Source of the DNA: Bispira polyomma
Lineage: Eukaryota
Assembly (NCBI GenBank): GCA_965649765.1
Contig: OZ287752.1
Coordinates: 37,944,001 to 38,008,000 of the forward strand
Length of the DNA stretch: 64,000 nt
Direction: 5' to 3'
Shown here in pieces: positions 1 through 64,000 of this stretch. A program made the translations under genes and the position numbers. The notes under the pieces were generated by a model. The model was given only the letters and a program-made list of their open reading frames with translations. It was not told where the DNA came from and ran no database searches. The first letter of the stretch is position 1. Each line of letters starts with the position of its first letter.

Positions 1-2
1 TC

Positions 3-1232
3 TTCCAGATCAAGCGATTCAATTTTACAGAGAAGAACTGCAGCTATGTGGACTTCCCACAAGAGTTGGCAATGGAGAAGTTCTTAGTCCCCGACTATGA
101 CCGACTACTGGAAGATACGGTCTATAGACTCTACTCTGTTGTGGTTCATTCTGGAGACTCGGCCAACAACGGCCACTATACTGCTTATATCAAAGCACCC
201 GACGGGGAATGGTATCACTGCAACGATGAGACCGTTACCATGACTACAAGTGAGGCCTGCCACAATGCTGAAGATCCTTATATCTTATTTTATGAAAGAT
301 CGATCAGACCAAAGTGTCGCTCACTGTTAGGAAGATCTCTGTTGCGAAGCAGAGTGTTACTGAAGAATTGGAATGGTAGATTTCAAGAATGGCTTCCACT
401 TGTTTGGAGGCTGGCATCATTGATATGGTGTGATGTCATACCAGTGTGTTGTGACTGGTTTATTGAGGTAAATTTTGACGTGAGGTTTCTGCACAAGCTT
501 TATCTGCTGTATAGAGATATCAGACACAAATTGGAGGGCAAATCTACTAAGGTAGATATTCAAGCAATGATGGCACATGCACAGTGTAGCAGGGATATTC
601 CCGACCAAAGGAACTTAGAAGAATACAACAAGGACGCTAGACCTTCTTGTAGTTATTCACCACTTCATGGAAATGCTAGGTTGCTCTACACAAGGCAAAC
701 TCCAACAATTCCCGATATCATATTGAACGATACAAATGAAGAATATAGGGACATAGATGAAGAAATCGAGGAGGAAATTTCCAGTGATTCAACAGCTTCA
801 ACTATATTGACTAAAATAGATGAAATAATGGCAACAGCAGCAGCAACAGTTCAAAGGATGAGGCTAGAAGCTTCAGAAAGCAGCTCAGCATCAGACGAAG
901 GTCTCAGGCAACATAAAGCCAATGTTACGAAGAGAAAACAGCTTACATTTACGGAGCTCATGTATGCCGATGATTACCACAGTTTAAATTCTTCCTCAGA
1001 ATTTGATTCAGATATCTCCGTTTCGTCTGGAATTTCTTCTTCTTCCGGCAGTAATGACAATGTAGTCAAACAAAGAAGTCACCCTAAATCCCAGCATACA
1101 GAGCCCAGGAAGGAGAATAATAGTAATAATTCCTCTAAATGGTCTTTAAAACAAGGACTTTGCTCTACAATTTCATCTCTAGTAAACACTGGTATAAGTA
1201 TTTATAATAGGTATAATTCTATGGTTTTATAA
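3..1232 (+). CDS. Ubiquitin-specific protease (peptidase C19), C-terminal part, 5'-incomplete at window edge
   Basis: The frame is open from nt 3 (FQIKRFNFTEKNCSYVDFPQEL). It contains the USP His box YRLYSVVVHSG..NNGHYTAYIK, then WYHCNDETV and YILFYER, followed by an acidic/Ser-rich low-complexity tail. The Cys box would lie upstream of the window. Confidence 0.85.
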   Translation, partial: FQIKRFNFTEKNCSYVDFPQELAMEKFLVPDYDRLLEDTVYRLYSVVVHSGDSANNGHYTAYIKAPDGEWYHCNDETVTMTTSEACHNAEDPYILFYERSIRPKCRSLLGRSLLRSRVLLKNWNGRFQEWLPLVWRLASLIWCDVIPVCCDWFIEVNFDVRFLHKLYLLYRDIRHKLEGKSTKVDIQAMMAHAQCSRDIPDQRNLEEYNKDARPSCSYSPLHGNARLLYTRQTPTIPDIILNDTNEEYRDIDEEIEEEISSDSTASTILTKIDEIMATAAATVQRMRLEASESSSASDEGLRQHKANVTKRKQLTFTELMYADDYHSLNSSSEFDSDISVSSGISSSSGSNDNVVKQRSHPKSQHTEPRKENNSNNSSKWSLKQGLCSTISSLVNTGISIYNRYNSMVL

Positions 1233-1689
1233 TAAGCTAACAACATTAATAAGTATAATTATAAGTACAGGTGGACTGGTCATATAAAAGAAAAAAGAAC
1301 AATAATACATTCTATTCTGCAGTTGCAGAAAGTTTGTATGTACAATTGTACGAAGAAAAACTAGACTTACCTGTGCAATTTAGAGGAAATATGACTTACT
1401 TTGCAAGGGAGTAATATCTGCTGATTAGTGCCTTTGGTAGTAATAGGGAATGGAGATGAATTTGTAGATGCTTACATTATGTAAATACCATGGATTCAAA
1501 ATGTAACTGGACAGTGGAAAGAATATCATTTTAAGTCGAGGTAATGATATAAAACAAGACACAACATGTTTTCAGATACACATATTGAGAAATTATGTTG
1601 CTAAAGATAAGAAAGTGATTTCTTTGAAACCTGAATAAACAGTGATATAGACTTTTTGCTTTGAAAAATGTTTGGCCAATATTTAACTT

Positions 1690-3385
1690 TTTTTTCTTTT
1701 TGTTTATTTCTTTTCTTTCATTGACATATACATTAGCACAATTCACAAAAACACAGTTACAATACAATAAAGAACACACTGTTACAATACAATAAAGACA
1801 AAAAACCAAACAAAACAAGATACCAAAAACCCTCTCCACCCCCCCCCCCCCCCCCCCATCCTCCCCGACACTTGGACAGACTGTATATAAAAAGTATAAA
1901 AAGTGTACAATCTTTTTTATAAATTAAAAGTTTCAATATTTCACGCTCGGATAGTCTATAAAAGTTGACATATTAAACTTAAAAATTCATGTATGCATAT
2001 CTATGTGGTGACTATATCCCAATTTATATCTTGTAAAATTTGTTTCACTTCGTGGCCAGTTCCCTCAAATGATCCAGTGAGTATAACATTATATATTTCG
2101 AATTTTCTCTTGATAATATGTCTAAATTCTAGAAAAACTATATCTTTTTTATTTGTCCTGCAGTGATTTATGTACCACTTATCATAAACTATGACAAAAT
2201 TTACTATGACATTAGCTGGTATTACTTTTCCTGTCAATCCAATGCCAAACAATACTTCACAAATCGACAGTTTAATCCTAGGTTTTAAATTTGAGGCCTC
2301 TGTTAACAAACTTTCAACCAGCTCCCAAAATTGTTTGCTGTATGCACACAAGTAAATATGATGCTCTAATGTGTCGATACAGGCACAAAAATTACAAAAC
2401 GGGTTTTCTCTAATATTCCATTTATACAGATTATATTTACAGTTTAAGGTTCTATTAACGATCTTATACTGGAATGTTTGTAAATAGGTTTCCTTTATAG
2501 TATAATGTATTGCATTAAAAATACATTTCCAGGGAGCGACTTCTAAAGAAGGGAATAAATCCATCCATGTGTTAATAGAAGTAGGTTCTTTCAATTTTCT
2601 ACTTCCCAGTATAGGGCTTTATTGCTCACTTTGCTAAAGCTCATCATTTTCCCTTTTATCCTTGTACAAATATTGTGATACTGCTGCATACCCGGAGTAA
2701 TTGTCTTTAACCTTTGTTTCCATGATTTTGGTATAGCGCTACACAAAATATTATAATTGTATAAACTAATATTCCAGTTGAGTTGACTTTTTAGGTTTTG
2801 AAATTTTAGAAGATGTCCCTTATCATCTACAATATCTTTTATTGTTATATTCTTTGTATTGCTCTTTAATAATTTAAAAAGCTTGTTTTCTAGGGGTTTG
2901 CTGTCTGAACATATGAATTTGTTGTCAAAAATGTATTCATTAAATATTTCCTCCAATGTCTCTGGAGGTCTGCTGTTAATTACATGCCAGCATTCCAATA
3001 CCTGTTTGTGAAAAACATTGCGGCCTTTATCACAGTAAGATAATGGTAATTTATGCTTAATTAAATCTCTATCAATATTTAACATATACCATGTTAATGA
3101 CGCCCATTTGGGCATTTGAGTATCATTTGAAATTAATCTTTTAATCCATTTTATTTTAGCACAAATATGAATACTAAAGATATCAGGCATTCGCAGCCCT
3201 CCTGAGCTGAAGTTAGATAAAATAGTTTCTTTCTTTATCTTAGCAGGTTTTTTGTCCCATAAAAATTTGAATAACATTTTATCTATTTTCTCTAGTATAT
3301 TACTTGGACAGTAGCATTTATATGTGACTAATCTGAGGTATTACCAGAGTTTTTATAATTATCACCTTTCCTTTCCATGAGAGAC
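1690..3385 (-). mobile_element. 5'-truncated Tx1/L1-clade LINE (ORF2 C-terminus, frameshifted) with 3' UTR, A-rich tail and candidate TSD
   Basis: Motifs: LSWKGKVIIIKTLVIPQI, FLWDKKPAKIK..GGLRMPD, FQYKIVNR and the zinc knuckle CNFC..DTLEHHIYLC. There is a frameshift at about 2591, a G19 run in the 3' UTR (1839-1857), AATAAA (1703-1708) and an A-rich tail. ATTTAACTT occurs at both 1681-1689 and 3386-3394. Confidence 0.9.
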
Positions 3386-3811
3386 ATTTAACTTATTTCC
3401 CTTTGATATCGATCTTGTGACACTAAAACGATGCAACCACTAATAGTTGCGTAATTGAAATGGTTGTGAAGAATAAAGACAGACTGTATTGTCTGCGTTG
3501 CAAACTGTCTGCGAATGAGATAAATTAATTTTTTTAAGAAGTAGTTATGGCAGCCATCTTAATTTTAAAAATCAGGCCAAAGTGCAGCAGTAGCAAGATA
3601 TCATAGCAGTACACATATCGAAAACCTTTGCTGAGGCTAGCTGCAATAATTTCCCTGATCTGGTGCATACACCTGTTGTATTGGTATTTCAAATTTACAA
3701 CCCCTTTGCACTGGTGCTTTACAGTTCTACAGTACTGGTTTCCTCAACTAAACCTGGCCATCACAATATGACCTAGGCTATTAAAAACGATGTACAGACA
3801 CAAATAAATTG

Positions 3812-5250
3812 AAACTAGACCTAGCGCATCGGAGAACCGATGCATGTTTGTATCCACCAAAAAGACAAAGCACCCGCAGTAGCAAGCACTCTAGCTAGCA
3901 CTATGATTTCCTATAGGGCATTTATGCTAAAGCCTTAAATGGCACAAGTGAGTTTGACATTGCAAACCTGTGGGACCAATAAAAAGTCTGTGATAGGCAC
4001 TTTAAAGTTTGGCGTACCAATTTGACCTTGCACAAGGGATGCAAGGTTAAATGTGACCAAAAGATTAGCATCCTATGATTTCCTGTAGGTTGGTTTCACA
4101 TCCCAAACCTCTACGACCATGATTTTCTTTGATTGGTTTGACATTCCAAATCTCTAGGACCAGTAAGCACTTTTAAATTTGGCTACCCTTAGGTTGGTGT
4201 CACATCTCAAAACTGTAGGACCAATAATAAGTGAGTTATAAGCACTTTTAAATTTGGCTACGCTTATTTGACCTTCAAGAAGGGCCCAAGGTCAAACCTG
4301 ACCACATCAAAAGACTCCTAGCCCATGATTTCCTATAGGTTGTTTTCACATCCCAAAACTGTAGAACCAACAATAAGCGAGTTCTAAGCACTTTTAAGTT
4401 TAACTACCCTCGTCTGACCTTGAAGGAGGGGCACAAGGTCAAATCAGACTACATCAGAAGAGTCCTAGCCCATGATTTCTTATAGGTTGGTTTCACATCT
4501 TAAAACTGTAGGACCAATAATAAGCGAGTTATAAGCACTTTTAAGTTTGGTTATCCTCGTTTGACCTTGAAGGAGGGGCCCAAGGTCAAACCTGACCACA
4601 TCAGAAGAGTCCTAGCCCATGATTACCTATAAGTTGGTTTTACATTGCAAACCTCTAGGACCAATAATACGCGAGTTCTAAGCACTTTTAGGTTTCTTTA
4701 TCCTCGTTTGACCTTGAAGGAGGGGCTCAAGGTCAAACCTGATCACATCAGAAGATTCCCAGCCCATGATTTCCTATAGGTTGGCTTCACATGCCAAATC
4801 TGTAGGACCAATAATAAAGGGAGATATAGGCACTTTTAAAGTCTGCCATGTGGGGTACTTTGGCATTCTGTGGATGACCTTAAATGAATTCTGTGGATGA
4901 CCTTGAATGAAGAGCTTCAAAGTCAAATGTCTGCATGCTTGTAGAGGACATATATATCTGTTATACATATCACCTATGAAGAGATTCAACCTTCTAGTTA
5001 CGAGAACCAGCCAGAAGAAAAAGATAGATAATTTTCAAAGAAATGCCCATGGCGGCCATCTTGTTTTTCAGAATGAGGCTAATTTCAGTCACAGAGGTGC
5101 TTACATCCCAATGAAGATATCCTGCAAATTTGGCTAAGCTAGCTAGTCTAGTTTTCCGCTGAGAGTGTTAACGGTAAAAGTCTCTCTGTGGCGGCGGCGG
5201 CGTAGCCACCGCTAAACCAAAGTATCCACCTTATCGGTGGATACAATAAA
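3812..5250. mobile_element. Non-autonomous Helentron/HINE-like element with internal 147-bp tandem array
   Basis: A hairpin GCATCGG-agaa-CCGATGC lies at 3826-3843. TGTATCCACC (3849-3858) is inverted to GGTGGATACA (5236-5245), and there is a terminal hairpin GTATCCACC-ttatc-GGTGGATAC. GCCCATGAT recurs at 4321, 4468, 4615 and 4762 (period 147). Confidence 0.7.
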
Positions 5251-6810
5251 TGCACAACATTCATACAAGTTAAAAGAGCCAACCAGCCACCAAACTTTTA
5301 AGTAAATCAGTTTGGTAGATTTTGTGTAATTCTGGATTTGAATTGGGATATTTAATGTCCACTCTAGTACCTGTTTAGGTTATATTAGGACGGATAGTTG
5401 GAAGGCTGGAGGAAACACTGTATACAGTTGATCAAGGTTTTGCACTAAAACCAGCGGCCTACGGTAAGGAACTACCACCTTTCCAACATAGACATCGACG
5501 GGAGACGATTTCGCGACCATTCGATCACCAGAGGCCAGTGATTTCAAAAATACAAAATACAAGCTTTTACAACTTTGAAAATTTTCTGAAATATCAAATT
5601 TTGTAAGGATTAGAAATCAATCAAGAGAGAGAGAAATATTTCAAAAACTGCACAACACTTGAATCACTACACCTGCATACCAATTTCAGTGGTTATTTGT
5701 AAATTTCGTCATCTCCCCTAAAATTTCAGTTAAATCGATACAAACCTGGAATAACTGGAATTTAGGCAAGTATGGCAAAATAGCCACAAAAATCTCAATT
5801 TTGACAAATACTACCCACAATTCCACCAAAAAACACTATTTTCCCAGTGGTGAATTTCAGATACACTGGTGAAATTCAGATTCCTTACTCTATACACTTG
5901 TTCATGTTCAGAGAGCAGTGAATATATACATGTAAATTGTATACCCCAAATAGTGTCGATTTATTTTAATCATTGCCATGGCAAGGGGTAAAATTTTTAC
6001 TGTAGCTAAAAACGGCTACAAGCAGAGTCCTCACATCTATTTTTGCCATCTCATACTAAAGTAGATTTTCTTCTGTCACTGTTTTTTTCATAAACTTTTA
6101 GGCTATTTCAATTCATATTTTTACATTCTCTTGATAGAGCTTTGGATTAGTGAACACATACAGCTTGATTTACTTAAGTTATACACAACAAACATACATT
6201 TCAAACTTAGAGCACTGACAAAGTTATAAAGAATACTGAAAAGAAAACTATCTAAAAAATAGTTTGGAATAAACATACACTGTACAAGTAGAAATTTTAG
6301 TCGGAAAAAAAAAATTTCACTAATTTATAATTTTTAAGAAATTAACTGGAATTAATTTCACCATTGGCTATTTGTTTTCAGTTGAAAATTCAATACAAGT
6401 TTAAATGTTAACTTGAAATTAACGCTTTTGACCTTAAGAGAAAACTATTACCAGGAACAGAAGGAAATGTTTTGGGTTACACTACCGACCACTTGTCAGC
6501 ATTCAACAACAGCCTCGTGTATAATTTTTTGAACTTAGTATTTGCCTGTACTAATAATTGCCTATATTGCAAGAAACTGAAGGAAAATAAAATGTCGACT
6601 GCTTGCCAACAGACATAGGTTCTGGGAGTCACAAATACCATCGGCTGCTAGCTGACGACATAGGGTTCCAAACGGTTAACATTATAACTACAATTAATCA
6701 TCAGTGACATTCCCTATGAAGTTTCTTACTAAATTACTGTATAAAATATACTCCACTTCAAAGCAAATAACAAATGGTACAATACAGCTCAACACTGTCA
6801 GCAACAAGAA

Positions 6811-7068
6811 TATGAAAATCCAAATAAATGATAATTTATAGCTTATAATATTTCGTCTAACGATTGTGAGCCTTCAATAATTGGTTTACTCTGGGATGTG
6901 AAAATCCAAATAAATTATAATTTATAGCTTATAATATTTCGTCTAACGATTGTGAGCTTTCAATAATTGGTTTACTCTGGGATATGAAAATCCAAATAAA
7001 TTATAATTTATAGCTCATAATATTTCGTCTAACAATTGTGAGCCTTCAATAATTTGTTTACTTTGGAA
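6811..7068. repeat. 86-bp tandem repeat, about 3 copies
   Basis: GAAAATCCAAATAAA occurs at 6814, 6900 and 6986. Confidence 0.9.
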
Positions 7069-7465
7069 CCTCTGAATATACCGCACACAATACAAGAGAA
7101 AGATTTTGGTCAGAAAAAAAATACAAGATGAGGACGTCTGGATTTTTAGTATAAAACAACAAGAAAGCCAAAAAACTTGTAAGACTAATAATGAGTTCAT
7201 AAAACTGATAACTGAATATCTGGAAAATACGAGTTTGGATAATAGAAGTTCACATAATGGAGGTTCTATTGTAAATGTATAGACATAGGGATATATATCT
7301 ATATAGCCACTCAGGATATACAACATTAAATAATTAATAAGTATAGTTTATACAACACGGATATTTGTAGAAAAAAAGTAAAAGAGTTTCTAATGAGATT
7401 ATCTAAAATATTGCACAAGAAAAGAATATGCTTTAAAACAGAACAGCTGAAAATTTGAAAATATA

Positions 7466-7672
7466 TACAATGGAACCTCTGTTATCCGAACATGTCGGGA
7501 GAGCAATACTTGATTCACAAAATAGAATGTTCGTAAAATAGAATAGGTATTTTAGTATCAATCAATAGGAAAATATAAACTTGGGGAGAGTGAAACAGTG
7601 TTTATCAAAATTAAATATTCGGATAATAGAAGTTCAGATAGTAGAATTTCAAATAATAGAGGTTTTACTGTA
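7466..7672. mobile_element. Tc1/mariner-pogo-type MITE
   Basis: Imperfect TIRs flanked by TA: TA-CAATGGAACCTCT...AGAGGTTTTACTG-TA. Confidence 0.6.
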
Positions 7673-7837
7673 ATTGAAAGATACAATACACAACAGCAAA
7701 GCTTTTCTACTCTTATATAAAGTAAATGTTTTATTTTGAATTACTGTATAGTTTTATGGGAAAGACATATTATCACACATGTATAATAACCATTCAAAAC
7801 TGATTCATTTTGATTCTTAATTTTGAAAGACTGCTGC

Positions 7838-8074
7838 TAGAATAAGGAATCTAAAATTCGCCACTGTATCTAAAAAATTCGCCACTTCGAAAAATTTTGT
7901 GTTTTTGGTAAAATTATTAGTAATATTTGGTAAAATTGGAGATTTTTGCGACTATTTTGCCTTTACTTAACTAAATTCTAGTTACTTTTTTACCCAGTTC
8001 ATATTGATTTGGCTTAAAATTTAAGGGGTGGCGAATTTCAGATACGGTGGCAAAATTTCAGATTCCTTATTCTA
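7838..8074. mobile_element. MITE family A (TIR GARTAAGGAATCT), copy 1
   Basis: TAGAATAAGGAATCT...AGATTCCTTATTCTA. Related copies at about 5690-5893 (partial), 9906-10134 and 20473-20744. Confidence 0.75.
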
Positions 8075-8128
8075 CTTCCTCACTTATGTAATTATTATCA
8101 CAACAGTTTAATTATAACCAAAACACCA

Positions 8129-8360
8129 GGGGCTGTATTCACAAAAAGGTCTTAGTCTTAAGATTTTGGTCTTTAATTTAGGCTGAAAAGGTTGAGATTT
8201 TGGTCTAAGTCCGAGTGACAGCAACAAAAGATATTTTGCTAAGTGTTAACTTTGTTCTTAACACTAAGACGAACAGTAGGCAGGCTTAAATATTTTAAGA
8301 CATAAATCCTAAACTAAAGACTTTGTTAATTAAGATGAACACCTTTTATGAATACGGCCC
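8129..8360. mobile_element. PIF/Harbinger-type MITE
   Basis: Inverted termini GGGCTGTATTCACAAAAAGGT...ACCTTTTATGAATACGGCCC. Confidence 0.6.
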
Positions 8361-9905
8361 AAAGGTTTTATATAGATATATACAGATACAATAAAGACAT
8401 TACTTTGTCCAATGTGGTGTTTTGTTTTCTCTACTTAACTCAGTAAAAGTGAGCCAAAGAGTCCAAGCAACAAAAAAAACATGTACCGTTATGTGTATGT
8501 AACATTTCTATGTGACATTTCTAACACAGTAGCAATCTCTACAAGTATTTAACAAGAATAATTTGAAATTATAGCTAAAGCTAGTATATCTTCACACTTC
8601 CAATAATGATCACATAACCGGAAACAAATACATAAAATGTATTTTAACAATTTAGTACCGGTTTTGACTTCATATTTTCTAAATTTTTGTTGGAGAGAAG
8701 TGAAATTTCTTTACATTTCGAAATGATGAACTGCAGCTACATGACTAAGTATCAAACGGATATTTCGTTCCTGATTGACAACAGAAAGTTATCGATAATA
8801 GGACGTTTGATGATTCTACATTGCTACTAGTGGTGCTCCAACAAGAAATCTGTGCATTCAAGTTTCATCCAGAAAAAAGCAAACAACACTAGGGTCCAAC
8901 TCAAATCACAAACTAACGAATATAAAAAAATCAAAGCATACCCATGAAAACTCAAATGCTACCAACATTTCCATTTATTGTCCAAAAATTGTTCAAAAAT
9001 TGTTCCCGTTCAGTATTTTTTGCGTTATGGGTTTTACCAGTATTAAAAAGACCATCTGTTTATAAAGACTACATTTTGACCTGTCAATGACGGGTCTTTT
9101 CATAGACAGATTTTAACTGTAAATGTACAGTTGTAAATGTACAATTCCTATTAATTGTTAATATACAGAATTGTAGTTGTTAATAGATTGAAAGTAATAT
9201 ACAGTATTTTTCAGCCAAACATTAGGGACAAAGCTTCCCAAACCCACCTTCTTGTGTCATAAATTTAACATTACATGTGTATTATTATAGATACAATAAC
9301 TAATCCACCAGCATATGTTTGTCAGTGTTAATTATATTTATCACTATACATAATTACAAAATACATAAAGTCCTAAACTGTGTGTAAGTTTCTGTTACAT
9401 TCAGCAGTTTTTTTTTCAGTCAGACATGTTGAAAACACTAAGCCCTCTCTATTCCATGTAGCCGACCTCTAATGGCAGACGGTCAATACCAATTCTATCA
9501 CATTTTTATCAGACATAGCCTGATATTTTTCATTATAAAAAGGGTATCGCTATCTTAGATATAATATGTAAAACCTTTTTGGATTGGTTGTAAGCAATCG
9601 ACCCGTCAAAACTGAGGGGTGTCATATTAATCTTTGTAGGGGGTGCCAAGTCGGCCTGAGTGTATAGTGGCCATATCAATCTCTGTGTATTTCACAATGT
9701 GCGCTTGTGTCTTTTTCAAAAGACAACTTTGGTTATATAGTTTATAGGTGTTTCTATATGTAACAAATACTAACAACTGGAACAGATCGATTGTTGTTTT
9801 TTTTTTGGCCACTAGAAATAAATAAAATCGGTGGGCGTTGGCTGTCAGCTTGTAATTAAACTGAATAAAATAGATGTAAAATTGACAGGAGTTTCAAAAT
9901 CCTGA

Positions 9906-10134
9906 CAGAGTAAGGAATCTAAAATTCGCCATTATATCTGAAAATCGCCACCCCTAAAATTTTAGCCAAATCAATAAAAACTGGTGAAAAATAACTGGAA
10001 ATTAGATTAGTAGGGCAAAATTGTCACAAAAATCTCAATTACAGCAAATATTACCCACAATTCAACCAAAAAATACACCATTTCCTAGGTGACGAACTTA
10101 AGGTACGCTGGTGAATTATAGCTTCCTCACTCTA
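9906..10134. mobile_element. MITE family A, copy 2
   Basis: AGAGTAAGGAATCTAAAATTCGCC...GCTTCCTCACTCT. The internal sequence matches the other copies in opposite orientation. Confidence 0.7.
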
Positions 10135-10560
10135 TCTACAGCGTAGCAAAAGGGTTTGTAGAAGTGTATTGTCTTTTCCAAGTATGACTGTATTATCTAC
10201 AGTGTATGTAACAAAGGGGTTTTAGAAGTGTATTGTCTTTTCCAGGTTTGAGTGTATTAGCTACAATGTATGTAACAAAGGGTTTGTAGAAGTGTATTGT
10301 CTTTTCCAGGTTTGAGTGTATTAACTAGTGTATGTAACAAAGGTTGTAGAGGTTATTGTCTTTTCCAGGTTAGAGTGCATTAGCTACAGTGTATGTAACA
10401 AAGAATTTGTGGAGGTTTATTGTCTTTTCCAGGTTTGAGTGTATTAGCTACAATGTATGTAACAAAGGTTGTAGAGGTTATTGTCTTTTCCAGGTTTGAG
10501 TGCATTAGCTACAATGTATGTAACAAAGGGTTGTAGAGGTGTATTGTCTTTCTCAAGTCT
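10135..10560. repeat. 59-64-bp minisatellite, 7 copies, in the WDFY2 3' UTR region
   Basis: TTGTCTTT recurs at 10169, 10233, 10297, 10356, 10420, 10481 and 10544. The array begins about 30 bp past the WDFY2 stop codon. Confidence 0.9.
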
Positions 10561-10590
10561 ATTTGATGCGTAGATTTTGACTAGGCTCAC

Positions 10591-10620
10591 TCAGTGTAGC
10601 ACACTACTCACATCCCAAAG
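10591..10620 (-). CDS. WDFY2: WDFY2 last coding exon (LWDVSSVLH*)
   Basis: tatttttcag|CTTTGGGAT...CACTGA; phase 0, matching the preceding exon. Confidence 0.85.
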   Translation of the reverse strand, partial: LWDVSSVLH

Positions 10621-13600
10621 CTGAAAAATACAAGGTTTCTGAACGATATCAAAAAAATTCTATATTACAGGAATAAATAAATGCAAAACAAGTGTTTAAA
10701 ATGTGTATCAAACATAAGTTTAAGTATTTTTTTTCTATTCTAAAATTATTAAAATTTTGATTACCCAAAAATGTACATGTGATAATTTCAAGTTTAGCTG
10801 TTCAATCAGAATAAAGTAGGTGAATTTTGTCAGCGACAATTAGTCTGCGATAAATAGTTGTAAAGCTGTTTACTCTTCCTTATTAGGAATCACCTTTATC
10901 ATTCTGTTTTTGTCCACTGTGAGCAGTAATTCTTTGTACTCACCTTTATCCCTCTGTCTTTGTCCACTGTGAGCAGTAAGTCTTTGTACTCACCTTTATC
11001 ACGTAAGCAGTAATTCTTTGTACTTACCTTAATCTTGCCTAGTTTATAATCACAATGAACAACACAATTAAATTTACCACCAGAGTTCATTTAAACTCAC
11101 TTGGAAGTTTTTAATTAATAATAATAACTTGTACTAAATATTAAGCCTCTGATGAGTCACTCCAGACGAAACTGTGTACCCTTTATTTTGCATGCATAAT
11201 GTTGTATATCTATTATGTAGTGTGTTTGTAAACAAACGCTGTACATACACACAAAAACAACAATTGATGATGTCACAAACCCAATACTATGACATCACAA
11301 ACAATGACCTCACATTGACATCATTCAGTGCATGTGTTGTCTAGGAACTTGCAAAATGTTATTGTCTATCAATAAATGACATTCAAATCATTTGAGCACA
11401 GTCAGGCATACAGTGCAGATGTGCAGGGGAATAAGAATCGAGACCTTGCCACGTTTTCAATCATATTGATCACTTTCTCTTTGTACTCACCTTTATCACT
11501 TTGTCTTTGTACTCACCTTTATCACCCTGTCTTTGTACTCACCTTTATCAGTTTCTCTTTGTACTCACCCTTATCAATCTGTCTTTGTACTCACCTTTAT
11601 CACTTTGTCTTTGTACTCACCTTTATCACCCTGTCTTTGTACTCACCTTTATCACTTTGTCTTTGTACTCACCTTTATCACTTTTTCTTTGTACTCACCT
11701 TTATCACCCTGTCTTTGTACTCACCTTTATCACATTTTCTTTGTACTCACCTTTATCACCCTGTCTTTGTACTCACCTTTATCAATCTGTCTTTGTACTC
11801 ACCTTGATCACCCTGTCTTTGTACTCACCTTTATCACTCTGTCTTTGTACTCACCTTTATCACTCTGTCTTTGTACTCACCTTTATCAATCTGTCTTTGT
11901 ACTTACCTTTATCACTCTGTCTTTGTACTCACCTTTATCACTCTGTCTTTGTACTCAACTTTATCAATCTGTCTTGTACTCACCTTTATCACCCTGTCTT
12001 AGCCCACTATAAGGAGTAATTCTTTGTACTCACCTTTATCACCATGTCTTTATACTCACCTTTATCACTCTGTCTTTATACTCACCTTATCACTCTGTCT
12101 TTGCCCACTGTAACCAGTAATTCTTTGTATTCACCTTTATCACTCAGTCTTTGTCCAGTATAAGCAGTAATTCTTTGTACTCACCTTTATCACTCGGTCT
12201 TTGTATTCACCTTTATCACCCAGTCCAAGCCCACTGTGAGTAGTAATTCTTTGTACTCACCTTTATCACCCATCCAAGCCCACTGTGAGCAGTAATTCTT
12301 TGTACTCACCTTTATCACCCAGTCCAAGCCCACTGTGAGCAGTAATTCTTTGTACTCACCTTAATCACTCTGTCTTTGCCAACTATAAGCAGTAATTCTT
12401 TGTACTCACCTTTGTCACCCTGTCTTTGTCCACTGTAAGCAGTAATTCTTTGTATTCACCTTCATTACTCTGTCTTTGTTCACTGTAAGCAGTAATACGT
12501 TGTACTCGCCTTAATCACTCTGTCTTTGCCCACTGTTAGCAGTAATACTTTGTACTTACCTTAATCACCCTGTCTTTGCCAACTGTAAGCAGTAATTCTT
12601 TGTACTCACCTTTATCACCCTGTCTTTGCCAACTGTAAGCAGTAATTCTTTGTACTCACCTTTATCACCCTGTCTTTGTCCACTGTGAGCAGTAATTCTT
12701 TGTACTCACCTTTATCACTCTGTCTTTGCCCACTGTTAGCAGTAATTCTTTGTACTTACCTTAATCACCCTGTCTTTGTCCACTGTAAGCAGTAAGTCTT
12801 TGTATTCACCTTCACTACTCTGTCTTTGTCCACTGTAAGCAGTAATTCTTTGTATTCACTTTCATTACTCTGTCTTTGTCCACTGTAAGCAGTAATTCTT
12901 TGTATTCACCTTCATTACTCTGTCTTTGTCCACTGTAAGCAGTAATTCTTTTATTCACCTTCATTACTCTGTCTTTGTCCACTATAGGCAGTAATTCTCT
13001 GTATTTAATTATTGTCTTACATTTATTACTCTGTCTTTGTCCGCAGTAAATATTTGTACCTACCTTTATCACCCTGTCTTTGCCCACTGTAAGCAGTAAT
13101 TTTTTCCTAATGTCTAAGTCCACAAAAACAATCTGATGTCTGGTGTCATGGAATGTGGCTAGTGGGGCTTTGCTGCAATAGAATGTTTTAAAAACCTTTA
13201 TTTTTTTATCAGACATCTAAGACTGCCATTTGAGATAAAATCAAGCTAAACTTGAGCTTATGCTCAATTTCAACAAATTATGGACAATCAGTGGCCGTGT
13301 TCTCCAAGATTTCTTTAGTTCAGCTGAGACTCAAATTTAAAATCCTGATATCTCTGGCTGGAGTAAAGCTAACTAAAAATCTGACTGCATATTTGAAGTT
13401 CTTTGGAGAGTACAACTTTACTTCAATAATTGTAAATATTTTGTGACCATGTATTTTAATACAGTTATTAAAGATACACTTAAAGTATAAAGTTGAGACT
13501 TTAAATGTATTTTTGCTCGGCAAATATATAAGAAACTCTCTGCATTGACTTGGAATCTGCAACATAAATCTCATTGTGTCATACTGCTAAATAATATTTA

Positions 13601-16600
13601 CTTGATAATTTGTAAAGATGCTGCAAAACAAAACACATATTGGGAACTGTTTATTTGGCTCTTGTGAAAAAATTCTTTTGTAGATTATTGTCATGAACCC
13701 TGACTTCTAAGGCTACATAATGTACTGTAAAGTCTTCACATAAAGCCCACGGGCTATAAACTTTGACTTTGCCAAAAAACGGTAATGGGTTGTTATTAGT
13801 AAGGGCGAAACAAGTAGTCGGTTAATCCACAACAAAGCGGTTCAGCTTGTGGCTCGAGTCAGAAACGGGAAGCCGAATACTCGCTAATTTTTATTTCTGA
13901 CACACATACAATACATTAAACCGTACATAAACATAAAAACACAAAAACATACAATTTTCAATTAGACATCAAAACTTTTTCCTAATAATCACCTCTTTCT
14001 TTAGTATTTACAATGTATATATTTTGTTACGGTTGGCAGAAGGTAAACAAAAACGGCCTCGTTTTAGTTTGGGTTAAAAAAATAGATAAGACATCAGTAA
14101 AAATGGCCGGAAAAATGATAAAAAGCTGGTTGATATTCTATTTCTTACATATTTTTTGTATAAAATAGATTCATACTGCATCTATACAAAGATTTTTGTT
14201 TCAATTCATATAAGACACAAAATTTGATCTGATGTGCAGAAAATGTGCACAAATTTGTTGTCAAAATTGTCCGTGATTTGCGGATCTCTCTATCAGGGCA
14301 TGATTCTGTAATAACATTGGCAAATATATCCTACTGTCATTACGTAGTTAGCTTTGCATATTTACAAGTCATTAAACAGTGCACATAACTTTAGCTTCAT
14401 TGCTAACTACAACTAGAAATAGGGCGCCCTGTTAAGAGTAGCTGCAACATATGAAAAGAAACAGGATAGCATAGAAGAACACACATTAGCATGTATACTG
14501 TCCACCCCATAAACCTTTTGGAACAATTGCACAGTAGTCTTACAGGAATGTTTTGTTAGGCCAGGTGACACCTACAAGTAGGTGTTAGCTGGACTTTTCA
14601 CATCTCTTGGATGGATATAATACTATATATGGTAAAGATCGAAAAATTTGTGTGCACAAGATAATCTCAGAAACTGCTAAGAGTTTAGCCTTGAAATTCA
14701 CACCGAATATTTGTTATACTCTGTATATGACTCAAATTTTTTTTATATCATTCCACCTACTAGTACAGAAGTTATTAACAAAAATGTGACAAATTTACCA
14801 GTTTGTTGATGTTTACGCATCATGGGACCGGATGTGAGGGTTAATACTAAAAGTCAAACATTTAACATTAGTGCAAAACGTCTTTTTGCTCGAAAATTTA
14901 AATAAGAACTAATGGTCGTATATATATTTTTACTTCACATATAATTTTCATTTTGGTATCATTAGAAAGGTAATCTTTTGTGCTTTTCGATAGTTTTAAG
15001 CTACAATGAATATTGCTTGAGATATTTGAAGAAAAATGGTGTGAATCTAATTTTTGCAAATTCTGCAAATACTGGTGTATCTCACCTAAAAATGTTCGTT
15101 TTGGTATCAGCAGAAAGCTCTTACTATGTACTTTATGATTAGTGCACGAATTTCATTTAAAATATATGGTTAGGACTTATACTTGGACTGCATACACAAA
15201 ATTGTTTAAAATATCGGTTTTCAGAGTCTATACAGGTTATTAATTAAATGCCTACATCACAGTAAGTATATCATACAGATTTCACGACTTGATACTGATC
15301 TTATAGATTCATTTAACTTTCTTGAACTATGTTTCTGTAAATCAAAAACACTGATATCAAATATGCACTTGAACATGAATAGATATTTGATGGTTCTGTA
15401 ATTTCTTAGTTCTTACAAGTATATTTATCTTAGTCAAAACAATGATCTTAAACATGAAAGGATAATTCATTTTTACATAACTGTGTTTCTTGGACACTGT
15501 CATAACTGTGGCTAACTCCTTTGTTAGCAGCCATGTAGACCACTCCAGTTCCCTTCTACTGAAAGAAAATTCTACTAGAGTGAAATAGGTGACACAATAC
15601 AATCCCTTGGAATAAAAATAAATGCAACTAACACTATAGCTCATTATTCCTCATTACATTACTTAGCAATGATAACAGCCCTCTGAAGAATCTAGGGTCA
15701 GTATTCACAAACAAGGATCAAGATCAGATCAAGTTATTCCTCAAATAAATCAGTATTCACAAAGCAAGAAATCACTTGATATAAAATTTTAAATAACTGA
15801 TATGTTTTTGTATTCTGCTTATTCCCTCAAACATCTCCTGTCAGCCATGGGACGTGACTGTAAAATCGCCAAAGGATCTGGTGGGGGATATTGTGATCAT
15901 TGTGGCCAACTCCCTTTTAAGTGCATTATTTAAAAACAAGGATCAAGTAATCAGTATTCACAAAGCAAGGAATCACTTTTTATGAAAATATCAAATAATT
16001 GATCTGTTTTTAGTATTTTTCTTCTCCCAAACATCTCCTGTCAGCCAAGATGAAGGTTTTACTCTGCAGTCCGTAATAGGAGACTCTTATTGAGGTCTGA
16101 AACAAGTGATAGGTGATAAATAACTGGTGAGGGGTAGTGGGAACAGTAAACTACTCTTTGTATAATGATAGGTAACTGGTGAGGGGTAGTGGAAGCACTA
16201 GATTACTTTTTATACAGTGATGGGTATACTGGTGGGGCGTAGTGGGAGCACTAGACTATACTCTTTGTATTATGGCAGGTAATTGGTGTATTAGTGTATT
16301 TACTTTGTACATATTTTAAGATAAACAAATTTTTATTAAGTACCCTGAAAACCCCAACGAACATCATAAACAGGTGGTGCTGGCTTTGGCCTACCCAAGG
16401 CTAAGGGTAGGCCGAAGTGACCACTCAGCACATCATCAACTACTGATGCACTCACTCACAATTATAGAAACCTACACACTTTATGCACACATTTGGAAAG
16501 CAATCCAGATACATGCCCCTCCAGGAGCATACACTTCTTGTATTTAGTTTAAAATTGAATTTTTTGTGTATCGAGTCCGTGTGGGCGATAATCGATGCTA

Positions 16601-19600
16601 ATCCTCAGTCATCTGGCAATGTGGTCCATGGACCACTCTTATCTTGTTTGTAAAATATATCAACGATGCTCCAAAATTTATTAGTATACATGTAAATTAT
16701 TTCAACTGCACGGATAAAATGTCATCGGACAAAATACCGAGGGGACAAAACGGCAGTCAAAATTGCAAGGGGGACAAAATGCTGTCTAACTAAATAGTAA
16801 ATAACACATTTACACAAGCACTGCCTAGTAGTATGCACCATGTAACAGATTCCTGAAAAAAGCCCATCAGAAAAAATGTCCATCAAGTGAATCCCATCAG
16901 CATGGGTGAGAAAATTGGCATCAATTTTGCAAAATTTCTTCACAACAGATAATTTAACTATTATTTATAAAAATCTGATGTAAGGTAATGATAAATTACA
17001 TTTACAATTGATTAAGGTCCATTTTTTTTCAGGTTTATGTGTAAGTTTCATAAGTTTATTTATTTAAATCAAAGGAATAGTGCATAAATTTCATGTTATT
17101 TTATTTGTATCAAAAGAAGGGTGCACAAGTTTCCTAATTTTTTATTTACACCAAAGGAAGGGTGTATGTGGTGTGTCTACTCAGGTGAGATCAAGAAAAA
17201 GCTATTGTTTGTTGTGTAATCTGTGCGTGAATTCTTTGAAAGCTCGGAAGAAATCAATTGATGGGCAGTGTGTGAGAGTAATAACAAATTGCTCTATCTC
17301 GCACAGTTTAGGAGATAGAAGCAAATTTGTGTTTTTCCATTTTTGGCAAAAATTAGAAAAATCAAAATGGCCGCCATTTTTGGGGAGAGGAAAACTTTTT
17401 GAAAATTGCCAAGAGTACATTGATTAGATACCCTGCGGGTCTAAAATTTTAACGAAATCGCTCTATCTCGCACGGTTAAGGAGATAGAAGCAAATTTGTG
17501 TTTTTCCAGTTTTGGCAAAAATTCGAAAATTCAAAATGGCCGCCATTTTTGGGGAGAGGAAATTTTTTTGAAAATTGCCTATAGTACATTTGTTAGATAC
17601 CCTGTGGGTCGAAAAATTTGACGAAATCGCTCTATCTCGCACGGTTAAGGAGATAGAAGCAAATTTTTATTTTTCCATTTTTGGCAAAAATTCGAAAATT
17701 CAAAATGGCCGCCATTTTTGGGGAGAGTAAATTTTTTTTCAAAATTGCCAAGAGTACATTGCTCTATCTCGCACGGTTTAGAAGATAGACATATTTATGT
17801 TTTTTGCTATGTAGCTATTCCTACTAAAAGTAGCTAAGTAGCTATTGCTGAGTCAGTTATATAGCTATTATCACTAAAAGCAATCCCAAGCAAGCTATTG
17901 ACCTAACTATTGGTCATACCAAATTTGGTATGTCAAATATCTTTCCCTAAAATGCCCGGAAACAAAAGAAGTACATAAAAGTAAGTAAGTAGCTATTACT
18001 CAGTTAGCTATGGAGCTATCTTCACCAAAAGCAATCCCATGCAAGCTATTAACCCAATGAACACCCATACCAAATTTGGTAAACATAGAATAAATATTTT
18101 TCCTCGAAATGACCGGAAACCAAACGTGACGGACGGCGGACGGCGGAAAAAGCAAAAATAATATGTCCACCCCCCCACTGGGGTGGACATAATGATTGAA
18201 ATTAAACTAGCACATGGACTGAAATAAAATAAACTAATCTAATCCAACTTTTGTAGCCCTTATCTGTGTGCTAGGAGATTCTAAGGTACATGAGACAGAA
18301 AATCATTTGACAATTTGATATAGCCATTGGACGAATAGTGGTCGTGACCACGGAGAATACAAAGACAAAAATAGATTTTTAGTAAACACCAAAAATACAA
18401 AGACATTCACCAAATCATTGTTGTTTTGTTAAACCAACTGCCAACCGGTTATTAGCTGGTTATAAGAGAAATCAGAAATAGGTTGATCAAAAATGAAAAC
18501 AAAGTTTATTGATCATTTAATCTGTTTACTTTTTACACTAATAATTCCTTGAATAAAACACAGAACCGAACTAGAACATATCGGCTAATGGCTTCAAAGT
18601 ATAAAATTAAATGTAAATATAAATAGTGTTATTGTTGTATATTGACTTGACTTTACCTGTCTCACACCCACAGTTTTCAGTTCCCACATGGATTTAAAAT
18701 TCCAAAAGAACGGACTGCTGCATTTCTGACAAATGTCACTCTCTACCCACTCAGCTGTCTGGAGAACAGAAATAGTTCATTGGCTAAGACAGTCACATCA
18801 CCTCTGACAAAACTTTCTAGAGAAATAAAATAGATTTTAGTAAACATTTCATTGGCTTAGAAATAGTCACATGACTTTTAACAAACTTTTGTAGAGAAAC
18901 AAAACAGATTTTAGTAAACATTTCATTGGCTAAGACATAGTCGATGACCACTGACAAACTTTCTAGAGAACAAAAAATATTTTAGTGAACATTTCATTGG
19001 TTAAGACGTGGTCACATGACATTAAACAAAACTTTCTAGAGAAAAAAATATCACTATACATGATTTAATTGGCTTAGATAAAGTCACATGATCTGTAACT
19101 GTTACACTGGTACTGGTTTACTTGCTCCGTTATGCCTATTTTACCCTATCAATGTACATACCTCTGTTCTGTCTATGGCCACATCCCAAAATGCCAGCAT
19201 TCTGTCTTCTGAACCACTCAACAACTGCTTGGTACGAGGGGAGAACACTAGACTCTGTACTTTGTCCCTAAAACAGACGGGTAGACTTGTCCTGTTGCGA
19301 TTCTGGAAAAGTTTATCGTCAAATATAAAAATCAGTGTTCATTGTAATAGTAGAACCTCTATTAGTCAAATTTTTAGTGTTTAAAATTTTCAATTTAATT
19401 ACCAACAAAATTTACAACTCTTTTTCACAATAAGACTTCATGGCCCCGTATTCTGCAACCATCTCAATCTGAACTCGAGCTCAAATCTAAGTTATACATA
19501 TCTCTGATAGGGTTGGGGTCAATTACTTCGGTCAATAACAATTACATTTTAAATTGCAAGGTGTCGATTACAATTACTGTCCTTAATTACAACCACTGAG

Positions 19601-22600
19601 ACTTAATTACAATTACTTTGGTAACAAAGTTCGATTACATTTTAATGACAATGGTTGGCGTCAATTACTTTGGTCAGTTATTAGTCCATAATAAATATTA
19701 TTTCCTAACAAATTTATTACAACTACAGTTATACATATACCTGGTAGTTTTTAACTTTATGCACATAGACATTCTCTTTATGTAGAGCTAATATGAGCAA
19801 CTATGTTAAATACATCACTAAGTTTTGGTTACTGATTAGATTTTACTTCAAACACTAGTCTAATATTCTCTATAGAGATTCTCTGGCTAGGATAACCCTG
19901 GGTAAAATCTGACTACATATGATATATTAGGCCAGTGTACCTGTGTCCTTGTAACTCCAGTGCTGATCCTTGTTGTCCACCAATGTCCCATATAATAATC
20001 GCCTGGTCAAAACTGCCAGAATACAACATACTCTTGTTTTCATCCCAGGCCAAACACCGGATACTCCCTACAAACACACAGTTAACCAGTGATGTGTTTT
20101 TTAAAAAGTTTGACTGACACCCCTCCTCAGTTTAGCCAGGTCAATTGCTTCGAATCACTAAAACACACACTAAAGACTACTTCCGGCATTCAATAACAGC
20201 CTCACATATAAATTTTTTAAAGACAGGAGTCTGCTATAATAACAATTGCCTACTGCGAGGAACTGAAGTAAAACTAAAATAAAATTTTCGGGGCTGTCGA
20301 CTGCTTGCCGACAAACACAGGTTCTGGGAGAATAACAAATACCATCGACTGCTTGTCGTCAACCTAGGGCTCGAAAGGATTAATGTTGCATTGAACACCA
20401 AGGTATTATATAGAAATTTCAGAAATATAAAAGGAATTCATTTTCACTGGCAGTTATTTCTAGTTAAAATATTAGAGTAAGGAATCTAAAATTGGCCACT
20501 GTATCTGAAATTGGCCACCTAGAAAATGTTGTGGTTTTTTTGGTAGAATTGTGGGTAATATTTGCTAAAATTGAGATTTTAGAGACCATTTTGTCTTACA
20601 TAAATTTCAGCTATTTTGCGCCAGTTTTTATTGATTTGACTTCAATTTTAGGTGGGGTGGGTGGCAAATGTCAGATACAGTGGCGAATTTTAGATGCAGT
20701 GGCAAATTTCAGATACACTGGCAAATTTTAGATTCCTTATTCTAACATAAGTTCACTAGAATTAATTTCCACTATCCCAACTCATTTGCTACAATTATAT
20801 TTACAAGTGAAAATCTCCTTTTAATACAGTACTATTTTACCTGAGTGTCCTTTCAATGTGGTGATCGTCTCACAGCCAGAGTTACTTAGTTTTAACACTG
20901 TGATCTGGCCAGAGTAATCACCTACAAATGCTGTTTTACTTTGCTTATCAAACCTGTACCATATTGTCAAGAAAAATAATACCCAACATTTTATTTTCCC
21001 CCCAACTGATGAAATATTGAAAACAACAAGATGAAGTACTTGTGATTTTGTCCATCTATAAATACACAAAATAATCACAATAATAAATATCAAAGCAATT
21101 CTACTTTAGCGGTACGAGATTTTAACGAGAATTCACTTACAACAAATAGCTAATAAAATATGGTAAATTTAGTGTAATTTGAGAGGATATGGATATCCAC
21201 CTAAAACCTCGTTTATTATTTACAATTAAGTTTGTAATGAATCCTGGACCTTTTAATTGTCACTTTAGTTTAATTTACAACGCATTCTCACTTAAACAAA
21301 ATTTGGTACCAGTAAAGTAGAAACTATCGTGAATATCTTCATTAACCCCTTCGCCACTGTTGGAGAGTAAGCACTTTTCTGAAAGAAAATACTTTGACAC
21401 AATTTGACAACATCACAAAATTACATTTTAGCAACAACTGATTACATCACAAATGGAAAAATAAATTTTTCTTTATGTTAAAAGCAGCGTATAACATAAG
21501 ATTTTATTTGTGTGTGCTGAGGGAGCTATACAACCATATTTTATACCATAGACTGCTGGCTGATAGACATGACACTGGCAAATACACTTTTCTGTCGACT
21601 GCTAGCCGACAGACAAGGTTGTCAAGGGGTTAAATGAATGACACGTTTCAAGGATACTCTATACACGTGCACCAAGCACTGGCTTGAAAGTTTCCCAGCC
21701 TCCTCCCTGTCTCTGAGCAATGCCACTGGAATAACTTGTCTCTTGCGGAAGATAACACCCACTCATGGTCCAGTGAGAATCGTACCCAGGTCACCCGGTC
21801 TTGATGTGCTGTAAGAATGACCAGCATAATAATAGTAGACATGTAGTGTAAAAATACACTGGTTGAAAAAATAGTTTGCTCTAGAAAGGTTTATCATTCA
21901 TCAAAAGTCTCGTTTCTCTTCGTTCAAAATGTATATATATTTTATAAATAGAATTTTTATTATTATATATGTTCTTGTGTAACACGTACTACTAAAAATA
22001 ACTGAAATAAATATAAGTTAAAACAATCTTTTCAATCACAAGATATGGGAGGGGGAGGATTTTAAGAGGGGGGGGGGGGATTATCTCTTACATTGTCATG
22101 AAGCTTAAACGTCTGGTGATACAAAAAACATTAACTAAAGCATACATGAACCAGAACTGTAAACAAGATTTGGACCTGTACTAATATTGTTATGATGTGC
22201 ATATAGTGAAATTACAAAGATTTCAAGGTTTATAGACAATTTTGTACAATAATTCTTCTTTAGTATATAATTTTTTAGTCGACTAGTTTTATATTTTGAT
22301 TTCTGATAGAATGTTTTTAACATTTAAAACGACAAGAATATAGGTATATTTTGTTGAGCATTTCGTATTTATTTAAATTTTTCCTTGGGAAAGGTGTGAA
22401 TACACTATTGCCTACTGTTGAAGACCAATTAGCTATGTATTTATAACCATGAATAATGATTTATCAATTCTGATGTTGCGCTTCATAGAAGATGCCTGGC
22501 ATCACAATGGCTTGACAGTATTGACAAAATAAAAGTTTTATTGTGTTGTATTTTGCACTTTTAACGCGCCTTATTAATGAAAGACATCTTCCAAAGTGCA

Positions 22601-24189
22601 ACAACTGAATCAATTAACCCATCGAGAAGGCCGTAAGGAAGGATGTTTGGGCTGTTCAGGGAGAGGACTAAGGGTGAGTTTAAAGAGATAGGTTTTGAGT
22701 TTTATCCTAAACCTAGAAAGTGTTTCTAGGGATCGAAGCTAAACAGGGAGACCTTTCAATAACATGGGTGCATCACTTCAGGAAGCTCTAGACCCAGCCC
22801 ACTTGGTGGGTTTAACAGAGGAAACAGAAAGTCTCTTTCCTCATTTGAGTTTACTTAGTGGTGATATAGTGGCAGCAATTGAGAAAGCTCTAGTTATATG
22901 CACTCTCTGTTGTTGACCAAGAAGATGAAACCTTACTTAACCACAAAAAAATTCCAGTCTTACCAATATAATTCCTAACATGTGACATCCTGTTAAAATC
23001 ATCTGCAATGACATATTCCTGTAAACAAAAAATAACAATTTTACTCTATTTCACCAGTAACTTGTTTCAATTTAAGTTAATTTATAAATATTGTGAATTA
23101 AATTTGTGATCAATTATTATATATAAATAGGTGAAAAATTAAGAGTACAGAAACAGCACTTATCAGCACAAAATATAAGTTAATGAACACATTCAATTAT
23201 ATGCACAACATTTATATGTAATAATTGTTTTGTTAAAAGTTTCAAGGCAATCATGTGCAATAGAACATCACAATCCTGTTAATACTTTGACTACATACCG
23301 ATATAGTTCCACTACTCTGGCCAATGAAGATCCTTTTTGTCTCAGCATTAAAGTCTAAACATGATGCAGCACCTGTAATAACATAGTGATAAAGAAAATA
23401 TATCTAGAAGCAATAGCTTAGAAGTTACAAGTGAATTACTCAAAGCAGCTATGGGTGCTATTGCTCACTTAGCCACAAGCATAGATATATTTAATGTTCC
23501 TATATTGTAAATTTCAGCAATGCAGAGGAGCCATAGCTTGTCAATGACTGAGGGTAAATGATTTTCATAGAAGTGGTCATGGGCCATGGCGGTCATCTTG
23601 CTTTTCAAAATGAGGCTATGTTAAGTCCTAGGCAACCTTTCATAGCAATGAATATATCCAGCAAAAATTAGAGGACGCTAGCTGCCATAGTGTTCTCGCT
23701 AGAGTGTCAACGAAGAAAATCTATCAATGTACAGCGGCAGCATAGGCGTAGCCATGCATGATCAACTGTAAATATCCTTTATTACTAGGTTCAGATGTTT
23801 CATGATGATTTCAATAATTACATGTTATATCACAAAATGGACAGTTTTTCTGGTAGATAAAACCACCAGGAAAGCACTTTTTAAAATTGTTTTATATATG
23901 AAAGATATTGTGTATGTTTATTCTTTTTGTATTTAAATTTTACAAGGACATTTTATCAGTGATGCACAAAGTAAGTATATAGCTAACAAATAACCGAATA
24001 GTACAAGGCTAACACTTACCAAATGACAACTAAATGGAATATAACTTTCAGCTTTAATGTATATAGCATCATCTCTGACAAAAACTCTTATAAAATTTTG
24101 CAGAAAGAAATGGCTACTTACATGGCATAGTGTGGCAAATGCTTGGCCAATATTGTCCTGTGTCTCTCTTTAGCCATACCCTAACTGTT
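10591..24189 (-). CDS. WDFY2: WD repeat and FYVE domain-containing protein (WDFY1/2 orthologue), spliced; exon 1 and FYVE-core exon not found
   Basis: GT-AG exons: 24189-24122, 23372-23299, 23018-22964, 21808-21658, 20953-20841, 20067-19941, 19267-19162, 18758-18657, [missing], 13172-13064, 10620-10591. Phases are compatible except across the missing exon. Diagnostic peptides: [61 protein letters not shown]. Confidence 0.93.
11470..13102 (-). repeat. Compound minisatellite (26-bp and 50-bp units) derived from the WDFY2 exon/intron boundary
   Basis: Sense-strand units are GACAAAGACAGGGTGATAAAG|GTGAGTACAAAGAATTACTGCTTACAGTG (50 bp) and ACAGGGTGATAAAG|GTGAGTACAAAG (26 bp). About 3 outlying copies lie at 10890-11035. 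Confidence 0.95.
13064..13172 (-). CDS. WDFY2: WDFY2 penultimate exon ([36 protein letters not shown])
   Basis: tattgcag|C...AAG|gtaggt; 109 nt, phase 2 to phase 0. Confidence 0.9.
16110..16290. repeat. About 50-bp tandem repeat, 3-4 copies
   Basis: A unit resembling ACTGGTGAGGGGTAGTGG...ACTACTCTTTGTAT is repeated. Confidence 0.75.
17280..18193. mobile_element. Helentron/HINE-like non-autonomous element with 169-bp tandem array, probably truncated
   Basis: CTCTATCTCGCAC occurs at 17292, 17461, 17630 and 17762. A GACG/GGAC microsatellite precedes the terminal hairpin ATGTCCACCCC...GGGGTGGACAT (18163-18190). Confidence 0.7.
18657..18758 (-). CDS. WDFY2: WDFY2 exon, FYVE N-terminal half ([34 protein letters not shown])
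   Basis: ttctccag|...CAG|gtaaag; 102 nt; contains WxxD and the first CxxC of the FYVE domain. Confidence 0.92.
18762..19092. repeat. About 72-bp tandem repeat, 4-5 copies, abutting a WDFY2 acceptor
   Basis: (C)ATTGG occurs at 18778, 18850, 18924, 18995 and 19068. Confidence 0.8.
19162..19267 (-). CDS. WDFY2: WDFY2 exon ([35 protein letters not shown])
   Basis: 106 nt, ag/gtatgt boundaries, WD40 repeat. Confidence 0.9.
19941..20067 (-). CDS. WDFY2: WDFY2 exon ([42 protein letters not shown])
   Basis: 127 nt, canonical boundaries, WD40 repeat. Confidence 0.92.
20473..20744. mobile_element. MITE family A, copy 3
   Basis: TAGAGTAAGGAATCTAAAATT...TTTAGATTCCTTATTCTA. Confidence 0.75.
20841..20953 (-). 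CDS. WDFY2: WDFY2 exon ([37 protein letters not shown])
   Basis: 113 nt, phase 2 to phase 1. Confidence 0.92.
20954..21657 (-). other. U12-type (minor spliceosome) GT-AG intron
   Basis: 5' splice site GTATCCTT. The 3' end tttttCTTGACaatatggtacag has a U12-like branch sequence about 12 nt from the AG and no polypyrimidine tract. Confidence 0.85.
21342..21633. mobile_element. piggyBac-like MITE inside the U12 intron
   Basis: TTAA-CCCCTT...AAGGGG-TTAA. The internal TGTCGACTGCT.GCC.AC motif is shared with fragments at about 6480-6680 and 20140-20380. Confidence 0.6.
21658..21808 (-). CDS. WDFY2: WDFY2 exon ([51 protein letters not shown])
   Basis: 151 nt, cttacag| ... GA|gtatcctt. Confidence 0.92.
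22620..22850 (-). mobile_element. L2/CR1 LINE 3'-end fragment
   Basis: Translates to [22 protein letters not shown], matching the end of the LINE at 61.8 kb. Confidence 0.65.
22964..23018 (-). CDS. WDFY2: WDFY2 exon ([18 protein letters not shown])
   Basis: 55 nt, tttacag|...G|gtaaga. Confidence 0.88.
23299..23372 (-). CDS. WDFY2: WDFY2 exon ([25 protein letters not shown])
   Basis: 74 nt, ttacag|...TCG|gtatgt. Confidence 0.88.
24122..24189 (-). CDS. WDFY2: WDFY2 exon 2 ([22 protein letters not shown])
   Basis: 68 nt, ttttacag|...T|gtaagt; highly conserved family peptide. Confidence 0.93.
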
Positions 24190-26876
24190 CTGTAAAACAA
24201 GCATATCTACCTGTTATTACTGTCATGGTCATACTATTTTTAGACTATAATGTATACCGCAATTTAAGTACATTTTAAAATGTATTTACAAATGTTTTAC
24301 TGTAAAAATACAATTATTGTATTACAGATACATATGATGTCACTTACCTTTTGGTGACTGACAGTATTGTGAAGACAAAGTAAATTTATTTGTATTTTAA
24401 CCTAATTATGGATTTTTATTTACTTTTGCTATTTAATGCAGAGTTTAGGATAAGAATTCAGCAGTCTGTACATGTACCAACAAACTTAAACCATTATTGT
24501 CCACCTCTTTGATTGAAAAGAGACAATAATCAAAATATTTTTTTCATGAAAGGAGCAGCATATTTGAGGTATGAATAAAGGGAATCATAGAATGAAAGAA
24601 TGGCTGTAATGTTCATTTCCATAAATGTATAGATGCACTTTTGGCAGATTTAAAACTTATCCTGTTCGTTGAAAGCATTTGATCCGTGCTTTCTAAGAAT
24701 ATATTTTACAAAGCACCCCGGGCAGTAGGTACTATGCCATTTTTCCAGTCTCCCTGAACTATATTTCTGAGTCACGGCTAGATAGGATTAACAGTGCTTT
24801 AGAATACAACAATATTGCAAATTGCAACATAAGGTCTTTAATGTTATTACTATTATTGTTTTTTCACTATATATATGTCACATGATGTGTTATTTGTAAG
24901 GCTGCCGCAAATACACAAACTTAATATGCATCAGCATGTGAAGCTTTGTTGCCTGGTAATCTATTTGGTATTTTTATACGTTTTATTGTTCTTGTGTAGT
25001 TTAGTTTATTTGGTTATATATAGTTATTAATGTAGTTTAATATTTATTGCTGTGGATTATTTTTAGCGGCAGCCTTAGTTATTTGTATTTGTGAATCACT
25101 TATTTTATAACAAAGAGTATTAGTTACCTTCAAGTATCTCAGTACCTGCATGTTGTCTCCAAGCAAATAAACTCAAAACAAGGCTATACTGTTAAAGCAC
25201 ATATATTCATGAAGTAAGCCCAAAATCATGGCAAAATGAACAATGTATACATACATCTTAAATGGGTTCATTAAGAAGACTTTTGTAAGTTTTTATACAT
25301 TTTACTGTTTTGGTGTAATTTGATTTATTCACCATATAAATTGTGTTTGTGAATCAATAAATGTTTGATTTTACCTTCAAATATTTATTCCTGTATATTT
25401 CTGTAAACATCCTGAAACCGCCAAGCCATTTCACAATTTAGAAAAGGTATGGCCATGGTCGTTCAAAACGGCAAACTTGTAACATTTATGTTTTCCTACA
25501 ATATAACTTACATAAAGTTACATTTTTAGGTATCGATTATTTATATTTTTTCTAGGCCACACTGTGCTTTTGGGCCCACACTAAAATACGGCCCTTAAGG
25601 AATAAAATATACATGATCGAGTCACAAAGTCCGGACTTAATACAGCTCTATTTTTGCAGTCGAATAATGCATCTGTTCAGGGCCGTTTCAACATCCATGC
25701 CATTTCAAATCGGCTAGGGTGTTGTTTTGACACCCTCATATATTTGTATTGGTGTCTAGTTGGTATGGCCATTTTGATAACAACAAGAATAAATGTTTGA
25801 GAATTTTTTAATAAAAACATTATTTCTTGCTTGGTTTAAACAAAAAATGTATCATTTTAAAGCTTACAACACAGAGTCAATTCTATAAAAATTATACTTG
25901 CTTTTTTAAGTACATCGCTGTTAAACTTATGTGAATAATCAGCTAGAATATTTAAATTTCATTAAATTTATTTTAATAGCGATTTACTGTGTATTTATTT
26001 GATAAATCAGCTGTAATTATGCAATATTAAAATTATCTGTGTTGTACACTTCTTATTTTTAATCATTAATCTTAACATTTATTTTGATGGTGTCAAAATG
26101 GCAACGCAAAATGATGACTGAGGTGGGTGGCAAAACGGCACTCCTTTTAGGCGGCGCCAATTCGAATCGGCGCCGGGTGTCAAAACAGCGCGCAACACAT
26201 TGACTGAACAACTTGTTGTTGCAGCCTGATAAATAATCATCATAAAATAAGTTGTGGAACACAAATATCCCTATAATATTTAGGTTAAACATAACATAAC
26301 TAGTACACTGTCTATGAGTATTGAGCTATGTTAAGAATTATTGGGTATTCTGAAGGATACAAACAAATATTCAGTAGGTCTGTGAGTATGTATACTGTTG
26401 CCAAGATTGCAACAGAAAATGTAAAAGTAGTTGGCTGTTTTTGTGAAATAAGCAATTTAATACGTTTGTGTCTTCTTATATGGATAATTCTTAATGATTC
26501 CAATGGAAATCCTTAGCTAAAAGGATATGCAAGGACCAATGTGCATCTGATCAAATACCTAGTCTAACCAGTAAATATGTGGAGTGACGGAGTATCTTGT
26601 GTTGTGGATACACTTGTGTCAAATTGACACAAATAACTGGTCAGTAGTTACCTAAAGAATATCAAACTCCCTGAGAACGAACACTATGTATTAGTTTGTA
26701 AGCAAACAAATGTATATGTGTACTGTAAGAATTTTGAACTAAAGTAATTTAAATCATAGGTAAAACTGTGCAACCTTTTTTATTGTAATTAGATAATATT
26801 TCTCGTCCTGGATGGTAATGTGTCAGCTTTGAAACATGAAAATCTGTGTAATTCCAAACACTGAACTGAAACATAC

Positions 26877-27067
26877 CTTGAATATTGAATTCAAATTTTT
26901 CGGACCTTTTGTATTCCTTGTTTGATCCAGCTAATGCATTACTCGCAATTCTTTCTTTGGAGTCAACAGTAAAGTGCATGGTTTCTTTTTGTGTGTCATA
27001 GTTTAGTATACTACATGAACTGGCATATCTTTTAGGTTTTTAGGGTACATAAAACTTACAGCCTCAC
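26877..27067 (-). pseudogene. Pseudogenised duplicate of exon 2 of the secreted-protein gene at 39211-42002
   Basis: Same splice sites (ttacattcttcag| ... AAG|gtatgt). A 3-nt deletion removes the first mature Cys, and a 2-nt insertion gives a frameshift and TAA. Flanking introns are homologous. Confidence 0.88.
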
Positions 27068-28283
27068 CTGAAGAATGTAAATAGTACAGCTGAGACAATG
27101 AGAGCATATTTTTATGCTAATTTAGCTGATATCATAAATGTTATTCAGATGGTTTGCAATAAAATTTAAGTATTTAAAAATATTTTTTTTTCAAATATTT
27201 TTTATTTCAATTTTGTTTAAAATGAAGATATAAAATATCTATACAGCAGCCATTAAAACATTCTTGCACCATCAATTAATATTTCCAGAAATGCATAATT
27301 TCCATTATTTTTAAACTGAGGATACATTATTTCTACACGATAAACATTACAACATTGATGTTACTATCCTTTATCATTAAGGGACAACAGATCTTTGGAC
27401 TGGCACATGCTTTGTGTTTTTGGCAATAAAATGTAATTTCAAGTCATGTATAAAGTGAACATTGATCACAAATATTAGGTGAAATGAAGAACTGATGCAT
27501 GCAATGTGTGATATATGTTGTACAAAATGTACAAAATACTTGAATAAATACACATAAAGGTGTAAATTTCATTAGCAAATAACTGTTACAAAATATATGC
27601 AACGGTATGTAAAATGTTTATCTTACAAAACATTTCCATCAGTTGTCTTGTGAAGTGGAATCATCTTGAATTAATATTTATGCATTTGCTTCTATGTCTA
27701 ATATATTGGTCTTTTAGTCTTTATAAAGGTAAACAATTTAACATTTTAAAAAGAACCCAATAATATATATCTTTTCACTTGTAGCTAAATTTTTGTTTAT
27801 TTGTCACAAGGATTACACAGAATTTCTGAACTGATTTACAGGAGGAGAGATGGGCATATCTTGGTAATATATTGTTTTAGATTTCTGGGTTTTGGTGGTG
27901 GTATGAGCTCTACTGGGAGCGCTTCCAGTTGTTAAATATTGTATGACAGCTAAGTGCTTCTTTTTTAATATTAAGAGTTGTGACGAAACACCAGGTTCAT
28001 ATCAGCCAGGAAAGGGCTGTAAGACTGGACGAACTTCTAACCCTGTAAAATTACTAACTTACCAATAATGTTAAAGAATCACATTTTAACACTTTTAAAT
28101 GTGTTTTAAATTATGCATGAAGGTTATTTGATTGTGCAGACCATTTTTATAAGCAATGAGTGTGTACGAGTATTATAAACAATGTACTTTAAGTATATGT
28201 TTACAAGGCAGCTTCATTATTATCACAACAAATTTCATTATAACCTGATTATTTTGTAAATATGGTAATAACTTTCAAAAATC

Positions 28284-28500
28284 ATTAGTTAAAACACTTA
28301 AAGGAATATGAATGCAAAATGTGGTATATGTAATTGTCATACAACATTCACAAATTATTAGTTAAAACACTTGAGGACTATGAATGCAAAATGTGGTATA
28401 TGTAATTGTCATAAAACATTCACAAATTATTAGTTAAAACACTTGAGGACTATGAATGCAAAATGTGGTATATGTAATTGTCATACAACATTCACAAATT
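28284..28500. repeat. About 72-bp tandem repeat, 3 copies
   Basis: ATTAGTTAAAACACTT occurs at 28284, 28357 and 28429. Confidence 0.9.
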
Positions 28501-30628
28501 GTATCTACTCATACCTGATTAAGAGTAAAGCAATGAGATGTCACATTTTTGGTAATACATTTTAAATAAAAGTTTATTGTCAGTTAAATTATTTTTGTAA
28601 CCTCTCAATCACTATATGTCATGGTTTTACACACATAATTATATTTCATGTTAGCATATTTACAATATAATATAAATTTCACTTTTTTACAGATAAATGA
28701 ATATATTATCATTTGACTGATGATACATATACTGTGACTCCCAAATGCTAAAAAGGGAGTAAAATTTGAAATTGTTAAATATCCCTCCAGTGATACCTAA
28801 GATTTTAGTCGAACTAAGATTAATGCTTTAATTTTCTGAACAGTAACCTTCCTATCAAAGATAATGTCCAACAAGTAGTGCTATTTAAAATTTCATTTTA
28901 CCTTATGTCTATTTCAACTGAGTTTATAAAGACTTAATACCATGGAAGGTTGTAAGCCTAGGCCGTCCTTCAGCCGATCCCAATGTCGGCCAATTTATTA
29001 ACATCAGAGCCAATCTGACATCAGCCATTGTAGCGATTCCTTTTATCCAATATGTACTAAAAAAAAATTTTTTTTTAATTTTTGTTCAAAAATCTGACCG
29101 ACCTCCCGATTTTTTTGCTCTCTGACCAATAATATCTGATGGGGAAACAGATAGTGTTTTTGTATGAATTACATATTGTTTAAATTTGTAGGAGTAAATA
29201 TATACTGTCTATAGTGCCATTCTTAAATCAATCTAACACCAAACAAACATGACACTACTTTGATAAGGCCAGTTTGTCATATTCAACCTTTCAAGGACAT
29301 TTTAGGTTACTGTTAGCCACATCATTCTAGTATCCAGACTGAAACATAAGGAATCTCCAAAAATAAATTCTCAAGGTTAGTAATTCAAGTTGGAAATTTA
29401 CCAAGATTTAAACATAAATTATATCAACATACATTGTAGTGAGCTTTTCACTGTTATTCTGGCAACAAAATTTTTTTTTTTTTTCAGAACTAAGAAATAA
29501 TCAAAATAATAATTCTAAAATAACAATAACAAATTTTCCAGTATGTAACACTTACACCTAACTTCTAAATTTGATTTTTATGTTTCAAGGATCATGTTGC
29601 CTGCGAATTCTTTGTAATTATTTTCTTTCATAATATAATGAGTCATATATAATGGCTCATTTGAAAACACGAAGGGCTAGGTAGCAAGTAAAAAAATGAA
29701 ATAATAAATCATAGAATTTGGGACTAAAAGAGCTGAATGTCTGAGAAAATAAACCATCGAAGCAAACAACTAATTTAAATAGATTACATCATTGTCTTAG
29801 AGGTTGTTTGTATCCTATGAATAAATTATGACTGTATTTATTACACTTGTTTCATTTTACTGTAGAATTCATGCTATAAATATCTTGATATTTTGTATAT
29901 AGTGTAGTTGGCGGCGCAGTGAAAAAAAAGAGTAGTTTGTTCAACAATAGTGCCTTCCAAAGGAATTTTAAAATAACGTCATAAACAACAGCTAGAATAA
30001 GTGTCCAAAGCATTAAACAATGTGAGACAACGTTAATGCAATACAGCGAGAAGATAAATGTAGCAGACAAATTATTAGTTCGGGAAATTAGACATCTATT
30101 GTGGAAAGTATTCAGTTTGTTTAAAAAGAAAATATTACACTATAAAAATTTGTGTGCATTTGCGTCTGAGCTATTGCGTCCCTTTAGAAAACTGTCACAT
30201 AAAGCAAACATTTTGTTGTAAGAAAATAAATGGATAAAATAATACTTTCAAAACAAATAATGTTTTTTTTGAGTGGTCAATAAACAGTTCACTATAAACT
30301 CCATGCAATGCTTAGCACTATTCATGTTTCCAAAATACATAAACATAAATAATATTATTAGTAAGTATTTTGACTAATTGATCACCAACCAAGCACAAAC
30401 AAATATGTTTGGCTCTGTTATTGTCAGATACTCTTGATAATTGTTATAATAAATTTCCATTTCTTTGGAAATATTGTTTGTTGATTATTTATTATAGACA
30501 GATATAATCCTTTTTAATATATATATCACATTTGGGGTAGCAACATCGATATTGACAGGTGACGGCATTTGTGGATGCGTGTCCATCATGAAGACATATG
30601 ATGCACACATTACAGCATTGTATATCAT

Positions 30629-30631
<3 letters not shown>

Positions 30632-30708
<77 letters not shown>
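30632..30708. repeat. (TA)n microsatellite
   Basis: Pure TA run of about 77 bp. Confidence 0.98.
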
Positions 30709-30711
<3 letters not shown>

Positions 30712-31049
30712 CCCACTACTATCAATTAATATATGTACACCCAGTGATTCCGTAGCACATTTGTACTACCAAATACATAAATAATAAAAAAAATCACTTT
30801 TATACTCGCATACAATATCAACAAATGTAACCTTCCATTAAAGCCACATTTTATCCAATTTTCTTTCATTTAAAAACATATATTGCTCAAGATATTTTTG
30901 TTTGATTAGTTTTTGTAATCAGTAAATATTCAGCTCTTTACTTCTGCTGGCAAATTTGACGGTCAATACATTTCATTATGACATGTATATCCTAGAGCAA
31001 TAGTTGTCTGGTTTAATTCAAGTGTCATTTTCTTTTTTTTGGTTTATCC

Positions 31050-32480
31050 AGCATTTAACATTATGCCATAGATCTGCCAACCAATGTCTATGTTAGAGCC
31101 CTTTTGGATCTATTTTTTCTATGCAGTAAGCGAAAACAGCTTTCCAGAATGGGTACAAGTTTGCCAATAAAGTGTCATTATCCTCCTAAAATATAGAAGT
31201 TATCTTAAACACCAACAGTATCAAGTAAAAGGTGATACCAAATTTGGTTTCTATTTGACACAATAGCTCCTAACCAGCTCAGTTTTAAGATTTCTCAAAA
31301 TTCTGTACATTTATCAATCCTAGTCCACCTGCTGCATAATCTTTCCATACAGTCTACCTACTTATTTTATCAGGTTTCCCACCCTAAAGATATTCCAAAA
31401 ACATATTGCTTATACCTTGAAGGAGATTGCTTGGTGTAGAAATTGATATAAATAAATGGTTGAACATTGATCGGTAAAACTAATGCTATTTTTTCAATGG
31501 GTGTTAAAGTCCTATATTTCTAAGATTTAAGTATCTGTTTAGCTTTTTTCATAGCTTTGTCAAAATTTGTGGATGAACACTATTTAGATTTGTGGAAAAG
31601 TAATAACTTATAAACTTATGGCCTCCCCCATTAACATCACCTGAAACTCATATTCTGTATTTAGATATTGTACAATGTATGCATTTATATTATGGTATGG
31701 AAGCTTGATCCAATTGATGAAGGATTCATCAAATCTATTGATATTTAATGCTTCAAAAAGTAATTTCCATTAGACATAAAAGCTTTTTCAAAATCAATCA
31801 GCATTATTAGACCAGAAATTTTGTGTTCTCTGTATATTGCAGCTGATGCCAACTTCTGTACAACACAAAGTAGCGAAATGGGATGCCAGTTCTTGATATA
31901 TTTTCTGTCCTCATTTTCTTAAGGTAAACATGTTATTGCAGTTCATCTCATTGATGTTTTTGAGTACTTGGCAAAGTTCTGAAGTAGAATTTACTTCCAT
32001 ACTGGAGATTTGGAAATGTTCTAATTCTTAAGATTTCAATACAGTTTAGAATATTGATGTAATTTATTATGTTATCATTTCTTTCATAAAGGTGACTGTA
32101 ATACTTTTTGACTTCTTGTAAAATTTTATCCAGCTCATTCACAATTGTCCTAATGGAGAGGTCAGGCCTCTTTATAGTTTTATCAACAAATAAGTCTATT
32201 TTCTAACTTGCCCCCGCTCCCCCCAAAAAGATTATGGCTTTTCTCCCTTACTTATCCACTGAATTCTTGCCCTTGTTAGTTTATCTTGATGTTTCTTTCC
32301 TAATTCGATTTTTTTAATCTTTTTTAAATTTTGGTATCAGTTAAGTGGTGATTATATTTTCCAAGTTATGTATGTCTTGTACTAGTCCGACTGCATCATC
32401 ACACTTGTTTTTATTTTAATGTGTTGCAAACTTTATAGTTTCACCTCTTATCCTCAAAAACAAAGAGTTCTAAGAAAAGA
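31050..32480 (-). mobile_element. Degenerate Tx1/L1-clade LINE ORF2 fragment
   Basis: Motifs KNWHPISLLCVVQKLASA, SGLIMLIDFEKAF and GKPDKISR..DYAAGGLGLIN, with many stops and deletions. Confidence 0.8.
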
Positions 32481-32569
32481 TCACTGTTTCCTGTAAATCA
32501 AATATAATCTTTACTCCTAACAAATTTAGGAGAGAAGGTAAATCGTATTTTACCTTTTCATCATTAATT

Positions 32570-35500
32570 TATAAGGCAGCGCCCCCAGCATTAGTGCTTT
32601 CAGTTTTTGGGGTACCAGACTTTTTTCTTAATTGTAACGCTTCATTGGCTGCGGATGTCCCTATATAAAGATGTGCCATTTGAATGTCCCGTTTTTAAAA
32701 ACATTAGCCATACACAGAACATCACTTTAAAGCAAATGTTGAAAATTTCCAGAAATGGGGTAAAAAACTGAGGGCGTTAACGCAGTGGGCAATCACCATT
32801 TGGGTAGTATGTTTTATAATTAATATTTCAGGAACAGCATTTGCTGGAGAAATCTGTTGTAAATAAAATGTTGTTGTATCATAGAGGTAAACAGACTCGC
32901 TGCACTTGCAGCGACGCTGTTTTAAAGCGTCTAAAATGTTTAAAGGTGTCAAAAATACAGAGACTACAAGCATTGGAAGGAAAATGGGTGTTGACGTCCT
33001 GGGTGAAGCCCCCTTTGTCTCGGCCATGCGAAACAAAAGAAATACTTGTGAGTTGGGACGAAGGACTTCCACCACTGTTGTAAATAGACATGTCACCAAA
33101 CCCATGAATGAGATGGGGGGTCAAATTGTGTTACATAATAGATTTCTTCCACTCTGCCAAATCATTGTTGAACCCGGCAGCAATGGGGAGGAGGGGGGAG
33201 GAAACAGAACAGGTTGTTGATATTGTATATAACCAAAAAGCCAGTGTTGACTTGGTGTCGCACACGGCCGATATAAAAAAAACATATTCAATTAGTGTCA
33301 CCACAGATGATGGGGACAAACACTCTCTCAAATTGAAACAAAAATGTAACAAGCAAGAACTGTTTGCGAAAGCTCAGTCAAATAACACTTACATTCAATG
33401 GAAAGCCCAAAATGAAATTGAATATGGCCTTACACCTCTGTCCACATTAGGTTGTAAAATCTGGGACGTTGTTAATAGTAACCACAAATTCAGCATTTTT
33501 GAAATGCATAACAAATTAAGACAAGATGGTAGACAAAATTTTAAGGGTCTCCAGCTTGCCGTTGAGTCACAGTTAAATGCTAACAAGTGAAGCAAATACC
33601 TTGAAAACTATTTGGACTGGCAGCTTCCTTTGCTTATTAAGTATGGCTTTCTGTTTGGGGGCATTCTTAGCTCTTTCACCAACTCACCGATTGAAAACCT
33701 GCACTGTTTGCCGATTATTACTCGGGAGAAATCCAGCTCAGCTAATAGGCGCGTTATTATCAATTTAAGCTGGCCACATGGTCAGTCAGTTAATGCTGGG
33801 CTTTTCCCACCTGTTATCTAGATACAGAATTCATATCCTTCTATAGATAATATTACCAGTGAGGTCACTAAGTTGAGCAGATGTTGCCATATATATAAGG
33901 TGGATGTAAGTCGTGCATTCAGGCACGTCCCCATTGACCCTGGGGATATTAACTTGCTGGGCCTAAAATGGAAGGGTTTTTATTTAGATAAGTGCCTTTC
34001 CTTTGGATACCAGAACGGGTCCACTAATTTTCAAAAACTCTCGAACGCGGTTAGATATATTATGAGGGTCATAACATTCACAACTACATCGATGATTTTC
34101 TTGTTGCTAATTTGCCCAGCAAAATCGTACCTAGTTACAACTGGTTGCAGCAAGAACTTGGTCTCATGGTTAGTAGTAAAAACTTGGTGGAACGAAGCAC
34201 ATGTGTCGTGTGCCTAGGAATCCTCATTGACATCGAAACATTCACTTAGTCCATACCAGAGGAAAAATTATGTGAAATCAGAGATAAATGTCTGTCTTGG
34301 CAGGAAAACACATTGTACTAAAAAAGAGTAACAGTAGCTCCCTTTTGTATGTGGCTAAATGCATTAAGTATGCATGAATATTTCTTAACAAGATGCTGCA
34401 AATACTGCATGATTATTATGGAAAAACCAGATTTCACGTCACAAAGGAATTTAGACAAGATCTGAATTGGTTTACCAAGTGTGTCAGAGAATACAATGGG
34501 AGAGCTTTTTCTCCCATAAGCCTGTACATGCACAAGTCGAATTAGATCTCTGTCTAACTGGTATGGGGGTATCTGTGGGGACCAAGTGTATAAACTCAAA
34601 GTACCAGTCAGTATGACCAATGATAATATCGCTGAGCTTGAAATGATTAATATCCTAGTAGCTCTCAAACTTTTTTTCAGTATATGGCAAGGTAAAAAAG
34701 TACTGTTTAAGTGTGATAATCAGGCAGTAGTGAGTGTACTTGAAACTGGACGTACCCAGGATCCGAAATTAGCCTGTTACACCAGAAACTTATATATGTG
34801 GGCCAGTCGGTTTGATATAGAAATCAGGGTGATTCACATTATCGGCGTCAAAATCAATATTGCAGACTTATTGTCGTGTTGGGATAAAAGCAATAATTAT
34901 GACCAGTTGTTGGCAGAATTGGCAGGTCCAGTCAATGGCTGCAAGCAGATGCCAATCTGCTATGGGTCGGCATGTAGGCGCCTTCATTATGCATTTGCTG
35001 CCTCAATTGCCAAGGCCTATGACAGGATGTTTATGCTCTTTGTCTCTTTTGGGGCCTTTATGAATTGGCCCCCATCTCAGGTGACTGTATTTAAACTCTT
35101 ATGTTTTCTTGAGTTCTTAAATTATAATTCCATGTCAGCCTCACAAATTGCTAACCACCTGTCAGCAGTAAAAGCTAAGTGCATTCTGTTTCATATTAAT
35201 GTACAGTGTTTTTCTGATCCGATAATATCATATTTCAGTTGGGCTCTAGCTTTACACCAACTATTGCAAGCTAAACTTAAAAGCCTATTTGATATTCCCT
35301 TGCTCACGGCCCTTGTGTCAAAATGTGATCGCACATATATGGGCCAGATATTCAAGGCAATATACCTGACCAGTTTCCTACGACTGTCAATCTTATGCCC
35401 CCACTCAGTGGTGGCTTTTTCCCCTTTAACGCATTTAGCTAGAGGTGATGTAATTTTTAAACCTGGCTATGTTACTCTATTAATCAATTGGTCTAAAACC

Positions 35501-36395
35501 ATGTAGACGAACAATGCCATTAAGCTTTTGACAATTCCAGTAATCCCTTCCTCCAGCCTGTGCCCGGTAGCTGCTTTAAGGAATGTCCTCGCCCTAACAC
35601 CCCCTGGTAGCAACATGCCTCTTTTTTAGTACAGAAGGGGCAGCTCCTGGGAGGCGATGACGGCCACCCGTTTAAGGCGTCATTTGAAGAATGTCTTGCT
35701 GCTCCTGGGTTGTCAGCACAATAATCTTACTTTCAATGATTTCTGGCGTTCAGGTGCCACGTTTGCTTTTAATAATAATTTCAACATACAGGACATTCAA
35801 CGACATGGCACCTGGACATCGGATTGTGTCTGGAGGTATATAACCGATTCGTCCCAGGCTGGCTCTCAGGTTGCAGACTCCTTCAGATTGGCCCTACAGC
35901 ACTACTCCTAGGTTTCTTGGCTTTGGTACTGGGTTTTCTGTTTCAGCTGTAAATATAAAATGCAATACATTAATGTATAATAAATAAAGTTTAAATGTGG
36001 ACAGTACAGCAATGACTGTCCGGGGGCATAAGGTCAACCTAACTGCTGGGTGCATAATGCACTCTTCACAGTCTTAGTAGAGCTTGAACGTATTACACAA
36101 AAAACTTCTGGTATGCCCTCTGAGACTAATTGGTATACCCTCAAACCTTCAACTATTTTGACTTAAGGTAGGGTTACCTTACTGGTTCCTACCTACCTAA
36201 CTTAATTTAAGGTCAACATTGTCTGACCTCACCTTTTACTAATTTGAGGTGACTTTAGGGCACCCTTAGTGATTCTTAAATCTAAATTTAAGGTCACCTT
36301 TAAGGTCACCCATGTTTTCAATTTTGGTATTTAAGGTCACCTTACGGCATCTCTGTTCAAACTCACAGTCATTTAAGATGACCTTATGCCCCCTC
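32570..36395 (+). mobile_element. Degenerate Ngaro/DIRS tyrosine-recombinase retrotransposon (RT, RNase H, YR); gag not recognised
   Basis: RT: RRVIINLSWPHGQSVN, KVDVSRAFRHVPIDP, NYIDDF. RNase H: IAELEMINILVA, KCDNQAVV, NIADLLS. YR: FWRSGATFAF..QRHGTWTSDCVWRY. Boundaries are approximate. Confidence 0.88.
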
Positions 36396-36899
36396 CTTAC
36401 TGGCTGAAACTGTAGATAGAAATCTTAGACCTAACACACTTTTAGTCACTAATAAATTTACCGGAAGTCGTTTTATTGTGTTGCAATCCAAATTCATGTC
36501 CATCTTACTTTAAGACATTAATTCACTGATACCCTGGGAAACTGATTTCATTAATGAGGATAACATAGTCTTTACTCAAACTGAGATGTTGTTAAATTTC
36601 CATATACCCTAACCATGTTTAAATTTATTTGGGCAAATTTGGATCTTTATTCTCTACTATTGAATGATCTGATCTATAGCTAGGTTTAATATTACAACTC
36701 TTTACAATATCTGTCATTGAAGCTGTTTTTAAAAACTAGGCTAACCTGACTTGTTTTAAAGGGTTCTTCCAAGAGAACTGTTTCTGATCTGGATAAATCT
36801 AATGTAATGTAACATTTATAGCTCTTATCTCTGTTCTCGTAGATTTTAAGGTGCCTGAGACAGAAAATTATTTGACAATAACATATAGCCATTGGACGT

Positions 36900-37160
36900 A
36901 CAGGGGTCATGACAATAGAAGACACCGTAAAAAGGTAGGAGGCTATTATGAAGTAAAAAAGCCTTGCTAAATAGGTAGGTTTGAGCTTTGAGGAGGTAGG
37001 AGCATCATAAGAGAACCTTTTGCTTTCAATTGCTTTGCAGGCTATTTTCTATGATTGAGTTGATAGTGATACTGGTTCACTTTAAGAAGTCCAACATTGG
37101 AAAGCATCTTGCCGTTTACAGACAATAATTTAACCTCTACATAAGACTAGAAGCGTTATG
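36900..37160 (-). mobile_element. L2/CR1-like LINE 3' remnant
   Basis: Degenerate LPMLDF...GSLMMLLPPQSSNLP/KLKPTYL end similar to the 61.6-61.85 kb LINE. Confidence 0.4.
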
Positions 37161-39087
37161 TGGGCTGAAAATATGAGATAGGCCAATAATACAAGGATTG
37201 ACTAAAATACATATAACTTATTTTATTTTAAAGCGTTTATTGGTGTTATAAAAGTCCAGTACTATACCTTAACTAGCTAGTATCTATACATCTAGAAGCC
37301 CGGATGTAAGAAACCATGTCAAACTGTGAATTAAACCTGAATTAACACCAACATTATGAAAATTTAACCTTATATGTTCTCATGTTTGCTTTAATTCATT
37401 AAATTTCTTCCATTTCGCAAGTACTACATATGCTTTTCTAATGATGTTTACATATATTGAAATCAGCCATTTTTGTATGGCATCAAACCTTAAACAAAAG
37501 ATCACATTTATAAAAAGATGAATATTGGAGTATTGGAAAGAGAAGATTAAAACTAAAATTTAATCAAATACTACTTTATATGCACACATGCTTATTTCAT
37601 TTTAATTGCTTCAATTCACAGATTTAGAAGTATATATATCTATACCAGACATGTGAGGTTTTACCTCGTAGTGTTTGTTATATAAACAATACATTATGTA
37701 AACTTAATGGAGTATGAGGGCCTTTAGGCCTGAGTACCCATGAACTCTACATAATGTAAGTGCTACCAGGTGTTTATCTATTATAAAACCCAACTAAAAC
37801 AATATTTTTGAATAAAAATTTAAATTAAATTAAAAACGCTTCTTTAAATATTTACTTTATTAAATGGTAAGAAAACGCTACCACAACATTATTTTCTAAT
37901 GCTACATTATTAGAAAATAATGTAGTGCCATTAGAAGATATTTTATGAAAAATAAAAGATGTGGGTCAATATTCAGTTATAAAAATACCTGACTGTTACT
38001 CAGAGCCTATTCGGTTAATTGGCAAGTTCGGAAAATTCATTCAAATATTCTATAATGAGGTTTTAAGGCAAAATTATGTGAACAAGAAATTATTAAAAAC
38101 TTTTAAGGGTAATTTTCATTGTTGCAATGGTTTCTGTTCAGCCAAATAAGATATGTGACCACGTCAGCAGTCATTGGCTGCTCGTTTAGGAGTAAATGTG
38201 TTGTCAGTAAATATCAGCTACGACACTGTCATATGTCAATCTGGCAGGGACTTTTACCTTTCTTTGTCTTGTAGATAAGCCTCATTGCGGTCTGATAGTG
38301 TATTCTAGCTTTACGCTCTTAAATGAAGAAGTATTTGATTATTATTGTTATTTCACCATAATGGCTACTAATAATGGTTCTCCAGATGTCACAAGTAGAT
38401 GCAGCTGCCGCTCTTTAACAATACAAACTGTACCAAATCAATTATGTGAATTTATGTTGTGGCATTACATTAACGAAAGCAGCAACATTAAACATGAAAG
38501 CCAGTGAAAACTTTCAAATGTTAAGTCATTCAATGATACCTGATGCATATATACCATGTGTGTTTGTTTGTAAATTATTAAAATTTGTGTCCATAAAATA
38601 GCGAATTACAGCTATAAAAACTTCAAACATACCAAGAGTCAACAACAGATAGGAAATGTAGCTCACAGTTCTCTTGACAAGTGATCTTGAGTTATATCTT
38701 TGGAGGTATATTTCTACATATCCCCACAATAATCAAAAATACGTTTTCACTGTTCTACGATGAACCAGCACTAGGTTTGTGGTTGTTTTGACTAAGAAAA
38801 TACTTGACTAACCTTTACAGGGTACATATGCAAAGGATATTTGATACTTCTAACATGTTTTTGTCTGCACGAAATGGGCTCACCGGAAATAATGGTGACT
38901 GATACTTTCCTATTGATAGCAAATGTTGTCCGACAAGTTATTTAAAATATAGACTATATTTAGACTATAGTCTAGTGGAAAATCCATTCTAAGCATTAAT
39001 AGATTGAACAAAAATGGTAATGTTTTTTTTAATTATCACTGTTTTATATAACATAAATATAAAACATAAATATATTTTTCAAAATGC

Positions 39088-39093
39088 TTTATT
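39088..39093 (-). terminator. Polyadenylation signal AATAAA of the secreted-protein gene
   Basis: About 118 nt downstream of the TAA stop, followed by T-rich sequence. Confidence 0.55.
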
Positions 39094-39210
39094 GTGTAGC
39101 TGGCTAAAATGTACAACATATTGTACGTTGTCAAGCTGAAAATGACATCATAGTAATATGCCTTCAAGGCATGTACAATTTGATATTATTTGTTCAGATG
39201 ATTGTATCTT

Positions 39211-42002
39211 TTATTCTTCGTCCATCATGCCATGGCAACTATCGGAGACAAACTTCTTGACTATTACTGTACAACCTTCACAGGGTATAAATCCAAAGGA
39301 CATTCTTATTACATTGAATGTTTGGGAAAAGCATACTCGCTGCCAGACAGTGGGATCCTCGATCTTAGCCTGTAAATTATAAAGCCAATAATATTCTGTT
39401 ATATTATGATATATTTTTATTATTGCAAAATGTGAAGGGAATAATTTTATCTTAAGTATTTGATGTTTAACAAATGATTAAGATGGTCAAGAATGTTAAG
39501 CAAACAACTGTATCTCAGTTCATCTCGACTACATAGTGTTAACAGATGATTAATATATTACTACGATTACATTACTTGACAGAGTCTCACGTACTTGCTC
39601 CCTTGATTCTGGCTCTCTATAAACACCAGTCACTTCGTCAGCTCCCATGACATCAAAACAAACTAGCCTTGAGATAAAGTCTTTTGTGACTTTACGCTGT
39701 TTTACTATAGAAAAAACCACATTTAATAGACCAGGAATATGACATACAATGACCAGAACACCCTAAGCAGTCCAATATCTTCTTTAACTTGTAATAACAA
39801 CAGAACAAACTTTAGGATGTCTAGTTGTACAAACAGGAACTTAATGTGTACCTGGCATGTTTTTTGTTCTGCATTTTATCAAGTGAGTATTTATCTATGT
39901 TATGAATTGGGTATTCTGTAACATAAACATAAATATTCAGTGGTATAGGTCTGTAGCTGAGTGAGTACAGACTATTTGATGTGTACTTGGCTGAGAGTAT
40001 ATACGGTTGCCAAAATTGCAGCAGAAAATGTAAAAGTAGTTGGCTGTTTTTTTTTAAAAATAAGCACTTTAATACCTTTGTGTCTTCTTTTATGGACAAT
40101 GATTGGTGATTGCAATGCAAAAAATCCCTAGCTAAGAAGATGTGCAATAAACAATGTGCATCCAATCAAAGACCTAGCCAATAAATATGTGGATATCTTA
40201 TTTTGTGGATACACCTGGGTCAAATACCTACAAATTGCTGGTTAATAGCTATGGAAAGAATATCAAACTCCTTAAAACACTATATATTACTTTGTAAGTA
40301 AACAAAGGTACATGTGTACTGTAAGAATTTTAAACTCGAATAATTTAAATCACAGGTGAATATCTGTGTAAATTTAAACATTAAACTGTAACATACCTTC
40401 AATATAAAATGCAAAGTTTTCGGTCCTTTTGTATTCCTTGCCTGATCCAGCTAATGCATTCTTCGCAATTCCTCCTTTTGGAGCAACACTAAAGCGCATG
40501 ACATCTTTTCGTGTGTCATAGTTTAGTACTACACCAACTGGCATATCTTTTGGGCAGTTTTTAGGGTAGACAATACTCGCAGCCTCCCCTGAAGAATGTA
40601 AATAGTACAGTTTCAACACTAAGGACATGTCTTTGTGATAATTTAGCTAATATGATCAATGTTATTCAGATGGTTTACAAGTATATCACACAAGTATATC
40701 ACACATTTTGTTTTGCACTATTTAAAATATTTTAAAGCTGAAAGTTGCAAAAGTAACACCCTCACTTACAATATTTTTAACAATATTTAAAATTTTTCTA
40801 AAGGACTCATTATAGAAAACAGCAAATATTATTGCTTATTAATAGTGACTGACTATTTTTAACATTTTCTATTTAGGAATGATGTAGTTATAGCGTCACT
40901 GTGTTGCACGGAAGAAGAAGGTAATATTTTTTGCTTCCTTGATATTCCAGATGACGAGGAAAATGCCCAATCTCATTAGTTGTTCGTACTTCATATATCG
41001 TGCTCAATGCACATAACTGATATAGCGTTGTTATATCAAAAAGAAAAAGAACAACACAAAACATATTGACACAGTACACAGATAATTTATTATATTATTG
41101 ATTTGCCTTGCATTAAAGTTGGCACAGTTTGTATTTCTCATAAATAGTCAATCTTTTATGTTTCCAACTACTGTTACATATTTTTGAAATAATTGTCCAA
41201 AAACCATTTAAATCTACTTGGTGGCAACTGTATCTCTTGTACATTTTAATTCTTGACATATGACATTAAAGTTTCTGCTTAAATTTGACATACTACCTTT
41301 CATTATCAAAGTTACAGATAATTTAATAAGTGGATTACTGCAACATGTGATGTGATACAGAAACTTATTGAACCTTTTATACACCTGTAAATTTCCACAG
41401 GAACATCTTCACATATCAATGGCAAATATCTACTGTGTGTTCAATTACGAAAGTTAAAAAGATGATGAATACATTCACGCCAGGTTACATAACATTTCCT
41501 TATATGTGAATGACATCAGTCTTTGCGGGTGAGCTTAAGTGAGTACTATTCCTGTGATTAGTTGTTAAATTAATATTGATTGTTTTTTTACAGACAAATA
41601 GTTGTGTAGGTGACGACAATCAAACATCTTAGGATCCATGAATCTCAGGATAATGAATCTACTGTAAAAGGTTTGTGGTATGTTAAATAATATCAAAGCC
41701 ACCCCTTTCAAGAAACACTAATAATACAGCTGAATTATTAAATTAATGTGTGTTGTTTGTCCAATGGTATATCTGGTAAGCCTTTCACTAGGAAATTAAT
41801 TTAGTTTTAGCTATATTGTATACGTAGACACAACAATAAAATAAATAGTTATGACCTTATTTCCGAATAAAAAGCTATTTGTACAAAAAACTTTTATAAT
41901 GAAATTCATCTTTGCAATACTAACATAAAAAATCTTAGGAAAACATAAGGCCTTACCTTGATACAGCATAACTGCAGCAATCAACAAACAGGACAGCATC
42001 AT
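39211..42002 (-). CDS. Uncharacterised secreted protein, 168 aa, 4 exons (42002-41957, 40588-40397, 39704-39595, 39369-39211)
   Basis: All introns are GT-AG with compatible phases (1,1,0) and there are no internal stops. N-terminal signal-like peptide MMLSCLLIAAVMLYQGEA; 6 Cys in the mature part; upstream TATAAAA and downstream AATAAA. Confidence 0.88.
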
Positions 42003-42088
42003 CTTTGAATGTTGTACTTCGTCAAGGAAACTCAAGAGTGTAAAGATGTTCTTGGTCTGATGTGGTAAAAACCTCAGTGGGAGGTACA

Positions 42089-42095
42089 TTTTATA
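42089..42095 (-). promoter_or_regulatory. TATA box of the secreted-protein gene
   Basis: TATAAAA about 90 nt upstream of the ATG, implying a 5' UTR of about 60 nt. Confidence 0.6.
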
Positions 42096-44869
42096 GACCT
42101 CACTCACACCTTCATGCAGTATTTTACAGCTATTCCTTATGAAAAATATGTACTTTTTACACCATTAGTTCATGTCTTTCCAGAAATTAATTATTTCCGT
42201 TGTTTTTTTAAAATGAATATACAATATATCCATGCAGCAGACATTAACACATGTTTGCACTATCATTTAATATTTTTCACAAATTTTTTATTCTTTTTTT
42301 TAATGAATATACATTTCTTTACAGAAGACATTACAAACATTGATGTTTAATCTATACTTCATCTTGGAGAGACAAAGAGCTTGGGACTGGCACATATCTT
42401 TTTTTGGCTCTAAAATGTAATTTCAAATGATGCCTGTATAAAAAAAACACTAATTACAAAAATTAATAGAACAAAGAACTGATACATGCATACGTAGAAA
42501 CATGACATATGAAATGATTTTCTGTTGTAAAGGTTTTTTACATGGAATCAATTTGCTCAAGAATTGTTCAAACATGGTCCTTTCATTAGCAAATAACTTT
42601 TGCAAAATGTGTCATAGTATGGGAAATAATTATCTTACAATAATGACCATCATGAGACAGGTGTATTTTTAAACTTGCAGCATCTTGTACAATATACATG
42701 TTTCCATTACCGTAAAGCAATATAATTTAACAACGATGAAAATAACATATTTACTTCTCTTCCAATACTTGCATAGGGTCTCAGTGGTATAGAGGTACCA
42801 GGCAAGCTCGCCTTCCACCTCTGCAGACTTGAGTATAAATTTTGTGTATTAGAAAATTGGCAACTGACACTAGCGCGTTTACAACTTCATGATTAGGATT
42901 TCTGTACCATTAAACTGCAGGCTATGATATAACGTAGTTGTTGAATGTGACATTAAACCCAAACCAAATCTTTGAAAAGGACACAAGCACCTTCGTAAAA
43001 CTAAATTGCCATAAGTCTTTATGGAATTTTGAAAATACGGATTATATTTCTGACTGATAACAAGTATATTAGCACACAATATAATTAGTTTATCAGGTAT
43101 CAAAATGTTTTGCCCCCCCTATAATTTACCTTTTTATCACTGGCATTGGCATTTTTATGAATTACTTATCCTTCAAATGTCTAAAACAAAAAATTCTGCA
43201 TTCAAATGTATGCCTATATCTGGTATTCAGAACATTATTTGACTCTTTCCTGACAGTGACAGTCAACTGCATCAGTTAGTGTCATTTACCTAACTGAACA
43301 GAGAGGCTTGATGATGACCATTTATCAACATCGTAAGTATATTAAGCCTGCCAGTGGTTATAGGACTCAGTGACAGAGGACCACCGTTTTAAGTGTTCAT
43401 CCGAGCCACAAGGCAAATGCATGTAAACATCTTGTCCAAGGATGTTATCGAATCAATAAAACTAGTGGCATGTGGCCACAGTGGACAACAAATATAAACT
43501 TTATGAAAAACAATATAAATCATGTGAATTTTGTATTAACTATATCAACATAGGTTCTTTTATCACCATTTTTATAGTGAGTTGGCCTCACAGCAATTAT
43601 AACTATAAGTCTTTATTTGTATGGCATTAAGCATAACACCACTTTCATTTGGCTAGCTTTTCTTGTAAAACCTTAATAATGTTGCTCAGAATTTAGGTCA
43701 ATGGTCAACGATAAAGAACAAATAAAATGCTAACAGTCAGGGTTAGAAACTCAAGTCAGACATTTTAACATGACAATTCTCTAGGGTAACATACTTTCTT
43801 TATTAAGTAATATTTATTAGAGATAAAATTTTCATAGAATAATGCATCAGATATAAGTTTGGCCAAGTTAGAGAAAAGAAAACATTTGTTGTAAGGAAAA
43901 TGATCGATCATACACTAACAGCAACGTGCTTGAAACCATTAGAGATGTATTATATGGAGATAAAACTTTCATGAAATAATAAAACAGCTATAATGAGTAA
44001 GTTGAAGAAAAAAGACATCAGTTGTAAAGAAAACAATCCATCATATACTAATATGTACGCAACTAAAAACAATTGGAAGCAAGAGAGCATTGATCAAAGC
44101 AATCAACAAAAAATGTATGACTGTGCGTTGTGAGACGTTGTTGCCAGGAGTAGATTAATAATGTGTCAGTATTATTTATACTTGTTTTTTCACTTTACAA
44201 GACAACACATATGATAAATATCCTGTACAGGATATTGTTGGCTTGAAGTATAACATACTTTTTGTCTTCTACACTAGTGATTTGCAGATGAACTCTTACA
44301 AAAGCAACAGTAAATCTGTGTGTCTTAAGTACAATACAGTGAAAAGACAAATGTAACAGATAAATTATTAGTTCAGAAAATTAGAACACTTTAGTCGAAA
44401 GTTATTATACAGTTTGATGGAATAAAGTACTACATCATAAAAATGTGGCTGCATTTGCGTTATCACTGAGAAAATATGACTTTGTTGTCACAAAATATAT
44501 GTGTAAAATAACAATTTAAACATAATTAATCTTCTTTTTGCTGCTTGATACACATTTAAATAATGTTGCAATAAATAACATACAATAAGATTTCACATCA
44601 GGAGAAGAGTCATATATTTTGCAATGTACATGGTACTCATTAAACACCTTAACAATGTATGACAGGAGGTTGATAGGAGACAATACCTGACTATTTTTTT
44701 TCATGTATCACCAACACAATAATAGCAGGGAAGTTGCTAAGCTAATTAAAAAATATGTCCAGCAAAATATTTTAGAGTAAAATCTAAAATATATTTAAAA
44801 GATATTTAAAATTTCACTTTTTTAAAAAGTAAGTATATTGTCTTAAATGTGGTTTTGAAATTCCTGGTC

Positions 44870-45366
44870 TTGTCTTGGTGGAAGTATGCACTCTACTGAG
44901 TGCCCTTCTAGTTTGCAATATTTGTTTTTACAAGAGTCTGTTGGTTTGTATGTTTGTTGCAAGGATTAGATAAGAACTACGGAAAAGATTTTCATGAAGT
45001 CTGATGGGCATAGGCCAATTAAGATCTCAGATCAACGTAGATTTTGTGAACTTTGTTTTGGCTCTGTGGAGCCATGGTTGATTTATGTACTCTACTGAGT
45101 GCCATTATTGTTATGTTAGTTGTATATGTTATATTAGTAACCTTTACCAAGGATGTTATCTTTTCACTTGTGTTGGTTTGTAACCAGGACTACAAAAAAG
45201 CAACCCAAACTGATTTACATGAAGTTTTGTTTGAAAGATGCAGCATGAGCCAGGAGAAATCCATTGAAGCAGAGACGGAGGTCGGAGAGTGTATTCATAT
45301 TTTTTTTGGGGGGGAACTGTTGGACCTTGTCGGATGTATACCCTCTACTCAGTGCTCTTCTAGTGA
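44870..45366. repeat. Cluster of three short HINE-like element ends
   Basis: CTCTACT(G/C)AGTGC followed by (C/T)TTCTAGT-like ends at about 44890, 45089 and 45343; a related copy lies at about 27908. Confidence 0.5.
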
Positions 45367-45559
45367 CTATTCACTTACTACTGCTAGAAACTTTGACAGG
45401 AAATATGTGGAATTATCCAACTTTTCATTTTCTCTAAATGAATTCGACATTGTAACATCATTTGTTATTAAAAATAACATAACTTAAAGTGATGTTTACA
45501 CAATCCAGCCTCTCTCATAGATAAGTTCTCTATTTAATGTCAAACTAGTGTTTTGATAT

Positions 45560-48500
45560 TGGTGAGGTTGCGAGAACATGTGTAGTCAAGGCGAGACTTG
45601 CAGCTTAGGTTGCCAGCTGAGGCTGCCAGCAGGCCTCCTGCCTCGGAGCTGACTGGTCAGATGAATTCACAGCTAAACCTTGTAAATGATGGGCTTCAGA
45701 TGTCAGTCAACAGCTTACCAGGGGCAGTGGGGATCCTCAGACGTCAGATGTACTTCAGCAGTTGGGCCAGTTGACGCAGGCAGTGCTTTCTTTGAAGGAT
45801 GTTAACTCGCAGCTGATGAAACGGGTGAATACTATTGAATCGAGTACAAGTTCGGATGTTGTGGCTGATTCTGGTGTCAGGCCTACCGTTACTGCCCCAG
45901 TAGTATCTGTTAACCCTCCGAAGATTTCTCCCTCACTGGGAGGGGCGAAATCGTCACATGAACAGTTAAAAACTTTCGGATCTGGTTTGCATGTGTTAGT
46001 TTGGATCTGGCTGTAAGACCAGCAGTTCAGAGGCGACTACTGGAGGACCAGGAGGATCAAATACTGGACTTTGGTATGTCAAATTTTAAAGCTAGTAACT
46101 GAAAAGTTAAATCTGGTCAGTTTAGAGTTGGGGGGGGAACCCCCTTGTAAGAGGTTCGTATATTGGCCTCATGATCTGTGTTTTGTTGGAAGTGACTGTA
46201 AAAGAGTGACATATGATGAGCTTATATTGTTGCAATGGTCTCTGGGTTTTAATAGATGTATTCTTAAATAATCCAATTTGCAAATTCAGCAAAACATGCT
46301 TAAGTATAGTACTTAGTTACTACAAAATGCCATGGACCTCGGTTGGTCAGTAGCCAAAGGGGCGCATAGGGTTATTATGTGTAGTATGGAAGACGGGTTA
46401 TTAACCTGGGTAGAACCAGATAAAGTAGATGATATTCGGCGGCAGTTTGCCCAAAGACAAGTAGTGGCTAATGCCAAATCGGGTTATGTTAAGTCAGCTT
46501 CCGGTTTCTCCAATAACAAGCAAGTATGTATTAAATTTCAGTTGGGCACTTGTGAATCCAGTGTAGATCACAAAGTAGGCAATGTTTGGCTAAGGCACGT
46601 TTGTGCTTATTGTATGAGTACTATGAATCGGCCATACCCTCATAAGGAAATGGACTGTCAAAAGAAAAAAGCAAAAAACGTAGGCGCTATCTCTTGGCAG
46701 TAAATAAGGCAGTTAAAGTTAATAATTGCAAGACGGTTGAGAGGCGTAGTCAAGTAACTGAAGATATTATTTTACCACCGGCAGTACAGCCGAGTTGTAA
46801 TGTTAATGTATGTCAAAGGGTTCATAATGCTAGAAATAAGGTTAACTGTGATGACAATCTGAAAAATGAGAAAATTAAACAGTTAAAAATGGACGTTAAA
46901 CCTATTGCTCAAGGCAGTAGTACTGATAAGTTTATAGACATTGAAGTTAAGCTCGCCAGTAATGGCTGTACCTGTTGTTTAAAATTAAAGCAGGATGTGT
47001 GTAATTGCATATGTTGTATATATTGTTTAATGCAAAAATCCTGTATAATGGGGAGGGGGCATGATAGTGCACTTGAAAGTCAGCAGAAACCTGTGGATAA
47101 ACAGGTATTTACTGTCACAAATACTACTTGTCTGGATTCTCATCCGGTTATGTCAGGAACATGTGAAATCCACACAAAATGGCTCGATTTCAGCAAGCAC
47201 AGTATTTCCTTTCGCTAGTAAATCTCAAAATTTCATCACTGCGCGACAGTGTGCGCAGAAGCGTTTAAATGGTTTGGGCAGAAATGGTCAAACTCACTTG
47301 AGTCTAGGCGGCAATACTCCCGCGAAGTTCTACCAGAATGGCTCGGGAATATACTTTAATCTTTGGAAACTTGATTTCCGCAGTTCGGTTATACTTTGTC
47401 CTTCCAAAGGGGGTACACGCGCCACTTTTTGTGACAAGTGTAGTGTTGTTTTGTCTGGAGTGTTGAATAGTTTGGTGCGTGGCGTTGTCTGTCGGGCATT
47501 TATACATTTTCTCTTGTATACTACACCAAATCTGGTGAGGTGGTTGGCGCGTGTCGCTTGTGCGCGCGCAGGTATATGTCTGACTAGGCGTCAATATACA
47601 GCCAGCACTGCTGGCTTGCTTACCATATTTGGGCACACACTGAAGTTGTATAATACTTTGGCCTACTTGGCTCGTGTGTTACTGGTTTCTTCATATTATG
47701 AGGGTACTTGCATAAAATTTATCTTACAAATGAGTTTAGCAACTTTATTAGTATAATTTGTGTGCACATGTATGCCTAATGTACGAGCCTGGTTTATTTT
47801 TAAACAAACAATTTTCAAACACAGCAATAACCAAAAGGTCTTATCAGTAATATAACATGCACAAGCTTACAAAAGCACTTTACTGGTAGTTGTACACATA
47901 ACAAGGTCTGGCTATATATACCGACCACTGTTAATGGACTGATAACACTTGGTTGTATTAAAGCAGTGTGTTATAGTTATGTTACCCAGAGTCTTTATAG
48001 TATTATTCAGTACATATATAACATTTACATCTTTGTTATTAAATAGTGTACTTATGTTTGTATGTGGCAGGGTTACACTTGTATGAGTTGACTGTTATTG
48101 GCACAGCACAGGTTGTACTTGACAAGATGTACAGTTTTGATGGTCTGTACATTTGGTGGTTTTTGTATTGGTTCTATACACAAGTTGGGTATCCTTTTGT
48201 TAACCTTTGTCGGCATACACAAGGTAATACTGTACACAGTAATGTCTCATCGGGTAATCAGATAGACAGTAGTCAAGACCTTTCTTCATATTATAATGGT
48301 CATTATATACAGTGCATATATCCTGGACAATTTAAATTTGGTTACTTACCTACAGGTAGTCAATTAATACCAATTACTGGCAGTTGCAATGCAATTACTT
48401 ATGATTCAGCAGTACAGCTGAATAAAATTGGTTATGGTGGTTGTTTTAATTTTCTGTATCCACGTATTCCAGTACAGTCTTCACTTAACATACCTGTTTA

Positions 48501-50790
48501 GAGGAAGTTATTGGACAATTATTATGATAAGCAGTTAGTAGAATTATTGGAATTTGGTTTTCCTATTGATATGCAAGACCGGTCTTTTCTCACTCATCAA
48601 GGCAGTAACCATCCTTCAACAAGTTCTTACCCGGATTATACTGCACATTACTTAGACACTGAACATAAACATGGTGCTATTGAAGGTCCTTATGAGGCCC
48701 ACTCCCTTGGATAATTTGCATCTAATTTCACCTATGCTTACTCAGCATAAACCTAATTCTCTCAATCGGAGGCTGATAATTGACTTGTCCTGGCCTTGAA
48801 AACATTCTGTGAATGCTAGTATAGCTAAAAGTGTGTTTTTAGGTACTAATTTTGAGTTGACTTATCCCACAGTGGATCACATGGTAGATTACATACAACA
48901 GTGTGGGCCAGATTGTTACTTGTTTAAAGTGGACTCCCAACCGGCATTCAGGAACTTAAGGGTTGACCTATAATTAGTAATTATCACTTACTAGGTCTGT
49001 ATTGGCAACAGCAGTATTATATTGATAAGGCGGTCCCCTTTGGTTTAAGACATGGATCTCATTATTGCCAGAGAATGACTGACAGTATTCGGTTCTTTTA
49101 AAAAACCCATAGATATGTTGTTTTTAACTACATTGATGACATTATAGGTATTCATTCCTCTTATGATGAGGCTATGGCAGCTTACACATTCTTATTACAA
49201 TAGCTGGCTGATTTGGGCCTCCCAGTTAGTCCGGCCAAGTTGCAGCCCCCTAGTAAATGTATTACTTGCTTAGGACTTAACATTGATGTTGAAAAGGGTA
49301 CTATCAGTTTGCCACCAGATAAAATACTTGAAACTGAATTGTGTGTTGATTGGTTTAGTAGAAAGTTTGAAACCAAAAATCAAATTCAGAGTATTGCTGG
49401 TAAGCTATTGTACATTAGTAAGTGTGTCAGGCCTGCTAGATTATTCATCAATAGAATCTATTTCGCACTTGCCCAGAAAGAGGCAGGTTTAAGATAAGCA
49501 GTTTGTTCAGAGCAGATGTCAAGTGGTTTGTACAATTTCTAGAACAATTTAATGATGTTGTATTGTATGATACCCACAACAGCATAGTAACATTGGTTAT
49601 GTAGATGCTAGTTTGACTGGATTTGGGGCAGTATATCAAAACACTGGTTATCATGTAGAGTTGTCGACTATCAAGGATCCTCCTAAACGTATTGTTCACT
49701 TAAAAATGCTTAATGTGTTAATGGGTAAGGATGCTTATCTTAATACAGTAGCTCGACATATTTAATTACTTACGGCGTCACATGACATTACTTTGCAGGT
49801 TAGACATGTGGCGGGTGTTGATAATGTGGGGGCAGATCTGTTATCTAGATACTCAGACTTAGTCAAACGGGCACAATTTGATGCAAGTTTTCAGCAGTTG
49901 CAACTGCTGCAGGTCCCCTGTCATGCCACCTCCCTCACTTAGAATATTTAATGGTTACTATTAAATGATTGTGTATATGTTTGTGTTTACAGGTTCCACA
50001 CAGTTTAAATAATTACTGTCTTTGGCTTCCGCCAGGGCCAAAATGGCATATCAGCCCCAAACTAGGGCCTTGTATTATAGGGCTTTTTCCTTTATCTTCC
50101 TATTTCCTTTCCTATTATTTTCTTTAGCCTATTTAGAATAAGTAACTTGTTGTCACATACAGTGTTTCAATATGATTGTGAACGACTGTTATTGCGTCGT
50201 GATGTGCAGTTTTCAATCACCAGGTTTGATGATACAGGTTAGATGGACTGAAACCATAACTAGTGTGTTGTTACAGTTACCTTTTATTAACGGTTCTCCG
50301 CTTTTTCCAACACAAGCGGTTCAGCACATGTTTGATTGCTATCCGGCTTCTCCGGATGCACCACTTTTTGTATTACCTGGTTCACAAAGTCAGTACAAAA
50401 TTTTAACGGATGTCAAAGTGCATTATGTGTTAAAGGACATTTAGGAGGCCTTGGCCTCAATACTCATACTCTTGGTTTTCATGCATTCAGGCGTTTAGGG
50501 GCTTTCCTCCTGTTTCAAAATATAAATGTCCCCTTGCAGTGTCTTCAGCCACATGGAACTTGGACCTCAGATGCAGTTTGGGCTTACTTGCAAACTGGGG
50601 CCAATATTTCCATCACCCCTCAAGCTTTTCAGGCTATTCTATCTTGGGGGTGGTTGGGGTGGTTATTATTGTAGTATTAACTTTAAATAATCACATAATC
50701 TGTAATGGCGGTAGCCATTGGCTAATATTTGTGTGTAATAAAACCACAAACTGTCAGAGTGGTAGCATATTGGCTACTATTTGTATGTGA
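45560..50790 (+). mobile_element. Degenerate Ngaro/DIRS retrotransposon (gag, RT, RNase H, YR)
   Basis: gag-like ORFs 46071-46703 (YWPHD..VTYDEL, CIKFQLGTC...H..CAYC). RT: RRLIIDLSWP, AFRNLRVD, VPFGLRHGS, FNYIDDII. RNase H: VDASLTGFG, DNVGADLLSR. YR: FHAFRRLGA..HGTWTSDAVWAY. Boundaries are approximate. Confidence 0.88.
46673..46679 (+). promoter_or_regulatory. Candidate -1 ribosomal frameshift slippery heptamer A_AAA_AAC
   Basis: In phase with the gag frame (GCA AAA AAC). The -1 frame is open from here (KKRRRYLLAVNK...) into ORF 46694-47218. Confidence 0.6.
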
Positions 50791-51559
50791 TACTGTATAC
50801 GAAGGAATGCATGAAAAATAAACAAAATATACCAAAGGATATTGTGTTATATATTTGTGTTACTTCAGGTCAAAAATGGACTCGACTTTGGTCACTGAAG
50901 AAATACACAATTTTATATGAATAATACAGAGGTCTAGAAAGTTTACATTTAATATTGGTGTCATTGGGCAATTCCAATGACTTGAGAATATTGTAGTTTA
51001 TCTTTACCCAGTATCCTATGATACCAAGTTATTCTAAAGTGTAACATGCCGAGTTTGCTCCCTTCATTCTGATTGGTTGAAAATGATGCTAGAATCTGCA
51101 GTGGTCGCACAGCAACAACCAAGAGTGCTGTTTTTACTAGTAACATGATGTTATGTTTAATACAGCAAACTACAGGTAATACATTTGGTTGGTTATATTA
51201 CAATTTAAATAACCCATTCCAGACCATGGATATATTGGATATTTTTTACCACAAGTGGAAGAGTAGAATCACTTCATTGAGCTGGTGTGTTTTGCTATTA
51301 TGAACAGTGTACTTAATTTTTATTACCGAGGAAAAACAAAAGAGTCCTTGCCCAGGTTTTTATTTACTTTATTGTCCGTAAATATTGCAATAGGTAATAT
51401 AGAACAAATGATATTATGTAGGCTAGAAATATAGTTCCTAGGGCTTTGGGGGTGGTTCTCCTAAGCGATACTTTTGATATTTCTAATTTAGACACATTTT
51501 AATTAAATAACATAATAAAACAAATGGGTACCCAACATTATGTGACAATTCAACTAAAA

Positions 51560-51700
51560 ATTCAAGCATAGTTAAAAGATTTCACTTTTATCATAAGGGA
51601 TTATTGGGATAAACACCTTCCTGATTTAAAGTATGGGTTTTGCCTAGATTTCAATGAAACTTCATCACTACAAAAATTGCATACTTCAACCAACCCATTG
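51560..51700 (+). mobile_element. Remnant of a third Ngaro-like pol
   Basis: DYWDKHLPDL-KYGFCLDFNE resembles NYYDKQLVELLEFGFPID (48511) and NYLDWQLPLLIKYGF (33606). Confidence 0.55.
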
Positions 51701-52471
51701 ATTGATAGGCGGTTATGATAAAAATAAGCCACCTCTGTGTCTGTGGCACCATTAGTGACTTTAGGTGGACTCAATGACCTTCGCTAAATGCTGGCATATA
51801 CTGTCACTTTTTAGACAACAGTTTTCATTATATTTATATTAATGTTTATTGCCAATATTGCAGGTACTTCACAGGCCTTTTATTAACAAGCTTCTACAAA
51901 GTGGACCTGAGAATTAAATTTAGACTAGTATTACATGAATTATGCAGTAAAATTGTACATAGGTAGACTTATTTATTATTCTAGACAGCCTGTCAAGTAA
52001 TAAAATAACATGCAGACAAGTATCTTGCAAGTGGCCTGCTTTATTTCACAAAAGGTCAAGCTTGCTTAAAAAATTCCCAACAGAATGATGTAGCCTGTTT
52101 AGTTCTGAGATCTCCAAATGATTAAGCTTGTTATTGAATTTAACAAAGTCTTGAACTGGTTTAAAACTTTTGTAAAGCAGTTAAATAATGTTATGTACTA
52201 CATTGCTACAAGTAGTAAAGCTATTAATCACTTAGACAGTTGTAATAATTGGTCCATTGTACACTTGGAAGTTATAAATATTGTACTTAAAAATGTCGGC
52301 GTCCTTATGAAAAGAAATTGCCTTGACATTAAATGTATTAATGCTCTTCGTTTGGCAGAGTCAGAAATCCATTTATTTCTACCTGGACTAGAGATGTTTT
52401 TGGCTATTAGCACCAATGTATAATGCTCAACTGGTATCCTCATATGGTATCATAACATATGATATCATGAT

Positions 52472-52760
52472 CCTCTATGGTCTAGTGGTTAAGGTGTTGG
52501 TCTGACGATCAGAAGGTCCACCATTCTATCCTCGATCCCGGCTCCTAGTTTTATTCGGTGGGATAACATCCTTAGGCAAGATGTGAACACAAGTTTGCCT
52601 AGTAGCTGAGATGACCCCTTAAAATGGCAGTCCTCTGTCACTAAGTAATATCTAAAGAGGCAGATTAAAGATCCTTGGGTACATTGATAGATGGTCATCC
52701 TCAAGCACCTCTGTGCCATAGTGGCTGCCCATGACGAAGCGCTTTAGAGTAATATATATA
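52472..52760 (+). mobile_element. tRNA-derived SINE
   Basis: A-box TGGTCTAGTGG, degenerate B-box CTCGATCCC, then a CCTTAGGCAAG core. Confidence 0.6.
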
Positions 52761-53149
52761 AAGTGCTATATAAATGTTGTATAAGTAATAATAATAACAT
52801 GGTGGCTGATTTACTGTCAAATTTGGTCTAATATTACACATGGTTTTTACAGAATCAAAAGAGCATGTTCCACATTCATGTTGCCCACCTGGACCTTGTT
52901 TTAGTATTATTTTGTATTTGAGTTTCATTATATTTTAAGTATAACTACTGAATTCTGTTCAGCTGACAAATGTGTTTCTCAAATGATCACTTCAGATTTG
53001 CTGACTTGCATTACTTGCTTTACATTCTTTCAGTTTGTTACAATCAGTAACAAATATTGTAAATCAGATACGATTGCCATGTATGGCTTAAATGTTTAAG
53101 GTGTCGTTATTATTTGTATCAATTGCTTTTTCATAGCCCCATTACTTAT

Positions 53150-53465
53150 ATGAGGTTAAAGTGTCGGACTTTGGATCTGGAAGATTTGAGGGTCCCGGTT
53201 CGATCCTTGCAGCTGACCTAGTGCTTGTACCCTTGGTTAAGGTACCTCTCTACCCAGGTGTATAAATAGGTACCTGGCTACTAATTGGTGTTAGTCTTTG
53301 TGTGTTGTATGTGGCAGCACAGCTCCTAAGCTTCCTGAGGAAGCTAAGACTGAACAATTGGTTGACAAGTGGAAGAACGCAGGCTGGGGTAATAATGTCA
53401 AAGGGTAAATCATGTCGATTATGTGATGTTCATAATGCGCTATTTCAAATGAATAATTATTATTT
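53150..53465 (+). mobile_element. tRNA-derived SINE
   Basis: B-box GGTTCGATCC, a CTCTACCCAGGTGTATAAATAGGTACC core and an (ATT)n tail. Confidence 0.6.
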
Positions 53466-55779
53466 TATGTGAAGTTAATTGCATACCTCTTTGCACATTT
53501 ATCAGAATTTACATATGTATCTTAGAGAAGTGAAAAAATTATGTTGTGTTTGCAAATGTAACACGTAAATTTAATGTTTTTCGATTTTGTTTAGTATTAG
53601 AATAGCATTTTAATAATGAAAGTAATATGTTTTATATGGTGACTTTATCTATACACCGCTGAATAGACTAATTACACTGGCTTACAGTAGTTTGCTAGCA
53701 TATCCACTTTGTTTACTGACTTCGTGTAGAATATCTTGAATACTATCATATACCATGCCATATACAATTTCTTGTATCTTTTTTTCTAATAGATGTTTAC
53801 ATGCATTAGGGATGCTATGAATTTTCTAAACTTCAACATTAACTTAATTAAAAAATAAGGGAGTGTCCAACAACACAGCCAATTTGTCAATAATGAAGCG
53901 ATCAATGTAAACAAAACAGGTCTCACCATAAATAGCATTTGCCCTAACAAAAATTTAACAAGCTAAATATATTATTATTAAGGTTATCACGAAATTACTG
54001 TGATGCTTTCTATATATGCAAAATTGATACAACAAAATAAAGGCCAATGCAAAGTATTCAAAATTTAGGTTTGCAAATTTGAAAAAGGGTTTGATGAAAC
54101 CTTTAGAAGGGACAATGTGCGAAATGAAAAAGCCTTTACTAAGATATTTAGAATTATTAGGAAGGATAGACACTTGGACAGGACACACTTCATATTGTAA
54201 ACAGTTTGGAAAATTGTTACAATAATTTTGTGGATTATCTATACTTTTATGAACACCTTAATTATGGAGCCTCTGCGAATAGATTCCAAAATATTTGTCA
54301 ACTGATAGTAAATATGTAAATTACCTACAAAGCATGGGCATATTTCAAAAATATGAAAAAGTTAGCAACAGAGCAGCTACTATAAGCAACGTTTACAAAT
54401 CTGACACGGCTATTTACTATATACTATACAATGGCAAATATACGTCAGTATTTTCAAATAATGATATTTATTTAATTAAGTACTTTTAGATTAGCCATAA
54501 GTTTTAATATTGGGTAGTGCTATTGTATTAATCAATATACAACCACAGACTAAATGAAAAGACAGTGTTTTGTTTGTTATAGCTGCAGTGTAAGATTTGT
54601 TGACTTTTGCTTATGGTAACTGCTTTTTCCCTCACCAAATCCAGGTGAGCACATTAGACATTTAAGATTAGTATGACTGCTACACCATTATGAGGCAAAT
54701 TTTCATTTGTTTGGACTAATTTGGCTGGGTTTTACGTCACTTTCAACAGCTTAGGTCATATCACAATGGCCAGTTTCAACGGTTTATGGTTTCTTACAAG
54801 TGCTGAAGCACTGTAGACCACTGACCTACGGCAAGTAATTGACAAACTTTTGTACAGGAAGTGTTAGGTTGGCCATATAGTTCACAGTGACATGTATTAC
54901 CCAAGTTAACAATACAAACATTATTTTTTCAATTGCCTAAAAAATTGTCGGTTTGTCCATCTAGTTAACAGTGGTATGATACAAAAGTTAACAATACAAA
55001 CATTGTTTCTAAATTGTTTTATTCTTTACCAAGGGTTCAAGAATTATACCCTATGGTGATTTATAAATTTATAATATTAAGGGCTTCAAAATATTGTAAA
55101 GTATTCGGGTGGCAGATGATTGGAACGTTTTTTCCAAATTTTCTGTGATTAATGTTAATGTTTTTACTTCTATAGTGCCACAATCGATGACCAGGCATCC
55201 TCTGTGGTGCATATCCTAGTAAGTGTGCAAGATCAAAAACGTTCATGATCATAGATTCAGTCGTGACCATCAGATGCATGCTAGGGTGGGAAAGCGAGCT
55301 GATACAGATTTGTTTTGAGCCTTTCTCTGAAACCCATGAAGACTGGTAGAGAGCCAATTCCACTCAGCAGGTACTGCAACTAGGAATGATTTTGAACCCG
55401 CTTGTTTTTTTTTGGTAGGAAACCAGAGGTGGAGAGATGATTGCCTCTGGTGAGATTGCTAGGAGACAGCATAGATGATAAATAGGCAAGTTGATGTACA
55501 TGAACTGTCTTAAAAATGAGGACAATTACCTTAATACAAAATTCAATAGGTAACCAATGTAATTGTTTCAGCAGGGGAGTAGTGTGAGTGTGAGGGCCAG
55601 CATGGCTTACTATTCTGCACAGGTTATTTTTTCTGTAGTTTGTTTATTAGGCCCTTTCCAATGCTATATAGTAGTAAGTTTCAGTAATCTAGTCGACTTG
55701 ATACCAGGACATTTGCCACTGCAATGGCATTTTCCTTGCCATTAAATGTCGTCGAAAATCACGGATATTGCTGTAGCAG

Positions 55780-56840
55780 GAACGACAGATATTCGAGACA
55801 TGTTTTTTGAAGGAGAAGTCAGAGTCAAAAGTAACTAGGTTTTTCGCACTGTCAGCAGGAACAGTGCTGTTACCAAGAAGTCAAGAACCTTTTCCCTCTG
55901 ATGTTTGGAGCCAATAAGTAGAAATTCTGTTTTGTTAGGGTTGAGTTACAATTGTGAATTACTCATCTAAGATTTAATCAAGATAAGCAGCTAGCAAGCT
56001 CTTCCAGGATCTGAGAACAATTTTTGGGAGCGAGGGAGCAGTAGATCTGTGTGTCGTCTGCATATTGTGATGTGAGGATATAATACTTGCGAGGGGAGTA
56101 GTGTACAGTGAAAACAGAAGGGGCCCTAGGACAGAACCTTGAGGGACACCAAAAGGGAGATCAGAGGGAGATGATTTGGCACCGTTGACCCTGATGATTT
56201 GATCATGACATTTGAGATAGGATTCAATCCATTGAAGAACCGAGTCAGATAGCCCAAACCAAGAATTAAGGCATTCAGAAAGTATTTTGTGGTCAATTGT
56301 GTCAAATGCTGCGGGCAAATCGAGGAAGGTGAGAGCAGCCACACCACTACTATTTAAGATCAAATTGATGTCACTGCTAATTTTTAGAAGTGCTGTTTCA
56401 GTTGAATGGAATTTTCTGTAGGCTGACTGATGTGTAGTTCCCATATGGTTGGTGTACAGATGTTCATTTATTTGGAGAGCGACAGCTATTAATTTTGAGA
56501 CAAAGCTTAGATTTGATACTGGTTTGTAATTTTGGAGGTTATTTCTGTCTAGATTTGGCTTTTTGAGTATGGGGGCTACATTGGCATTTCTGAACGATTT
56601 GGGGAAGCAGTCTTCTTGGAGTGAGTAGTTTATAATGTTTGTGATTGGAGTTAATAGGATATCTGTACAATCCTTCAGTAAGAAAGTTAGAATTGGGTCT
56701 AGGTCACATTGTTTGAAAGGGGATGAAGTAATGATTTTGAGGACTTCATCTCTGCTGAGTGTTCTGAACTTTTTTAAGGTAGCTGGTTTGTGTGGTGGAG
56801 TTGGGGTGTTGAGAGAGTTGGATGCTTTGAAAGCAATTAA
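55780..56840 (-). mobile_element. L2/CR1-clade LINE RT fragment (pseudogene)
   Basis: HQSAYRKFHSTETALL, LDLPAAFDTIDH, GVPQGSVLGPLLFSLYT; frameshifted at YADD. Confidence 0.9.
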
Positions 56841-59800
56841 CCACTGATATATATGAATTAGTTAAATGTTTTCATATAACTATAAAGACAGTTACAAGAG
56901 CTTTCTAACAAGCTATAACAAATGGTGACCCATCCTTCAAATAACAAACTGTAACACTTTTGGTTAGTGAAATGTCAAGTGGCAAATAGTTGGAACGATT
57001 GCCGTTTACAGGAAGTTGAGGAACACAGTGTATTGATTTTTTAGATGTTGACTGAAAATCGTGCCACCTAGCGAGTTATCTTATCATTATCTGATATTGA
57101 TGTATATGAGCCCATATTGCAAAGTGGTGCTTGGTGGCCCATATTGGAGCATTGTAGCTCTGTTGATATTATTTATGATTTACCAAGTGGACAAAAAAAA
57201 ATATCCTTTCACACAAAATTAAAAAATAATACTTTTTGGAGGCTGTATAATTAACACTTCTGTTATATTTAATTGCTATTAAGTATGTGTAATATAATGT
57301 GATAGTTTGTTGGGTGTGACTTTGTAATGTTTATACAGTATATTATATGGTGTTTGTTATTAGACAGGCCAAGCAACATTATTCTTTATCACCAATGTTG
57401 ACCAACATAAAAGTTATGAAAGTAGTCTGCATAAGTACTGTGATATGATTTTAATCTAGACTTTGAACATAAAACTAGGGAGAAAAATACTTTAGGCTGC
57501 ATATGTTGGAAACCGATTGTTATCACTTTTTTCGCTTATTGTATTAAAATATTTTACCAGTTGTTTACTTGCTTTCATTGTGGAGTTAATTTGACTAGTT
57601 TAGTTTATTGTGGGTTTCCACTTTAACTCTAATATGTTTGCCACCACGGACCAACCTAGGGTGACCAGAACCGCAGACTTTCCAGGGGATGAAATGTCAG
57701 TGGACAGGAATAACAAAACACTTTCAAAGATATCAATGTTAAAAAAGAAACCGACCACTCAAAATAATGTTTATTAAATATTATTCCAGAACTTGACTAA
57801 TAATTTAACAAACATGCAATGAACTATAGATTCATAATTACTGTACTTTAATTCTAACTGTTAACTAAGTCTATCCCCAACATGACTTGATTCTACACAC
57901 ACGAGAAAAATCACATTACCTCACGCTGTTGAACTTGAAGTTACCACCACCACAGACAGATCTCAGTAGCTTGCTCTGTCGAACTCAAGGTTTCACCACC
58001 ACCAATGATCTAATTAGAGGCTCCAATGTCAGTGCACACCAACTCAGGGTGACCAGAACCGTGAACTTTCCAGGGGACGAGATGTCAGTGGACAGAATAA
58101 CAAAATGCTTGACTAAAAACCTCTATTCTTTCTTAGCTACAGCATACCGTGACTCGTAGTTCAGCACTTCCAACAATGACGTCAGATTTCAAAACTGGAA
58201 ACAACACCTGAAAGTTACAATAACGTATTTGTAAATGCCTGATCTAAATGATCAATGTCCTAAAATAAATATAAATAAATAACTATTACTAATTTTACAT
58301 ATCACAGTAAATTGAACTAACATTTTGTAACAACTATATAAATAAATTAAGATTAAATAAAAGGTATAATCTAAATTTATATTTTATACCAAGTTAAACT
58401 GTAATAACTAATGTAATTAATATTCGATCTACTAAATGTGACCAAATCAAAATACTGATCAAAGAGATTTTAAATAATTAAAACCTAAGTTATGAAAATT
58501 ACAAACTACATTCTAAAATGACCTGAGTAATACAAATTATGACAATCTAGCTAATATATTATGACTAAATTACAGTACTAAATTAATCTACATGCATATA
58601 AATCTATAACCATGAATTAGTACTTAAGCAATTAATATTAGGTAATAACCACTGTCTGTCTATAGCAAATATAAAATATATAAATAATGATTTACTTGAT
58701 TTTGAACATTACCATTAAACAGGTTATTACTATACTAAGATGTAAAAGGTAAAAAGGATAATTTATAAAATATGAACTGTCTACATTACTCAGTTATTTT
58801 AACAATCACACACACTCATACTGAATCATAACAAACCTGCAAACAATCCCTGTTATATAAACACTACTTTTTCTACATCACAAGTCACATCAACAGACAA
58901 TCAACACCATACCGCAGCAGCACGACCATACTCAAATAATAATTCAAAGATAATGACAATAATCGCCCTTTCTGTTAATTTTCGGAAAAACCAACTTTCT
59001 CTCTAAACTTTCTCTCTTTTCCCCATGACAAATTTTGGAGATCGCGATATGACAAATGCTGTTAAAAGCGACCTAAAACCCTAATAAATTCAAATACATA
59101 CCATCCAATTTATTGCACCAATAATAATGTTCCAAGTTTTCAAAACAAATATTTAACCTGAAAATTACTTTTGAAATGAATTTCCTCATATCAAGGGCAT
59201 TTTTACATGTTGTGGGGTTAAATAAAAATATGATTTATAAGCAGAACAATTACAATCAAATTACAGCCATAATAAATATAGGCAAAGGTGTACTTATTAC
59301 AACATGAGAGTAATGCCTTTAAATAATATAAAATACTGATATATTTGTAGTTTTATCTCCATTGCATTTTTAATAGATCTAAAATGACTGTTCCTGCATT
59401 GTTAAACATTACTCTTTCGGGAAAATTACTTCAAAGTTGTTTTTAAATTACTCAATTTGACCTCCTCCAGATATCTCTCATTAAAAATTAACAACTGATA
59501 TTGCCCATGTATTTTTAATCACAAGATAACACTGTAATTGTTTTCTATCAAAGCAACATTCTGGTTACAAAGTTCAAATACAGTGTAATTATATCGCAGT
59601 GATTAATAATACCTTAAATTCTGGCAAATATGTATAGCCTTTTACCTGCATCACATCCAAACACCGTCACACAATGTCAGGCATCGATGCGAGAAATGTC
59701 AGATTCATGCAAAAAATTAAAATTTCCAAGTCCAGCCCAGTTATTACCCCAAATTACCTCACTTTAACCGTCAGACTATTACGGTGAGCGTCCCCTACCA

Positions 59801-60089
59801 TATGCTGCTTTTCCTGTCCATCACTAAATTTTACTATATGTTACTGAATGTCATACAAATTTTACTTCACTTTCCCTTTTTCCCCGTTAACCAGTCATGA
59901 TCCTTCAGTGAAATTTACATGCTGCCCCTGTAAGTGTCCTTGCATCAGCTTCCGTCATTTGAAGTAACCATTTCAATCCGTTGCCAAAAGCCAGGAACCA
60001 TTGCACACTGTTGCATTTTGTCCCAAACATCAAGAAATGCTGTTACTAACATTTTTCCCCGGCTCCTCTTCCCCATACTTCCCTATAAC

Positions 60090-61993
60090 CATAAGGTTAT
60101 GGGCCTCCATAAACAAAATTCTACATGGAACATCAGACAAAGTTCTCCCCATAAACCACTGCCTTACTTTTTTAGCAGAAAAATTTGGAAAATTTTTTAT
60201 AGAAAAAATCAGCAACATTCGTGACGCCTTCCCAACGATACATCACTTCTATCCTCCAGCCCCAGGATATAAGGTTTGTAACCTGTTTCATTTTAGTACA
60301 CTGTCAGAGCTTTAAGTTCTGAAACTCATCAATTCCTCTACTATTAAATCTTGTGAATTAGATCCCATCCCAGCAGTTATTCTGAGTCAATGTCTTGACA
60401 TTCTAGTCACACCCATAACAAACATATTAAATTTTTCTCTTCGGGATGGTGTTTTTCCCACCTGTTTCAAGACGGCAAATGTAACTCCCTTGATTAAAAA
60501 ACAAGGGCTTGATAAAAACCAGCTCAAAAACTACAGACCGGTGTCAAACCTCAGCTTCGTCTTAAAAGTTATCGAGAAAGCTGTAGCTAAACAAATTTCT
60601 GACTACCTTAATAGACAAAACATTGAAAATCGCCACCAGTCTGCTTATAGAAAATTTCACTCTACAGAAAGTACCCTTTTTCCATCAGCAATGCTATCAC
60701 TCTTGCACTGGACTGCAATGACACAGTGGCCCTCACCCTTCTGGATCTTTCAGCTGCATTTGACACTATTGATCATGTCCTGCTCTGCGACACTCTCAAG
60801 CAATGGTTCGGTATAAATGGCAGTGTCCTTAAATGGATCTGATCCTACCTTACTCTTAGGGCACAAAGAATTAAACTAGATGATCACCTATCATCTTATA
60901 TAAAGCTTCCATATGGAGTACCCCAGGGATCCGTCCTTGGCCCTCTACTTTTCACCCTTTATACACATCCTCTCAGCACTGTCATCAATAAACACAATAT
61001 AAAACATCACATGTATGCAGATGACACTCAAGTCTATCTCTCCCTCAATCCACAAAATGCAAATACTAACATAGACCTACTTGCAGACTGTCTGTCTGAT
61101 GTCCAGGCGTGGATGAACTACTCCAAACTAAAGCTTAACCCTGACAAAACAGAATTCATCCTCATAGGAAACAAGAAAAACAGTGAACTCCTAAAATCTT
61201 TGTTTCCCATCTCCCTGCTGGGAAAAGACATACTACCTTCCGAAAATGCTAAAAACCTGGGTGTCACTTTTGATTCAGCTTTTTCGTTCGATACTCATAT
61301 TGCCAACATCTGTCGCTCCTGCTATTACCACATACGTGACATCAAAAGAATCAGAAACCACTTGTCCATGGATACAGCGATAACTGTGGCAAATGCCCTT
61401 TTGAGTAGCCGCCTCGACTACTGCAATTCTCTCTTGTACAGAGCAAGTCACACATTAAAAAGCTCCAGTCCATCCAAAACTACCTATGTAGGGTCATTTT
61501 TCGCCTGGGTTGTCGCACAGACGTCACTTCTTACCTCAAAAAATTACACTGGCTGCCCATTAAATCTCGAATTTTGTTTAAGATTTACGTTACCACTTTT
61601 AAGGCTGTAGTCACTCAACAGCCACCCTACCTTGCCTCCCTTCTTTCCTTCAGTAACCGCACGAGAGGCAACAGACTCTCCGTCACTTCGGTCAGACCAA
61701 TCAGAAAGGCGGGTTTCAGAGCGTTCTCCACTGCAGCTCCACGGTTATGGAACAGTCTCCCAGTTGACCTCAGATCAGTTGACACACTTATCGGTTTTAG
61801 GAAAAAGCTTAAAACCTATCTTTTTAATCTTGCCTATCCACCTTAGCTTTCCTCGTGCACGTTCCCACTTCCCTCCTGACGACTTTGCAATTTCCATGGA
61901 CTTAATGATTGGACTAATGATTCTGCTGTTGAGCTTTAGAAGATGCCTAGCATCAATAAAGTGCGTTAAAAATCTATAATAATAATAATAATA
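60090..61993 (+). mobile_element. 5'-truncated L2/CR1-clade LINE with (AAT)n tail
   Basis: NYRPVSNLSF, QSAYRKFHSTE, GVPQGSVLGP, MYADDTQVY, SRLDYCNSLL, LKTYLFNLAYPP*, then a 3' UTR and ATA-repeat tail at 61976-61993. Several frameshifts. Confidence 0.93.
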
Positions 61994-62212
61994 ACCATTT
62001 CCCTACCTCTGCCTAAGAGGCCAAATTTGCCAGAACTTCCCCACCTGTCAGACACTTTCTTTATTTCCATAACCCTCAACTCACTTTCCTGCAAGTCTGT
62101 AAAAGTTGAATCAATTCACTGAGACAGCACATTTTTCCAGTCACGTAGCATAATCCACATAAAAAGGCAGCCACTTTTTGGGGCATTTACATTTTGGCAG
62201 AGACAGGAATAC

Positions 62213-62985
62213 ATGATGGATAGACAAATGCAATTGTTTCTACATGCTAATGCTGCTGTACTTGCAGGACACCAAAACATGGGCATGATGCTGTGGTTAT
62301 GGATGATTGTTGCAGGCGCCAGGAGAAGGAGGTTACAAAGAAAACCTTGGACTAGATGTTGGATACTCGAGAGACCTAGATATGGTCTGTATGAGAACTT
62401 ACTTGGGGACTTAGAGAGGAATGACCCTGTATCTTACAGGAACTTCACAATATGCACACCAGACTTAGTCCAGTTCATATTACAGAGAATCACACCACGT
62501 ATCCAAAGAACTGCAAACAACTTCAGACCTCCTGGCAAGCCAGCAGCACGGTTAGAACCAGGCCTCATGCTGGCTGTAAGATATCTGGCCTCTGGCAGTA
62601 TGTACAGTGACATACAGTATGGTTTCAGGCTACCATCCAACACCATATCTGAAGTTGTAAGGGAGGTATTGAAACTCTTGTTGATGACCTCTGGGATGAG
62701 ATCATCTAAACACCAGCGACACAGGCTGAATGGCATGCAGTATCAGCCGAATACAAGTGAAAATGGAACTTCCACCACACACTTGGTGCTTTTGATTGTA
62801 AACATGTTCCTATCATCAAGCCACTTCATGCTGGATTTGAATTGTAAAATTACACGAAGTGTTCAACTCCATTATCATACTAGCAATTGTAGACGCCAAG
62901 TACTGGTTCATATGGTTAGATATTGGTACCAATGGTTCAGCAGCTGATGCTGAGATCTGGAACAACAGACATCTAAAGTTAAGGC
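62213..62985 (+). pseudogene. PIF/Harbinger transposase (HARBI1-like), frameshifted and truncated
   Basis: WILER..YGLYENLL, LAVRYLASG..YSDIQYGFR. In shifted frames: WNFHHTLGAFDCKHVPI (DGKH motif mutated) and SIIILAIVDAKYWFIWLDIGTNGSAADAEIW. Confidence 0.85.
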
Positions 62986-63177
62986 TCAGCACAGTTAATC
63001 AGTTAATCAGGTTGGACCACTCCCTGTAAACTGTAATTTCATGAATAACCTCATTTAATGTGCTTGCATGATGCATATGGTTTCTAATAACAAGTAATGT
63101 AGACTATATCCTCAGACTTTTTTTTTTGTTTCCTTTATTATGGTATATCTGAAGCACCAGGCCTTGCAAGTAACATG

Positions 63178-63500
63178 GAAATGTGAATTGAAAATCTACG
63201 CCTTTACAATGTTAAGGTTTACTGTCAATCAAAAACTGGTCAAAGTGAATTGAAAATCTTGGCCTTTCCAATGTTAAAGTTTACTATCAATCAACAACTG
63301 CTGGAAGTGAATTGAAAATTTTGCCCTTTCCTATGTTAAGGTTTACTATCAATCAAGAACTGGTGAAAGTGAATAAAAAATCTTGGCCTTTTTTATGTTA
63401 AGGTTTACTGTCAAACAATAACTGGTGAAAGTAAAATTAAAACTTGGCCTTTCCAATATTAATGTTTACTGTCAATCAACAACTGGTGAAAGTGAAAACT
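63178..63500. repeat. About 61-63-bp tandem repeat, 5 copies
   Basis: GTGAATTGAAAAT..GCCTTT..ATGTTAAGGTTTACT.TCAATCAA.AACTGG is repeated. Confidence 0.9.
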
Positions 63501-64000
63501 GTTTTAGGTATACTTGTCAAGTATTCCAGGCTTCCGACCACTGATCTTCAGTAAGTAAGCCATCAGATTTGGTAATTAAATCTCATTAGAGACATTGCCT
63601 TGGCATTCTGCCATTGTGGTCCAGGATAATTCTAACCCAGTTACAGGTGGTTGGAATAACCACTTAAAATGATGGCCCTCTCTCATTGGCTGGTATCCTC
63701 AGTGTAGGCGAAAGATCCTTAAATGATGAATATTCCTGCTCCTGGTGTTGGTAGACTGTAATTATGCAGTTATTAAAAGATAAACTGTTCACTTTGAATC
63801 GTTAAAGGGCATGAGATACATGCCTTTCTTGCCATGTAACGTAATATTTTAAGATGCCAATCAACAGAATTGTCAACAATACTTTAATAACAGTAGATAC
63901 TTGCATACCAACTTACATAGTATTTTTTAACAAGCACCCCAATTTTCATAATAATATCACATAGGAAAATACACATCTTAGTTTGAACCACACATTTTAA

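What the first reader, a model, noticed from the sequence alone, without database searches (positions are those of the whole stretch)
39211..42095. Hidden 4-exon gene for an unrecognised secreted protein with 6 mature Cys
Seen: splicing gives MMLSCLLIAAVMLYQGEAASIVYPKNCPKDMPVGVVLNYDTRKDVMRFSVAPKGGIAKNALAGSGKEYKRTENFAFYIEVKQRKVTKDFISRLVCFDVMGADEVTGVYREPESREQAKIEDPTVWQRVCFSQTFNVIRMSFGFIPCEGCTVIVKKFVSDSCHGMMDEE (168 aa). It has a signal-peptide-only first exon, a TATA box and a polyA signal. The ORF track never assembles it. I do not recognise the family. Inference: a lineage-specific, beta-rich, disulfide-bonded secreted protein (three possible bridges, including a CxxC). Small, TATA-driven, locally duplicated genes of this kind are often tissue-specific effectors (immune, shell/mucus, gamete recognition, toxin), but the function is unknown.
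Basis: partly seen in the sequence, partly recalled or inferred. Interest (0 to 1): 0.8.

Follow-up and report, generated by a model that had tools for sequence, protein, structure and literature searches.

The report
Unnamed secreted protein family, marine worm
The four small exons form a real, intact gene for a small secreted protein of an unnamed multi-copy family, seen so far only in this invertebrate (probably a worm) and one other assembly; its fold, expression and function are untested.

Summary
On the minus strand, four exons (42002-41957, 40588-40397, 39704-39595, 39369-39211) join through three GT..AG introns (phases 1, 1, 0). They give a 507-nt frame of 168 codons plus a stop. A TATAAAA lies 93 nt before the ATG and an AATAAA 117 nt after the stop.

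No RNA data could be had, because the only holder runs are genomic DNA. Support for the splice model is therefore comparative:
- The same exon order and the same intron 2 and 3 phases recur in every paralogue modelled.
- The genome holds about 20 clear exon-2 loci, in clusters on contigs C5 and C8 plus one on C2. A second species (one ENA assembly) has at least five.
- Against an older paralogue only exons 1-3 align as DNA, not introns.
- dN/dS among the closest copies is about 0.5.
- The signal-peptide exon and the TATA position are also conserved.

Four cysteines, an ALxGS motif and a C-terminal Cys-His are invariant. The CxxC pair occurs only in this species' copies.

Searched exon by exon, Pfam, PDB sequences, a 1.84-billion-protein library and the ESM Atlas gave no named relative.

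Verdict: a real gene of a lineage-restricted secreted family. Function is unknown, probably an extracellular binding or defence role.

The parts
42089..42095 (-). TATA box (TATAAAA), 93 nt before the ATG
   Evidence: A TATA-like motif lies 90-104 nt before the ATG in all seven copies where exon 1 was located, including one of the second species.
41957..42002 (-). Exon 1 coding part (46 nt, ends in phase 1): signal peptide only
   Evidence: Homologous 40-49-nt phase-1 exons were found in paralogues B, C, D, two C8 copies and species-2 locus L057 (46 nt, AAG|gtaagg). It aligns as DNA to paralogue D although the introns do not.
40589..41956 (-). Intron 1 (gt..ag)
   Evidence: It contains a high-copy segment at about 41218-41670 (depth).
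40397..40588 (-). Exon 2 (192 nt, phase 1 in and phase 1 out): signal-peptidase region, Cys27 and the invariant ALxGS motif
   Evidence: The donor G|gt in phase 1 is conserved in every copy examined.
39705..40396 (-). Intron 2 (gt..ag)
39595..39704 (-). Exon 3 (110 nt, phase 1 in and phase 0 out): invariant Cys95 in a VCF motif
   Evidence: The acceptor ag|TAAA(A/G/C), which makes a Val-Lys junction, recurs in all but two of the copies examined: paralogue D has ag|TGAAA and species-2 locus L056 has ag|TAAGG.
39370..39594 (-). Intron 3 (gt..ag, phase 0)
39211..39369 (-). Exon 4 coding part (159 nt including the TAA): Cys129, the CxxC pair (146, 149), and the invariant C-terminal Cys161-His162
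   Evidence: In nine of the ten copies checked the frame stops 0-8 codons after the Cys-His; one C8 copy (L051) reads on for at least ten.
39088..39093 (-). Polyadenylation signal AATAAA, 117 nt after the stop
26878..27065 (-). Orphan, frameshifted copy of exon 2 (pseudogene relic of the same family)
   Evidence: It is 61-70% identical in two frames, has lost the cysteine, and has no exon 3 or 4 nearby.

Best explanation
This is a real four-exon protein-coding gene on the minus strand. It belongs to an unnamed, fast-turning-over family of small secreted proteins, known so far only from this invertebrate and one other assembly.

Inferred mechanism:
- Exon 1 supplies a cleavable signal peptide. 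Its hydrophobic core is LSCLLIAAVMLY. By the -3/-1 rule the likely cut is after Ala18 in Q-G-E-A|A-S.
- A product of about 150 residues enters the ER. It has near-neutral net charge and no N-glycosylation sequon.
- It is stapled by two family-invariant disulfides among Cys27, Cys95, Cys129 and Cys161. In this species a third is added, probably Cys146-Cys149.
- It is released as a soluble single-domain extracellular protein. There is no membrane segment and no hydrophobic C-terminus; the tail is acidic.

The family grows and decays by tandem and segmental duplication, gene conversion and pseudogenisation. The most likely role is extracellular binding or recognition (defence, mucus or matrix). 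That last step is inference only.
For: Shown:
- Canonical splice sites and one continuous 168-codon frame.
- Exons 2, 3 and 4 recur in the same order at the paralogous loci. A profile of exon 2 finds 24 matches in this genome, about 20 of them clear.
- Intron 2 and 3 phases (1, 0) and good donors and acceptors in all nine copies modelled; a phase-1 signal exon in the seven copies where exon 1 was found.
- A second species carries the family: exon ORFs P0001-3, P0009 and P0010 from one ENA assembly. Loci L056 and L057 hold exons 2-3-4 in order, and L057 also has a 46-nt phase-1 signal exon.
- Against the older paralogue D, only exons 1-3 align as DNA and the introns do not.
- dN/dS is 0.49-0.52 among copies A, B and C, with Fisher p of 0.014-0.043.
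- Invariant residues include four Cys, ALxGS and the C-terminal Cys-His.
- A TATA motif lies at -90 to -104 in seven copies. AATAAA follows the stop.
- The mature part has K+R 22, D+E 21 and no NxS/T sequon.

Inferred: secretion, the cleavage site, the disulfide pairing and the extracellular role.
Against: - There is no transcript evidence. The only runs that hold the stretch are genomic DNA, with contigs running from exon into intron.
- Among the closest copies (A, B, C) exons are no better conserved than introns at the nucleotide level, 0.89-0.93 for both. Constraint on this particular copy is therefore only moderate.
- The signal peptide has no basic n-region and was judged by eye, not by SignalP.
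- The fold is unknown. Single-exon AlphaFold2 models are of low confidence.
- Function rests on analogy with other small, duplicated secreted gene families.
Confidence: 0.75

Rival explanations
1. The family is real, but it is a very divergent branch of an already known extracellular superfamily, for example a small disulfide-stapled beta-sandwich such as the ML/NPC2-like lipid binders, or a cystatin-like fold. Searches limited to 36-63-residue exon pieces cannot see that relationship.
For: Only exon-sized pieces could be searched. A 63-position profile needs about 36 bits to reach E 0.001 in 1.84 billion proteins, so remote relatives would be missed. The size (about 150 aa), the signal peptide, a Cys close to each end and tandem multi-copy clusters are typical of such families (my own knowledge). 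The ESM Atlas gave weak beta-sandwich leads, SPRY and Neuralized, at 0.88-0.90.
Against: No Pfam family reached even E 5 in more than one member, for any of 13 exon-2 or 13 exon-4 pieces. No PDB sequence match was found. The cysteine spacing (68, 34, 17, 3, 12) does not fit the ML pattern as I recall it. There is no QxVxG cystatin motif. The ESM hits share only 124-146 of 256 features, below the 170 usual for true family hits.
Confidence: 0.25
2. This particular copy is a silent or decaying recent duplicate. The family is functional, but copy A is not expressed and is drifting towards the fate of the orphan exon at 27065..26878.
For: There is no RNA evidence. Exon and intron identities are equal among A, B and C. 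A dead family member lies 13 kb away. Retroelement debris surrounds the locus.
Against: All four exons are open, and all six splice sites, the ATG, the stop, the TATA box and AATAAA are intact. All invariant family residues are kept. dN/dS is about 0.5 and significantly below 1.
Confidence: 0.12
3. It is not a gene: a chance chain of open frames and GT/AG dinucleotides in AT-rich intergenic DNA.
For: The gene is short, and GT/AG and TATA-like strings are common in DNA of 33% G+C.
Against: The same exons, order, intron phases, cysteines and stop position are conserved at 27-89% amino-acid identity across many loci and in a second species, while the introns have diverged beyond alignment.
Confidence: 0.02

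Closest known systems
Taxonomically restricted ('orphan') secreted gene families of invertebrates, e.g. the aphid secreted orphan proteins described in PMC3574423 (title and abstract only, seen)
   Same: Small proteins with a signal peptide and conserved cysteines. No detectable relatives outside a narrow lineage. Multi-copy.
   Different: The sequence is unrelated. The protein here is larger (about 150 aa mature) with only 4-6 cysteines, so it looks like a folded domain rather than a cysteine-knot peptide. Expression site and role are unknown.
ML domain proteins (NPC2, Der p 2, MD-2; Pfam PF02221)
   Same: Similar size, a signal peptide, few disulfides with a Cys near each terminus, and frequent tandem paralogue clusters in invertebrates (my own knowledge). 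This is a possible functional analogue as a small-ligand or lipid binder.
   Different: No PF02221 match at exon level. The cysteine spacing differs. The fold was not tested. It is not filed as a member.
Type-2 cystatins (Pfam PF00031)
   Same: Secreted, about 120-150 aa, few-exon genes, two disulfides in the C-terminal half, and a last Cys a few residues from the end (my own knowledge).
   Different: No QxVxG motif and no Pfam match. One invariant Cys sits near the N-terminus, which cystatins lack. It is not filed as a member.

Membership tests
This unnamed family (defined here) | Four-exon structure with intron phases 1, 1, 0 and a first exon encoding only the signal peptide | tested here: met
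   Intron 2 and 3 phases and junction positions match in all nine copies modelled, including two of the second species. A phase-1 signal exon was found in seven copies.
This unnamed family (defined here) | Invariant Cys in exon 2, Cys in exon 3, first and last Cys in exon 4, the ALxGS motif, and a C-terminal Cys-His followed closely by the stop | tested here: met
   Alignments A2, A4 and A3. Stop positions.
This unnamed family (defined here) | Expression as a spliced mRNA and secretion of the product | not testable with these tools
   No RNA run holds the stretch. The three holder runs are genomic DNA. No SignalP or experiment was available.
ML domain (PF02221, E1_DerP2_DerF2) | Match to the Pfam model | tested here: not met
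   No hit at E up to 10 for the three exon peptides, nor for 13 exon-2 and 13 exon-4 homologues at E up to 5. Caveat: only exon pieces were scanned.
ML domain (PF02221, E1_DerP2_DerF2) | Immunoglobulin-like beta-sandwich with a lipid cavity | not testable with these tools
This needs a full-length model. Single-exon models are of low confidence.
Cystatin (PF00031) | Pfam match and the QxVxG hairpin motif | tested here: not met
   No Pfam hit. No QxVxG appears in any exon translation.
SPRY / Neuralized (PF00622 / PF07177; lead from the ESM Atlas) | Pfam match, or an Atlas hit with about 170 or more shared features | tested here: not met
   Scores were 0.88-0.90 with 124-134 shared features, and the recognition value of 2033 is below 2300. 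No Pfam hit.

The most novel reading that the evidence does not exclude
The family is the founder of an undescribed extracellular domain, possibly a new fold. It would be marked by two invariant disulfides, an ALxGS motif and a C-terminal Cys-His. It would have arisen in or near the annelids and expanded by birth-and-death into three or more old subfamilies (C5, C8 and C2 types). That pattern would fit a new class of secreted recognition or defence proteins.
Probability: 0.3. Interest if true: 0.55.

Novelty: new variant of a known kind. Interest (0 to 1): 0.35.

Why it matters
Small, spliced, lineage-restricted secreted genes are easily missed, and this one is invisible to a six-frame ORF listing. 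This case gives a well-supported gene model, a family definition (exon phases, invariant residues, about 20 loci, a second species) and concrete junctions to test. If the full-length fold proves new, it adds an extracellular domain family specific to a poorly studied animal group. If it proves to be a divergent known fold, it extends that superfamily. As it stands it is a solid annotation result rather than a surprise. Families like this are common in invertebrate genomes, and there is no functional lead yet.

Tried and rejected
1. Transcript support. The look-up of sequencing runs (kind rna) returned only three runs from one study, none recorded as RNA. Read laying showed their contigs running from exon into intron and no joints at the introns. 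They are genomic DNA and say nothing on splicing.

2. Pfam on the three exon peptides, on 13 exon-2 and 13 exon-4 homologues, and on the distant C1, C2 and C7 exon ORFs. Only single chance-level hits.

3. PDB sequence profiles of exons 2 and 4. No meaningful hit.

4. ESM Atlas on exons 2 and 4. Weak SPRY and Neuralized leads for exon 2, nothing for exon 4. Rejected as evidence.

5. AlphaFold2 on exon 2 and on exon 4 alone, each with its family alignment. pLDDT was 53 and 68, too poor for a fold search.

7. The search for homologous proteins with the 120-aa open frame around the C2-type exon 2, to admit proteins of 66-210 aa. Nothing found.

8. Paper search for similar annelid families. Nothing relevant.

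9. The short exon-4-like stretch 370 nt downstream of the stop (38843..38811) was considered as an alternative last exon. Rejected: 32 nt at 84% identity, with stops in frame.

10. The upstream in-frame ATG at 40628 (an 84-aa ORF) was considered as the true start. Rejected because exon 1 and its TATA box are conserved in paralogues and in the second species, whereas that ORF extension is not.

Full report
**The observation**

The gene lies on the minus strand. Reading the window and re-deriving every boundary by script gives four exons:
- Exon 1: 42002..41957, 46 nt. ATG plus 15 codons plus 1 nt. Donor AAG|gtaagg.
- Exon 2: 40588..40397, 192 nt. Acceptor ttcttcag|. Donor AAG|gtatgt.
- Exon 3: 39704..39595, 110 nt. 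Acceptor ttctatag|. Donor CAA|gtacgt.
- Exon 4: 39369..39211, 159 nt with the TAA. Acceptor atttacag|.

The phases are 1, 1, 0. The exons sum to 507 nt, which is 168 codons plus the stop.

The mechanical ORF list shows only fragments. TATAAAA starts at 42095, 93 nt before the ATG. AATAAA starts at 39093, 117 nt after the stop. The window has no N. G+C is about 31-33% around the gene.

**Transcript evidence**

None could be obtained. The one run search found three runs from one study, none recorded as RNA. Laid on 38500-43000, their contigs cross exon-intron borders (for example 39338-39958) and show no joint at any intron. They are genomic DNA. The junctions are therefore supported only by comparison between copies.

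**Comparative evidence that the gene model is right**

Searched exon by exon against the window's own 1.04-Gb assembly, exons 2, 3 and 4 each hit the same set of loci in the same order and orientation.

- A cluster lies on contig C5 at 37.97-38.63 Mb. It holds this gene (A), copies B, C, D and E, and a dead exon inside the window.
- A second cluster lies on C8 at 11.19-11.42 Mb.
- A profile of exon 2 raises the count to 24 matches. It adds two more C8 copies and a distant member on C2. Weak matches on C1 and C7 (E 0.002-0.005) remain unconfirmed.

Several features are shared by all, or nearly all, of the copies I modelled:
- The exon-2 donor sits in phase 1 (G|gt) in every copy.
- In most copies the exon-3 acceptor reads ag|TAAA, making a Val-Lys junction. 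Paralogue D and species-2 locus L056 differ.
- Intron 3 is in phase 0, with good donor and acceptor sites.
- In nine of ten copies checked the frame stops 0-8 codons after an invariant Cys-His. One C8 copy reads on for at least ten.

Homologues of the signal-peptide exon were found upstream of B, C, D and two C8 copies. A TATA-like motif sits 90-104 nt before the ATG in all seven copies where exon 1 was located.

Against paralogue D, blastn aligns only 40389-40600, 39631-39722 and 41940-42008. Those are exons 2, 3 and 1, and nothing in the introns aligns.

Among the young copies A, B and C, exon and intron nucleotide identities are alike, 0.89-0.93. Even so, Nei-Gojobori dN/dS is 0.49-0.52, below 1 with Fisher p of 0.014-0.043. 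Similarity is mosaic: A is closest to C in exon 4 (95%) and to B in exon 2. That points to gene conversion.

**A second species**

A profile of ten exon-2 peptides was searched against 1.84 billion representative proteins.
- It gave three real hits, 71-80-aa exon ORFs at E 7e-10 to 4e-7.
- A word-based search with 13 sequences added two more.
- The three I traced come from one ENA assembly, ERZ22147071, on contigs of 0.6-4.2 Mb with about 32-35% G+C. The other two are also ENA-only.
- Loci L056 and L057 carry exons 2, 3 and 4 in order. L057 also has a 46-nt phase-1 signal exon with donor AAG|gtaagg, 3.4 kb upstream.
- A YPGPGSFID tail of exon 3 is shared by a C8 copy and L056. The C2 copy resembles P0003 (YSTKD, PNDPxKALxGS). 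So at least two, probably three, subfamilies predate the split of the two species.

The absence of an annotated full-length protein is therefore not informative.

**What the protein looks like**

Family-invariant residues are:
- exon 2: Cys11, Ala44, Leu45, Gly47, Ser48 and Phe58
- exon 3: Phe9, Cys15 and Val18
- exon 4: Cys13, Val37, Cys45 and His46

In precursor numbering the invariant cysteines are 27, 95, 129 and 161.

Cys146 and Cys149 (CxxC) are present in every copy of this genome. Both are missing together in the second species. This joint presence or absence suggests they bond with each other, and that the four invariant cysteines form two core bridges (inference).

Exon 1 encodes a 12-residue hydrophobic core. 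By the -3/-1 rule, the conserved E-A-A-S at the start of exon 2 fits a signal-peptidase site after Ala18 (inference; SignalP was not available).

The 152 residues encoded after exon 1 have K+R 22 and D+E 21, with no N-glycosylation sequon. There is no hydrophobic C-terminus.

**What it is not**

All of these searches were exon by exon.
- Pfam gave nothing for the three exon peptides, nor for 13 homologues each of exons 2 and 4.
- PDB sequence profiles gave nothing.
- The ESM Atlas gave only weak SPRY and Neuralized leads for exon 2 and nothing for exon 4.
- AlphaFold2 on single exons was of low confidence: exon 2 at pLDDT 53 with one hairpin, and exon 4 at pLDDT 68 with one helix.

The joined 168-aa protein was not searched or folded. 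That is the main gap in this report. ML-domain and cystatin membership were considered and not met on the features that could be tested.

**Best reading**

This is a real gene (about 0.75) for a small secreted, disulfide-stapled, single-domain protein. The family is lineage-restricted and evolves by birth and death:
- tandem copies
- three blocks 99.5-99.97% identical on C5
- gene conversion
- dead relics such as the frameshifted orphan exon at 27065..26878

Earlier notes of this scan call the genome 'probably annelid / marine worm'. I did not test that. An extracellular binding or defence role is the most likely function by analogy, but it is untested.

**Context**

The window also holds a ubiquitin-hydrolase (UCH) exon at 48-1232 and reverse-transcriptase debris. 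Another note places WDFY2 at about 11-19 kb.

Noticed in passing
window 26878-27065 (-): An orphan copy of exon 2 of the same family. It is split over two frames by a frameshift near 27009 and has lost the conserved Cys. No exon 3 or 4 lies within several kb. It is a pseudogene relic 13 kb from the intact gene.
   Followed up: yes
G000 contig C5, about 38.12, 38.32 and 38.585 Mb (loci L003-L012): A block carrying three family members (C, E, D, spanning at least 45 kb) occurs three times at spacings of about 200 kb and 265 kb. The 3-kb samples compared are 99.5-99.97% identical. This is either a very recent segmental triplication or an assembly duplication.
   Followed up: partly
window 38811-38843 (-), also L046:568-618 and L047:687-722: A short degenerate copy of the 3' half of exon 4, about 370 nt beyond the stop codon (32 nt at 84%, with stops in frame). 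It is present behind copies A, B and C, and is the relic of an old partial duplication.
   Followed up: yes
window 41218-41670 (intron 1): The summed contig depth in the three DNA runs is 5-10 times that of the flanks, with divergent contigs. This is probably a dispersed repeat inside intron 1.
   Followed up: no
window 40400-40422 (3' end of exon 2): In all three DNA runs one contig carries four linked differences (C>T 40400, A>G 40407, T>A 40420, G>A 40422). This is either a second allele or a near-identical paralogue laid on this copy.
   Followed up: no
L059 (G000:C2:81656500-81666499), L060 (C1), L061 (C7:27.247-27.285 Mb, three hits 19 kb apart): Distant family members lie outside the two clusters. 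The C2 locus has exon 2-, 3- and 4-like frames in order and resembles P0003 of the second species. The C1 and C7 hits are weak (E 0.002-0.005), cover only an exon-2-like piece with a CPxDCP start, and have no Pfam match.
   Followed up: partly
window 48-1232 (+); 2001-2594 (-); 55974-56444 (-); 61011-61610 (+): A long open exon with the C-terminal part of a ubiquitin carboxyl-terminal hydrolase (UCH) domain, and several reverse-transcriptase fragments (zf-RVT, RVT_1). The secreted-protein gene sits in retroelement-rich intergenic DNA.
   Followed up: partly
L058 (ENA ERZ22147071, contig ctg31520c, 4.24 Mb): A contig whose name ends in 'c', which I take to be the assembler's mark for circular. 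It is 4.24 Mb long yet carries eukaryote-style exons of this family and retroelement ORFs, so the circular label is probably an assembler artefact.
   Followed up: no
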